From Escherichia coli (GTDB lineage Bacteria > Pseudomonadota > Gammaproteobacteria > Enterobacterales > Enterobacteriaceae), in NCBI RefSeq assembly GCF_024502345.1, contig NZ_JALDNN010000001.1: a DNA stretch of 64,000 nt; one strand, written 5' to 3'. A program made the position numbers and the translations under genes. Shown here piece after piece: positions 1 through 64,000 of the stretch. How positions within the stretch are numbered: the stretch's first letter is position 1; every line of letters starts with the position of its first letter. The notes under the pieces are model-generated. The model did no database searches. It had not been told where the DNA came from and saw nothing but the letters and a program-made list of their open reading frames with translations.

Positions 1-377
1 TAGCGACCGCGATGCGGGAGTATTTTCCAGAACATTGGTGCGATTGACACAAGGCCAATCAGTAATGCCAGGTTAATTCGCCAGCGTTGGTCGTGTGGGT
101 AAAGTCCATACATAAACTGACCAAATCGTTCGTGGATGAAGACCCAACAGGCACCGGCTTTTGTGCAGTCGGCACGCGTTGAGCCAACCCAGTTAGCCTG
201 CAAAAATGCCCAGTTCAGCAACGGTGGGATCAGTTCACACATCAACCATATACAGCCAATAGTCAGTAGGCTATTGCTCCAGCTGGAGAACAGATTTTTT
301 CGCACCCACACCATAGCGCGGCTTGAGTTATGGCTCGCCGGGCGCGGGGGATGAGACAGCAATACTTTTGTCATCAT
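1..377 (-). CDS. yhdY: Amino-acid ABC transporter permease, 5' part only (runs off window start)
   Basis: Reverse-strand reading from ATG at 375-377 gives MMTKVLLSHPRAR...; sits immediately downstream of yhdX as in the yhdWXYZ operon. Confidence 0.6.
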   Translation of the reverse strand, partial: MMTKVLLSHPPRPASHNSSRAMVWVRKNLFSSWSNSLLTIGCIWLMCELIPPLLNWAFLQANWVGSTRADCTKAGACWVFIHERFGQFMYGLYPHDQRWRINLALLIGLVSIAPMFWKILPHRGR

Positions 378-383
378 GACTCC

Positions 384-1565
384 TTAGCGTTCCACGATCG
401 CGATGCGGCGGTTATAGATATTCATCAGCAGCGAGATAGTCAGGCTGATAATCAGATAGACCGACATGGTCATGGCTATCGTCTCGATGGCTTGCCCCGT
501 CTGGTTCAGCACGGTGCCAGCAAACAGCGAAACCATATCGGGATAGCCAATAGCGGCGGCAAGAGAGGAGTTTTTGACGATGTTGAGATACTGGCTGGTT
601 AACGGTGGAATAATCACCCGCAGTGCCTGGGGAATAATGACCTGGCGTAGCGTAACCGGGTTGGGTAATCCCAGTGACCGAGCAGCTTCATGTTGACCAT
701 AAGGCACTGCCTGGATCCCAGCGCGGATAATCTCGGCGATAAATGCAGAGGTATAAACCGAAAGTGCCAGCGTTAAGGCTGCCAGTTCAGGAATTAAAAC
801 CATCCCGCCGCGGAAGTTAAAGCCTTGTAGGGCTGGGACATCCCAGTGTAGTGCTGCGCCAAAAAGCCATTGCGCCAGTAAAGGCAAACCAATGATCAAC
901 ACTGCGGCGATGGGCCAGGTGCGGCGCAGTTGTCCGGTCTTTATCTGGTATGTTTTATTAAAGCGGAATAGCCCAACAGAAAGGACTATAGCCATAACAA
1001 CAGCCAGGATAAACGCAATAAATCCGTCTCCCAGCTGCGGTGACGGAATATAAAGCCCACGATTGCTCAAAAAGGCGAGAGCAAACGCGCTCACAGCCTG
1101 GCGTGGTCCGGGCAAATTGCGCAACACGGCAAAGTACCAGAAGAAGATTTGCAGCAGCGGGGGAATATTACGGAAGATCTCAATATAAATTGTGGAAAGC
1201 TTTCGTAGCAGCCAGTTATCCGAAAGTCTCGCCAGACCGATAAAGAAGCCCAAAACAGAAGCGAACACAATACACAATGCAGAAACCAGTAGCGTATTGA
1301 GTAAGCCGACAATAAAAACGCGTCCGTAGGTGTCGCCCTGCTGGTAATCGATCAAATGCTGGACAATACCGAAACCAGCGCCGCGATCCAGAAAGGCAAA
1401 ACCTGAAGTAATGCCACGATTGCTCAGATTCGTTACAGTGTTGTGAAATAACCAACCAACAATGCCGACAACAGCAACAACGGCAAGGATCTGGAATAAC
1501 CAGGCGCGAACCGTAGGGTTGGCAAAAGAGAGTGAGCCTTTAACGGTTGAGCGGCGATGAGACAT
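384..1565 (-). CDS. yhdX: Amino-acid ABC transporter permease
   Basis: 399-aa ORF in track; multi-pass membrane protein; likely true start at internal MSHRRSTVKG; conserved position after yhdW. Confidence 0.85.
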   Translation of the reverse strand: MSHRRSTVKGSLSFANPTVRAWLFQILAVVAVVGIVGWLFHNTVTNLSNRGITSGFAFLDRGAGFGIVQHLIDYQQGDTYGRVFIVGLLNTLLVSALCIVFASVLGFFIGLARLSDNWLLRKLSTIYIEIFRNIPPLLQIFFWYFAVLRNLPGPRQAVSAFALAFLSNRGLYIPSPQLGDGFIAFILAVVMAIVLSVGLFRFNKTYQIKTGQLRRTWPIAAVLIIGLPLLAQWLFGAALHWDVPALQGFNFRGGMVLIPELAALTLALSVYTSAFIAEIIRAGIQAVPYGQHEAARSLGLPNPVTLRQVIIPQALRVIIPPLTSQYLNIVKNSSLAAAIGYPDMVSLFAGTVLNQTGQAIETIAMTMSVYLIISLTISLLMNIYNRRIAIVER

Positions 1566-1632
1566 AGAAACCTCGGAAAGCATAACGCTGAAGAGAGCGC
1601 CGCCGTAGCGACGCCCGTTACCTCACACCGAC

Positions 1633-2658
1633 TTAACGCACGGGCGGCGCGTACTGAATACCGCCGTTATTCCAGAGATTATTTTGCCCACGTTTAATTT
1701 TCAGCGGGCTTTCTGAACCTACGTTACGCTCGAAAATTTCCGAGTAGTTACCCACCTGTTTGATGATGTTATAGGCCCATTTATTATCCAGCTTCAGATC
1801 CTTGCCGTAATCGCCTTCTTTACCCAGCAGATGTGCCATATCAGGCGTTGCTGGATTAGCCGCTTTTTCATCGACGTTCTGAGAATTGATGCCCATCTCT
1901 TCAGCATTCAGCATGGCGAAAAGCGTCCAGCGTACAATCGAGAACCATTCATCATCGCCACGACGAACTACCGGCCCAAGCGGTTCTTTAGAGATAACCT
2001 CCGGTAAGACAATCCATTCAGCTGGGTTGCTTAATTTGATGCGCAGGGCATACAGTTGCGACTGATCCGAGGCCAGCGTATCGCAGCGACCAGATTCCAG
2101 TGCCTTCGCTGATTCGTCAGAGCGATCGAAAGTCACCGGTGTGTACTTCATATTGTTTGCCTTGAAATAGTCGGCAACGTTGAGTTCGGTATCAGTACCC
2201 GCCTGAATACAGACGGTAGCGCCATCCAGTTCTTTCGCGCTTTTTAGCCCCGCTTTATCGTGCGTCAGGAAGCCAATGCCGTCGTAATAAGTGACGCCAG
2301 TAAATGCCATTCCCATCCCGGCGTCGCGAGATGAAGTCCAGGTCGTATTACGGGAGAGCAAATCCACTTCCCCTGACTGTAAAGCCGTGAAGCGTTCTTT
2401 TGCTGTGAGTGGGGTATATTTCACTTTCGTGTCGTCACCAAATACAGCAGCGGCAACACCACGACAAACATCAACATCAATACCTGAAAACTTACCGTCT
2501 GCATCGGCATAAGAGAACCCAGGTAATCCATCACTGATCCCGCATTGCACAAAACCTTTTTTCTGAACGGCATCAAGCGTCGCGCCAGCATGCGCCTGAT
2601 TTGCAACGGCAAGCAGCACGCTGGCGGCAGCCAGTGTGGCTATCATCATCTTTTTCAT
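1633..2658 (-). CDS. yhdW: Periplasmic amino-acid binding protein of ABC transporter
   Basis: 341-aa ORF with signal peptide MKKMMIATLAAASVLLAVANQAHA; conserved position. Confidence 0.9.
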   Translation of the reverse strand: MKKMMIATLAAASVLLAVANQAHAGATLDAVQKKGFVQCGISDGLPGFSYADADGKFSGIDVDVCRGVAAAVFGDDTKVKYTPLTAKERFTALQSGEVDLLSRNTTWTSSRDAGMGMAFTGVTYYDGIGFLTHDKAGLKSAKELDGATVCIQAGTDTELNVADYFKANNMKYTPVTFDRSDESAKALESGRCDTLASDQSQLYALRIKLSNPAEWIVLPEVISKEPLGPVVRRGDDEWFSIVRWTLFAMLNAEEMGINSQNVDEKAANPATPDMAHLLGKEGDYGKDLKLDNKWAYNIIKQVGNYSEIFERNVGSESPLKIKRGQNNLWNNGGIQYAPPVR

Positions 2659-3088
2659 AATGCTTCCTGTGAGGCGAAAATTATCGTTATAGGACGTTTG
2701 GGAAACGTCTTTTACCTGTCTGTGGCCATCCTCTTATAAGCAAAAGTAGTGCCAGCTTTTGCGCCCGATTTCGCGTCGCAATAAGCTGAGTGTAGACAGG
2801 AAATAATAAAAACAGCGCCCCGCAATGGTGCGAAAATGAAACATGCGCCACATTTTGGCGCAAAATATTTACGCGTGTTTTACTAAGCAGAATAATGATT
2901 GTTAGCGTGAGTATATTTCTGGTGGGAAGTATGAAAGTTAAATTGATGCGTTATTTCGAAAGCAGCGAAATAACGCGATATAACATGCTAAATCAGCAGA
3001 GAATTAGCCAGCAGAATATAGCAATATTTTATCTTATGTAAAGATACTGTATCGTTAAACAGAGCGCGAAACTCCGCGCCCTGTTCAG

Positions 3089-3310
3089 TTATTTCGACAG
3101 AGCGATGATCCCCATCGTCAGGCCAGCAACAGCTGCTGCCCCGCCAGCAATAGCCCCAGCCGTTTCCCAGTTATCCTGAGTTGTGCCTTTCATACAGGTA
3201 TTGGTGTGAACCAGACGACCCTGATCGTCATAAACCGGAACGCAGGGCGAATCATGAGCACAGCCCGCCAGCAATGCGGTGAGCAATGCCACAGGAATTA
3301 ATCTTTTCAT
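3089..3310 (-). CDS. yhdV: Small lipoprotein
   Basis: 73-aa ORF with lipoprotein signal MKRLIPVALLTALLAGC; conserved position downstream of acrF. Confidence 0.8.
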   Translation of the reverse strand: MKRLIPVALLTALLAGCAHDSPCVPVYDDQGRLVHTNTCMKGTTQDNWETAGAIAGGAAAVAGLTMGIIALSK

Positions 3311-3523
3311 GGTGTTACCTCAGTAATAAACGCTAACGCTTAATAAGTTAACTCTCTTATTAACGAGCTGAATGCCATTTTATCACCGGAGGTTATAAAT
3401 CTTGCGGAATGAATAATGACAAATTATGTGAATTGTAAAAATAGTGAAGGGAGCGGGAACTATAGAAAGTTTTTAAAGAGTGAGAAGAAGAATATCTTAT
3501 TAATTTTTATGGGTTTCACTGAA

Positions 3524-3553
3524 AATAATAAAGGCGCCCGAAAGCGCCTTTAT
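3524..3553 (-). terminator. Rho-independent terminator downstream of acrF
   Basis: GC hairpin aaaggcgcccgaaagcgccttt flanked by A/T runs, 10 bp beyond acrF stop. Confidence 0.6.
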
Positions 3554-3562
3554 GTTTCTGAT

Positions 3563-6500
3563 TTATCCTTTAAAGCAACGGCGGATCACCACAAAGAACA
3601 CCGGTACGAAGAAGATTGCCAGCAACGTTGCAGAGACCATTCCTCCCATTACCCCGATACCCACAGCGTTCTGCGCGCCACTGCCGGCACCGTTACTGAT
3701 AGCCAGCGGTAATACGCCGAGAATAAAGGCGAGAGAGGTCATCAGGATAGGACGCAGACGCATACGTACTGCCATTAGTGTCGCTTCAACAACACCTTTA
3801 CCCTCTTTCTCCATGAGATCTTTAGCGAACTCAACAATCAAAATAGCGTTTTTGGCCGACAAGCCAATTGTCGTTAGCAAGCCCACCATAAAGTAGACGT
3901 CATTTTTTTGATTAAAGAGTGTCGCCGCCAGCAGCACGCCGACAATCCCTAACGGCACGACCAACATAACCGAGACAGGAATTGACCAGCTTTCATAGAG
4001 TGCAGCAAGGCACAGGAAAACAACCACAAAGGAAATTGCTACCAGAGCGGGAGCCTGGTTTCCCGATAAGCGTTCCTGATACGACATACCCGTCCAGTCA
4101 TAACCAATGCCCGCAGGTAATTTTGACGCAAGGTTTTCCATCAACGCCATGGCATCGCCGGAACTGGTTCCTGGCGCGGCTTCCCCCTGAATCTCCATTG
4201 ACGGCAGACCGTTGTAGCGTTCCAGTCGCGGAGAGCCATACACCCAATGTGAAGTGGTAAAGGCAGAGAATGGCACCATTTCGCCGTTGGCGCTGCGGAC
4301 ATAAAGTTTATCGACATCTTCTGGCAGCATACGGAATTTGGCATCCGCCTGAACATACACCTTTTTCACGCGACCACGGTCGATGAAGTCGTTAACGTAA
4401 GTCCCACCCAGCGCCGTTGAAATGGTCTGATTGATGTCAGAAAGTGAAACACCTAATGCCTGCGCCTTTTCCTGGTCAACTTCCAGTTTAAACTGCGCGG
4501 TGTCTTCCAGGCCATTAGGACGCACGCTGACTAAGCTGGCAGGATGTTGCGCCGCCATACCAAGCAACTGGTTACGGGCCTGGGTTAGGGCATCGTGACC
4601 CAGCCCAGCCTGATCAATTAACTCAAAGTCGAAACCCGTTGCCGTGCCCAGTTCAACAATGGCTGGCATATTGAATGGAATGACAAAACCGTCGCGGATC
4701 TTGCCCAACTCCATTTTGGCACGATGGATTACCGCTTCCGCACTGTTTTCGTCACCACTACGCTCTTCCCACGGTTTCAGACTGACGAAGGCCATACCGG
4801 CGTTTTGTGCCTGGCCGCTGAAGCTAAAGCCGTTAACCGTAAAGACACTTTCAACGTTTGCTTTCTCGTTCTTCAGATAGTAATCCGTCACTTGATCCAA
4901 CACTTTTTGCGTCCGCTCTTGCGTCGCGCCAGCGGGTAACTGAATCATGGTCAGAAAGACACCCTGATCCTCTTCAGGTAAGAAGGAAGACGGAAGACGT
5001 AAAAACAACACCACCATTCCTGCAACAATCAGCGCATAGATCAGTAAATATCGTCCTGTGGAACCGAGGATTTTGCCGACGCTGTTGGTGTAGTGGTTAA
5101 CGCTATGATCGAAGGTGGTATTAAACCAGCCGAAGAAACCGCCCTTATTTTCGTGATGCTCAGCAGAGACGGGTTTAAGCAGCGTTGCACATAACGCAGG
5201 GGTAAGAATCAATGCCACCAGAACAGAAAGCGCCATTGCCGAAACGATGGTGATAGAGAACTGGCGATAAATTGCCCCAGTAGAACCGCCGAAGAATGCC
5301 ATCGGAATAAATACCGCTGACAGCACCATCGCGATACCCACCAGTGCGCCCTGAATTTGCGACATTGATTTTTCCGTCGCTTCTTTTGGCGGGAGCTTAT
5401 CCTCCATCATCACGCGCTCGACGTTCTCCACCACCACTATCGCATCATCGACGAGCAGCCCGATGGCAAGCACCATCCCGAACATCGTTAGTGTGTTGAT
5501 GGAGTAACCAAAAGCGGCGAGGATGGCAAACGTCCCTAACAACACCACGGGTACCGCAATGGTGGGGATCAGCGTTGCTCGCATATTCTGCAAGAACAGA
5601 TACATCACCAGGAACACCAGCATAATAGCTTCGAACAGTGTTTTTACCACTTCGTGAATAGAAAGCTGGACGAATGGCGTGGTGTCATAAGGGTAGAGAA
5701 CCTTCATTCCCTGCGGGAAGAATGGCTGTAATTCCGCCAGTTTTGCCTTAATGGCTTTCGCGGTATCGAGAGCATTCGCGCCGGTTGCCAGCTTAATCCC
5801 CAGGCCCGCCGCCGGTTTTCCGTTGATACGAGCGATAACGTTATAGTTTTCACCGCCAAGTTCAACCCGTGCGACATCTTTCAGGCGTACCACCGAGCCG
5901 TCACTGTTTACGCGCAGGGTCACTTTGCCGAATTCTTCCGGATTTTTTAACCGCGTTTGAGCAATAATCGAGGCATTCAACTGTTGCCCTGGTAACGCTG
6001 GCGTTCCGCCCAACTGTCCGGCAGCGATCTGATCGTTCTGTACCTTCAACTGGTTAATCACATCAACCGGTGTCAGTTTATATTTGTTTAGCAGATCGGC
6101 GTCCAGCCAGATACGCATCGCATACTGTGCGCCGAAAAGCTGTACGTCACCGACGCCATTCAGACGGCTAAGCGTATCTTTAACGTTAGAGGCCACATAG
6201 TCCGAGATATCGTCCTGTGTGGTGTCTGGGTTATCAGAGACAAAGCCCGCCACCATCAAATAGCTGCTACTGGACTTTTCAACACTGATCCCCTGCTGCT
6301 GAACCTCCTGCGGCAGCAACGGCGTGGCGAGCTGGAGTTTGTTCTGCACCTGCACTTGCGCGATATCAGGATCGGTCCCGGACTGGAAGGTAAGGGTAAT
6401 TGTCACGCTACCGGCGGAATCGCTGGTGGAGGACATATACATCAGGTTATCGATACCATTCATATTCTGTTCGATAACCTGCGTCACCGTATCCTGCACG

Positions 6501-6667
6501 GTCTGCGCATCAGCACCTGGATAGTTTGCCGAAACAGAAACCGCAGGCGGTGCAATGGTTGGATACTGAGCGACGGGCAATTGTAGGATCGCCAGTGCGC
6601 CCGCCATCATCAGAATAATGGCCAGCACCCATGCAAATATCGGTCGTCGAATAAAAAAGTTTGCCAT
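3563..6667 (-). CDS. acrF: RND multidrug efflux pump inner-membrane transporter AcrF
   Basis: 1034-aa [39 protein letters not shown]... typical AcrB/AcrF family; follows acrE. Confidence 0.95.
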
Positions 6668-6678
6668 GTCAGATTACC

Positions 6679-7836
6679 TTACTTCGATGCAGTATCTGCG
6701 GGGGTATCGGTAGTGGCTTTAACCTGCTCTCCCGGACGCGCTTTTTGCAGGCCGCTGACAATGACTTGATCGCCAGATTTCAGACCTTCGCTAATCAACC
6801 ATTTATCGCCAATCGCCTGACTGGCAACGACAGGGCGCGCTTCCACCTGACTTTTATCGTTAACAATCAGCACGGTTGCATCACCACGCGGTGTGCGGCT
6901 AACGCCTTGTTGCGGGATAAGAATGGCGTCAGGTTGGACGCCTTCATCAATCCGTGCACGCACAAACATACCCGGCAAAAGCGTATGTTGCGGGTTAGGG
7001 AAGACAGCACGTAGGGTTATGGAGCCGGTGCTTTCATCAACGGTCACATCAGAGAATTGCAGCGTACCTTTCAGGGGATAGGTTTGACCGTTTTCCATGA
7101 CCAACTCTACGTTGCTGGTGGCGTTTTCCTTATGCAAATTTCCTTGCTCTACGGATTGCTTCAGCCTCATAAAATCGTTGCTGGATTGGGTCACATCAAC
7201 GTAGATAGGATCGAGCTGCTGGACAGTCGCCAGTTCAGTCGTTTGCCCATTAGTGACAAGAGCGCCTTCGGTCACGGTCGATTTGCCGATACGTCCGCTA
7301 ATTGGCGCAGTCACTTTGGTATAAGCGAGATTGATGCGAGCGCTTTCGACTGTGGCTTTTGCGGCAATCACGGCGGCATCGGCCTGGCGAGCATCAGCAA
7401 TGGCCTGGTCGTACTCCTGCTGGCTGATGTATTTCGTACCCACGAGCGGAACGTAACGTTTTACCGTCAAATGCGCGATGGCGGCGGCGGCTTCACTTTT
7501 CGCCAGTTCGCCTTTCGCGCTGTCATAATTTGCCTGATAGGTCGCGGGATCGATCTGGTACAGGGACTGGCCTGCTTGTACATCGCTGCCTTCAGTGAAA
7601 TTACGATTCAGTACGATCCCGCTAACCTGTGGGCGAACTTCGGCTATACGGTAAGCATTGGTGCGGCCTGGTAATTCAGTCTTAACTTCTAACGGGGCCG
7701 TTTTCACAATATGAACGGTAACCTGCGGTTCACCGACGTGAGCTTTCTCTTCTCCCTTATCGTTACAACCGGCGATTAAAGCCGCGGAGATCAGAATAAA
7801 GGAGGGCAGGAGGAAAAACCTGGCATGTTTCGTCAT
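6679..7836 (-). CDS. acrE: RND efflux pump periplasmic adaptor (membrane fusion protein) AcrE
   Basis: 385-aa ORF with lipoprotein signal MTKHARFFLLPSFILISAALIAGC; 11 bp upstream of acrF. Confidence 0.95.
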   Translation of the reverse strand: MTKHARFFLLPSFILISAALIAGCNDKGEEKAHVGEPQVTVHIVKTAPLEVKTELPGRTNAYRIAEVRPQVSGIVLNRNFTEGSDVQAGQSLYQIDPATYQANYDSAKGELAKSEAAAAIAHLTVKRYVPLVGTKYISQQEYDQAIADARQADAAVIAAKATVESARINLAYTKVTAPISGRIGKSTVTEGALVTNGQTTELATVQQLDPIYVDVTQSSNDFMRLKQSVEQGNLHKENATSNVELVMENGQTYPLKGTLQFSDVTVDESTGSITLRAVFPNPQHTLLPGMFVRARIDEGVQPDAILIPQQGVSRTPRGDATVLIVNDKSQVEARPVVASQAIGDKWLISEGLKSGDQVIVSGLQKARPGEQVKATTDTPADTASK

Positions 7837-8258
7837 TACTATTCCTCAAAAAACCAAAAGCGCGTTATTTACCCAGAAAGGCAACGCGTTAACTCGCAGA
7901 AAGAAAAATACAGTTCGCTATCCTACAAATTATCATTCGTCGATGTAAGGAATAGTTATGAATACTGGCGTCTCAAGGCACATAAACACAAAAAAAGATT
8001 AATATTCTACTGTTTTATTTTGACGCGGGTTGAAAGAGGCAGAATTAAAACCTCGTAAATTGAAATATATATTCATGTGGCGAATGTATTTTAGGTAAAT
8101 AATATATATTATTTATTTGACGATTTATAGCAACTCAATGTTACCCTCTCGTATAAATACACATTAGATGATAGATTAACCTTCGCTATTTTCTCACCCT
8201 GTGTCGAATATATTTATTTCCTGAATAATTAATCATGGCAAAAAGAACCAAAGCCGAA

Positions 8259-8267
8259 GCTCTGAAG
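8259..8267. repeat. Left 9-bp target-site duplication GCTCTGAAG of the IS903-group insertion
   Basis: Identical 9-mer immediately flanks both IS ends (8259-8267 and 9325-9333). Confidence 0.85.
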
Positions 8268-9324
8268 GGCTTTGTTGAATAAATCGAACTTTTGCTGAGT
8301 TGAAGGATCAGATCACGTATCTTCCCGACAACGCAGACCGTTCCGTGGCAAAGCAAAAGTTCAAAATCACCAACTGGCCCACCTACAATAAAGCCCTCAT
8401 CAACCGTGGCTCCATAACTTTCTGGCTGGATGATGAAGCTATTCAGGCCTGGTATGAGTCAGCAACACCTTCTTCACGAGGCAGACCTCAGCGCTATTCT
8501 GACCTTGCCATCACGACTGTGCTGGTCATTAAACGCGTATTCAGGCTGACCCTGCGCGCTGCGCAGGGCTTTATTGATTCCATTTTTTCTCTGATGAACG
8601 TTCCGCTACGCTGCCCGGATTACAGCTGTGTCAGCAGGCGGGCAAAGTCGGTTAATGTCAGTTTCAAAACGCCCACCCGGGGTGAAATCGCACACCTGGT
8701 AATTGATTCCACCGGGCTGAAGGTCTTCGGTGAAGGCGAGTGGAAAGTCAAAAAGCATGGCCAGGAACGCCGCCGTATCTGGCGTAAGCTGCATCTCGCC
8801 GTTGACAGTAAAACACATGAAATCATCTGCGCTGACCTGTCGCTGAACAACGTTACGGACTCAGAGGCCTTCCCCGGGTTAATCCGGCAAACCCACCGGA
8901 AAATCAGGTCAGCCGCCGCCGATGGCGCTTACGATACCCGGCTATGTCACGATGAACTGCGGCGTAAGAAAATCAGCGCGCTTATCCCTCCCCGAAAAGG
9001 TGCGGGTTACTGGCCCGGTGAATATGCAGACCGTAACCGTGCAGTGGCTAATCAGCGAATGACCGGGAGTAATGCGCGGTGGAAATGGACAACAGATTAC
9101 AACCGTCGCTCGATAGCGGAAACGGCGATGTACCGGGTAAAACAGCTGTTCGGGGGTTCACTGACACTGCGTGACTACGATGGTCAGGTTGCAGAGGCTA
9201 TGGCCCTGGTACGAGCGCTGAACAAAATGACGAAAGCAGGTATGCCTGAAAGCGTGCGTATTGCCTGAAAACACAACCCGCTACGGGGGAGACTTACCCG
9301 AAATCTGATTTATTCAACAAAGCC
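8268..9324 (+). mobile_element. IS903-group (IS5 family) insertion sequence, 1057 bp
   Basis: 18-bp terminal inverted repeats GGCTTTGTTGAATAAATC (8268-8285) and reverse complement (9307-9324); single transposase ORF; 9-bp direct target duplication; length and repeat sizes match IS903/IS102-type elements. Confidence 0.85.
8300..9268 (+). CDS. IS903-group DDE transposase
   Basis: 322-aa ORF (TTG start in track) MKDQITYLPDNADRSVAKQKFKITNWPTYNKALINRGSITFWLDDEAIQAWY...; recognised as IS5-family/IS903-group transposase. Confidence 0.85.
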   Translation: MKDQITYLPDNADRSVAKQKFKITNWPTYNKALINRGSITFWLDDEAIQAWYESATPSSRGRPQRYSDLAITTVLVIKRVFRLTLRAAQGFIDSIFSLMNVPLRCPDYSCVSRRAKSVNVSFKTPTRGEIAHLVIDSTGLKVFGEGEWKVKKHGQERRRIWRKLHLAVDSKTHEIICADLSLNNVTDSEAFPGLIRQTHRKIRSAAADGAYDTRLCHDELRRKKISALIPPRKGAGYWPGEYADRNRAVANQRMTGSNARWKWTTDYNRRSIAETAMYRVKQLFGGSLTLRDYDGQVAEAMALVRALNKMTKAGMPESVRIA

Positions 9325-9333
9325 GCTCTGAAG
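9325..9333. repeat. Right 9-bp target-site duplication GCTCTGAAG
   Basis: Direct repeat of 8259-8267 flanking the IS. Confidence 0.85.
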
Positions 9334-9965
9334 ACCCGGCAAGAACTGATTGAAACTGCCATCGCCCAGTTTGCGCAACATGGCGTAAGCAAGACGACGC
9401 TCAACGACATTGCCGATGCCGCTAACGTTACGCGTGGCGCTATCTACTGGCACTTCGAAAACAAGACTCAACTGTTTAATGAGATGTGGTTGCAACAGCC
9501 TTCATTGCGGGAGTTAATCCAGGAACACTTGACGGCTGGATTAGAGCATGACCCGTTTCAACAATTGCGTGAAAAATTGATTGTCGGCTTGCAATATATT
9601 GCCAAAATTCCCCGCCAGCAGGCGTTGCTGAAAATCTTATATCACAAATGTGAATTTAATGATGAGATGCTGGCCGAGGGAGTGATACGCGAAAAGATGG
9701 GCTTTAATCCGCAGACTCTCCGCGAAGTATTGCAGGCGTGTCAGCAACAAGGTTGTGTAGCAAATAACCTCGATTTAGATGTTGTGATGATTATTATTGA
9801 TGGTGCCTTCAGCGGAATTGTTCAAAACTGGTTAATGAATATGGCGGGTTATGATCTTTATAAACAAACCCCCGCTCTGGTCGATAACGTATTAAGAATG
9901 TTCATGCCAGATGAAAACATAACGAAATTAATTCATCAAACGAATGAATTAAGTGTCATGTAAAT

Positions 9966-10145
9966 TCACATTCTGTCCTGAAAATTCAGTTCGTCACAGT
10001 TAACCAGTTTTAGTGGATTAACTGAGTTCATATTACGGCATTTGTCTGTTTCTGTTGTCAGCAGTTCAATCCACTGCATCAGTAAAGTATCAAACAGAAA
10101 AACGAAGACAGCGAAAACGACGAGCCACCAATACTTGCGAATCAT
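9966..10145 (-). CDS. yhdU: Small membrane protein YhdU
   Basis: ORF containing MIRKYWWLVVFAVFVFLFDTLLMQWIELL...; conserved position between acrS and yhdJ. Confidence 0.75.
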   Translation of the reverse strand: MIRKYWWLVVFAVFVFLFDTLLMQWIELLTTETDKCRNMNSVNPLKLVNCDELNFQDRM

Positions 10146-10228
10146 TACCTGAGCCTGTGCATGTTTAACCAAGTCTGGCAGGAAATATACACGAAATGAA
10201 TAATCTGAAAACCAGGCTTACACTTCCT

Positions 10229-11113
10229 TTACTTTGCAATGAGATCGGGGTCAACTTCGCTTAACCGGCTTCGTTTTGACAGGTTGCCGGTCTTTCTTTT
10301 TTTCACTTTCGCCAGTTCTTCCGCAGAGTAATGCGACGCGACATCCAGCCGTCGAAGCCCCATTTTGATGTACTCGCTGTTGATCTCAATACCAATGAAT
10401 TTTCGCCCGCTGGAGACGGCTACGGCACCGGTAGTAAAGCTACCGGCAAACGGGTCGAGAACGATATCGCCTGGGTTGGAAGAGGCGAGAATAATGCGTT
10501 TCAGTAAGGCTTCCGGTTTTTGCGTCGGGTGGTTTTCATATTCATCCATCAAATAACGCACGCGCGGAAAATCCCAGACGTTACCCGGTACTTTTTGATG
10601 ATTGTAAGGCTGTGGAGGATTTTTGCGATAATCGATCAACGCGCGCTGCGATCCGGTTTTGGCTTCTACCAGAATAGCATCACCGTTGAACGTGTAGTTC
10701 TTTGCGTCTTTCACCATCATCAGGATGGGTTCATACATGGAACCGTAGTGTTTTTTCGCCTGCACTCCAGAACTGTCATATGACCAGACGATGCGACTTT
10801 TGATGGTAAAAAGCTTGCGGCACTGGAGATCGATAAAGGGCATGTTTTCCGTACTGTTCATGATGTACATGCTGCCCTGCTTTTTCAGAACGCGGTGGCA
10901 CTCTGCAATCACTTCAAACAGCCAGTCGATAAACAGATCTTCTTTCCAGGCTTCGATCAGACCATCAAAATTTTTACCGATGTTATACGGTGGGTCGGCA
11001 AAGATCAGATCGACGCTTTCAGTAGGTAGCTTTTTAAGTTCGGCAAGGGCATCACCGTGAATAATGGTCTTAGCTTCATTACCAAACCGGGTCGGTTCAC
11101 ATCCTGTTCTCAT
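10229..11113 (-). CDS. yhdJ: Orphan N6-adenine DNA methyltransferase YhdJ
   Basis: 296-aa ORF with methyltransferase motifs FADPPY and DPFAGSFTTG; likely start at MRTGCEP. Confidence 0.9.
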   Translation of the reverse strand: MRTGCEPTRFGNEAKTIIHGDALAELKKLPTESVDLIFADPPYNIGKNFDGLIEAWKEDLFIDWLFEVIAECHRVLKKQGSMYIMNSTENMPFIDLQCRKLFTIKSRIVWSYDSSGVQAKKHYGSMYEPILMMVKDAKNYTFNGDAILVEAKTGSQRALIDYRKNPPQPYNHQKVPGNVWDFPRVRYLMDEYENHPTQKPEALLKRIILASSNPGDIVLDPFAGSFTTGAVAVSSGRKFIGIEINSEYIKMGLRRLDVASHYSAEELAKVKKRKTGNLSKRSRLSEVDPDLIAK

Positions 11114-11140
11114 GGTCACTCCCTTTGTGACACCTATAAA

Positions 11141-11180
11141 AAAGGCGCTTCCCCATGCCGAGTAGCGCCTTTTTAATCAA
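11141..11180 (-). terminator. Bidirectional rho-independent terminator (ancestral fis terminator)
   Basis: aaaaaaggcgcttccccatgccgagtagcgccttttt: GC stem flanked by A6 and T5 runs, immediately downstream of the left copy of the fis 3'-end repeat. Confidence 0.6.
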
Positions 11181-11198
11181 GCATTTAGCTAACCTGAA

Positions 11199-11215
11199 TT
11201 AGTTCATGCCGTATT
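11199..11215. repeat. Left copy of 17-bp direct repeat TTAGTTCATGCCGTATT (duplicate of fis 3' terminus; att-like)
   Basis: Exact 17/17 identity with 13069-13085, which is the true 3' end of fis including its stop codon. Confidence 0.9.
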
Positions 11216-11382
11216 GTAAAATACAGAGTCATTATACGTAATTTATTATCACTCTAGATAATTTGTATTCATCATAAATAATTGATGCGGAAAGAGATAT
11301 TTATTTTTTATTGGCTCGCATTGTATCATCAGTTATCAGTTACTCCCTGCATACAGTTGTCAAAAAGGTTGTCATTAACTCT

Positions 11383-11481
11383 ATGGCCGAAAATAAACTC
11401 TCAGATGTTCAATTGCGTGCGTTAACCCGCAAAGTCATCGAAAAACCTTTTGATGTTGCTGACGGTGGCCAAGTTGGGTGA
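11383..11481 (+). pseudogene. Putative integrase N-terminal (arm-binding domain) remnant, 32 codons then stop
   Basis: MAENKLSDVQLRALTRKVIEKPFDVADGGQVG* resembles the KLTD..R..KP....DGGG N-terminal motif of tyrosine integrases; followed by a hairpin plus T7 run at about 11570-11600. Confidence 0.35.
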
Positions 11482-11610
11482 AAACCTGCTATGCAGCTAC
11501 CGCATAAGGGTAGTGGATTCCGCTGAAATCTTGCCGTTCATCCGATCATAACATCACAACAGTTGTTGCCCATTACCCTGGCGAATGCCGGGGCTTTTTT
11601 TATTTTCAAA

Positions 11611-11923
11611 GTGACGCCTAGGTGTCATTAATTTATAAGGTGTCATGGTAGGTGTCATTGTTCTCAAGCCATAACCCGCAAGGGTTGCGACATTACTAAT
11701 GACACCTATGACACCTATGACAGCATTTTTAAAGAAAATAACGACCACTGTAATAATGTAACAGTGGTCGTTATACTTTATAGAAATGGGTGTCATGGTG
11801 TCACAGGTGTCATTCATTACAGTATCTTGTTTGTATTTTTCTTTAATAATCAGCGTGTTTCCCGCTATGACACCTAATGACACCTTTCCAACATAACGCC
11901 GTCATGGTGACATTAGGTGTCAT
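11611..11923. repeat. Iteron-like array: at least 11 copies of the 9-mer AGGTGTCAT / ATGACACCT in both orientations
   Basis: Forward copies at 11620, 11638, 11650, 11789, 11797 (variant), 11805, 11915; reverse copies at 11699, 11708, 11867, 11877; arranged as two similar modules (three forward then two reverse) about 169 bp apart. Confidence 0.8.
11739..11773. repeat. Perfect hairpin/palindrome with 13-bp arms (TAACGACCACTGT / ACAGTGGTCGTTA) and 9-nt AT-rich loop, central to the 9-mer array
   Basis: Read directly from sequence. Confidence 0.8.
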
Positions 11924-12274
11924 CGCCATCTGCTGCCAAAAAAGTCAAGGTACTTCCGAGGGGGGTACAGCCTGCGGGGGCATTGGTCCCGCGTAATTCG
12001 CGTTGTGCGTGCCCCTACAAAACTCACTTTATGATTACGTCAAGTAAATCAATCATTTATGTGAATCCTATCAAAGCACTGGCACCATACGTGCGCGATT
12101 GCAAAATAAAGCGAACACGTTTTACACACGCTGAATTGTAAAGATGTGTAAATATCGATTACGCCGGATTATGCCGGGTTATTTGCAAGTATTCAGGGTT
12201 ATAAGTTACTGATTTTACATTAAAAAGCTCACATTGTGGCTATTGTGTTCGGTCTGGTTACTGTATATCTTTAA

Positions 12275-12991
12275 GTCATTCCAGGCGATTTAGCTGGCCT
12301 GGCGCTGGCAGGTTATCAGATTTACCGCCATTGGGCTGGTGTGAAGGCTTTCTTTGGCGGAGTGGGTGAAGGCATCAAATCCGGGCTGGAACCGCTTAGC
12401 GACGCTCTGAGCCGCCTTTATGAACGCATGGGGCCGCTGAAACCTGTCATTGATGGTGTGGGTGCTGCGGTTAAGACGGTTTTCAACTGGTTCACGTCAT
12501 TGACCGAGCCGGTCAAGTACAGTGGCGAGGAACTGGATAAGGCCGGTAAAATGGGGATGACGTTCGGTAAGACCCTGGCGGCTGGCATCGAGCTTGTGAC
12601 CGCACCGATCACGTTCCTGATTGATAAGATTCTGTGGGTGTCTGACAACATCGGCAACCTGACCAACAAGGCACTGGAGTTTAAAAACGCCGTGTCTGAT
12701 GTTGCTGGTGGTGCGTGGCAGAAAACCAAAGATTTCTTTACCGCACCATTCCGCGACGATGTACAGCAGCCAGCAGCAACCACTGCCTCTGGTGCTGCCC
12801 TGCCGTCACCTGCACTGGCCAACCGCTCTGGTGGCACTACGGTGCATAGCAACGACCAGTACCACATCAGCGTGAAGGCAGAACCTGGTATGAATGAAGA
12901 TGCATTAGCCCGGAAGGTGATACAGCAACTACGACAGCAACAAGCAGTAAGGCAGCGAAGCATGATGATAGATGGCGCGCAAACACCATAA
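12275..12991 (+). pseudogene. 5'-truncated phage tail tape-measure-like protein, C-terminal fragment
   Basis: Open frame from 12275 (stop at 12272 upstream) encodes ...LAGLALAGYQIYRHWAGVKAFFGGVGEGIKSGLEPLSDALSRLYERMGPLKPVIDGVGAAVKTVFNWF...VHSNDQYHISVKAEPGMNEDALARKVIQQLRQQQ; Gly/Ala-rich segments and C-terminal tail typical of tape-measure proteins; no plausible start or RBS for a full gene. Confidence 0.4.
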
Positions 12992-13068
12992 GGGTTGTCA
13001 GTACGGTTGCAACAAAAAGTAAAGGGACTGAAATAGCCCCTTTAATTTCATGCCGTTACAGCTTGACT

Positions 13069-13085
13069 TTAGTTCATGCCGTATT
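13069..13085. repeat. Right copy of 17-bp direct repeat TTAGTTCATGCCGTATT (native fis 3' end)
   Basis: Encodes the last codons ...YGMN* of fis on the minus strand. Confidence 0.9.
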
Positions 13086-13365
13086 TTTTCAATTTTTTAC
13101 GCAGCGTACCACGGTTGATGCCCATCATCAGCGCAGCACGGGTCTGGTTACCACGGGTGTATTGCATCACCATGTCCAACAGGGGCTGTTCTACTTCAGC
13201 CAGTACCAGCTCATAGAGGTCATTCACATCCTGACCATTCAGTTGAGCAAAATAGTTCTTCAGTGCCTGTTTAACCGAGTCACGCAGGGGTTTTTGGGTT
13301 ACCTGATCCTGAGAGTTAACGGTAGAAACGGTCAGTACGTCAGAATTTACGCGTTGTTCGAACAT
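13069..13365 (-). CDS. fis: Nucleoid-associated protein Fis
   Basis: 98-aa [101 protein letters not shown], recognised as Fis. Confidence 0.97.
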
Positions 13366-13390
13366 AGTTCTGTCAGCTCTTTATTTCTGT

Positions 13391-14356
13391 TTACGCAAAA
13401 TTTTCGAAGTATGCCTCCAACGCCTCCAGCTGTTCGCTGGCATCCTCAATGGCGTTGAATGTGCGCCGAAACTGGTCATTGGGAGCGTGTTCCTGGAGAT
13501 ACCAGGAAACGTGTTTACGTGCAATTCGGTACCCTTTTGCCGGACCATAAAAGTCATGCAGTTCCCGAACGTGCGCGCAAAGCAAGCGCTTAACCTCTGC
13601 CAAAGGCAGCGGGGGCAGCAACTCCCCAGTGTCCAGATAATGCTGGATTTCCCGAAAGATCCAGGGTCTTCCCTGAGCTGCGCGGCCTATCATCAGGGCA
13701 TCCGCCCCTGTATAGTCGAGCACAGCTCTGGCTTTAAGCGGGTCAGTAATGTCGCCATTCGCGATAACCGGAATGGAAACTTTCTGCTTAACTGCCTGAA
13801 TACTGTCGTACTCAGCTTCTCCATTGAACAAACAGGCGCGTGTACGGCCATGAATGGTCAGAGCCTGAATGCCACAGTCTTCAGCCAGTTGGGCAATCTC
13901 TTCGCAGTTACGGTGTTCCGGCGCCCAGCCAGTGCGAATCTTCAGGGTAACAGGAACGTCCACTGCATTGACGACCTCGGTAAGGATCGATTTAACGACT
14001 TCCGGGTACTGCAAGAGGGCTGAACCTGCGAGCTTGCGATTCACTTTTTTAGCCGGGCAACCCATATTGATATCAATAATCTGGGCACCGCTTTCCACGT
14101 TAATACGTGCTGCATCTGCCATTTCTTTCGGATCGCTACCGGCAATTTGCACGGTGCGAATACCGGGTTCATCAATGTGCACCATCCGTAAACGAGATTT
14201 ATCGCTTTCCCAAACTTGTGGGTTAGAAGACATCATCTCGGATACTGTCAATCCGGCTCCCATCTCGTAGCACAACGTCCGAAAAGGTCTGTCTGTAATG
14301 CCAGCCATGGGCGCTGCGATCAGGCGATTTCTGAGCTGATATTGTCCGATGCGCAT
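13391..14356 (-). CDS. dusB: tRNA-dihydrouridine synthase B
   Basis: 321-aa ORF immediately upstream of fis (dusB-fis operon); TIM-barrel flavoprotein sequence. Confidence 0.93.
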
Positions 14357-14684
14357 GTGTTAAGAAATGACCATACTGTGACTGCAAGGCGGCGTATATT
14401 ACGCATTTTTCGCACGAGATGAAAGGCCAAACTTTGACCAATCCTCTGAGATGGATCAAAGAATTGCATTTAAAATGAGCGTAGCGCGATAATTACTCAT
14501 AAAAATCATCATATTAGAAAATAGTGACTAAAATTCACACTCAAAGAAATTTGAGTAAGTTCTCAATTTTTCTTTATGAATGAAAATTTTGGCACGCAAA
14601 TTTGCGTAAATAATCAGCAAGTTTGCGTGCCTTTTGTGACGTCGCTCGCATTTTGTTGGCTGATGCGAACTTACCTGAAGATGA

Positions 14685-15566
14685 TTAATTCTTACGACCA
14701 GTAATGCGGCACCACTCTTCTTTTTCCACGACCGGGTCCAGAGCGAAGCTGTCGGCATAGGCTTCGCAAACGCTCTCCGCCTGGCTTGCCAGAATACCAG
14801 AAAGGCCCAGTAAGCCGCCTGAAACTGGCAGGACGCTAATTAACGGTGCCAGTTCACGTAACGGGCCTGCGAGGATGTTAGCGACCACCACGTCGGCTTT
14901 CATCGCTTCTGGCTGATCTTTCGGTAAGTAGAGTTCCAGACGCTCAGAAACACCATTACGTTCGGCGTTGTCGCGGCTGGCCTGAATCGCCTGCGGATCG
15001 ATATCAATACCAATGGCTTTTGCTGCACCAAGCTTCAGCGCTGCGATAGCCAGAATGCCGGAACCGCAGCCAAAGTCGATCACCGTTTTACCGGTTAAAT
15101 CGAGGCTGTCGAGCCATTGCAGGCACAAAGATGTGGTTGGATGGGTACCCGTACCAAACGCCAGCCCTGGGTCTAACATCACGTTGACGGCGTTTTCGTC
15201 CGGCACATCACGCCAGCTTGGGCAGATCCACAGTCGTTCACCAAAGCGCATCGGGTGGAAATTATCCATCCATTCGCGCTCCCAGTCTTTATCTTCCAGT
15301 TGTTCGATTTTATGCGCGAAGCCCGCACCGAGCAGCGGATGGTTTTCCAGAATCGCCACCACGTCGTTCATGTCGGTTTCAGCGTCGAACAGACCAATCA
15401 CATCGGTGTCGCCCCACAGGCGCGTTTCGCCCGGCAGCGGCTCAAATACTGGCGTATCGTGGGTATCCTGAAAAGTGATAGAAACGGCACCCGCTTCCAT
15501 CAGCGCATCGCTAAGATCTTCCGCGTTCGCGCCGGTGGTGTTCAGTTTCAGTTGGATCCAAGGCAT
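14685..15566 (-). CDS. prmA: Ribosomal protein L11 methyltransferase
   Basis: 293-aa ORF with SAM-binding motif [13 protein letters not shown]. Confidence 0.93.
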
Positions 15567-15577
15567 GGCAAAACTCT

Positions 15578-17029
15578 TTATTTATCAGTAGTCAAAACGG
15601 TAGCTTGCGGGACGGATGTACCGAAACGGTTTCCGACCAGGAAAGCCAGCAAACTTAGTAGTAACGAGGGCACGATAGGGTGGAAGCCCAGGTACTGAAT
15701 ATTCAGCGTCGCGAGTACGGCATACAGCACGCCGCCAACGATCATCGCACTTAGCGCGCCTTTGGCGTTGGCGCGTTCCCAGTAAAGACCCAGCACCAGC
15801 GGCCACAGGAAAACGGCTTCCAGCCCACCGAAGGCCAGCAAATTCAGCCAGATGATCATTTCTGGCGGCTTCCAGGCGGCAAGCAGCAGCAACGCGCCGA
15901 GAACTAACGTAATTACCGCCGACATCCGCTTCAGACGCGTCTCGTTTTGCATTTGATCCGGACGGATATTCAGATAGAGATCTTTAATGATCGTAGCGGA
16001 ACTTTGTAGCAATTGGGCGTTAATTGTCGACATGATCGCAGCCATAGGTGCAGCCAGAAAGATCCCGGCAGCAAACGGTGGCAGCACTTTTACCATTAAC
16101 GTCGGGATCACCAGATCCGGTACGGTGAGATCGGGGATCACTGCACGACCTAAGGCTCCGGCCAGGTGCATACCGAACATCAGGATTGCGACTACAATCG
16201 TACCGATGATGATCCCCCGGTGTACTGCTTTGCTGTCTTTATAAGAGATACAGCGCACCGCAGTATGCGGCAGGCCTATAACGCCAAAGCACACCAGTAC
16301 CCAGAACGACGTCATAAAGGCAGGCGACAGAATATCGTCAGCGCCTTGTGGCGTAACCAGTTGCGGATCGATGGTTTGCAAGGTCTGTACTGCGTTGCTT
16401 AAGCCGCCAGCGGCATGTACCACGCCAATAAGCAGCACAACGGTGCCAATCAGCATCACAAGCCCTTGCATGGTGTCGTTCAGCACGCTGGCGCGAAAGC
16501 CACCAAAGGCGGTATACAACGCAATGCTGATACCGAAAATCAGCAGCCCGGTTTCATAAGGAATACCCGCCGCGGTTTCCAGCAGGCGCGCGCCGCCGAT
16601 AAACTGCACGGTCATCGCGCCAATAAACGCGACCAGCAAACTCAAACTCGCCAGCCACACCAAAAGACGACTCTGATAGCGGGCAAACAGCATATCGTTC
16701 AGCGTCACTGCATTGTAGCGGCGCGCAAGAATCGCAAACTTCTTGCCGAGAATACCGAGTGAAAGCCAGACTGCAGGAAGCTGAATCATCGCCAGCAATA
16801 CCCAGCCAAGGCCGTATTTGTAAGCAGCTCCAGGCCCGCCGATAAACGAACTGGCACTGATATAAGTCGCGGTGAGCGTCATCGCCAGCACAATACCGCC
16901 CATAGAGCGGCTGCCGAGGAAATACTCATTAAGGAAGGTGCCGGTGCTCCGTTTACGCATCGCATAAACAGAGATACCGAACACCACCACCAGATAGGCG
17001 ACCAGCGGTAGAATTACTTCAAGCTGCAT
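15578..17029 (-). CDS. panF: Sodium/pantothenate symporter
   Basis: ORF with SSS-family membrane topology; likely start [15 protein letters not shown]; overlaps yhdT end as in K-12. Confidence 0.93.
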
Positions 17030-17261
17030 CGTCATCCTCCAGTGGGATATCGCGATAGATAAATTTCACCATCGCCCAGCACAGTCCAATAAACAGCAGC
17101 GGCGTCAGGATGCAGGCCATCTCAAACCAGCGCGGAAAGCCGGTAAAACCGGGGGCAACGCCAGGTAAGTAAGCGGCTACTAACCATACCGCCAGATACA
17201 AAAGGGTCAGCCCCAGCGCCCAGCGCGCCTCTTTATGGGCCTGAACAAAACGAGTGTCCAT
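17019..17261 (-). CDS. yhdT: Small membrane protein YhdT (DUF997)
   Basis: 80-aa ORF overlapping panF start. Confidence 0.8.
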   Translation of the reverse strand: MDTRFVQAHKEARWALGLTLLYLAVWLVAAYLPGVAPGFTGFPRWFEMACILTPLLFIGLCWAMVKFIYRDIPLEDDDAA

Positions 17262-17326
17262 TTTTTGTCCCTGATGGGTGAAGAAAGCGAGGATTGTACC
17301 TTATGGGGGTTGTCGATCCCCAGTAA

Positions 17327-17354
17327 TAAAAAAGGCCGGAAAATCCGGCCTTTT
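17327..17354 (-). terminator. Rho-independent terminator after accC
   Basis: aaaaaaggccggaaaatccggcctttt hairpin with flanking A/T runs. Confidence 0.6.
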
Positions 17355-17369
17355 GACGCTTTTGCAGTC

Positions 17370-18719
17370 TTATTTTTCCTGAAGACCGAGTTTTTTCTCC
17401 AGATAGTGGATGTTAGTGCCACCATGCTGGAAGTTCTCGTCATTCATGATGCGGATCTGCAGATCAACGTTGGTTTTGATACCGTCGATGATCAGCTCCT
17501 GCAGCGCATTCTTCATGCGGGCAATCGCCACGTCACGGTTTTCACCGTAGCAAATCAGCTTACCGATCATTGAGTCATAGTACGGCGGCACGGTGTAGCC
17601 CGCGTAGATATGAGACTCCCAACGCACGCCAAAACCGCCAGGTGCGTGGAAACGGGTGATTTTGCCCGGGCTTGGCAGGAAGGTGTTCGGATCTTCGGCG
17701 TTGATACGACATTCCACCGCATGGCCGCGAACGTGAACTTCTTCTTGCTTGATCGACAGCGGTTGACCGGCAGCGATACGCAGCTGTTCTTTGATCAGGT
17801 CAACGCCGGTGATCATTTCTGTAACCGGGTGTTCTACCTGAATACGGGTGTTCATTTCGATGAAATAGAACTCGCCGTTTTCGAACAGGAACTCGAAAGT
17901 ACCTGCACCGCGATAGCCGATATCAACACACGCTTTAGCGCAACGTTCGCCGATGTAGCGACGCAGTTCCGGGGTAATGCCCGGTGCTGGTGCTTCTTCG
18001 ACCACTTTCTGGTGGCGGCGCTGCATGGAGCAGTCACGTTCCGCCAGATAGATAGCGTTGCCCTGACCGTCAGCCAGTACCTGAATCTCGACGTGGCGAG
18101 GATTTTCCAGGTATTTCTCCATGTAAACCATATCGTTGCTGAAAGCAGCTTTCGCTTCCGCACGGGTCATGGAGATGGATTGTGCCAGTTCAGCGTCGCC
18201 GCGCACTACGCGCATACCGCGACCACCGCCGCCGCCGGAGGCTTTGATAATCACCGGATAACCAATGCGTTTAGCAATGGCACGGTTTTTATCCATATCG
18301 TCGCCCAGCGGGCCGTCAGAACCCGGTACGCAAGGGACGCCCGCTTTTTTCATCGCCGCGATTGCGGATACTTTGTCGCCCATCAGGCGAATGGTTTCTG
18401 CTTTCGGGCCAATGAAGATAAAGCCGGAGCGTTCAACCTGCTCGGCAAAGTTGGCGTTCTCGGAGAGGAAGCCGTAACCCGGATGGATTGCTACTGCGCC
18501 GGTGATTTCAGCGGCGCTGATGATTGCCGGGATGTTCAGATAACTTTTTACTGACGGAGCAGGGCCAATACAGACCGTTTCATCTGCCAGTAATACGTGT
18601 TTTAGATCGCGATCCGCGCTGGAGTGCACAGCGACAGTCTTGATGCCCAGTTCTTTACAGGCACGAAGAATACGCAATGCAATCTCGCCGCGGTTGGCAA
18701 TAACAATTTTATCCAGCAT
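17370..18719 (-). CDS. accC: Biotin carboxylase subunit of acetyl-CoA carboxylase
   Basis: ORF with [33 protein letters not shown]...; true start at internal Met (track ORF extended 13 codons upstream). Confidence 0.97.
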
Positions 18720-18729
18720 GTTCGCCTCG

Positions 18730-19200
18730 TTACTCGATGACGACCAGCGGCTCGTCAAATTCTACCGGTTGTCCACTTTCGACCAGAATTGCTTTCACGG
18801 TACCGGATTTGTCCGCTTCGATCTGGTTCATCATTTTCATGGCTTCAACGATGCACAGGGTATCGCCCACGTTGACTTTCTGACCCACTTCGATGAACGC
18901 TTTTGCGTCCGGGCTTGGGGTGCGGTAGAAAGTACCAACCATCGGGGAACGTACGATGTGACCACTGATTTCCGCTGCTGCTGGCGCTTCCATGGAAGGA
19001 ACGGTCGCCGGAGCGGCTGCGTTAGATTGAGCTGGCTGCTGCATCATTGGTGCAGCGTAAGCTTGTTGCATCACAGGGAAACTTGCGGCAGGAGCTGCAC
19101 GGCTAATGCGTACTGACTCTTCGCCTTCGGAGATTTCCAGTTCGGAGATGCCTGATTCTTCAACCAGCTCGATCAGTTTTTTAATCTTACGAATATCCAT
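18730..19200 (-). CDS. accB: Biotin carboxyl carrier protein
   Basis: 156-aa ORF ending with biotinylation motif ...[41 protein letters not shown]. Confidence 0.97.
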
Positions 19201-20177
19201 GAGTGGGTTCCGTACTCTTTGTTTAGTGTGATTGTGACAGGCGTTTCACCGCCGTCTGTAAAGCGTATGCCCCGACAGCTGTATGCATAGCGATAAATTC
19301 CAGCAGGCCGGGACGCCGGTCTATTTTGCCCCAGAGTGTCAATGTTAGACTTGACGGACATTGTGCAGCGATCTGCTGCTATCCTCCGGCAAAAAACAAA
19401 ATATACCTTCGTTGCGCCAATGTCACCTTTTCCGCAGCGCAAAAACTGCGTCAGGGAGGACGAGGTCGCACATTATAACGATTTCGTAGCAATTGGCAGC
19501 TAAATACTGGTCTTATCAGGGAAGATAATCAACAGCTAACATGTAAATAACCTTCAACACCGTGTAATTTGCAACAAGCCGCACAATTCACGAAATTAGC
19601 GCCATCATCGACGGAACTTCTTATAACGTAAGGTGAAAAGCTGTAAAGCCAGCCCTGCGAAGATGAGGGGCTGCAATGAGATAATCTTCACAGACCACAA
19701 ATAATGTAGGGATGCCAGGATCGCGACAAGATAGACGACATTACGCAGCGGTTGCTGGGGATTACCCAATTTTCACTGCATCGTCTGGATAGATGTGAAT
19801 GCTAAAGCACGCAAAATTAACCGACTGACAATGCACAGCATTAAATACGTCCGAGTGATTAATTTGTAGTCAAATAAAATCAGATTATTCACCTCATGGT
19901 ACCAGAAATAAGTAAGGGGTTAAGCGTAGCGTCGCCCAGGCAAAGCACCATAAACCTAACAGGCGACGGAGGCGTATCAATAATAGCTGTTTAGTGGAGT
20001 ATCAATGCGCATCAATTTATGGTCAGTCGAAATCATGACTTTCCAGTTTGGATTATGTTGTACAACTTCCTGACCAAGGTGTTCGACGAAAGCTGTCCGG
20101 CTAACCGCTTTTCCCGTTAACCGATTGAATAATGATTTCAAAATGAGTTCCCTCTCTTATTATTCCTTGCTAAATGG

Positions 20178-21152
20178 TTAGTTAACCTTCACCAGCGTGC
20201 GACCCTGGGTCTGGTTATTAATGATGGCCTCGGCAAAGTTCGGTGCCTCTGACAGAGATATCTCTTTTGCCGCCTGGGTATAGAATGATTCCGGTAAATC
20301 GGCGACCAGTCGCTGCCAGGCTTGTGCGCGGCGTTCTGGTGGCGTCATTACTGAATCCACCCCTTGCAAACGGACATTACGCAGAATAAATGGCATGACC
20401 GTGGTTGGCAGAGTAAAACCACCCGCCAGACCACAGGCCGCCACGCAGCCGCCGTAATTCATTTGCGCCAGCACTTTTGCCAGCACTTTGTCGCCAACAG
20501 TGTCAATTGCCCCAGCCCAGACTTGTTTTTCCAGAGGACGGGATTCGGCAAACTCATCACGAGGGAGAATACGGCTGGCACCTAAACTTTTCAGATATTC
20601 ATGGGTACTTTCGCGACCGGAAACGGCAACGACCTGATAACCCAACTTATGCAGCAGCGCCACGGCGGTACTGCCGACGCCACCACTGGCACCCGTCACG
20701 ACAATCTCCCCGTCCTGCGGGCGAACACCGGCATCTTCCAGCGCCATTACACACAGCATGGCGGTAAAACCGGCAGTACCGATAATCATTGCTTTACGCG
20801 CGTCCAGCCCTTGCGGCATGGCAACCAGCCAGTCACCTTTCACTCGCGCCTGCTCCGCCAGCCCACCCCAGTGGTTTTCACCAACGCCCCAGCCAGTGAG
20901 TAACACCTCCTGACCGGCATGAAAACGCGGATCTTCGCTGGTGCGTACAGTTCCGGCAAAATCGATCCCAGGAATCATCGGAAAATTACGGATGATTTTT
21001 CCCTTACCGGTAATCGCCAGCGCATCTTTATAGTTCAGGCTCGACCAGTGAACATCGACCGTGACATCGCCCTCCGGCAGGCGACTTTCGTCCAGAGTCT
21101 GTACTGATGCGAGAGTTTTGCCGTCCTGCTGTTCTAAAAGTAACGCCTGCAT
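20178..21152 (-). CDS. acuI: Acrylyl-CoA reductase AcuI (YhdH), MDR-family oxidoreductase
   Basis: 324-aa ORF, zinc-independent MDR/quinone-oxidoreductase-like. Confidence 0.9.
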   Translation of the reverse strand: MQALLLEQQDGKTLASVQTLDESRLPEGDVTVDVHWSSLNYKDALAITGKGKIIRNFPMIPGIDFAGTVRTSEDPRFHAGQEVLLTGWGVGENHWGGLAEQARVKGDWLVAMPQGLDARKAMIIGTAGFTAMLCVMALEDAGVRPQDGEIVVTGASGGVGSTAVALLHKLGYQVVAVSGRESTHEYLKSLGASRILPRDEFAESRPLEKQVWAGAIDTVGDKVLAKVLAQMNYGGCVAACGLAGGFTLPTTVMPFILRNVRLQGVDSVMTPPERRAQAWQRLVADLPESFYTQAAKEISLSEAPNFAEAIINNQTQGRTLVKVN

Positions 21153-21303
21153 AAGTGGTCCTCATGTGCATGATGGATTGGAAAATAATTTCTGAAGACT
21201 ATACTCGCTAATGGAAAAGCAAAGCCGATGAAGCGCAATAAATTGCGAGATAAATCTGATTTGCTAGTATGCCCGCTTCCTCACTATCGGAGTTAACACA
21301 AGG

Positions 21304-23244
21304 ATGAGATTAACGACGAAATTTTCGGCCTTTGTTACGCTGCTCACCGGGTTAACAATTTTTGTGACTTTGCTGGGCTGTTCGCTAAGTTTCTACAACG
21401 CCATTCAGTATAAGTTTAGTCATCGCGTTCAGGCGGTGGCGACGGCGATTGATACCCACCTTGTGTCGAATGACTTCAGCGCATTAAGGCCACAAATTAC
21501 CGAATTAATGATGTCGGCAGATATCGTTCGTGTAGACCTGCTCCATGGTGATAAGCAGGTTTATACCCTGGCCAGAAATGGTAGTTATCGTCCGGTTGGC
21601 ACCAGCGATCTGTTTCGTGAACTGAGCGTTCCGTTGATAAAGCATCCGGGGATGTCGTTGCGTCTGGTTTATCAGGATCCGATGGGCAACTATTTCCATT
21701 CGTTGATGACCACCGCGCCGCTCACAGGGGCGATTGGCTTTATCATTCTTATGCTCTTTCTGGCGGTACGCTGGTTACAACGGCAACTTGCCGGGCAAGA
21801 ATTGCTGGAAACCCGGGCTACTCGTATCTTAAACGGTGAGCGTGGCTCTAATGTGTTGGGAACCATCTATGAATGGCCGCCCAGAACCAGCAGTGCGCTG
21901 GATACGCTGCTTCGTGAAATTCAGAACGCACGCGAACAACACAGCCGTCTTGATACGCTGATCCGCTCTTATGCCGCACAGGACGTGAAAACCGGCCTCA
22001 ATAACCGACTCTTTTTCGATAATCAGTTAGCAACGTTACTGGAAGATCAGGAGAAAGTAGGTACCCACGGGATCGTGATGATGATTCGTCTGCCGGATTT
22101 CAATATGTTGAGCGATACCTGGGGGCACAGCCAGGTTGAAGAACAGTTCTTCACTCTGACGAACCTGCTGTCGACATTTATGATGCGCTACCCTGGCGCA
22201 CTGCTGGCGCGTTACCACCGCAGTGATTTTGCTGCGCTGTTACCGCACCGGACGTTAAAAGAGGCAGAGAGCATCGCCGATCAGTTAATCAAAGCCGTCG
22301 ATACCTTGCCGAACAATAAAATGCTCGATCGCGACGATATGATCCACATTGGTATCTGCGCCTGGCGTAGTGGTCAGGATACCGAGCAGGTAATGGAACA
22401 TGCAGAGTCTGCCACGCGTAATGCGGGATTGCAGGGCGGCAATAGCTGGGCTATTTACGATGACTCGTTGCCTGAAAAAGGACGCGGTAATGTTCGCTGG
22501 CGTACGCTTATCGAGCAAATGCTCAGTCGCGGCGGCCCGCGCCTTTATCAAAAACCGGCGGTTACTCGCGAAGGTCAGGTTCATCATCGCGAACTCATGT
22601 GCCGCATCTTCGATGGTAATGAAGAGGTTAGCTCGGCGGAGTATATGCCGATGGTCTTGCAGTTTGGCTTATCGGAAGAGTATGACCGTCTGCAAATCAG
22701 CCGTCTTATTCCACTATTGCGTTACTGGCCAGAGGAAAATCTGGCGATTCAGGTTACCGTTGAGTCGCTGATTCGCCCGCGTTTTCAGCGTTGGCTGCGC
22801 GATACGTTAATGCAATGTGAAAAATCACAACGAAAACGCATAATTATTGAACTTGCAGAGGCCGATGTAGGTCAACATATCAGTCGTTTACAACCTGTTA
22901 TTCGTTTAGTGAATGCTTTAGGGGTACGGGTAGCCGTCAACCAGGCTGGTTTGACGCTGGTAAGCACCAGTTGGATCAAAGAACTTAATGTTGAGTTACT
23001 CAAGCTCCATCCGGGGCTGGTCAGAAACATTGAGAAGCGAACGGAGAACCAGCTGCTGGTTCAAAGCCTGGTGGAAGCCTGCTCCGGGACCAGCACCCAA
23101 GTTTACGCCACCGGTGTGCGTTCGCGAAGCGAGTGGCAGACCCTGATTCAGCGCGGTGTTACAGGCGGGCAAGGGGATTTTTTCGCGTCCTCACAGCCAC
23201 TTGATACTAACGTGAAAAAATATTCACAAAGATACTCGGTTTAA
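21304..23244 (+). CDS. csrD: RNase E specificity factor CsrD (degenerate GGDEF-EAL protein)
   Basis: 646-aa ORF with two N-terminal TM segments; divergent from mreB as in K-12. Confidence 0.9.
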   Translation: MRLTTKFSAFVTLLTGLTIFVTLLGCSLSFYNAIQYKFSHRVQAVATAIDTHLVSNDFSALRPQITELMMSADIVRVDLLHGDKQVYTLARNGSYRPVGTSDLFRELSVPLIKHPGMSLRLVYQDPMGNYFHSLMTTAPLTGAIGFIILMLFLAVRWLQRQLAGQELLETRATRILNGERGSNVLGTIYEWPPRTSSALDTLLREIQNAREQHSRLDTLIRSYAAQDVKTGLNNRLFFDNQLATLLEDQEKVGTHGIVMMIRLPDFNMLSDTWGHSQVEEQFFTLTNLLSTFMMRYPGALLARYHRSDFAALLPHRTLKEAESIADQLIKAVDTLPNNKMLDRDDMIHIGICAWRSGQDTEQVMEHAESATRNAGLQGGNSWAIYDDSLPEKGRGNVRWRTLIEQMLSRGGPRLYQKPAVTREGQVHHRELMCRIFDGNEEVSSAEYMPMVLQFGLSEEYDRLQISRLIPLLRYWPEENLAIQVTVESLIRPRFQRWLRDTLMQCEKSQRKRIIIELAEADVGQHISRLQPVIRLVNALGVRVAVNQAGLTLVSTSWIKELNVELLKLHPGLVRNIEKRTENQLLVQSLVEACSGTSTQVYATGVRSRSEWQTLIQRGVTGGQGDFFASSQPLDTNVKKYSQRYSV

Positions 23245-23422
23245 CCTGCCGTTTAATCCGTTTTCACGTAGAATAACGCGCGCTGCGTCTCATGGGAGTG
23301 TGCTTGTCTGCTCGCCAGATTGTTGCAGCACATATGCAGATGAATGACCTTACGCGGTTGCAAACAGGCGAGGAATGCTGCTGATGCATTAAGCCTTTCT
23401 GGACTCAGGCAGAGATTTGTAA

Positions 23423-24592
<1,170 letters not shown>

Positions 24593-24657
24593 TCGGATGC
24601 AGGCAGGGGAAGCGTCTGTTTACCCTGCCTGGTCTGATACGAGAATACGCATAACTT

Positions 24658-26249
<1,592 letters not shown>

Positions 26250-26257
26250 AGGTTTCT

Positions 26258-26851
26258 ATGACTTCTCTGTATTTAGCTTCCGGTTCTCCGCGTCGTCAGG
26301 AGTTACTTGCGCAACTTGGCGTGACCTTTGAACGTATTGTTACGGGCATTGAGGAGCAGCGTCAGCCGCAGGAGAGCGCGCAGCAGTATGTTGTGCGTCT
26401 GGCGCGCGAGAAAGCACGGGCAGGTGTCGCGCAAACGGCGAAGGATCTCCCGGTGCTGGGTGCGGATACTATCGTTATCCTGAATGGAGAAGTGCTGGAG
26501 AAACCGCGCGACGCAGAGCATGCGGCGCAGATGTTGCGCAAATTATCGGGTCAGACCCATCAGGTGATGACGGCAGTGGCGTTGGCCGACAGCCAGCACA
26601 TTCTCGATTGCCTGGTGGTCACCGATGTGACTTTCAGAACGTTAACAGACGAAGACATCGCGGGCTATGTCGCCAGCGGTGAACCGTTAGATAAAGCAGG
26701 TGCATACGGTATTCAGGGGCTGGGTGGCTGTTTTGTCAGGAAGATAAATGGCAGCTATCACGCCGTAGTCGGCTTACCGCTGGTTGAAACGTATGAATTA
26801 TTAAGTAATTTTAACGCACTGCGTGAGAAAAGGGATAAACATGACGGCTGA
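26258..26851 (+). CDS. yhdE: Maf-family nucleoside triphosphate pyrophosphatase
   Basis: 197-aa [28 protein letters not shown]... Confidence 0.93.
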
Positions 26852-28310
26852 ATTGTTAGTAAACGTAACGCCTTCGGAAACGCGAGTGGCGTATATTGAT
26901 GGCGGTATTCTGCAGGAAATTCATATTGAACGTGAGGCGCGACGCGGAATAGTAGGCAATATCTACAAGGGTCGTGTAAGTCGTGTACTTCCGGGTATGC
27001 AGGCGGCTTTTGTAGATATTGGGCTGGATAAAGCCGCGTTTCTTCATGCATCTGACATCATGCCGCACACCGAATGTGTGGCGGGTGAAGAACAAAAGCA
27101 ATTCACGGTGCGCGACATCTCGGAACTGGTTCGTCAGGGGCAAGATCTGATGGTGCAGGTGGTGAAAGATCCGCTTGGCACTAAGGGGGCGCGCCTGACC
27201 ACCGATATCACGCTGCCTTCTCGCTATCTGGTCTTTATGCCAGGGGCTTCTCACGTTGGTGTTTCCCAACGTATTGAAAGCGAATCAGAACGTGAACGCC
27301 TGAAAAAAGTGGTCGCAGAGTATTGCGACGAGCAGGGCGGGTTTATCATCCGTACCGCAGCGGAAGGGGTTGGCGAGGCTGAACTGGCCTCCGATGCCGC
27401 TTATCTGAAACGCGTCTGGACCAAAGTTATGGAGCGTAAAAAACGCCCGCAGACCCGTTATCAGCTGTACGGCGAACTGGCGCTGGCGCAGCGTGTTCTG
27501 CGTGATTTCGCCGACGCCGAACTGGACCGCATTCGCGTTGACTCACGCCTGACTTACGAAGCATTGCTGGAGTTTACCTCGGAGTACATTCCCGAGATGA
27601 CCAGCAAGCTGGAGCATTACACCGGACGCCAGCCGATTTTCGATCTCTTTGATGTCGAAAACGAAATCCAGCGAGCGCTGGAACGCAAAGTAGAACTGAA
27701 ATCCGGTGGTTATCTGATTATCGACCAGACCGAAGCGATGACCACCGTGGACATCAATACCGGAGCGTTTGTCGGTCATCGCAATCTGGACGACACCATT
27801 TTCAATACCAATATTGAAGCGACGCAGGCTATCGCTCGCCAGTTACGGTTGCGTAATCTGGGTGGGATTATCATTATTGATTTCATCGATATGAATAATG
27901 AAGATCACCGCCGCCGCGTGCTGCACTCGCTGGAGCAGGCGTTGAGCAAAGACCGGGTGAAAACCAGCGTTAATGGTTTTTCGGCGCTGGGGCTGGTGGA
28001 GATGACGCGTAAACGCACCCGCGAAAGCATTGAGCACGTACTGTGTAACGAATGCCCAACCTGCCACGGTCGCGGAACGGTGAAAACCGTGGAAACGGTA
28101 TGCTATGAAATCATGCGCGAGATTGTTCGTGTCCACCATGCTTACGACTCCGACCGTTTCCTGGTCTATGCTTCTCCGGCAGTAGCTGAAGCCTTGAAAG
28201 GCGAAGAGTCACACTCGCTGGCGGAAGTGGAAATTTTCGTTGGCAAACAGGTTAAAGTACAAATTGAACCGCTCTATAACCAGGAGCAGTTTGACGTCGT
28301 AATGATGTAA
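26841..28310 (+). CDS. rng: Ribonuclease G
   Basis: [31 protein letters not shown]... S1 domain and RNase E/G catalytic core; overlaps yhdE end. Confidence 0.96.
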
Positions 28311-28377
28311 ACAGATGCTGGGCCGCCATCCGGCAAAGGGTTTTTGAGTCACATTTTTAGCAGACAAGGAGTGACGG

Positions 28378-31300
28378 GTGAGGCGATTGCCGGGGATTTT
28401 ACTGCTTACTGGAGCCGCGCTCGTTGTGATCGCTGCCCTGCTGGTTAGCGGCCTGCGTATTGCTTTACCGCATCTTGACGCCTGGCGTCCGGAAATCCTC
28501 AACAAAATAGAATCCGCGACTGGCATGCCGGTAGAAGCCAGTCAGCTCTCAGCCAGCTGGCAGAATTTTGGCCCGACGCTTGAAGCACACGACATCCGTG
28601 CAGAACTAAAAGATGGCGGCGAATTTTCGGTTAAACGCGTTACTCTGGCGCTGGATGTCTGGCAGAGCCTGTTACATATGCGCTGGCAGTTTCGCGACCT
28701 CACTTTCTGGCAGCTGCGCTTTCGCACCAACACTCCTATCACCAGCGGTGGTGGTAATGACAGTCTGGAAGCCAGTCACATCAGCGATCTGTTTCTTCGT
28801 CAATTTGACCATTTCGATCTCCGCGACAGTGAAGTCAGTTTTCTGACGCCATCCGGTCAGCGCGCCGAGCTGGCGATCCCACAACTCACCTGGCTGAACG
28901 ATCCACGTCGACACCGTGCGGAAGGCCTGGTAAGCCTCTCCAGCCTTACCGGACAGCACGGCGTGATGCAGGTGCGCATGGATTTGCGCGATGATGAGGG
29001 GTTGTTAAGCAATGGTCGCGTCTGGCTACAGGCGGATGACATCGACCTGAAGCCGTGGCTCGGTAAATGGATGCAGGACAATATTGCTCTGGAAACGGCA
29101 CAGTTCTCCCTTGAAGGCTGGATGACGATCGACAAAGGCGATGTAACCGGCGGTGACGTCTGGCTGAAACAGGGCGGTGCCAGCTGGTTGGGCGAGAAGC
29201 AAACGCATACGCTGTCGGTGGATAATCTGACCGCGCATATTACGCGTGAAAATCCGGGCTGGCAGTTCTCTATTCCCGATACACGGATCACGATGGACGG
29301 CAAACCCTGGCCGAGCGGAGCATTGACGCTGGCCTGGATACCGGAACAGGACGTTGGCGGCAAAGACAATAAACGCAGTGACGAACTCCGGATTCGCGCC
29401 AGTAATCTGGAGCTGGCAGGCCTGGAGGGCATACGCCCGCTGGCCGCGAAACTTTCACCTGCACTGGGTGATGTTTGGCGCTCCACACAACCGAGCGGCA
29501 AGATTAACACTCTGGCGCTGGATATCCCGCTTCAGGCGGCAGACAAGACCCGTTTTCAGGCATCGTGGAGCGATCTGGCCTGGAAGCAATGGAAATTATT
29601 ACCGGGTGCGGAACACTTCTCCGGGACGCTTTCCGGCAGCGTTGAAAATGGTTTGCTTACCGCGTCGATGAAGCAGGCAAAGATGCCTTACGAAACGGTA
29701 TTCCGTGCGCCACTGGAAATCGCCGACGGCCAGGCAACTATAAGCTGGCTGAACAATGACAAAGGTTTCCAGCTGGATGGGCGTAATATTGACGTTAAAG
29801 CCAAAGCCGTCCATGCGCGCGGCGGTTTTCGTTACCTGCAACCTGCTAATGATGAACCCTGGCTGGGTATTCTGGCTGGCATCAGTACCGATGATGGTTC
29901 ACAAGCCTGGCGCTATTTCCCGGAAAACTTGATGGGTAAAGACCTGGTTGATTACTTAAGTGGCGCGATTCAGGGCGGTGAAGCGGATAACGCGACGCTG
30001 GTTTATGGTGGCAATCCGCAACTCTTCCCCTATAAACACAACGAAGGTCAGTTTGAAGTGCTGGTGCCGCTGCGCAACGCGAAGTTTGCCTTCCAGCCGG
30101 ACTGGCCTGCATTAACTAACCTTGATATTGAACTGGACTTTATTAACGACGGTTTATGGATGAAAACCGATGGCGTTAATCTGGGCGGCGTGCGCGCGAG
30201 TAATCTCACCGCAGTGATCCCTGACTACTCAAAAGAAAAACTGCTGATTGACGCTGACATTAAAGGTCCGGGTAAAGCCGTTGGCCCTTACTTTGATGAG
30301 ACACCGCTGAAAGATTCTCTGGGTGCGACCCTGCAAGAACTCCAGCTCGACGGCGATGTGAATGCTCGCTTACATCTTGATATCCCGCTGAACGGCGAAC
30401 TGGTAACCGCGAAAGGTGAAGTGACGCTGCGTAATAACAGTCTGTTTATCAAACCACTCGACAGCACCCTGAAAAATTTGAGCGGTAAATTCAGCTTTAT
30501 CAATGGCGATCTGCAAAGTGAACCACTGACAGCAAGCTGGTTTAATCAGCCGTTGAACGTGGATTTTTCCACCAAAGAAGGGGCAAAAGCCTACCAGGTT
30601 GCGGTGAATCTCAACGGTAACTGGCAACCGGCGAAAACCGGCGTTCTGCCTGAAGCGGTGAACGAAGCATTGAGTGGCAGCGTGGCGTGGGATGGTAAAG
30701 TGGGCATTGAGCTGCCTTATCATGCTGGCGCGACCTATAACGTAGAGCTGAACGGCGATCTGAAGAATGTGAGCAGTCACTTACCTTCACCGTTAGCCAA
30801 ACCTGCGGGTGAACCACTAGCGGTAAACGTTAAGGTTGATGGCAATCTCAACAGCTTTGAATTAACCGGACAGGCTGGTGCGGATAATCATTTCAATAGC
30901 CGATGGTTGCTCGGTCAAAAGCTGACGCTCGATCGTGCTATTTGGGCGGCAGACAGTAAAACGCTCCCGCCGTTGCCGGAACAAAGTGGCGTTGAACTCA
31001 ATATGCCGCCGATGAATGGTGCCGAGTGGCTGGCCCTGTTTCAGAAAGGTGCGGCGGAGAGTGTCGGTGGTGCAGCGAGTTTCCCACAACACATAACGTT
31101 ACGTACGCCTATGTTGTCGCTGGGAAATCAGCAATGGAATAACCTGAGTATTGTTTCGCAACCGACTGCAAATGGCACCCAGGTTGAGGCGCAAGGGCGT
31201 GAAATCAACGCCACGCTGGCGATGCGTAATAACGCGCCGTGGCTGGCGAATATCAAATATCTTTATTACAACCCGAGCGTGGCGAAAACTCGTGGTGATT

Positions 31301-32178
31301 CAACGCCGTCATCACCTTTCCCGACAACGGAGCGCATTAACTTCCGTGGCTGGCCGGACGCACAAATACGATGCGCAGAGTGCTGGTTCTGGGGGCAAAA
31401 ATTCGGTCGTATTGACAGTGATCTCACCATTTCTGGCGATACATTAACGCTGACCAATGGACTGATTGATACCGGTTTCTCGCGGCTTACTGCCGATGGT
31501 GAATGGGTTAATAATCCGGGGAATGAACGTACCTCGCTGAAAGGAAAACTGCGCGGGCAGAAAATTGATGCCGCCGCAGAATTTTTTGGTGTCACGACGC
31601 CCATACGGCAGTCATCATTTAATGTGGATTACGATTTACACTGGCGTAAAGCACCGTGGCAGCCAAATGAGGCGACGTTGAATGGCATCATTCATACTCA
31701 ACTGGGTAAAGGCGAAATTACCGAAATCAATACCGGACATGCCGGGCAATTGCTGCGCTTATTGAGCGTAGATGCCCTGATGCGTAAGCTGCGTTTTGAT
31801 TTCAGAGACACTTTTGGCGAAGGGTTCTATTTTGACTCCATTCGCAGCACCGCGTGGATTAAAGACGGCGTTATGCACACCGACGACACGCTGGTGGATG
31901 GCCTGGAGGCGGATATCGCCATGAAAGGGTCGGTAAATCTGGTACGTCGCGACCTGAATATGGAAGCGGTTGTCGCACCAGAGATTTCTGCGACGGTGGG
32001 CGTGGCTGCGGCTTTTGCGGTTAACCCCATTGTTGGCGCGGCAGTGTTTGCCGCCAGTAAAGTGCTGGGGCCGCTGTGGAGCAAAGTCTCCATTTTGCGC
32101 TATCACATTTCGGGTCCGCTGGACGATCCGCAAATCAACGAAGTGTTGCGCCAACCGCGTAAAGAAAAAGCGCAATGA
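28378..32178 (+). CDS. yhdP: AsmA-family outer-membrane biogenesis / lipid transport protein YhdP
   Basis: 1266-aa ORF with N-terminal TM anchor. Confidence 0.92.
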   Translation: MRRLPGILLLTGAALVVIAALLVSGLRIALPHLDAWRPEILNKIESATGMPVEASQLSASWQNFGPTLEAHDIRAELKDGGEFSVKRVTLALDVWQSLLHMRWQFRDLTFWQLRFRTNTPITSGGGNDSLEASHISDLFLRQFDHFDLRDSEVSFLTPSGQRAELAIPQLTWLNDPRRHRAEGLVSLSSLTGQHGVMQVRMDLRDDEGLLSNGRVWLQADDIDLKPWLGKWMQDNIALETAQFSLEGWMTIDKGDVTGGDVWLKQGGASWLGEKQTHTLSVDNLTAHITRENPGWQFSIPDTRITMDGKPWPSGALTLAWIPEQDVGGKDNKRSDELRIRASNLELAGLEGIRPLAAKLSPALGDVWRSTQPSGKINTLALDIPLQAADKTRFQASWSDLAWKQWKLLPGAEHFSGTLSGSVENGLLTASMKQAKMPYETVFRAPLEIADGQATISWLNNDKGFQLDGRNIDVKAKAVHARGGFRYLQPANDEPWLGILAGISTDDGSQAWRYFPENLMGKDLVDYLSGAIQGGEADNATLVYGGNPQLFPYKHNEGQFEVLVPLRNAKFAFQPDWPALTNLDIELDFINDGLWMKTDGVNLGGVRASNLTAVIPDYSKEKLLIDADIKGPGKAVGPYFDETPLKDSLGATLQELQLDGDVNARLHLDIPLNGELVTAKGEVTLRNNSLFIKPLDSTLKNLSGKFSFINGDLQSEPLTASWFNQPLNVDFSTKEGAKAYQVAVNLNGNWQPAKTGVLPEAVNEALSGSVAWDGKVGIELPYHAGATYNVELNGDLKNVSSHLPSPLAKPAGEPLAVNVKVDGNLNSFELTGQAGADNHFNSRWLLGQKLTLDRAIWAADSKTLPPLPEQSGVELNMPPMNGAEWLALFQKGAAESVGGAASFPQHITLRTPMLSLGNQQWNNLSIVSQPTANGTQVEAQGREINATLAMRNNAPWLANIKYLYYNPSVAKTRGDSTPSSPFPTTERINFRGWPDAQIRCAECWFWGQKFGRIDSDLTISGDTLTLTNGLIDTGFSRLTADGEWVNNPGNERTSLKGKLRGQKIDAAAEFFGVTTPIRQSSFNVDYDLHWRKAPWQPNEATLNGIIHTQLGKGEITEINTGHAGQLLRLLSVDALMRKLRFDFRDTFGEGFYFDSIRSTAWIKDGVMHTDDTLVDGLEADIAMKGSVNLVRRDLNMEAVVAPEISATVGVAAAFAVNPIVGAAVFAASKVLGPLWSKVSILRYHISGPLDDPQINEVLRQPRKEKAQ

Positions 32179-32253
32179 TTTGACGAGGGCGCGTAATTGC
32201 CCCAATCTCATAGGATAATCGTTGCCAAAGGCCAACGAGCCAGAACATAACCG

Positions 32254-32290
32254 TAGGCCGGATAGGGCGTTCACGCCGCATCCGGCAGCC
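32254..32290. repeat. REP (repetitive extragenic palindromic) element
   Basis: gtaggccggatagggcgttcacgccgcatccggcagcc matches the classic GCCGGATG...GCATCCGGC REP family; intergenic between yhdP and tldD. Confidence 0.75.
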
Positions 32291-32318
32291 GTAAAAAATC
32301 CTCTACTGCAGTAACTAA

Positions 32319-33779
<1,461 letters not shown>

Positions 33780-33906
33780 TAATTTCAGTATTTTCAGAAG
33801 GATAATTAATCTTTCTACGTGCACGAACGGTCCCCTCGCTCCTCTGGGGTTAGGGTGAGGGGAACCCGTTGGCACAGGTTTGTACAACGTAACAGTACAA
33901 TATGAA

Positions 33907-34836
33907 TTACTTCTCTTTCCCGCGCCCGTGCATCTCCTGAAACAATTTACCGACCTCAACAAAATAATCCGTCAGCGAGTTGATCACGACCTGTACCTTC
34001 AGCGGCAGCTTATCTTTTTCGGTATATAACGCATAAACCGGGCGTGGATCTGACTGATAACGCGGCAGCAGGATCTCCAGCTCCCCACGATTGATCTCGT
34101 TGATCACCCACATCAGCGGCACGTAGGCGATCCCGGCACCCGCCGTTAGCCAGCGCACCAGCGTCATCGGATCATTAGTCACAAATCTCCCTTGCGGGAT
34201 CAGGCGAGTCGAGATCCCTTCCGGTGCGATCAGTTCAAATTCATTGTCGGGCCGCACGCTGTATTCAAGCCATGAATGGCTACTTAAATCGGCGGGTTTT
34301 TCCGGTATGCCGTATTGTGTGAGATAGCTTTTCGCGGCGCACACCACCATTGGCATCGCGCCAAGACGGCGGGAAAACAGGCTGGAATCCTGCAACGCGC
34401 CGACGCGGATCACCACATCCAGACCGTCGGCAATCAGGTCGGGGGCTGGAATTCCGGTAACCAGATTGACGCTCAAACCTGGGTATTCTTTCAGCATTTT
34501 TGCTGTCAGCCCGGCGAGAACATTTTGTGCCATAGTTGAAGAACAGCCAATGCGTAGCGTCCCGATGGGGGTGTTATTGAAGGCATACAGTTGCTCATGA
34601 ACATCCTGCACTTCATGAAGCATCCGACGGCAGCCCTGGTAGTAAATTCTGCCGGCTTCGGTCAGGCCAATGCTGCGTGTGCTACGGTTTAACAGCTTTA
34701 CCTGCAACTCATCTTCCAGTTTTGACACCGTCTGACTGATGGACGAAACGCTCATCTGTAGCTGTCTGGCGGCGGCGGTAAAAGAGCCAAATTCAACTAC
34801 TTTGGCAAACACCGACATGCGTTTTAGTCGTTCCAT
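33907..34836 (-). CDS. aaeR: LysR-family transcriptional regulator AaeR
   Basis: 309-aa ORF with N-terminal HTH; divergent from aaeXAB. Confidence 0.92.
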   Translation of the reverse strand: MERLKRMSVFAKVVEFGSFTAAARQLQMSVSSISQTVSKLEDELQVKLLNRSTRSIGLTEAGRIYYQGCRRMLHEVQDVHEQLYAFNNTPIGTLRIGCSSTMAQNVLAGLTAKMLKEYPGLSVNLVTGIPAPDLIADGLDVVIRVGALQDSSLFSRRLGAMPMVVCAAKSYLTQYGIPEKPADLSSHSWLEYSVRPDNEFELIAPEGISTRLIPQGRFVTNDPMTLVRWLTAGAGIAYVPLMWVINEINRGELEILLPRYQSDPRPVYALYTEKDKLPLKVQVVINSLTDYFVEVGKLFQEMHGRGKEK

Positions 34837-35018
34837 TATTCACTCTGACTTAAAAGTGATTTAGATCACATAATATAGATAACAGCATAACAGTTACGCT
34901 AATATATTAAATATCAATCTACAGCAATGTTGCTCTCGCCCGGCTTTCCATGCCCTTCTCTGCGGCGACAGATGCTGAAAATAATAACGCCTGCTCTCTC
35001 TATACAACCAAGGTCAAC

Positions 35019-35222
35019 ATGAGTCTGTTTCCCGTTATCGTGGTGTTTGGGCTGTCCTTCCCACCGATATTTTTTGAATTGCTTTTATCACTGGCGATTT
35101 TCTGGCTGGTGCGCCGGGTACTTGTGCCAACAGGTATCTACGACTTTGTCTGGCATCCGGCGTTGTTCAACACCGCGCTCTATTGCTGCTTGTTTTATTT
35201 GATATCGCGACTGTTCGTTTGA
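35019..35222 (+). CDS. aaeX: Small membrane protein AaeX
   Basis: [67 protein letters not shown]. Confidence 0.85.
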
Positions 35223-35229
35223 GGTTGAA

Positions 35230-36162
35230 GTGAAAACACTAATAAGAAAATTCTCCCGTACGGCCATCACGGTCGTATTAGTCATTCTGGCCTTCATCGC
35301 AATTTTTAATGCCTGGGTCTATTACACCGAATCCCCCTGGACGCGTGACGCGCGCTTTAGCGCTGACGTCGTTGCGATCGCGCCGGACGTTTCTGGACTC
35401 ATTACCCAGGTGAATGTTCATGATAACCAGCTGGTGAAAAAAGGACAGATACTGTTCACCATCGACCAGCCGCGCTATCAAAAGGCGCTTGAGGAAGCGC
35501 AAGCCGATGTTGCTTATTATCAGGTACTGGCACAGGAGAAACGCCAGGAGGCCGGACGTCGTAACCGTCTCGGTGTGCAGGCGATGTCTCGCGAAGAGAT
35601 CGACCAGGCTAACAACGTACTACAAACGGTTCTGCATCAGTTAGCGAAAGCGCAGGCGACCCGCGATCTGGCAAAACTGGATCTTGAACGCACGGTGATC
35701 CGCGCGCCAGCAGATGGCTGGGTGACCAACCTCAACGTCTATACCGGTGAGTTTATTACTCGAGGATCAACGGCGGTTGCGCTGGTGAAACAGAACTCCT
35801 TCTATGTACTGGCCTATATGGAAGAAACTAAGCTGGAAGGGGTGCGTCCGGGGTATCGTGCAGAGATCACGCCGCTTGGCAGTAACAAAGTGCTGAAAGG
35901 GACTGTTGATAGTGTTGCCGCTGGGGTCACCAACGCCAGCAGCACGCGTGACGACAAAGGGATGGCGACCATCGACTCTAACCTTGAATGGGTGCGTTTG
36001 GCGCAACGTGTTCCGGTTCGTATTCGTCTCGACAACCAGCAAGAGAACATCTGGCCTGCGGGCACCACTGCTACAGTGGTGGTCACTGGCAAACAAGATC
36101 GCGACGAAAGCCAGGATTCGTTCTTCCGTAAAATGGCCCATCGCCTGCGTGAGTTTGGTTAA
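35230..36162 (+). CDS. aaeA: p-Hydroxybenzoic acid efflux pump adaptor subunit AaeA
   Basis: 310-aa ORF, HlyD-like membrane fusion protein, GTG start. Confidence 0.92.
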
Positions 36163-36167
36163 TCACG

Positions 36168-38135
36168 ATGGGTATTTTCTCCATTGCTAACCAACATATT
36201 CGCTTTGCGGTAAAACTGGCGACCGCCATTGTACTGGCGCTGTTTGTTGGCTTTCACTTCCAGCTGGAAACGCCACGCTGGGCGGTACTGACAGCGGCGA
36301 TTGTTGCCGCCGGTCCGGCCTTTGCTGCGGGAGGTGAACCGTATTCTGGCGCTATTCGCTATCGTGGCTTTTTGCGCATCATCGGCACATTTATTGGCTG
36401 TATTGCCGGACTGGTGATCATCATTGCGATGATCCGCGCACCATTATTGATGATTCTGGTGTGCTGTATCTGGGCTGGTTTTTGTACCTGGATATCCTCG
36501 CTGGTACGAATAGAAAACTCGTACGCGTGGGGGCTGGCCGGTTATACCGCGCTGATCATTGTGATCACCATTCAGCCGGAACCATTGCTTACGCCGCAGT
36601 TTGCCGTCGAACGTTGTAGCGAGATCGTTATCGGTATTGTGTGTGCGATTATGGCGGATTTGCTCTTTTCTCCGCGATCGATCAAACAAGAAGTGGCTCG
36701 AGAGCTGGAAAGTTTGCTGGTCGCGCAATATCAATTAATGCAACTCTGTATCAAGCATGGCGATGGTGAAGTTGTCGATAAAGCCTGGGGCGACCTGGTG
36801 CGACGCACCACGGCGCTACAAGGCATGCGCAGCAACCTGAATATGGAATCTTCCCGCTGGGCGCGGGCCAATCGACGTTTAAAAGCGATCAATACGCTAT
36901 CGCTGACGCTGATTACCCAATCCTGCGAAACTTATCTTATTCAGAATACGCGCCCGGAATTGATCACTGATACTTTCCGCGAATTTTTTGACACGCCGGT
37001 AGAAACCGCGCAGGACGTCCACAAGCAGCTCAAACGCCTGCGGAGAGTTATCGCCTGGACCGGGGAACGGGAAACGCCTGTCACCATTTATAGCTGGGTC
37101 GCGGCGGCAACGCGTTATCAGCTTCTCAAGCGCGGCGTTATCAGTAACACAAAAATCAACGCCACCGAAGAAGAGATCCTGCAAGGCGAACCGGAAGTAA
37201 AAGTAGAGTCAGCCGAACGTCATCATGCAATGGTTAACTTCTGGCGAACCACACTTTCCTGCATTCTGGGCACGCTTTTCTGGCTGTGGACGGGCTGGAC
37301 TTCCGGCAGTGGTGCAATGGTGATGATTGCGGTCGTGACGTCACTGGCAATGCGTTTGCCGAATCCACGCATGGTGGCGATCGACTTCATCTATGGGACG
37401 CTGGCCGCGCTGCCGTTAGGGCTGCTCTACTTTTTGGTGATTATCCCTAATACCCAACAGAGCATGTTGCTGCTGTGTATTAGCCTGGCAGTGCTGGGAT
37501 TCTTCCTCGGTATAGAAGTACAGAAACGGCGACTGGGCTCGATGGGGGCACTGGCCAGCACCATAAATATTATCGTGCTGGATAACCCGATGACTTTCCA
37601 TTTCAGTCAGTTTCTCGACAGCGCATTAGGGCAAATCGTCGGCTGTGTGCTCGCGTTCACCGTTATTTTGCTGGTGCGGGATAAATCGCGCGACAGGACC
37701 GGACGTGTACTGCTTAATCAGTTTGTTTCTGCCGCTGTTTCCGCGATGACTACCAATGTGGCACGTCGTAAAGAGAACCACCTCCCGGCACTTTATCAGC
37801 AGCTGTTTTTGCTGATGAATAAGTTCCCAGGGGATTTGCCGAAATTTCGCCTGGCGCTGACGATGATTATCGCGCACCAGCGCCTGCGTGATGCGCCGAT
37901 CCCGGTTAACGAGGATTTATCGGCGTTTCACCGACAAATGCGCCGCACAGCAGACCATGTGATATCTGCCCGTAGCGATGATAAACGTCGTCGGTACTTT
38001 GGCCAGTTGCTGGAAGAACTGGAAATCTACCAGGAAAAGCTACGCATCTGGCAAGCGCCACCGCAGGTGACGGAACCGGTTCATCGGCTGGCGGGGATGC
38101 TCCATAAGTATCAACATGCGTTGACCGATAGTTAG
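36168..38135 (+). CDS. aaeB: p-Hydroxybenzoic acid efflux pump subunit AaeB
   Basis: 655-aa membrane ORF following aaeA. Confidence 0.92.
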
Positions 38136-38226
38136 GTCAAAACCGACGCCAAAAGTGTCGGTTTTTTCATGGCTATACTTAGCGATGCACGGCAGAACTC
38201 GCCGCGAAACGTGACGGTGGCAACAG

Positions 38227-38499
38227 ATGAATATTTATACCTTTGATTTTGATGAGATTGAGAGTCAGGAGGATTTTTATCGTGACTTTAGCCAAACCTT
38301 TGGTCTGGCGAAAGATAAGGTACGCGATCTCGACTCACTATGGGATGTGTTAATGAACGATGTCCTGCCGCTACCACTTGAGATTGAATTTGTTCATCTG
38401 GGAGAGAAAACGCGTCGCCGTTTTGGCGCGTTAATATTGCTGTTTGATGAGGCAGAGGAAGAGCTGGAAGGGCATTTGCGTTTTAATGTTCGTCATTAG
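38227..38499 (+). CDS. yhcO: Barstar-like small protein YhcO
   Basis: 90-aa [45 protein letters not shown]... Confidence 0.85.
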
Positions 38500-38554
38500 C
38501 GCAAAAAAAAGCCCCCGAACCGGGGGCAATATCGTCGGACAAGACGATGAGGGT

Positions 38555-38818
38555 TTATTTGTACAGTTCAGCCGTAGCGTGCCAGGTGTCACCGCTACGA
38601 GCTTCAGTAATCTGGTAGGCCGTTGCGCCTTTCTCTTCCGCTTTTTTGTTCAGCATTTCACGCATATCCATTGGCGAAGACGCCACACCACTTACGGATA
38701 CGGTCCCGATTGCTTCACGATTTTGTGCTTGTGCAGCATCAATGGAGTCGGCAGCGAATGCACCGAAAGAGAGAACAGAAAGTACGCTTAATGCAGCAAC
38801 AGTGGTTTTGATTTTCAT
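38555..38818 (-). CDS. yhcN: Periplasmic stress-induced small protein YhcN (DUF1471)
   Basis: MKIKTTVAALSVLSVLSFGAFA signal peptide; 87 aa from internal Met of track ORF. Confidence 0.85.
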   Translation of the reverse strand: MKIKTTVAALSVLSVLSFGAFAADSIDAAQAQNREAIGTVSVSGVASSPMDMREMLNKKAEEKGATAYQITEARSGDTWHATAELYK

Positions 38819-39182
38819 GATTTTTACCTCGACATAATCTTTTAGCTGGGCCTTTGTTTCGTGACCCATATCACAAAATCAAGTATACACTAATTATTGA
38901 GCTAATTAATACCGCGCTAACTGTTTCAGTTGATACTAAGTGTTAAAAATGTGAATTTTAATAACAAAAAAGTATTAAAAACACGGTTATTTATTATAAA
39001 TACCAGTTTTTTCAATCAGATAATGAATTTTGCATAATGTGCTTTTTTTACCGTATGTATTCACTATGTGAATGATATGTCGCGGTAAAACGCACTATTC
39101 GTTAAATGAATCGCAGGGGAAAGCAGGGGATTGAGAGGGATAAGCAACATTTTCCCCGCCGCCAGAAGCGACGGGGCAGAGA

Positions 39183-39656
<474 letters not shown>

Positions 39657-39682
39657 TCACCCGATATGGTGGTTGATACAAC

Positions 39683-39717
39683 ATTATTGTGCATACAGAT
39701 GAATTTTTATGCAAACA
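39683..39717 (-). promoter_or_regulatory. Candidate ARG boxes (ArgR autoregulatory operator) upstream of argR
   Basis: Reverse strand reads TTTGCATAAAAATTCATCTGTATGCACAATAATGT, matching the TNTGAAT-4(A/T)-ATTCANW consensus. Confidence 0.5.
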
Positions 39718-40012
39718 GTCAGCCCTGAAGAAGGCTGAAATAATGTTATGAAAGAGCGGGATTTTATCAAATTTCGTTATTGAGAAACATGCCTGCGTCA
39801 CGGCATGCAAATTCTGCTTAAAAGTAAATTAATTGTTATCAAATTGATGTTGTTTTGGCTGAACGGTAGGGTATATTGTCACCACCTGTTGGAATGTTGC
39901 GCTAATGCATAAGCGACTGTTAATTACGTAAGTTAGGTTCCTGATTACGGCAATTAAATGCATAAACGCTAAACTTGCGTGACTACACATTCTTGAGATG
40001 TGGTCATTGTAA

Positions 40013-41026
<1,014 letters not shown>

Positions 41027-41042
41027 TTGATTAGCGGATAAT

Positions 41043-41072
41043 AAAAAACCGGAGCACAGACTCCGGTTTTTT
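41043..41072. terminator. Bidirectional rho-independent terminator between mdh and degS
   Basis: aaaaaaccggagcacagactccggtttttt. Confidence 0.7.
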
Positions 41073-41088
41073 GTTTTGAGCGCACGAC

Positions 41089-42156
41089 TCAATTGGTTGC
41101 CGGATATTCCTGAATGGTGACCTGCAGCGTTAACTGCTTATCATCACGCATCACTACAACCGGGATCACCGAACCAGGGCGAATTTCTGCCACCTGATCC
41201 ATCGTCTCCAGAGCAGAGATGGCCGGTTTGTTATCCACCGAAATAATCAGATCGTTGACCTGAATACCCGCATTCGCCGCCGGGCCGTCAGGTGACACTT
41301 CATTAACCACGATCCCTTGCAGTTGATCTATACCACCGCCCTGCGCGTGCAGTGGTGCGATCTCGCGTCCGCCGATACCAATGTAGCCGCGGATCACGCG
41401 ACCATCGCGGATCAGCTTATCCATAATTTTGGTTGCTAACTGGAAAGGAATCGCAAAGCCGATACCTTCCGGCGTTTCGCCATCGTTACTCTTATCAAAC
41501 GACAGCGTGTTAATGCCCATCAGTTCGCCCAGCGAGTTCACCAGCGCGCCGCCAGAGTTACCGTGGTTAATGGAAGCATCGGTTTGTAGGAAGTTTTGCC
41601 GCCCGGTCGGGTTCAGACCGATTCGACCCGTGGCACTAATAATCCCCTGGGTAATGGTCTGCCCGAGGTTGTACGGGTTACCGATCGCCAGTACCACGTC
41701 GCCAATGTGCGGTACGCGACGTGCATTAATTGGAATGGTAGGTAAACCGCCAGTGGCATTAATTTTAAGTACCGCCAGATCGGTTAGAGAGTCAGATCCC
41801 ACCAGCAATGCTTCAAATACACGTCCATCCTGTAAGGCGACGATGATCTGATCGGCGTCGTTGATGACGTGTTTATTGGTGATGATATAACCGCGTTGAT
41901 CCATGATTACACCGGATCCCAGGGTGCGGATCTCAAGCTGGTTGTGAGAGTTGGTGTTCAAACCACGGTTGTAAACGTTAACCACCGCTGGCGCGGCGCG
42001 GCGAACCGCCAGATTATAACTGGCAGGCGTCTCATCGGTACTGTCAAATTGCGGAGTGGAAAGCGGGTTAAGGCTGCGCAGCGAAGGCATGGCAACCAGC
42101 AGAATAGCGCCGACAATTAATCCAATCGCAACGGAACGTAAGAGCTTCACAAACAT
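41089..42156 (-). CDS. degS: Envelope-stress serine endoprotease DegS
   Basis: 355-aa ORF with trypsin-like domain and single PDZ. Confidence 0.95.
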   Translation of the reverse strand: MFVKLLRSVAIGLIVGAILLVAMPSLRSLNPLSTPQFDSTDETPASYNLAVRRAAPAVVNVYNRGLNTNSHNQLEIRTLGSGVIMDQRGYIITNKHVINDADQIIVALQDGRVFEALLVGSDSLTDLAVLKINATGGLPTIPINARRVPHIGDVVLAIGNPYNLGQTITQGIISATGRIGLNPTGRQNFLQTDASINHGNSGGALVNSLGELMGINTLSFDKSNDGETPEGIGFAIPFQLATKIMDKLIRDGRVIRGYIGIGGREIAPLHAQGGGIDQLQGIVVNEVSPDGPAANAGIQVNDLIISVDNKPAISALETMDQVAEIRPGSVIPVVVMRDDKQLTLQVTIQEYPATN

Positions 42157-42245
42157 GATGGAGGCGTCATTAAAAAAGGGAACGGCAGCAGCATACCACG
42201 AGTTAACCGGACATCACACGTCAGCCTGATGCCCGGTTTACGACA

Positions 42246-43613
42246 TTAACGCATCAGCAGATAGATGCTTTCATTGCCGCGTACAATTTGCAGGGCGATG
42301 ATGGCCGGTTTTGCCGTCAGCACTTTACGCATTTCAGCAATCGAGTTCACCCGATCGCGGTTGACGCCAATGATCACATCGTCTTTTTGCAAGCCAGCCT
42401 GAGCAGCTGGGCTTCCTTTGACAACTTCATCGATCTTAATACCTTTGCCGCCATCTTTTAGCTGACCATCGCTCAACGTTGCACCTTCCAGCGCTGGCGT
42501 GATCATTTCAGCGCTGGCCGACGAAGAGGTGCTGGTATCGAGCGTCACTTCTACTTCCAGTGGTTTGCCGTTACGCAGCAGGCCAAGCTTCACTTTCGTG
42601 CCCGGCTCGGTGGTCGCGATACGAGAGCGCAACTCAGCAAAGCTATTCAGCGGTTTGCCGTTGAGGCTGGTAATAATATCGCCCGCTTTGACGCCCGCTT
42701 TCGCCGAGCCAGAACCTGGCAACACTTCGCTGACAAACGCGCCACGCTGCACGTCAAGGTTGAAGGCTTTGGCGATATCGGCACTCATCTCGGTGCCTTT
42801 GATGCCTAACAAACCGCGTTTGATTTCACCAAAGTCGATAAGCTGCTGCGCCAGTGTTCGCGCCATATTACTGGGGATGGCAAATCCAATTCCGACGCTC
42901 CCGCCGCCAGGCGCAAGGATTGCAGTGTTGATGCCAATTAACTCTCCGTTAAGGTTTAACAGTGCACCGCCGGAGTTACCGCGGTTAATGGAAGCATCTG
43001 TCTGGATAAAGTTTTCCAGACCTTCAAGATTCAACCCGCTGCGTCCTAATGCGGAAACAATGCCAGAGGTGGCGGTTTGCCCAAGGCCAAATGGGTTACC
43101 GACCGCCACGGCAAAATCACCGACGCGCAATTTATCGGAGTCGGCAATAGCGATTTGCGTTAATTTGCTCGGGTTTTGAATTTGCAACAGGGCGATATCG
43201 CTCTGGTCATCGCTACCAATCAGTTTTGCATCAAACTCGCGCCCATCATTGAGCTGAATACTGATTTTCTGTGCCTGATTAATCACATGGTTGTTGGTCA
43301 GCACATAGCCTTTACTGGCGTTGATGATGACACCGGAGCCTAAACCTTCGAAGGGTTGTGCAGGTTGATCCGGTAAATCATCACCAAAAAACTTTTTGAA
43401 TTCTTCCGGGATTTTCTGTCCCTGACTGGCCGTTCCTTCCACCCGTACGCTCACCACTGCCGGAAGCACTTTTTCCAGCATTGGAGCCAGACTGGGGAGG
43501 GGGGCCTGATCGGCAACCTGGCCTGGAATCGACGCGACGGCCTGAAATGACGCCGAGAGAGTTAACCCGACACTTAACGCTAATGCACTCAACAGCTGGG
43601 TTTGTTTTTTCAT
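42246..43613 (-). CDS. degQ: Periplasmic serine endoprotease DegQ
   Basis: ORF with signal peptide MKKQTQLLSALALSVGLTLSASFQAVA, protease domain and two PDZ domains. Confidence 0.95.
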   Translation of the reverse strand: MKKQTQLLSALALSVGLTLSASFQAVASIPGQVADQAPLPSLAPMLEKVLPAVVSVRVEGTASQGQKIPEEFKKFFGDDLPDQPAQPFEGLGSGVIINASKGYVLTNNHVINQAQKISIQLNDGREFDAKLIGSDDQSDIALLQIQNPSKLTQIAIADSDKLRVGDFAVAVGNPFGLGQTATSGIVSALGRSGLNLEGLENFIQTDASINRGNSGGALLNLNGELIGINTAILAPGGGSVGIGFAIPSNMARTLAQQLIDFGEIKRGLLGIKGTEMSADIAKAFNLDVQRGAFVSEVLPGSGSAKAGVKAGDIITSLNGKPLNSFAELRSRIATTEPGTKVKLGLLRNGKPLEVEVTLDTSTSSSASAEMITPALEGATLSDGQLKDGGKGIKIDEVVKGSPAAQAGLQKDDVIIGVNRDRVNSIAEMRKVLTAKPAIIALQIVRGNESIYLLMR

Positions 43614-43766
43614 TATTCCTGCTCTCGTACCTGAATGATAAGAAAAGAGATTCAAAACAGTTTGATGTTATTGAATTTTCAGACGGCTAACAATGAGACA
43701 CCAGATTAAATGATAGTCGGGGAGGGAGAGAAGAGGAGGGCGCAATGGCTGCGCCCGAAAAATAAA

Positions 43767-44165
43767 TTAGTCGCGCTTCGCGCCAGTACGCAGCAGGCCG
43801 GATGCGCCTTCAGAATAGTCGCGAGGCATCTGCACCGGTGCCTGATCGTTGCTGGCTTCAGACTCTGCCAGACGATTACGGAACGGGTTTGCTTCAGCAG
43901 ACAGTTCCGGCAGCAGGCTGCTGGAGCTTTTCGCCATGTGCTGATACAGCTGGCGATAGTCGTGCGCCATGGTATCCAGTAATTCCGCGCTGCGGGCAAA
44001 GTGGCTAACCAGCTCTTCGCGATACTCGTCCAGTTCAGCTTTATTCTTTTCCAGTTCGTACTGCAACGCCTGTTGCTGGCGTAGTTTACGATTACCAAAA
44101 CGCATGGCCACAGCACCAATAATGATGCCGACGACTAACCCAATTAGCGCATATTCCCAGGTCAT
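43767..44165 (-). CDS. zapG: Z-ring associated inner membrane protein ZapG (YhcB)
   Basis: MTWEYALIGLVVGIIIGAVAMRFGNRKLRQQQALQYELEKNKAELDEYR... Confidence 0.9.
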   Translation of the reverse strand: MTWEYALIGLVVGIIIGAVAMRFGNRKLRQQQALQYELEKNKAELDEYREELVSHFARSAELLDTMAHDYRQLYQHMAKSSSSLLPELSAEANPFRNRLAESEASNDQAPVQMPRDYSEGASGLLRTGAKRD

Positions 44166-44358
44166 GAACATCTCCCGTTGTCTTTTGTTTCCGTAGGGTG
44201 TTGGCTTCAGGCTCCATGCCTGCGGCTGATTATGCCACTATAACCGTTAATTCCACAGAAGTGGAATCCCGACTGCATATCGCGTAGTGTAGAACGGCCT
44301 TTTTTTCGTCAACCGTGAACAACGGCGCACCGATTATTCAAGGAATAACAATAAGATC

Positions 44359-45486
44359 ATGCAAAGCGTTACCCCAACATCGCAATACCTGAAGGCGCTC
44401 AATGAAGGCAGCCATCAACCCGACGACGTTCAAAAAGAGGCCGTCAGCCGCCTGGAAATTATTTATCAGGAACTCATCAATAGCACGCCACCAGCCCCCA
44501 GGACGAGTGGGCTAATGGCGCGGGTCGGTAAGCTGTGGGGTAAACGCGAAGACACAAAGCATACGCCAGTGCGTGGCTTATATATGTGGGGCGGTGTAGG
44601 ACGCGGGAAAACCTGGCTGATGGACCTTTTCTATCAAAGCCTGCCGGGAGAGCGGAAACAGCGCCTGCACTTTCACCGTTTTATGCTGCGGGTGCACGAA
44701 GAGTTAACTGCCTTACAGGGGCAGACCGATCCGCTGGAAATTATTGCCGATCGCTTTAAAGCCGAAACTGACGTGCTCTGTTTTGACGAATTTTTTGTTT
44801 CTGATATTACCGACGCCATGCTACTTGGCGGTCTGATGAAAGCCCTGTTCGCCCGCGGTATTACCCTGGTAGCGACGTCAAATATTCCGCCGGATGAACT
44901 TTATCGAAATGGCTTGCAACGTGCGCGTTTTCTGCCTGCAATCGATGCCATTAAACAGCATTGTGATGTAATGAATGTGGACGCTGGTGTTGATTATCGA
45001 CTGCGTACACTCACTCAGGCGCATCTGTGGCTTTCGCCACTCAACGATGAAATCCGGGCGCAAATGGATAAACTATGGTTGGCGCTGGCGGGGGCGAAAC
45101 GAGAAATTTCACCAACGTTAGAAATCAACCATCGGCCATTAGCGACAATGGGCGTCGAGAACCAGACGCTGGCGGTCTCTTTTACTACGCTGTGCGTCGA
45201 CGCCCGCAGTCAGCATGACTATATTGCGCTCTCACGTCTCTTTCATACGGTCATGTTGTTTGATGTACCAGTTATGACGCGGTTGATGGAGAGCGAAGCG
45301 CGGCGCTTTATTGCGCTGGTGGATGAGTTTTACGAGCGCCATGTCAAATTAGTGGTGAGTGCAGAAGTGCCGCTGTATGAAATTTATCAGGGTGAGCGGC
45401 TGAAGTTTGAGTTCCAGCGTTGCCTGTCACGTCTGCAAGAGATGCAAAGCGAAGAGTATCTGAAGCGCGAGCATTTGGCGGGTTAA
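44359..45486 (+). CDS. zapE: Cell division ATPase ZapE (YhcM), AFG1-like
   Basis: 375-aa ORF with Walker A GGVGRGKT. Confidence 0.92.
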   Translation: MQSVTPTSQYLKALNEGSHQPDDVQKEAVSRLEIIYQELINSTPPAPRTSGLMARVGKLWGKREDTKHTPVRGLYMWGGVGRGKTWLMDLFYQSLPGERKQRLHFHRFMLRVHEELTALQGQTDPLEIIADRFKAETDVLCFDEFFVSDITDAMLLGGLMKALFARGITLVATSNIPPDELYRNGLQRARFLPAIDAIKQHCDVMNVDAGVDYRLRTLTQAHLWLSPLNDEIRAQMDKLWLALAGAKREISPTLEINHRPLATMGVENQTLAVSFTTLCVDARSQHDYIALSRLFHTVMLFDVPVMTRLMESEARRFIALVDEFYERHVKLVVSAEVPLYEIYQGERLKFEFQRCLSRLQEMQSEEYLKREHLAG

Positions 45487-45617
45487 AACCTGCCACAAAT
45501 CACAAAAAGGGGTCGATCTTTGACCCCGACTTCTCTATAATCCTGCGACCCCACGTTACAAGAAAGTTTTTTTCCCAAAACTTTTTGTGTGCTGGCATAG
45601 GCTATTCGAAGGGGTAG

Positions 45618-46133
<516 letters not shown>

Positions 46134-46145
46134 TCGGGATTATAG

Positions 46146-46541
<396 letters not shown>

Positions 46542-46555
46542 TTGGCTTCTGCTCC

Positions 46556-46582
46556 GGCAGAAAACAATTTTCGAAAAAACCC
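46556..46582 (+). terminator. Rho-independent terminator of rplM-rpsI
   Basis: aaaaacccgcttcggcgggttttttt. Confidence 0.8.
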
Positions 46583-46935
46583 GCTTCGGCGGGTTTTTTT
46601 ATGGCTAAAATCTGAATCAGCGTAAAAACTGGAATGTTGCTTTTTGCTGCCACCTGACAGACAGGTAAAACAAAAACCACATCGCCAATAAGGGACTAAG
46701 TCAACTATTTCAGACTAAAGCGCATCTCTTTTTCCCCATTTCCGGCATCGACTCACCACAAAGGTCGCAAAATCTGGTAAACTATCATCCAATTTTCTGC
46801 CCAAATGTCGGGTATTGCTCATTTTTTGTTTGATTTTCGAACAAAGAGAGTCGTTCCTTACTGGGTAACACAACTTCTGACTGGCCACCTGGTGGCTGGT
46901 AGCAGTAAAAATTCTGACTATACCTGGAGGTTTTC

Positions 46936-47574
46936 ATGGCTGTCGCTGCCAACAAACGTTCGGTAATGACGCTGTTTTCCGGTCCTACTGACATCTATAG
47001 CCATCAGGTCCGCATTGTGCTGGCTGAGAAAGGTGTAAGTTTCGAGATCGAACACGTGGAAAAGGACAATCCGCCTCAGGATCTGATTGACCTCAACCCG
47101 AATCAGAGCGTTCCGACCCTGGTGGATCGTGAGCTGACCCTGTGGGAATCTCGCATCATTATGGAATATCTGGATGAGCGTTTCCCGCATCCGCCACTGA
47201 TGCCTGTTTACCCGGTAGCTCGCGGTGAAAGCCGTCTGTACATGCATCGCATCGAAAAAGACTGGTACACGCTGATGAACACCATCATCAACGGTTCAGC
47301 TTCTGAAGCAGATGCCGCACGTAAGCAACTGCGCGAAGAACTGCTGGCGATTGCGCCGGTCTTCGGTCAGAAGCCGTACTTCCTGAGTGATGAGTTCAGC
47401 CTGGTCGATTGCTACCTTGCTCCGCTGCTGTGGCGTCTGCCGCAACTGGGTATCGAGTTCAGCGGCCCGGGTGCGAAAGAGCTGAAAGGCTATATGACCC
47501 GCGTCTTTGAGCGTGACTCTTTCCTTGCTTCTTTAACTGAAGCAGAACGTGAAATGCGTCTGGGCCGGAGTTAA
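46936..47574 (+). CDS. sspA: Stringent starvation protein A
   Basis: 212-aa GST-fold ORF MAVAANKRSVMTLFSGPTDIYSHQVRIVLAEKGVSFEIEHVEKDNPPQDLIDLNP... Confidence 0.97.
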   Translation: MAVAANKRSVMTLFSGPTDIYSHQVRIVLAEKGVSFEIEHVEKDNPPQDLIDLNPNQSVPTLVDRELTLWESRIIMEYLDERFPHPPLMPVYPVARGESRLYMHRIEKDWYTLMNTIINGSASEADAARKQLREELLAIAPVFGQKPYFLSDEFSLVDCYLAPLLWRLPQLGIEFSGPGAKELKGYMTRVFERDSFLASLTEAEREMRLGRS

Positions 47575-47579
47575 TCTGT

Positions 47580-48077
47580 ATGGATTTGTCACAGCTAACA
47601 CCACGTCGTCCCTATCTGCTGCGTGCATTCTATGAGTGGTTGCTGGATAACCAGCTCACGCCGCACCTGGTGGTGGATGTGACGCTCCCTGGCGTGCAGG
47701 TTCCTATGGAATATGCGCGTGACGGGCAAATCGTACTCAACATTGCGCCGCGTGCTGTCGGCAATCTGGAACTGGCGAATGATGAGGTGCGCTTTAACGC
47801 GCGCTTTGGTGGCATTCCGCGTCAGGTTTCTGTGCCGCTGGCTGCCGTGCTGGCTATCTACGCCCGTGAAAATGGCGCTGGCACGATGTTTGAACCTGAA
47901 GCTGCCTACGATGAAGATGCCAGCATCATGAATGATGAAGAGGCATCGGCAGACAACGAAACCGTTATGTCGGTTATTGATGGCGACAAGCCAGATCACG
48001 ATGATGACACTCATCCTGACGATGAACCTCCGCAGCCACCACGCGGTGGTCGACCGGCATTACGCGTTGTTAAGTAA
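47580..48077 (+). CDS. sspB: ClpXP adaptor stringent starvation protein B
   Basis: 165-aa ORF MDLSQLTPRRPYLLRAFYEWLLDNQLTPHLVVDVTLPGVQVPMEY... with acidic tail and C-terminal ...RGGRPALRVVK. Confidence 0.97.
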   Translation: MDLSQLTPRRPYLLRAFYEWLLDNQLTPHLVVDVTLPGVQVPMEYARDGQIVLNIAPRAVGNLELANDEVRFNARFGGIPRQVSVPLAAVLAIYARENGAGTMFEPEAAYDEDASIMNDEEASADNETVMSVIDGDKPDHDDDTHPDDEPPQPPRGGRPALRVVK

Positions 48078-48079
48078 TA

Positions 48080-48112
48080 CAAAACAGGCCCTGGTGGCCT
48101 GTTTTGTCTTTT
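48080..48112. terminator. Bidirectional terminator between convergent sspB and dcuD
   Basis: caaaacaggccctggtggcctgttttgtctttt. Confidence 0.7.
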
Positions 48113-48118
48113 AATGGC

Positions 48119-49467
48119 TTAATAAAATAGCGTGATTGTGGCAATCATATTCACCACGAAACCGACTGCCATGGGGATCGCTGTCCGCTTCACCACCGCA
48201 AAAGGCGAAACGCCTGCAATTCCTGACGTAACGACTACCACCGCAGTAATCGGCGAAACCGCGCGCGCTAGCGTCGTGGCAAAATGCATCGGCATAATCA
48301 TTACAACCGCTGGTACATGTAGTCCGGCTGCGATATTCGGAATAAGACTGGCAAATGACATAAACGGCGCATTGCCAGAGCCCATCACAATGGCACAAAT
48401 GGCAATGACCAGCGCCATAATAATCATCACGCCAATACCGCCCAGACCAGAATGCTCCGCACCCCTGATAACCGCATCGACAGTGCCAATCGTCGTTAAG
48501 CCTTTCGCAAATATTTCACCCGCGACCACCAGCGTTACGACGTTGGCAAACTGCGTACCCATGCCGTCAAAAAACGCCTGCACATCGTCCATTGTTTCGC
48601 GCAAGTTATGCTTGCGGAAGAACTCAACAAACATCGTCACCGTCAAACTCAGTAACATCACCACCACCAGATGCAGTTCTGACTGCATCAGCCCGATGTG
48701 GGCAAGGAATAGCGAGCCGAGCATCAGGATTAACGGCATCACAGGTAAAATGGCGTAATAGAGCGGCGGGACATTATCGAGAGCTTTTTGCTCTGCCTGT
48801 TCGTGATTGATATTTTTATCTTTTTTGTCAAAAGCGCGTTGCACGAAAAAGTGGGAGATCGCCACCGAGATAATGACGCAAGAGGCGACCGGAAGCTGGT
48901 AGTGGAAGAAGTAAGTGGCAATTTTCATTCCCGCGACCTGGGCTGCAAAAATGGAGTTCGTTTCCAGAATCCCCCACTCAATGGACATTGTGGTTGCGAT
49001 AACCGCCACCGCAGAGAGACGGCTTACTCCCAGACTCACCAGTGTCGGAAATAAGGTGACCATCAGCAACATACCCAGGCCGGAGGCGCTGGTAATAAAC
49101 TGCGCCATGATTTGGCCGATGACGTAAGTTGCCGACAGAATAATATACGGCGAGCGAATGAGTTTTAACGGGCGGCTTAACAAGCTCACCATCGCGCGAC
49201 TGGCTCCTGTGCGCTCCATGTAGCGGGCATAACCGCCCACCGCCATAATCGACAGCCCCAATCCGGCAATGCGGTTGGACAGCATGCGCAGGATTTCATT
49301 ATAAATATCGACGATCAAGTAGCCGCTGCTTTTGGCGGGATCGAGTACACCACCGAACCCTAACCAGACACCGCACATCATCAGGAAGATACCTGCGGCA
49401 GCCAGCACCACCTGAGGTTTGTAGTTTTTCAGGATCAAATAGCCCATCGTAATTAATACGATGACAG
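48119..49467 (-). pseudogene. dcuD: C4-dicarboxylate transporter DcuD, 5' end replaced by IS1
   Basis: Reverse-strand frame is open from the IS1 boundary: ...[33 protein letters not shown]...; upstream start region and first codons absent. Confidence 0.8.
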
Positions 49468-49522
49468 GGTGATGCTGCCAACTTACTGATTTAGTGTATG
49501 ATGGTGTTTTTGAGGTGCTCCA

Positions 49523-49798
49523 GTGGCTTCTGTTTCTATCAGCTGTCCCTCCTGTTCAGCTACTGACGGGGTGGTGCGTAACGGCAAAAGCACCGCCGGA
49601 CATCAGCGCTATCTCTGCTCTCACTGCCGTAAAACATGGCAACTGCAGTTCACTTACACCGCTTCTCAACCCGGTACGCACCAGAAAATCATTGATATGG
49701 CCATGAATGGCGTTGGATGCCGGGCAACCGCCCGCATTATGGGCGTTGGCCTCAACACGATTTTCCGCCATTTAAAAAACTCAGGCCGCAGTCGGTAA
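49523..49798 (+). CDS. insA: IS1 protein InsA
   Basis: [91 protein letters not shown]. Confidence 0.95.
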
Positions 49799-50220
49799 CC
49801 TCGCGCATACAGCCGGGCAGTGACGTCATCGTCTGCGCGGAAATGGACGAACAGTGGGGATACGTCGGGGCTAAATCGCGCCAGCGCTGGCTGTTTTACG
49901 CGTATGACAGGCTCCGGAAGACGGTTGTTGCGCACGTATTCGGTGAACGCACTATGGCGACGCTGGGGCGTCTTATGAGCCTGCTGTCACCCTTTGACGT
50001 GGTGATATGGATGACGGATGGCTGGCCGCTGTATGAATCCCGCCTGAAGGGAAAGCTGCACGTAATCAGCAAGCGATATACGCAGCGAATTGAGCGGCAT
50101 AACCTGAATCTGAGGCAGCACCTGGCACGGCTGGGACGGAAGTCGCTGTCGTTCTCAAAATCGGTGGAGCTGCATGACAAAGTCATCGGGCATTATCTGA
50201 ACATAAAACACTATCAATAA
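49717..50220 (+). CDS. insB: IS1 InsB frame (expressed as InsAB' transposase by -1 frameshift)
   Basis: ORF ...[62 protein letters not shown]... Confidence 0.9.
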
Positions 50221-50315
50221 GTTGGAGTCATTACCAGAAAACCCTGCCATTTTCCCCTACTTTCAATCCTGTGATAGGATGTCACTGATGATGTTAATCA
50301 CACTGACCTTACAGA

Positions 50316-51107
50316 ATGGGCCTTATGAACGCATTTGATTCGCAAACCGAAGATTCTTCACCTGCAATTGGTCGCAACTTGCGTAGCCGCCCGCTGGCGC
50401 GTAAAAAACTCTCCGAAATGGTGGAAGAAGAGCTGGAACAGATGATCCGCCGTCGTGAATTTGGCGAAGGTGAACAATTACCGTCTGAACGCGAACTGAT
50501 GGCGTTCTTTAACGTTGGGCGTCCTTCGGTGCGTGAAGCGCTGGCAGCGTTAAAACGCAAAGGTCTGGTGCAAATAAACAACGGCGAACGTGCCCGCGTC
50601 TCACGTCCTTCTGCGGACACCATCATCGGCGAGCTTTCCGGCATGGCGAAAGATTTCCTTTCTCATCCTGGTGGGATTGCCCATTTCGAACAATTACGTC
50701 TGTTCTTTGAATCCAGCCTGGTGCGCTATGCGGCTGAACACGCCACCGATGAGCAAATCGATTTGCTGGCAAAAGCACTGGAAATCAACAGTCAGTCGCT
50801 GGATAACAACGCGGCATTCATTCGCTCAGACGTTGATTTCCACCGCGTGCTGGCGGAGATCCCAGGTAACCCAATCTTCATGGCGATCCACGTTGCCCTG
50901 CTCGACTGGCTGATCGCCGCACGTCCAACCGTGGCTGATCAGGCTCTGCACGAGCATAACAACGTTAGCTATCAACAGCATATTGCGATCGTTGACGCGA
51001 TCCGCCGCCACGATCCTGACGAAGCCGATCGTGCGTTGCAATCGCATCTCAACAGCGTCTCTGCTACCTGGCACGCCTTCGGTCAGACCACCAACAAAAA
51101 GAAATAA
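50316..51107 (+). CDS. nanR: GntR/FadR-family sialic acid regulon repressor NanR
   Basis: 263-aa [79 protein letters not shown]. Confidence 0.95.
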
Positions 51108-51170
51108 TGCCACTTTAGTGAAGCAGATCGCATTATAAGCTTTCTGTATGGGGTGTTGCTTAATTGATCT

Positions 51171-51193
51171 GGTATAACAGGTATAAAGGTATA
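51171..51193 (+). promoter_or_regulatory. Nan box: three tandem GGTATA repeats (NanR operator) in the nanA promoter
   Basis: GGTATAacaGGTATAaaGGTATA read directly, 36 bp upstream of nanA start. Confidence 0.8.
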
Positions 51194-51228
51194 TCGTTTA
51201 TCAGACAAGCATCACTTCAGAGGTATTT

Positions 51229-52122
51229 ATGGCAACGAATTTACGTGGCGTAATGGCTGCACTCCTGACTCCTTTTGATCAACAACAAGCACTGGATAAA
51301 GCGAGTCTGCGCCGCCTGGTTCAGTTCAATATTCAGCAGGGCATTGACGGTTTATACGTGGGTGGTTCGACCGGCGAAGCCTTTGTACAAAGCCTTTCCG
51401 AGCGTGAACAGGTACTGGAAATCGTCGCCGAAGAGGCGAAAGGTAAGATTAAACTCATCGCCCACGTCGGTTGCGTCAGCACCGCCGAAAGCCAACAACT
51501 TGCGGCATCGGCTAAACGTTATGGCTTCGATGCCGTCTCCGCCGTCACACCGTTCTACTATCCTTTCAGCTTTGAAGAACACTGCGATCACTATCGGGCA
51601 ATTATTGATTCGGCGGATGGTTTGCCGATGGTGGTGTACAACATTCCAGCCCTGAGCGGGGTAAAACTGACCCTGGATCAGATCAACACCTTGGTTACGC
51701 TGCCTGGTGTCGGCGCGCTGAAACAGACCTCTGGCGATCTCTATCAGATGGAACAGATCCGTCGTGAACATCCTGATCTGGTGCTCTATAACGGTTACGA
51801 CGAAATCTTCGCTTCCGGCTTGCTGGCGGGCGCAGACGGCGGTATCGGCAGTACTTACAATATCATGGGCTGGCGCTATCAGGGGATCGTGAAGGCGCTG
51901 AAAGAAGGCGATATCCAGACCGCGCAGAAACTGCAAACTGAGTGCAATAAAGTCATTGATTTACTGATCAAAACGGGCGTATTCCGCGGCCTGAAAACTG
52001 TTCTGCATTATATGGATGTTGTTTCTGTGCCGCTGTGCCGCAAACCGTTTGGTCCGGTAGATGAAAAATATCTGCCAGAACTGAAGGCGCTGGCCCAGCA
52101 GTTGATGCAAGAGCGCGGGTGA
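51229..52122 (+). CDS. nanA: N-acetylneuraminate lyase
   Basis: 297-aa [55 protein letters not shown]. Confidence 0.97.
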
Positions 52123-52230
52123 GTTGTTTCCCCTCGCTCGCCCCTACCGGGTGAGGGGAAATAAACGCATCTGTACCCTACAATTTTCATACCAAAGCGT
52201 GTGGGCATCGCCCACCGCGGGAGACTCACA

Positions 52231-53721
52231 ATGAGTACTACAACCCAGAATATCCCGTGGTATCGCCATCTCAATCGTGCACAATGGCGGGCATTTTCCG
52301 TTGCCTGGTTGGGATATCTGCTTGACGGTTTTGATTTCGTTTTAATCGCCCTGGTACTCACCGAAGTACAAGGTGAATTCGGGCTGACGACGGTGCAGGC
52401 GGCAAGTCTGATCTCCGCAGCCTTTATCTCTCGCTGGTTCGGCGGCCTGATGCTCGGCGCTATGGGTGACCGCTACGGGCGTCGTCTGGCAATGGTCACC
52501 AGCATCGTTCTCTTCTCGGCCGGGACGCTGGCCTGCGGCTTTGCGCCAGGCTACATCACCATGTTTATCGCTCGTCTGGTCATCGGCATGGGGATGGCGG
52601 GTGAATACGGTTCCAGCGCCACCTATGTCATTGAAAGCTGGCCAAAACATCTGCGTAACAAAGCCAGTGGCTTTCTGATTTCAGGCTTCTCTGTGGGGGC
52701 CGTCGTTGCCGCTCAGGTCTACAGCTTGGTGGTTCCGGTCTGGGGCTGGCGTGCGCTGTTCTTTATCGGCATTTTGCCAATCATCTTTGCTCTCTGGCTG
52801 CGTAAAAACATCCCGGAAGCGGAAGACTGGAAAGAGAAACACGCAGGTAAAGCACCAGTACGCACAATGGTGGATATTCTCTACCGTGGTGAACATCGCG
52901 TTGCCAATATCGTAATGACACTGGCGGCGGCTACTGCGCTGTGGTTCTGCTTCGCCGGTAACCTGCAAAATGCCGCGATCGTCGCTGTTCTTGGGCTGTT
53001 ATGCGCCGCAATCTTTATCAGCTTTATGGTGCAGAGTACGGGCAAACGCTGGCCAACTGGCGTAATGCTGATGGTGGTCGTGTTGTTTGCTTTCCTCTAC
53101 TCATGGCCGATTCAGGCGCTGCTGCCAACGTATCTGAAAACCGATCTGGCTTATAACCCGCATACTGTCGCCAATGTGCTGTTCTTTAGTGGCTTTGGCG
53201 CGGCGGTGGGGTGCTGCGTCGGTGGCTTCCTCGGTGACTGGCTGGGAACCCGCAAAGCGTACGTTTGTAGTCTGTTGGCCTCGCAGCTGCTGATTATTCC
53301 GGTATTTGCGATTGGCGGTGCAAACGTCTGGGTGCTCGGTCTGTTACTGTTCTTCCAGCAAATGCTTGGACAAGGGATCGCCGGGATCTTACCAAAACTG
53401 ATTGGCGGTTATTTCGATACCGACCAGCGTGCAGCGGGCCTGGGCTTTACCTACAACGTTGGCGCATTGGGCGGTGCACTGGCCCCAATCATCGGCGCGT
53501 TGATCGCTCAACGTCTGGATCTGGGTACTGCGCTGGCATCGCTCTCGTTCAGTCTGACATTTGTGGTGATCCTGCTGATTGGTCTGGATATGCCTTCCCG
53601 CGTTCAGCGTTGGCTGCGCCTGGAAGCATTGCGTACTCATGACGCTATCGACGGCAAACCATTTAGCGGTGCCGTGCCATTTGGCAGCGCCAAAAACGAT
53701 TTAGTCAAAACCAAAAGTTAA
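52231..53721 (+). CDS. nanT: Sialic acid MFS transporter NanT
   Basis: [46 protein letters not shown]...; track ORF extended upstream. Confidence 0.96.
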
Positions 53722-53768
53722 TCCTGTTGCCCGGTCTATGTACCGGGCCTTTCGCTAAGGGAAGATGT

Positions 53769-54454
53769 ATGTCGTTACTTGCACAACTGGATCAAAAAAT
53801 CGCTGCTAACGGTGGCCTGATTGTCTCCTGCCAGCCGGTTCCTGACAGCCCGCTCGATAAACCCGAAATCGTCGCAGCCATGGCATTAGCGGCAGAGCAG
53901 GCGGGCGCGGTTGCCATTCGCATCGAAGGTGTGGCAAATCTGCAAGCCACGCGTGCGGTGGTGAGCGTGCCGATTATTGGAATTGTGAAACGCGATCTGG
54001 AGGATTCTCCGGTACGCATCACGGCCTATATTGAAGATGTCGATGCGCTGGCGCAGGCGGGCGCGGACATTATCGCCATTGACGGCACCGACCGCCCGCG
54101 TCCGGTGCCTGTTGAAACGCTGCTGGCACGTATTCATCATCACGGTTTACTGGCGATGACCGACTGCTCAACGCCGGAAGACGGCCTGGCATGCCAAAAG
54201 CTGGGAGCCGAAATTATTGGCACTACGCTTTCTGGCTATACCACGCCTGAAACGCCAGAAGAGCCGGATCTGACGCTGGTGAAAAGGTTGAGCGACGCCG
54301 GATGTCGGGTGATTGCCGAAGGGCGTTACAACACGCCTGCTCAGGCGGCTGATGCGATGCGCCACGGCGCGTGGGCGGTGACGGTCGGTTCTGCCATTAC
54401 GCGTCTTGAACACATTTGTCAGTGGTACAACACAGCGATGAAAAAGGCGGTGCT

Positions 54455-54458
<4 letters not shown>
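53769..54458 (+). CDS. nanE: N-acetylmannosamine-6-phosphate 2-epimerase
   Basis: [54 protein letters not shown]... Confidence 0.96.
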
Positions 54459-55791
<1,333 letters not shown>

Positions 55792-55866
55792 ATTTATTAG
55801 ATCAGGCGTGACCTGACCCATCTTTGGCACAGAGCCAAACCTGAACTGACGGACCGCTCTGTGCCA

Positions 55867-56208
55867 TTACCTGACGTTGTATTCTTTTATGTTAACACCC
55901 TTGATACTGTATATACCTGTCCGCTTAATTCGCTTGCCCTTTTTATTCGTAATAGTTGCTGTAAGTGTACTGCAGCGAATGGAATGACGTTCATCAATCA
56001 CCAGCCGAATTGCTTCTGAAGCATCTTCCACCTCTAGAAGGTCGTGAGTCTTATTTAAGCCGAATGGAACAAGGTGGAAGGCAGTTTTTCCTGATGATTT
56101 TCTGGTTATTTTTACTGGATACAACACATCACCACTTTTATGGATTAATTCAAGCTGTTCAATGTAAATCATGGCAACTTTCCTTCGTTTATTTGCATGA
56201 ATATACAA
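55867..56208 (-). CDS. Hypothetical small protein (101-113 aa) in AT-rich DNA, not recognised
   Basis: ORF MYIHANKRRKVAMIYIEQLELIHKSGDVLYPVKITRKSSGKTAFHLVPFGLNKTHDLLEVEDASEAIRLVIDERHSIRC...; low-GC context; alternative start at MIYIEQ (56172). Confidence 0.3.
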   Translation of the reverse strand: MYIHANKRRKVAMIYIEQLELIHKSGDVLYPVKITRKSSGKTAFHLVPFGLNKTHDLLEVEDASEAIRLVIDERHSIRCSTLTATITNKKGKRIKRTGIYSIKGVNIKEYNVR

Positions 56209-56668
56209 ACCGAAAATAGGAGATGCAATACAAAAGCTGTGGAAATATCAAACAGCCTCTCAATTTGGCAGACAGCGTCTGCCAAATCTTTGCCGATGGG
56301 AATTCTGCAGATGGTGTCTGCGGAATTCCCAATGGTGTTAATTCGCCAGACACTGTCTGGCGAATTTCAACATGTTGAAAAAAGAGGTAAAAAAGCCTCA
56401 TTTGGCGTAAGTTTTTTGCAGAGAACCCACGCTTATACCTTAGACTTAAATCCTTTGATAGTCGCTTGATTAGCTGCGCACCATACGCAGCCCTTGCCTC
56501 GCCACCTTGTTCAAATTCGACAATTCGTCGGCCAATTTCCCAGTATGTCGCGGTCATCAGCGCGTTAACGCTACGTACCGTTTCCGTCCGGACGCTATCG
56601 ACCAGGTGAATAATATCGTCGTGGATTTGCTGGTAGCCTGTTGAGGTTCTCTCTGAGAGCGATTCCAT
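56189..56668 (-). pseudogene. yhcG: YhcG-like (DUF1016 N-terminal domain) fragment, terminated after a palindromic repeat cluster
   Basis: ...TATYWEIGRRIVEFEQGGEARAAYGAQLIKRLSKDLSLRYKRGFSAKNLRQMRLFY... resembles the DUF1016/YhcG N-terminal motif; ORF is only 159 aa and its C-terminal third is encoded by three palindromes. Confidence 0.5.
56263..56366. repeat. Three tandem palindromes at exact 39-bp centre-to-centre spacing sharing a GCAGAC/GTCTGC-type core
   Basis: U1 56263-56287 ATTTGGCAGACagcGTCTGCCAAAT (perfect); U2 56298-56330 GGGAATTCTGCAGAtggtgTCTGCGGAATTCCC (one mismatch); U3 56340-56366 AATTCGCCAGACAcTGTCTGGCGAATT (perfect). Confidence 0.85.
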
Positions 56669-56851
56669 TATCTGTCCCTTTATATGGCGCTGCGTTGAAT
56701 AATGGAATCAGCTATACGCCGGGCATCTACCGGTAACAATCCAGATGAGCGTATTACATTGGTTTTCTTCAGATTATGCGAGGCGCTTTCCAGAAAGAAA
56801 GGAGAATTTCAGCGCCGACTCTTTTCTGAGGAGGCGGCGCTGGGACAGAGC

Positions 56852-58282
<1,431 letters not shown>

Positions 58283-61200
58283 TTACTGCGCCTGCACGCG
58301 CAACTCTGCTGCGCTACGACTACGATGACCCAGCAGTGCTTTTACATCACTGGACTTCGGTTTAACCAGCGCAAATTTAGTGGCGAAGGTTGACCAGTTC
58401 GCCAGAATCTCTTCACCGCGCTGAGAGCCAGTATGCTGAACATGCTCGGTGATAAGACCGCGCAGATGCTCTTCATGGATCGCCAGATCGTCAACGCTTA
58501 AGACCTCGACCAGTTCCGGGTTAACGCGTTTGCGGAAATCACCGCTTTCATCGAGAACGTAAGCGAAGCCGCCGGTCATGCCCGCACCGAAGTTAACGCC
58601 GGTTTTACCCAGAATACAGACAATACCGCCCGTCATATATTCACAGCCGTTGTCGCCAATGCCTTCTACCACGGTGATAGCACCGGAGTTCCGCACGCCG
58701 AAACGTTCACCCGCGCGGCCTGCGGCATACAGACGACCACCGGTCGCGCCATACAGGCAGGTGTTGCCGATAATACTTGCTTCATGGCTGCGGAAGGCGG
58801 AACCAACCGGAGGACGAATGGCGATTAAGCCGCCCGCCATGCCTTTACCGACATAGTCGTTGGCATCCCCGGTCAGGTACAGTTCCACGCCGCCCGCGTT
58901 CCATACACCGAAACTCTGGCCTGCGGTGCCGTTGAAGTACGCTTTGATAGGATCGGCTGCCAGCCCCTGATCGCCGTGCGTCTGGGCGATATAGCCTGAA
59001 AGCGACGCGCCCACGGAGCGATCGGTATTGCGGATATCGAACCAGAAGGTTTTGCTCTGGCGTTCATCGACAAACGGTTTCGCCTGTTGCAGCAACTGCG
59101 CGTTCAGCAGGCCGTTATCAAACGGCGGGTTGTTTTCGGTGCAGTAGAGTGCCTTACCTGGATGCGGTTCGGCGGTCTCCAGCAGCTTCGACAGCGCCAG
59201 TTTTTGCTGTTTGGCGGTGAAACCGTCCAGTTCTTTCAGCAGGTCGGTGCGACCAATCAGATCCACCAGACGCGTTACGCCCAGCTGTGCCATCAGCTCG
59301 CGGGTTTCACGGGCAATAAATTCAAAGTAATTGGTAACCTTGAACGGCAGGCCGTGATAGTGGTTCTTACGCAGTTTGTCATCCTGAGTTGCTACACCCG
59401 TTGCGCAGTTGTTCAGATGGCAAATACGTAGATATTTACAGCCGAGCGCCACCATAGGGCCAGTGCCGAAGCCGAAGCTTTCTGCGCCGAGAATCGCCGC
59501 CTTGATGATATCGACACCCGTTTTCAGGCCGCCATCGACCTGCAAACGGATCTTGTGACGCAAGCCGTTAGCAACCAGCGCCTGCTGGGTTTCAACAAGC
59601 CCCAGCTCCCACGGACAGCCTGCGTATTTCACCGATGAAAGCGGACTTGCGCCGGTGCCGCCGTCATAGCCTGCGATGGTGATTAAATCGGCATAAGCTT
59701 TTGCCACGCCAGTCGCGATGGTGCCTACGCCCGGTTCGGAAACCAGCTTCACGGAGATCATCGCTTTCGGGTTAACCTGCTTGAGGTCGAAAATGAGCTG
59801 CGCTAAGTCCTCGATAGAGTAGATATCGTGGTGCGGCGGCGGGGAGATCAGCGTCACTCCGGGCACCGAATAGCGCAGTTTGGCGATGTAAGGAGTGACT
59901 TTATCACCCGGCAACTGACCGCCTTCGCCCGGCTTCGCGCCCTGGGCGACTTTAATCTGAATGACGTCGGCATTGACCAGATACGCCGGAGTAACCCCAA
60001 AGCGACCGGAAGCCACCTGCTTGATGCGCGACACTTTGTTGGTGCCGTAGCGCGCCGGATCTTCACCGCCTTCACCGGAGTTTGAGTTACCGCCGATGCT
60101 GTTCATCGCTTCCGCCAGCGCCTCGTGGGCTTCCGGGCTTAACGCGCCGATAGACATCGCGGCGGTATCAAAGCGTTTAAACAGTTCGCTTGCCGGTTCA
60201 ACATCAGCAATGTTGACCGCGTTTTCACCCGGCGTAATTGCCAGCAGATCGCGCAGCGTGGTTGCCGGACGCTCATTAACCAGCTTCGCGTATTCCTGAT
60301 AGTCGCTGTACTCGCCGCTCTGTACCGCCTGTTGCAGCGTGCGCACCACGTCCGGGTTGTAGGCGTGGTATTCGCCGCCGTGGACGTATTTCAGCAGGCC
60401 GCCCTGGCTGATGGGCTTGCGCGCCAGCCAGGCACGTTTCGACAGATTCAGCAGATCCTGCTGGAAGTCTTCAAAGCTCGCCCCCCCAATGCGGCTGACC
60501 GCCCCCTGGAAGCACAGGCCCACTACATCATCGTGCAGACCGACCGCTTCAAACAGTTTCGAGCAGCGGTAAGAGGCGATGGTGGAGATGCCCATTTTGG
60601 ACATGATTTTGTACAAGCCTTTGTTGATGCCGTTACGGTAGTTGAGCATCACGGTACGATAATCTTTGGCAATCGCATGGGTGTCTACCAGGCGGCCCAG
60701 CGTTTCATAGGCAAGGTATGGATAAATAGCCGTCGCGCCGAAGCCCAGCAACACGGCGAAGTGGTGCGGATCGCGGGCGCTGGCGGTTTCGACGATGATG
60801 TTGGCATCGCAGCGCAGGCTTTGATCGACCAGACGGGTCTGGATCGCGCCAACCGCCATCGGAGCCGGAACCGGCAGGCGATCTTTAGCGATATTCCGGT
60901 CGGAGAGCACCAGCAACACGGTGCCGCTACGTACCATTTTTTCGGCTTTGTCGCACAGCTCTTTGACTGTCGCTTCGAGCGTGGTTTTAGTGACGTCAAA
61001 GGTGATATCCAGCGTATCTGCGCGGTAGTGCTCCTCTTTCATCGTCGTGAGCTGTTTGAAATCGGAGTAGAGCAGAATCGGCGATTTAAAGCTTAAACGG
61101 TGCGCCTGGCCCTCTGCTTCACAGAAGACGTTCATTTCACGACCAATGCTGGTGGCGAGCGACATAACATGCGCTTCACGCAGCGGGTCGATTGGCGGGT

Positions 61201-62836
61201 TAGTCACCTGGGCAAACTGCTGGCGGAAGTAGTCGTAAATAATGCGCGGCTGACTGGAGAGCACGGCGAATGGGGTATCATCGCCCATCGAACCGACCGC
61301 TTCCTGACCGTTTTCGCCCAGTACGCGAATTACGGAGTCCAGCTCTTCCGCGCTGTAGTTAAACTGTTTCTGGTAGCTGGCAAGCGTGTCGTCGTCCAGT
61401 TCGCGGCTACCCACTTCTTCATCGGGCAGATCTTCAAACGGTACCAGTCGGCGGACGTTTTTCTCCATCCACTCTTTATAAGGGTGGCGGCTTTTCAGAT
61501 CGTCATCGGTTTCTGCCGAGTGCAGAATACGTCCACTGCGAGTGTCGATCACCATCAGTTCGCCTGGCCCGACGCGGCCTTTTTCGACCACTTCGTCAGG
61601 CTGGTAATCCCAGATACCGACTTCAGAGGCGCAGGTGATGAGCTTATCTTTGGTGATGACGTAGCGCGCCGGACGCAGACCGTTACGGTCGAGGTTACAG
61701 GCAGCAAAACGACCGTCAGACATCACGATGCCCGCCGGGCCATCCCACGGCTCCATATGCATGGAGTTAAAGTCAAAGAAGGCACGCAGTTCCGGGTCCA
61801 TATCCGGGTTGTTCTGCCAGGCGGGTGGTACTAATAGACGCATGGCGCGGATGATATCCATCCCGCCTGCCAGCAGCAGTTCCAGCATGTTATCCATCGA
61901 ACTGGAGTCAGAGCCGGTTTCGTTGACGAACGGTGCGGCGTCGTGCAGGTCAGGGATAAGCGGTGTCTGGAATTTATAAGTACGCGCACGCGCCCATTGG
62001 CGGTTACCGGTGATGGTGTTGATTTCACCATTATGCGCCAGGTAGCGGAACGGTTGCGCCAGCGGCCAGCGCGGTACGGTGTTAGTGGAGAAGCGCTGGT
62101 GGAACAGGCAAATGGCCGATTCCAGACGCAGGTCCGCAAGATCCAGATAAAAGCGCGGCAGATCCGCCGGCATACACAGACCTTTATAGATGTTCACCAG
62201 ATTCGACAGGCTACAGACGTAGAAGTCTTTGTCGGCTTCGAGACGCTTTTCAATGCGACGGCGGGTGATAAACAGACGGCGCTCCATATCGCGTGGACGC
62301 CAGCCTGCCGGGGCGTTCACAAAAATTTGCTCAATGCGTGGCAGAGAGGAGAGGGCGATTTCACCCAGCACGCCTTCGTTAGTGGGGACATCACGCCAGC
62401 CCACAATCGACAAGGTTTCGCGTTGCAGCTCTTCTTCAACGATGCGGCGTGCGGCAGCAGCGAGTTCAGGATCTTTATTCAGGAAGAGCATCCCGACAGC
62501 GTAGTTTTTTGCTAAACGCCAGCCGCGCTCCTGCGCAACGATGCGAAAAAAGCGATCCGGTTTTTGTAATAGCAAGCCGCAACCGTCACCAGTTTTACCA
62601 TCGGCGAGAATCGCGCCACGGTGCTGCATACGGGCCAGTGCGTGTATTGCAGTACGCACTACCTTGTGGCTAGGTTCGCCTTCTATGTGGGCGATCAGGC
62701 CGAAACCACAGTTATCCCTCTCAAGGGATTTATCGTACAACATATCGTGAACCTCCCCCAGGCTCTGCGGGAACCCCACTACCGAACCGCTGCGCACGGG
62801 CACAGAAAGAGCGTGGCGACGGGGGTTGCGTGTCAT
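58283..62836 (-). CDS. gltB: Glutamate synthase (NADPH) large subunit
   Basis: ORF of 1517-1522 aa; [26 protein letters not shown]...[27 protein letters not shown]...; Ntn-amidotransferase, FMN and GXGXG domains. Confidence 0.97.
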
Positions 62837-63414
62837 ACGCGCGCCTCGCATTCGCCCCCTTGTTGTCCTTTTCGCATCGGTTAATACGGTGAAGAGGGGA
62901 TCTCAATTACTGCATAAATATGATGAGCAGGCTGCTCATCCAGAAAGCTTCCAGCGGATCTCCAACTTATCGGGAAAGCTGATACAGGTCAAATGGCAAG
63001 CTTATTGGTACAGAAATGTGCTTTAGCGCAAAATTCTTTATTAAATGGCTGAAATTAAAATAGATTTTATCTTTAAGGCTAAAAGGGAAGTCGTTAGAGA
63101 AACAGTCAATTCCTGACTGTCATAAAGGCGTGTTAACCCTTATCCTGCCTTGAACTGACGAGAAAACCAGCATTTTATACTGCCTTAATTGGTAATGACG
63201 TTTCATGCTACTGTTTTTGCCTAAAATCCATAAGGAGATAAAAAAATCTGACACAAGATAAGCAAAAGTGATTTATGTGATTATGCATGAAATTTCGGTA
63301 ATTTTGATTGATTATGCAGTTGATAAAAGCAGGCCGGGACGATTGATCCAGGTCATCGCCGAATTGAGCTAAAAATGGCAGGCTTTGGCCTCTTTTCAAG
63401 GCGCGGTCTATCAG

Positions 63415-64000
63415 ATTATGCAGTTACAGAAATTAGTCAATATGTTTGGTGGTGATCTCACCCGTCGTTATGGGCAAAAGGTGCATAAGCTGACGCTGCA
63501 CGGCGGTTTTAGCTGCCCTAACCGTGACGGTACCATCGGGCGTGGTGGCTGCACATTCTGTAATGTGGCCTCGTTTGCCGATGAAGCGCAGCAGCATCGT
63601 TCCATTGCCGAGCAACTGGCGCACCAGGCGAATTTAGTTAACCGCGCTAAACGCTATCTGGCCTACTTTCAGGCGTATACCAGCACCTTTGCGGAAGTTC
63701 AGGTGCTGCGTTCTATGTATCAGCAGGCGGTGAGCCAGGCCAATATTGTCGGTTTGTGTGTTGGTACCCGCCCGGACTGCGTGCCGGATGCGGTGCTGGA
63801 TCTGCTTTGCGAATATAAGGACCAGGGTTACGAAGTGTGGCTGGAGCTGGGGCTACAAACCGCCCACGACAAAACACTGCATCGCATCAACCGCGGCCAT
63901 GATTTTGCCTGTTATCAGCGTACAACCCAGCTGGCACGTCAGCGCGGGCTGAAGGTGTGTTCCCACTTAATTGTCGGCCTGCCTGGCGAAGGGCAGGCTG
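63415..64000 (+). CDS. yhcC: Radical SAM protein YhcC, 5' part (runs off window end)
   Basis: ATG at 63415 opens MQLQKLVNMFGGDLTRRYGQKVHKLTLHGGFSCPNRDGTIGRGGCTFCNVASF... with radical-SAM Cys motif; divergent from gltB; not in the ORF track because no stop lies in the window. Confidence 0.85.
   Translation, partial: MMQLQKLVNMFGGDLTRRYGQKVHKLTLHGGFSCPNRDGTIGRGGCTFCNVASFADEAQQHRSIAEQLAHQANLVNRAKRYLAYFQAYTSTFAEVQVLRSMYQQAVSQANIVGLCVGTRPDCVPDAVLDLLCEYKDQGYEVWLELGLQTAHDKTLHRINRGHDFACYQRTTQLARQRGLKVCSHLIVGLPGEGQA

Follow-up and report, generated by a model that had tools for sequence, protein, structure and literature searches.

In Escherichia coli K-12, gltD is followed by gltF, yhcADEF, yhcG and yhcH, an order that the preliminary description of the present locus had given correctly, with gltF (a DUF1120 subunit), yhcA (a chaperone), yhcD (an usher) and yhcF lying between gltD and yhcG. 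The yhc genes form a beta-class chaperone-usher locus, which was confined to phylogroup A among the strains studied (PMC5216030). As gltF encodes a subunit of this chaperone-usher operon, it is no lost member of the glt operon. A second arrangement, gltD-yhcG-nanQ (nanQ being another name for yhcH), is found in O157:H7, E. coli W and 2013C-3033, and is referred to below as the O157-type haplotype. It also lacks the fimbrial genes and also has the nan operon alongside. Intact YhcG has two Pfam domains, DUF1016_N (PF17761, residues 19-184) and the PD-(D/E)XK nuclease domain YhcG_C (PF06250, residues 208-360). Among the PADLOC models it hits PDC-S02, a candidate defence gene, at E 2e-135. YhcG-type genes have also been found inside restriction-modification (R-M) loci (PMC9881135).

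Haplotypes of the gltD-nanQ interval

The DNA analysed here was a 64-kb stretch of an E. coli genome (the window). The gap under study, 55792-56851, measures 1060 bp from the end of nanQ at 55791 to gltD at 56852. It is bordered on the left by nanQ, the N-acetylneuraminate anomerase gene (55327..55791, plus strand; a 154-aa ORF, in the same arrangement in RefSeq for strain D72), and on the right by gltD, the glutamate synthase small subunit gene (56852..58270, minus strand; a 472-aa ORF by RefSeq annotation). The junction holds a small ORF (55867-56172, minus strand), the first 135 codons of yhcG (56263-56668, minus strand) and three palindromes, and the yhcG-like start codon at 56668 lies 183 bp from the gltD stop. 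Both distances and the list of contents had been given exactly in the preliminary description, as had the lower GC of the intervening DNA, which was 0.446 for the junction and 0.404 for the 470-bp foreign part described below, against 0.555 for gltD and 0.569 for gltB. The K-12 genes from gltF to yhcF, which occupy this same chromosomal interval, were wholly missing: tblastn with K-12 GltF, YhcA, YhcD and YhcF against the whole 64-kb window returned nothing, and the only K-12 locus protein recovered was YhcG, at residues 1-135. The locus had accordingly been described as gltBD without gltF. The absence of gltF was borne out; the implied reduction of the glt operon was not, gltF being a fimbrial subunit gene. 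The function of gltBD should be untouched, because gltF belongs to the fimbrial operon.

The frequency of each arrangement was surveyed in 5,426 complete E. coli genomes. The gltF-yhcA segment was present in 1,293 of these (24%) and the junction arrangement in about 720 (13%; 719 complete genomes gave matches covering at least 80% of a 2-kb junction query), while the 3' part of yhcG was detected in 3,713. The 470-bp segment was found in 725 genomes, at 99.8% identity and always on the chromosome. A chimeric query joining this insert to gltF-yhcA matched 2,018 genomes, which is exactly 1,293 + 725; therefore no complete E. coli genome with the junction carries gltF-yhcA anywhere, co-occurrence having been judged at the population level over these genomes. 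The concern that gltF and yhcA might lie elsewhere in such genomes was thereby met with an overlap of zero. The locus is variable, as had been claimed, but K-12 represents a minority state at this site.

The identical junction was present in RefSeq in strain D72 (NZ_CP035312.1), in O104:H4 2009EL-2071 and in E. coli B derivatives. The D72-type annotation reads in the same order as the window: nanQ, a 'transposase' (WP_000639208.1), a 'DUF1016 N-terminal domain-containing protein' pseudogene and gltD. The window differed from its best match by 15 substitutions in 2 kb, mostly in nanK/nanQ. The junction is no artefact, because 719 complete genomes carry the same arrangement; it is a common and already annotated E. 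coli variant. Other haplotypes exist at the site. In a compact one, gltD and nanQ are separated by 67 bp, with one palindrome kept between the nanQ-side and gltD-side flanks, and in another a VWA/ATPase island is present. A DUF1016 fragment in strain CM2 was considered as a further palindrome region, beside another island, but proved to be a divergent piece of the N-terminal domain. On the Escherichia chromosome, the interval between gltD and nanQ is variable and probably associated with defence, and the junction is probably a recombination scar within it.

A probable exchange inside yhcG

The closest haplotype to the window was the O157-type. The two share the 183-bp spacer (56669..56851), which contains the upstream region of yhcG and the region downstream of gltD, together with the promoter region and codons 1-135 of yhcG, at 99.6% identity that begins exactly at 56263 and extends towards gltD. 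The O157-type haplotype has in addition the full 375-aa YhcG and a terminator palindrome on the nanQ side, and the window has neither. The yhcG pseudogene of the window (56263..56668, minus strand; tblastn and RefSeq) is 92.6% identical in protein to residues 1-135 of K-12 YhcG, and its DNA shows 91% identity to K-12 compared with 99.6% to the O157-type. Homology ends at codon 135 (position 56263), hence DUF1016_N is cut short, and the PD-(D/E)XK domain is missing altogether; the reading frame runs on through 24 codons of foreign DNA to its end at 56189. The equivalent feature is marked in RefSeq as a pseudogene without its C-terminus. Judged from the sequence, only a dead N-terminal fragment of yhcG is left.

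From the BLAST breakpoints, about 780 bp of the O157-type haplotype were exchanged for 470 bp of lower-GC foreign DNA (55793..56262), a segment that the K-12, O157-type and compact haplotypes all lack. The first ~12-15 bp of this segment still align with the other haplotypes, which puts the true left breakpoint near 55805-55810. The exchange removed the nanQ/yhcG terminator palindrome together with codons 136-375 of yhcG, and with them the entire nuclease domain. The right breakpoint falls within the stem of the outermost of the three yhcG palindromes, and the left arm of this first unit, 15 bp in the intact gene, is 11 bp at the joint with the foreign DNA. The left breakpoint coincides with no palindrome in the sequence as it now stands, and the expected site of the nanQ-side palindrome is ~13 bp beyond it. 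Related palindromes also mark other rearrangement endpoints at this locus, those of the compact haplotype and of E. albertii, where an independent 781-bp deletion left a joint that is a hybrid of an internal yhcG palindrome and the nanQ-side palindrome. No larger intermediate of the replacement was found in the 5,426 genomes.

If the ancestor resembled the closest haplotype, gltD-yhcG-nanQ without fimbrial genes, the event that made the junction would have been an exchange inside yhcG rather than a loss of fimbrial genes. The yhcG palindromes may have made the DNA prone to break or to exchange strands, and it may have been at such a break that the foreign DNA was joined. We put the chance that this account holds as a whole, with the junction as the scar of an exchange inside yhcG and no recent loss of gltF or the fimbrial genes, at roughly three in four. 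A fimbrial loss had been implied by the earlier comparison with K-12, and would mean that a K-12-like locus lost gltF through most of yhcG by deletion, leaving AT-rich debris. The missing genes are indeed all contiguous in K-12, and K-12 has a palindrome of the yhcG family just downstream of gltD that could have served as a deletion endpoint. Against this, the nearest relative of the window is itself gltF-less: the 183 bp beside gltD, including 53 bp not in K-12 (56797-56849, where K-12 has the yhcG-type palindrome right after gltD), are identical to the O157-type haplotype, and the yhcG fragment is also nearer to it. The 5' end of yhcG and its upstream region are intact in the window, so yhcG was not entered by a deletion from the gltF side. 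With gltF-yhcA in only 24% of the genomes, and yhc in phylogroup A only among the strains studied (PMC5216030), such a deletion is very improbable.

Further inverted repeats lie elsewhere in the junction. The hairpin at 56810-56842, identified as an inverted repeat and by RNA folding within the spacer between gltD and yhcG, is likely the gltD terminator. Two stable hairpins (55802..55866; inverted repeat 55825-55835 / 55856-55866) lie between the convergent nanQ and 101-aa ORF, with RNA folds of -26.6 and -36.7 kcal/mol (z-scores -4.2 and -5.4), and could possibly act as bidirectional terminators. No Rfam covariance model matched either strand of 55600-57000 at E<=1.

The 101-aa gene and its module

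The small ORF of the junction encodes a 101-aa protein (55867..56172, minus strand; WP_000639208.1), a solitary representative of a ~95-aa domain family that has no name. It had been called an orphan; the ORF is there, but it is a conserved and horizontally moving gene. It is carried by a truncated portable module (55854..56258, minus strand) with ~85% DNA identity to elements of Enterobacter, Yersinia and Klebsiella. Elsewhere the module is ~555 bp long, with copies in a prophage of Enterobacter, an island of Yersinia and a plasmid of Klebsiella; the window copy is without ~160 bp of conserved upstream sequence. An integron-cassette/attC reading of the module was rejected, as these contexts were prophage, island and plasmid and contained no integron integrase. 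The length of the protein is constant at 101 aa across genera, and dN/dS was 0.14-0.23 against the Enterobacter and Yersinia copies, which indicates purifying selection. The E. coli copies are near identical and hence uninformative on selection within E. coli, and some Shigella copies are disrupted.

The gene is labelled 'transposase' in RefSeq, and some UniProt entries read 'transposase' or 'IS1 encoded protein'. Taken at face value, these names would make the 470-bp segment the remnant of an IS or transposon and the ORF a transposase fragment, and the Klebsiella plasmid copy does adjoin an IS110 transposase. However, the protein had no significant match in Pfam, NCBIfam, PHROGs (best E 0.15) or PADLOC, and so matches no transposase family of the first three, and its predicted fold matched no transposase. 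Its constant length and the purifying selection also argue against a fragment. No terminal inverted repeats were found in the full module (Enterobacter, Yersinia). In the E. coli set, the 470-bp segment was chromosomal throughout, with 1-2 places per genome (median 1). An insertion-sequence origin is therefore very improbable, and hundreds of genomes probably bear a mistaken 'transposase' label.

A sequence search of the PDB with the protein was empty, and none of 50,697 phage records was matched by tblastn. A profile search recovered 54 representative proteins at E<=1e-3, 19 of them at E<=1e-10, in an alignment spanning the whole protein. With this deeper alignment, AF2 gave a model with a pLDDT of 93.8; a model built from close homologues only (pLDDT 53.9) was discarded. 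The predicted fold had no match among PDB structures. In a Foldseek search of AFDB it recurred in HNH and McrB-like proteins (E 1e-6 to 1e-3, TM 0.7-0.8), the latter being AAA+ proteins whose annotation reads AAA_5 ATPase or McrB (5-methylcytosine-specific restriction protein B). McrB-like and HNH/ScoMcrA-like type IV restriction enzymes have a similar predicted fold as an N-terminal reader domain, whereas the 101-aa protein stands alone, with no catalytic partner nearby and no Pfam membership. Three distant members of the family, only 31-35% identical to the 101-aa protein, are part of type I restriction operons, where each is placed between hsdR and hsdM. The copy in the window and its close relatives in enterobacteria, by contrast, stand alone outside any restriction-modification operon, in surroundings that are unrelated to one another. 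In the longer carriers of the domain (P0050, P0059, P0072 and P0073), the other parts had no NCBIfam or PADLOC match, nor a Pfam match in P0050 and P0059, which were scanned. Neighbourhoods on IMG/VR contigs were uninformative. The recurrence of the fold and the neighbourhood of these 31-35%-identical relatives suggest that the 101-aa protein acts in restriction or anti-restriction and has no role in transposition.

Because the native upstream region was lost, the gene would probably be transcribed by read-through from the yhcG promoter, although a strict promoter/terminator consensus scan of the junction DNA, in which no site passed, lends this no motif support. The exchange might also have been adaptive, with the 101-aa gene a working defence or anti-defence factor that replaced the yhcG nuclease domain at a defence hotspot, and its product may then cooperate with the retained N-terminal fragment of YhcG. 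In favour of this, ~720 genomes have the gene intact, purifying selection acts on it across genera, and its relatives are found within type I R-M operons or as fusions to HNH/McrB-like enzymes. The presence of YhcG-type genes inside R-M loci (PMC9881135) and of the VWA/ATPase island at this same site points the same way. Weighing against it are the uninformative E. coli copies and the disrupted Shigella ones, the missing upstream region, a YhcG fragment that stops inside its N-terminal domain, and the position of the protein outside every PADLOC model. An adaptive swap is thus possible but doubtful.

The hairpin of yhcG-type genes

The palindrome triad (56262..56366, minus strand) consists of three in-frame 39-bp units, at 56263-56287, 56301-56327 and 56340-56366, which encode IWQTLSAK, IPQTPSAEF and IRQTVSGE; its RNA fold is -59.4 kcal/mol (z -8.8). 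The preliminary description had listed the triad among the sparse contents of the gap. It is present as reported, but it is a conserved yhcG element and not junk. The units fit the pattern of the yhcG/DUF1016 family with 0-1 mismatch, reading in frame as I-x-Q-T-x-S-x-E/K. Across phyla, yhcG/DUF1016 genes showed, upstream of the LSWSHY motif, a hairpin with a perfect or near-perfect stem of 7-13 bp and a 3-nt loop, in a homologous position and in one codon phase. As it holds one homologous position and codon phase in one gene family, the hairpin appears to be ancestral to the family rather than inserted. In a Rhodothermales genome, a 2.9-kb tandem array of ~37 78-bp units, each of two 39-bp sub-units, adjoins the gene.

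A similar peptide is encoded by the hairpin units in E. coli and in many homologues, and the triad could in principle be a by-product of the conserved peptide I-x-Q-T-x-S-x-E, or of chance, with no role as nucleic acid. The pattern of variation argues otherwise. The two free dinucleotides of the pattern were complementary in 85 of 102 cases, where 1/16 was expected. An unbiased set of 41 windows contained 34 distinct stems, in which the encoded peptides varied widely and the pairing was kept. The covariation score was 0.538, against 0.167±0.017 in shuffled alignments (0 of 500 shuffles reached 0.538), and slid controls paired at 27-38%. RNAalifold recovered the same helix, with compensatory changes in 7/7 pairs, and at least 8 of 11 pairs were formed at the hairpin site in 48/73 cases compared with 2/511 control windows of the same genes. 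A by-product of the peptide or of chance is, on this evidence, extremely improbable. Mismatches were G·T in 5 cases and A·C in 14, too few to separate an RNA from a DNA function.

Short hairpin-forming palindromes in or beside genes are familiar from the Rickettsia palindromic elements and from REP/BIME sequences, which can persist within a reading frame, form tandem arrays and serve as sites of rearrangement. REP/BIME elements are dispersed, multicopy and extragenic, whereas the yhcG hairpin belongs, in E. coli, to one locus, with its window copies within the yhcG reading frame, and to our knowledge it has no sequence similarity to REP. A genome-wide repeat was considered and rejected: the 32-mer palindrome matched at a median of 2 places per genome, which are both strands of one site, and among the matches listed every one fell at the gltD-nanQ locus in E. 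coli. No description of the hairpin was found in Rfam or the searchable literature. That it is functional at the nucleic-acid level, and as yet undescribed, is in our judgement a finely balanced proposition. Much less certain is the nature of any such function; the hairpin might be the YhcG nuclease's own recognition or regulatory site, as a DNA cruciform/operator or an mRNA hairpin, since YhcG itself is the only factor known to travel with it. If this is true, the hairpin would, as a side effect, make yhcG loci fragile, and this would account for the breakpoints in the window, in E. albertii and in the compact haplotype.

As a difference in gene content, the junction carries little weight. 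K-12 is the unusual strain at gltD-nanQ, and its gltF is better read as a fimbrial gene. The 101-aa protein represents a restriction-linked family of small proteins that has a confident fold model and is still nameless. The unexpected part of the analysis was the conservation of the hairpin in yhcG-type genes across bacteria. These genes encode a widespread candidate defence nuclease, and the hairpin, deeply conserved inside their coding sequence, gives experiments direct access to the question of what such nucleases recognise. It is also a clear case of a protein sequence dictated by nucleic-acid structure.

The gltD-nanQ junction and its haplotypes

The interval between nanQ (yhcH; nanK-nanQ, + strand, nanQ ending at 55791) and gltD (gltB-gltD, - strand, stop at 56852) measures 1060 bp, as the preliminary description had claimed. 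Its reported contents were also found: a small ORF of 101 aa (55867-56172, - strand), an ORF with YhcG as its first 135 codons (56263-56668, - strand) and three palindromes in the yhcG frame (56263-56287, 56301-56327 and 56340-56366). The GC content of the junction (0.446 overall, with 0.404 for its left 470 bp) was lower than that of gltD (0.555) and gltB (0.569), again as described. The K-12 order given there, gltF-yhcADEF-yhcG after gltD, agreed with the K-12 annotation, and the absence of gltF and the yhc fimbrial genes was confirmed, as no homologue of GltF, YhcA, YhcD or YhcF was found across the whole 64-kb window.

Of 5,426 complete E. coli genomes, 719 aligned with 80% or more of a 2-kb query spanning the junction, O104:H4 and derivatives of E. 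coli B among them. In RefSeq, the region is annotated as nanQ, a 'transposase', a pseudogene for a 'DUF1016 N-terminal domain-containing protein', and gltD. The locus is variable, as had been proposed, with at least five haplotypes between gltD and nanQ in E. coli: the K-12 type (gltF-yhcADEF-yhcG), the O157:H7 type (gltD-yhcG-nanQ), the type of the window (yhcG remnant plus a 470-bp insert), a compact type (gltD-67 bp-nanQ) and a type with a VWA/DUF5682/ATPase/DUF5691 island. In E. coli CM2, which carries the island (L012 6492-13488), nanQ is separated by two hypothetical genes from a short, divergent remnant of DUF1016, beyond which the VWA, DUF5682, ATP-binding and DUF5691 proteins are encoded.

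Of the 5,426 genomes, 1,293 (24%) contain gltF-yhcA DNA, 3,713 (68%) the yhcG 3' part and 725 (13%) the 470-bp insert. A chimeric query joining the insert to gltF-yhcA matched 2,018 genomes, exactly 1,293 + 725, and therefore no genome (0/5,426) holds both, which goes against the alternative that gltF-yhcA lies elsewhere in genomes with the insert. The gltF gene, annotated as a DUF1120 protein, belongs with yhcADEF to the beta-class chaperone-usher 'yhc' operon, which was seen only in phylogroup A among the strains of one study (PMC5216030). The glt operon here is without gltF, as stated, but with gltF-yhcA in only 24% of genomes this is the majority state, and for glutamate synthase the missing gltF is uninformative. 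The junction is real but ordinary, a frequent and already-annotated haplotype of a known variable locus.

On the gltD side, identity with the gltD-yhcG-nanQ haplotype was 99.6% from 57300 down to exactly 56263, and on the nan side homology stopped no more than about 15 bp from the nanQ stop. Approximately 780 bp of that haplotype were exchanged for 470 bp (55793-56262) found in neither K-12 nor O157. The DNA lost comprises the nanQ/yhcG intergenic palindrome and yhcG codons 136-375. The intact protein combines a DUF1016_N domain (residues 19-184) with a PD-(D/E)XK domain (residues 208-360), and matched the PADLOC candidate defence gene PDC-S02 (E 2e-135). In the window, yhcG has lost its nuclease domain as well as some of the N-terminal domain, which makes it a pseudogene. 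The right joint lies inside a palindrome, which reads AAAGATTTGGCAGAC-AGC-GTCTGCCAAATCTTT in the intact gene and has its left arm shortened to ATTTGGCAGAC in the window. A deletion of gltF and the fimbrial genes was disfavoured as a description, given the near-identity of the gltD side to the gltF-less O157-type haplotype. The junction is best described as a yhcG cut short within one of its own palindromes, with a small gene that moves horizontally taking the place of part of it.

The nan side showed only 96.5% identity to K-12 and O157, against 99.6% to the O157 type on the gltD side. Of 15 differences from the best E. coli match in the 2-kb query, 10 cluster in nanK/nanQ (window 55300-55810). 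Both patterns suggest a mosaic, recombinant history across the junction.

The 101-aa gene and its module

The length of the 101-aa ORF was constant across genera and its dN/dS was 0.14-0.23, so it is a real gene. No family was found in Pfam, NCBIfam or PADLOC, and the only PHROG match was non-significant. Among 1.8 billion representative proteins, a profile search returned 54 relatives, mostly of about 100 aa; in a few, of 300-390 aa, the domain is C-terminal. With a deeper alignment of relatives, an AlphaFold2 model reached a pLDDT of 93.8; no solved structure resembling it was found. In AFDB, the fold occurred in HNH endonucleases and in AAA+ ATPases annotated AAA_5 or McrB, with a weaker match to a 'ScoMcrA-like head domain' protein. 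Three distant stand-alone relatives (31-35% identity) each lay between an EcoEI-type hsdR and hsdM. The absence of a family match, the AFDB occurrences and the hsdR/hsdM neighbours therefore leave the 'transposase' label (WP_000639208.1) unsupported, and these neighbours and the modelled fold point to a putative role connected with restriction or anti-restriction. Such distant relatives make up a conserved small gene between hsdR (EcoEI_R_C type) and hsdM of type I restriction-modification operons (L016, L017, L023, L024 and L025), and where the downstream sequence was long enough (L023 and L025) hsdS and an AAA_15 ATPase gene came next.

The segment 55854-56258 was about 85% identical to DNA in an Enterobacter lambdoid prophage, in a Yersinia canariae island beside an integrase at icd, and on a Klebsiella plasmid whose copy has an internal deletion of the upstream part. 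The module shared outside E. coli covers about 555 bp, including about 160 bp of upstream sequence that the E. coli copy lacks, and no terminal inverted repeats were found for it. The additional 160 bp or so are non-coding and conserved in Enterobacter, Yersinia and Klebsiella (L006 5757-5915; L010 5751-5915; L005 5943-5989), and could represent a promoter or a regulatory RNA. As E. coli lacks this native upstream region, the 101-aa gene may now be expressed by read-through from yhcG. A simple promoter/terminator scan of the junction found nothing; two stable hairpins lie between the ORF and nanQ. The mis-labelled gene is a by-product of interest, as a member of a putatively restriction-associated family without a match among solved structures.

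An IS1 copy lies between dcuC and nanR (49468 to about 50235), with an exact left inverted repeat at 49468 and an InsB-like ORF at 49717-50220. At 442 aa, against 455 aa in K-12, the dcuC ORF appears to have lost its 5' end to IS1. Some E. coli genomes have the same arrangement. In one genome (L013), all that remains of the 470-bp insert is its right-hand 64 bp, directly beside IS1, and the nan operon is absent as well, consistent with an IS1-associated deletion.

Palindromes and rearrangement at yhcG

The three palindrome units in the yhcG remnant are spaced 39 bp apart, in frame, and encode the peptides IWQTLSAK, IPQTPSAEF and IRQTVSGE. Two further elements of E. coli belong to the same family: the intergenic hairpin between nanQ and yhcG (K-12 and O157 types) and the one directly downstream of gltD (K-12 and the compact haplotype). 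Extragenic copies were observed in comparison loci L004 (2019-2046) and L003 (9511-9537 and 17847-17875), as a hairpin after nanQ/yhcG or gltD in some haplotypes; elsewhere in the E. coli genome, the yhcG palindrome was not found. In the compact haplotype, exactly one palindrome lies between the nanQ-side and gltD-side flanks, the product that recombination between the two flanking palindromes would be expected to give. In E. albertii NBRC 107761 (L035, about 3400-3500), an independent 781-bp deletion removed the 3' part of yhcG, and its joint is a hybrid palindrome, whose left arm derives from a unit inside yhcG and whose right arm derives from the nanQ-side intergenic palindrome. Three different rearrangements, in the window, the compact haplotype and E. 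albertii, thus end in yhcG palindromes, which we take as support for palindrome-promoted breakage or exchange as the process that may generate rearrangements at this locus.

A hairpin within yhcG-type nuclease genes

The hairpin survey covered window 56262-56366 (- strand) and comparison loci L030-L229. A scan for ATTCNNCAGACNNNGTCTGNNGAAT in one genome per species (298 Gb) returned at least 120 stretches, against a chance expectation roughly estimated at nine. The matches listed span Bacteroidota, Planctomycetota, Cyanobacteria, Actinomycetes and CPR, and 95 of the 120 listed fell inside a YhcG homologue or no more than 150 nt from one, their frame being I-x-Q-T-x-S-x-E in every case. Among 102 matches listed, the two dinucleotides left free by the pattern were complementary to each other in 85 (chance, 1/16).

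As this set had been chosen by the pattern itself, 80 homologues were fetched from viral contigs using C-terminal nuclease-domain peptide patterns only, giving 73 unique genes. Perfect hairpins with a 3-nt loop were present in 47 of the 73 with a stem of at least 7 bp (7.8% in codon-shuffled controls), and in 24 with at least 10 bp (0.14%). All were in a single codon phase, and 35 of 46 fell in one protein-alignment column. When the 73 genes were anchored on that column, 48 had at least 8 of 11 Watson-Crick pairs, compared with 2 of 511 shifted control windows. The 41 good unique windows included 34 different stems, and the encoded peptides were widely divergent. Across 46 unique windows, 78.4% of pairing cells were paired, versus 55.2±1.5% after shuffling and 27-38% with the partner slid, and the covariation score was 0.538 versus 0.167±0.017 (reached in 0 of 500 shuffles). 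RNAalifold independently recovered the same helix, with compensatory changes at 7 of 7 pairs. On these alignments, yhcG/DUF1016 genes of different bacterial phyla share a conserved hairpin with a 7-13 bp stem and a 3-nt loop, at one position and in one codon phase, and the covariation is strong enough to prevail over the amino acids encoded.

The perfect stems and the types of mismatch seen (G·T 5 versus A·C 14, small numbers) gave no sign of sense-strand wobble tolerance. The element may act as DNA or as RNA. A symmetric protein-binding site would give the same covariation as a hairpin. A Rhodothermales MAG (JAJECE010000060.1; L106 2472-5348) carries a 2.9-kb tandem array of about 37 units of 78 bp, starting about 110 bp upstream of its yhcG; each unit holds a palindrome and consists of two 39-bp sub-units, the period of the E. 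coli triad. Rfam has no model for the hairpin, and full-text searches with the sequence, or with yhcG or DUF1016 plus palindrome or hairpin, found nothing relevant in the library searched; the DUF1016 literature concerns the nuclease fold and association with R-M and BREX loci. The second by-product of interest is this hairpin, conserved within the ORF of yhcG-type nuclease genes and present in three copies in the window.

Follow-up and report, generated by a model that had tools for sequence, protein, structure and literature searches.

REPs are intergenic, number in the hundreds per genome and flank the gene for the RAYT transposase, an HUH nuclease. In Type I HsdS proteins, as in EcoR124I versus EcoR124II, a repeat in the linker sets the spacer length of the recognition site; this repeat is not palindromic. 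The palindromic elements of Rickettsia are dispersed mobile repeats of 100-150 bp that occur in many unrelated genes and are absent from orthologues. Ogata and colleagues reportedly found, in 2000, that these elements lie in frame in genes and are translated as an extra peptide segment.

In E. coli, template switching is a documented process and a proposed means of conserving perfect inverted repeats; the arms of such repeats change together and remain perfect between species (PMC5941160, PMC7202029). PARCELs are variable-number tandem repeats in ORFs, with dyad-symmetric DNA, and are tied to horizontally moving genes; they encode a 25-residue amphipathic motif, form long arrays, lie mostly in membrane-targeted proteins whose function is unknown, and are scattered in unrelated ORFs (PMC2996958).

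Here we describe a palindromic element in the yhcG gene of Escherichia coli, starting from a stretch of 64,000 nucleotides (GCF_024502345.1, NZ_JALDNN010000001.1; hereafter the window). As in Rickettsia, palindromic DNA is translated, but the yhcG element is undispersed and is present in orthologues. The likeness to REP and RAYT is that a nuclease-type gene is tied to hairpin palindromes, with orphan copies flanking yhcG in E. coli; here, however, the palindrome is part of the gene itself, a single locus has no more than about five copies, and the nuclease is of the PD-(D/E)XK type. With HsdS it shares the in-frame gain and loss of a short repeat in the inter-domain connector of a defence-related protein. 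Like the inverted repeats attributed to template switching, for which E. coli also serves as model, it has arms that change in concert; the repeats studied there are non-coding ones of Proteobacteria, whereas the yhcG repeat is coding, keeps one codon register in one family that spans bacteria, archaea and viral contigs, and is tandemly amplified in frame (PMC5941160, PMC7202029). It resembles PARCELs in being dyad-symmetric DNA that is translated; in contrast to them, its unit is 12-13 residues long, occurs in 1-5 copies in the linker of one nuclease family, and descends from an ancestral single copy; we rejected a PARCEL identity, as unit length and consensus are unrelated to those described (PMC2996958). 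We found no prior description of the yhcG palindrome in the searchable literature, where the palindrome sequences do not appear and papers on yhcG, DUF1016, COG4804 and PDC-S02 are silent on it.

Results

Three translated palindromes in a truncated yhcG

The window spans the nanE-nanK-nanQ / yhcG / gltD-gltB region of E. coli. The features of the locus, from left to right, are:

55327..55791, plus strand: nanQ (yhcH), convergent left neighbour
55792..56262, minus strand: foreign segment, 470 bp, in place of the half of yhcG that encodes the nuclease domain and of the palindrome on the 3' side of the gene
55867-56172, minus strand: ORF annotated as "transposase", 101 aa, inside the foreign segment
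56263..56668, minus strand: yhcG remnant, DUF1016_N domain plus three-unit linker
56263-56287: P3, ATTTGGCAGACagcGTCTGCCAAAT, perfect palindrome of 25 bp (11+3+11), arms ATTTGGCAGAC-agc-GTCTGCCAAAT
56297-56331: extended quasi-palindrome of P2
56301-56327: P2, AATTCTGCAGATggtGTCTGCGGAATT, 27 bp with two mismatches, both T.G on the plus strand
56340-56366: P1, AATTCGCCAGACAcTGTCTGGCGAATT, perfect palindrome of 27 bp (13+1+13), arms AATTCGCCAGACA-c-TGTCTGGCGAATT
56852..58270, minus strand: gltD, lying upstream of yhcG in the gene order gltB-gltD-yhcG, which is ancestral

P1, P2 and P3 are centred at 56353, 56314 and 56275 with start-to-start spacings of 39 and 39 bp, and both sequence reading and a repeat search bear out the exact 39-bp periodicity that the first-pass annotation of this DNA had reported. 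Also as proposed there, a yhcG-like frame, the minus-strand ORF 56189..56668, translates the palindromes as a 13-residue repeat, EIRQTVSGELTPLG IPQTPSAEFPSAK IWQTLSAK (unit by unit, IRQTVSGELTPLG / IPQTPSAEFPSAK / IWQTLSAK). On the minus strand P1 encodes I-R-Q-T-V-S-G-E-L at the conserved YhcG motif E-I-x-Q-T-x-S-x-E, and is the ancestral copy of the unit; P2 (I-P-Q-T-P-S-A-E-F) and P3 (I-W-Q-T-L-S-A-K) are the second and third units of an in-frame amplification. The array is arranged head to tail, its period is a multiple of 3 and its copy number varies between alleles, as in a tandem coding repeat (in-frame VNTR); Tandem Repeats Finder reported nothing for it, because the units are only 73-78% alike.

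The palindromes cannot be put down to chance. The core pattern CAGACNNNGTCTG occurs 2 times in the 64 kb, both within the array, against 0.06 expected, and, with 3 or fewer mismatches allowed, the P1 pattern has a single occurrence in the window against 0.00 expected. Folded as single-stranded DNA, the 121-nt stretch forms three hairpins at -39.3 kcal/mol, compared with -14.0 +/- 2.6 for shuffles (z = -9.6).

Several familiar identities were tried and rejected. Simple promoter and terminator scans around the array returned no site; for an intrinsic (Rho-independent) terminator there was none on either strand in 55700-56900, and none of the three hairpins has a run of T after it. Known binding sites such as the MetJ box, NanR sites and the like did not fit. 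A programmed -1 frameshift was considered because of the TTTTTTC that lies 10 nt upstream of P1 in E. coli, but slippery sites are absent from other homologues. Rfam 15 covariance models gave chance-level matches only (E >= 4.3, far below gathering scores).

The gene that carries the array is incomplete. Its ORF, 56189..56668, matches PF17761 (DUF1016_N; E = 1.8e-27, 96.5 bits against a cutoff of 32.8, residues 19-111), and the YhcG_C PD-(D/E)XK nuclease domain (PF06250), present in intact alleles, is absent from it; PGAP labels the remnant stretch a pseudogene without C-terminus. Homology to intact yhcG starts precisely at 56263, the outer edge of P3 (matches run from query position 484), and the frame exits yhcG into foreign sequence, reaching a stop at 56189. 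That sequence spans from just past the nanQ stop to 56262 and substitutes the 3' three-fifths of yhcG. The right end of the replacement, at the junction 56262/56263, falls inside the longer 39-bp quasi-palindrome of intact alleles; there is no palindrome at its left end. The truncation is attributable to the 470-bp replacement, and the palindromes are not to blame. The window's yhcG is a dead gene cut by a replacement abutting P3; two of its palindromes are still perfect, and its P2 has the imperfections found in intact alleles.

The array is at home in intact genes

The first-pass annotation had offered a different reading, in which a tandem hairpin array, such as a miniature repeat or an operator triplet, invaded yhcG or replaced part of it, which would also have truncated the gene. 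Invasion would suit the 78-bp difference in copy number between alleles and the presence of family copies in intergenic DNA at the locus. The comparison with intact orthologues that was proposed alongside it gives the opposite picture: the intact YhcG of K-12 and F11 (375 aa) has all three units, with the same peptide repeat and the same palindromic DNA as the window, and the P1 sequence is identical in intact yhcG of F11 and O157:H7. The single copy, which every orthologue has in frame and which Salmonella, Citrobacter and distant homologues have at these codons, is ancestral, so the array is no invader. The truncation belongs to a different, 470-bp segment, and the indel junctions display unit-register slippage with TG microhomology, not terminal repeats with target duplication.

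Nor is the element a miniature dispersed repeat, as had been suggested, there being no further copy in the window and none dispersed in the genome. An E. coli genome holds the array in one to a few places (1-4 matching places, median 2, a count of which part may be both-strand matching), and the cases inspected all lie at the gltD-yhcG-nanQ locus. A repeat of the MITE, RPE or REP type was rejected on two grounds, no other copy in 64 kb and presence at the same codons in orthologues and distant homologues. Invasion therefore appears already refuted by intact orthologues with the same array, and we assign it a negligible probability. One part of the hairpin-array reading that stands is that the constraint acts on nucleic acid rather than peptide.

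A palindrome across the DUF1016 family

An alignment of distant homologues served to search a collection of species-representative genomes, and we retained the best-scoring 80 loci of a larger candidate list, which come from Beta-, Gamma- and Deltaproteobacteria, Acidobacteria, Nitrospirae, Planctomycetes, Gemmatimonadetes, Cyanobacteria and several archaea. The LSWSHY/LPWSAY helix could be placed in 76 of the 80, the W-motif anchor failing for some loci, and palindromes were scored within 270 nt before the W motif if they had arms of at least 9 and at most one mismatch. By this measure 73 of the 76 homologues have a palindrome ahead of the LSWSHY helix, against 0.165 per 270 nt in the remainder of the same loci, and in 44 of the 76 the arms are perfect over 11 or more positions, where 0.0068 would be expected. 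Nearly all linker palindromes (95 of 97) share one codon register. Two or three tandem copies, 36-99 nt apart, occur in at least 19 genes, and arms identical to those of P1 are found in homologues from Acidithiobacillus, Comamonadaceae and Burkholderia. When viral contigs were scanned in turn, with more distant subfamilies included and again the best-scoring 80 of a larger candidate list retained, 38 of 45 distinct genes had a palindrome, with quite different cores: AATTCTCGTATCAcTGATACGAGAATT for ILVSLIREL, CAATTTGCTACACAcTGTGTAGCAAATTG for ICYTLCSKL and GTCACGCAcTGCGTGAC for HALRD. The family has roughly 25,000 detectable members, and among those surveyed the linker contains 0-5 units. We conclude that the palindrome is in all likelihood an old, integral part of yhcG (DUF1016 / PDC-S02) nuclease genes, nearly family-wide.

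The AlphaFold2 model of a one-unit allele has motif residues 101-110 in a low-confidence loop (pLDDT ~53) between helices 84-96 and 115-122. The palindrome codons are thus predicted to form a flexible linker between the N-terminal helical and PD-(D/E)XK nuclease domains, before the LSWSHY helix. The nuclease domain resembles NucS/EndoMS, Can2 and NucC, and Kosinski et al. described it as related to YraN-like and archaeal Holliday-junction resolvases and to DUF91 (PMC1189080); a PDB sequence search returned no relative. The intact O157:H7 allele matches PADLOC PDC-S02, a candidate defence family (E = 4.3e-136, residues 8-344). Among the 76 loci, hsdM lies upstream in 16, hsdS downstream in 10, and an integrase is a neighbour in 9; the hsdM-hsdS context of the family is also in the literature (PMC9881135). 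No neighbour is constant across these loci, and there is therefore no evident partner gene acting on the hairpin. Domain shuffling at the hairpin found no support, as pairwise identities of the N- and C-terminal domains correlate (r = 0.59, with one artefactual outlier).

Constraint on nucleic acid

Over 92 aligned elements and 12 stem positions, standard pairs make up 92.8% of cells, and slid controls pair at 18-46%. Two-sided changes occupy 168 cells, where shuffles give 46 +/- 6.6 and none of the 500 attains that count, and one-sided intermediates are few, the pattern by which an inverted repeat maintained by template switching is recognised. The left arms hold 29 distinct 5-nt middles, and pairing at the variable middle positions 6-9 seems to fit a base-paired stem better than a duplex operator. 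Positions 2-8 are paired in 88-92 of the 92 sequences and the innermost pair is relaxed (65% paired). This geometry points to an intrastrand stem of about 11-14 bp with a 3-nt loop.

Codon choice follows the palindrome. In the motif, TCT makes up 91% of Ser codons (8.6% in the remainder of these genes), ATT 96% of Ile codons (25%) and ACA 76% of Thr codons (17%). The surveyed genes have a mean GC content of 56%, and the palindrome is retained over a range of 23% to 68%. Two viral loci (L108 and L122) carry ATTCGCCAGACAGTGTCTGaCGAAT, essentially the E. coli P1, read two nt out of register as EFARQCLTN. Because each unit is a palindrome of its own, residues within units co-vary as base pairing dictates: R occurs with G-E, P with A-E, W with A-K and V with A-Q, and further C with G-K or D-K and L with G-E or A-E. 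Arm covariation, fixed rare codons and the second reading frame together place the constraint on nucleic acid and not on peptide.

The same observations bear on the notion that selection sees the 13-residue peptide and that palindromy is a side effect of Q-T-x-S. The peptide conserves I, T, L/V and S, and Q-T-x-S is able to encode CAGAC..GTCTG. Against this, the codons fixed in the motif are rare elsewhere, pairs of residues vary together just as base pairing requires, the same DNA is read in another frame, and the peptide falls in a low-confidence loop. Codon usage and the frame shift appear already to contradict a protein-level repeat, which we find scarcely credible.

A hairpin could act in DNA or in RNA. 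On the sense strand, positions 2-12 contain 5 G.T and 15 A.C states and one-sided states are rare, in palindrome sets that were selected with at most one mismatch and with G.T scored as a mismatch, which biases against seeing wobble pairs. This lack of preference for G.T over A.C speaks against selection of an mRNA stem and fits a DNA hairpin or templated copying; G.U-type pairs are not tolerated in the stem, which points to DNA. An mRNA hairpin in the yhcG transcript might control translation across the boundary between the domains, or the processing or stability of the transcript: RNA suits a stem and 3-nt loop just as well, the element lies within the transcribed and translated region in every homologue, and the fold is strong, both in the array as DNA and in the 33-nt windows at each gene's energy minimum, which average -17.7 kcal/mol. 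The lack of G.U preference on the sense strand is unusual for selected RNA stems, however, and the element has no Rfam family, no U-tract terminator pattern, and orphan copies that persist outside genes. We regard control by an mRNA hairpin as very unlikely.

Unit gain and loss in E. coli

The order gltB-gltD-yhcG-nanQ is common to Salmonella, Citrobacter koseri and Pseudocitrobacter, which indicates ancestral synteny. The Salmonella yhcG has one palindrome, AAATTCCGCAGACAcTGTCTGCGGAAT, at codons E-I-P-Q-T-L-S-A-E, and that of C. koseri has one with a single mismatch; two to three occur in Pseudocitrobacter and in other E. coli alleles, the arrays of Pseudocitrobacter and of the 382-aa E. coli allele having a 36-bp period. 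E. coli alleles range from one unit to three and fall into a 39-bp and a 36-bp series. One-unit alleles lack P2 and show three distinct junctions (..SGELTPLPWS, ..SAKSFPLPWS and ..SGESFPLPWS), two-unit alleles encode 362 and 370 aa, and three-unit alleles 375 and 382 aa. P3 extends to a 39-bp palindrome in intact alleles and is perfect over this length in strain GF60. Divergent alleles are 92-100% identical except over nt 221-400 (48-73%), a patch that ends with the array. Among E. coli protein clusters we found no frequent intact allele without a palindrome.

Two O157:H7 strains have identical flanking proteins. Over 1,050 nt their yhcG genes differ solely by a clean 78-bp deletion, with TG microhomology at the junction, that removes exactly two extended palindromes and hence two units. 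Among 5,426 complete E. coli genomes the states of the locus, given as rough BLAST coverage classes and not as an allele-by-allele count, were:

3,414 of 5,426 genomes: three-unit array (at least 80% of the 121-nt query)
719 of the 3,414: three-unit array in truncated form, as in the window
2,829 of 5,426: intact P3-to-downstream junction
472 of 5,426: two-unit allele of the 36-bp series
947 of 5,426: whole yhcG deleted, one palindrome remaining

The one-unit junction probe was unfit for this census, because BLAST bridges the 78 bp and joins two pieces in three-unit strains.

Copies of the family also lie outside genes. One is 14 nt 3' of the yhcG stop in E. coli, between the convergent yhcG and nanQ, and has two compensatory variants, ATTCTGCAGACAnTGTCTGCAGAAT and ATTCTCCAGACAnTGTCTGGAGAAT; in K-12-type genomes, where the gltF-yhcADEF operon is inserted, another is 14 nt 3' of the gltD stop. 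The 947 Nissle-type genomes have nanQ, one perfect 33-bp palindrome with 16-bp arms, and gltD, all between being deleted. The left flank of this palindrome matches that of the nanQ-side copy and its right flank that of the gltD-side copy, which implies a deletion between these two copies. In E. coli the element is therefore a site of unit gain and loss, with rearrangement endpoints at or near palindromes, and the recombination hotspot envisaged in the first-pass annotation is upheld in the sense that the array behaves as a hotspot of recombination or slippage. The element also outlives a change of reading frame and persists as orphan copies outside genes.

Discussion

We suggest that the array is an in-frame triplication of an ancestral yhcG palindrome, and that this palindrome is a cis-acting DNA hairpin kept symmetric by template switching. 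Taken as a whole we think this explanation probable. Our confidence in its structural and evolutionary account is high, and in its functional step, that a cis-acting hairpin or cruciform does something for the gene, it is low. Hairpin-templated copying during replication (template switching, with quasi-palindrome correction) would keep the arms complementary; template switching explains two-sided changes without one-sided intermediates. Slippage across the hairpins would create and remove 36- and 39-bp units. The weakest step is that retention of the palindrome in about 90% of 121 very distant genes, through a frame change and over 23-68% GC, may reflect selection for a cis-acting DNA hairpin or cruciform. 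The energy scan, which is free of ascertainment, counts against the explanation: the strongest 33-nt hairpin of the gene falls in the linker in only 59 of 121 genes, compared with 22 expected.

The main rival is pure mutational maintenance without function, in which a palindrome that originated a single time perpetuates itself in a tolerant linker, one arm being copied onto the other by template switching and units being duplicated and deleted by slippage; flanking peptide fixes its site, and no hairpin function is selected. Template switching alone might match the arms without selection, and the conserved I, T, L/V, S peptide may anchor the site. Perfect arms with almost no one-sided intermediates are what such a process would leave; orphan and pseudogene copies remain perfect or lengthen (the 16-bp arms in Nissle, the 39 bp in GF60, the dead gene of the window), extra tandem copies with no ancestral role also remain paired, and the literature backs conservation of inverted repeats by template switching (PMC5941160). 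Palindromes are deletion-prone, though, and the linker tolerates 0-5 units, so neutral loss should be common; instead the distant genes have kept the palindrome at the rate and over the base compositions given above, and frequent intact E. coli alleles have not lost it. We consider a purely mutational by-product possible, if on the unlikely side.

As to what a cis-acting hairpin would do under our preferred explanation, our guess is that it might be recognised by the gene's own junction-resolvase-like nuclease, or might throttle expression of the nuclease half. A bolder form of the first idea is that the hairpin or cruciform has co-evolved with the YhcG/DUF1016 nuclease since before the spread between bacteria and archaea and is the enzyme's own cis target, which on present sequences we hold to be doubtful and rather speculative. 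If it were true, the resolvase-like nuclease domain would recognise a structure like a four-way junction, and the outcome might be self-regulation, sensing of supercoiling or replication stress in infection, or breaks that diversify the gene's own linker.

Coding sequence seldom shows selection or self-templating that acts on DNA structure, and here it dictates amino-acid covariation, fixes rare codons and outlasts a frame change. The host family is a widespread, uncharacterised nuclease, a candidate phage-defence gene often found within Type I restriction operons, and the palindrome offers a testable handle on YhcG function, namely whether the enzyme sees the hairpin. The array is also a natural system for measuring the concerted evolution of palindrome arms, and it accounts for the indel polymorphism concentrated at this familiar E. 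coli locus, whose states differ in K-12, BL21, O157:H7 and Nissle.

The foreign segment that truncates the window's yhcG was found at this locus only, in about 720 of the 5,426 complete E. coli genomes, including BL21 and ATCC 8739. Its 101-aa "transposase" ORF has no match in Pfam, NCBIfam or PADLOC and a non-significant one in PHROG (E = 0.19). A module of about 405 bp, some 85% identical to the segment, occurs in Yersinia, adjoining an integrase, and in Enterobacter, near prophage-type genes. Homologues of the 101-aa ORF in other genera lie in varied mobile contexts.

Family palindromes in other reading frames and outside genes

The 27-bp perfect palindrome P1 (56340-56366), the first of three spaced 39 bp apart in the truncated yhcG, has a near-identical counterpart, ATTCGCCAGACAGTGTCTGaCGAAT, at about nt 1750-1790 of two viral contigs (L108 and L122; positions in the collected yhcG/DUF1016 loci are local to each locus). 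In the DUF1016 subfamily of these contigs it is read in a different frame, giving the peptide EFARQCLTN. The shift in frame is shared by L106, whose version of the palindrome has diverged. Next to the main gene, Altiarchaeales and Nanoarchaeota each have a second DUF1016_N-type reading frame (L095, 2150-2560, and L092, 3100-3330, respectively), which is divergent and has its own palindrome at the same motif: ILQTVSAKLSWSHY in L095 and NSETLSRKLSWGHY in L092. The orphan family member of an Ignavibacteriae MAG, AAGATTTTGCAGACAGTGTCTGCCAAATCTT (L061, 202-232), precedes copies that are more degenerate; it lies in AT-rich intergenic DNA, with a DUF1016 gene 2.3 kb downstream, and is comparable to the orphan copies 3' of the yhcG or gltD stops at the E. 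coli locus.

Variation among E. coli yhcG alleles

In E. coli GF60, whose yhcG allele has two units, perfect palindromy extends over the whole 39-bp unit (L009, 1994-2032), GGGAAAGATTTGGCAGACAGCGTCTGCCAAATCTTTCCC, so that the palindrome has expanded to fill the repeat unit. E. coli TUM2805 represents another independent inactivation of yhcG, the gene being broken at about codon 78 by an IS3-family element (L007, 1245-2458), with the first palindrome ~70 nt downstream of the insertion.

An ORF on the plus strand also lies across the palindromes of the window:

56197-56469, plus strand: 90-aa ORF with the peptide repeat IWQTASAKS / ILQMVSAEF / IRQTLSGEF

Its repeat mirrors that of the minus strand because the palindromes are read on the opposite strand. 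It is no evidence for a gene, the mirror image arising mechanically from the palindromes.

The foreign segment and flanking inverted repeats

The 470-bp foreign segment (55792-56262) replaces the 3' part of yhcG, and a further inverted repeat lies beyond the yhcG remnant:

55827-55865: inverted repeat GGCACAGAGC ... GCTCTGTGCC, 10-bp arms and 19-nt loop, directly after nanQ at the start of the segment
55867-56172, minus strand: 101-aa ORF WP_000639208, annotated "transposase", inside the segment
56810-56842: inverted repeat CAGCGCCG ... CGGCGCTG, 8-bp stem, immediately 3' of the gltD stop

WP_000639208 matched nothing in Pfam, NCBIfam or PADLOC, and its sole PHROG match was non-significant (E = 0.19); the "transposase" label seems to be without support. 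Together with ~85 nt upstream, the ORF forms a module of ~405 bp, found at about 85% identity in Yersinia canariae, where it adjoins an integrase, and in Enterobacter cloacae, near prophage-type genes, and at 72% in Pantoea, near an IS fragment. The segment opens, on the nanQ side where the inverted repeat lies, with ~85 nt that have 77-81% matches at unannotated sites elsewhere in some E. coli genomes, and may constitute a small repeat family. The gltD-side inverted repeat is found in genomes where gltD adjoins yhcG; in K-12-type genomes the equivalent site has a yhcG-family palindrome instead.

Neighbourhood of DUF1016 genes

In a sizeable minority of loci L016-L095 the DUF1016 gene lies between the Type I restriction-modification genes hsdM (upstream in 16/76) and hsdS (downstream in 10/76). 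A tyrosine integrase lies upstream in 9 of the 76 loci.
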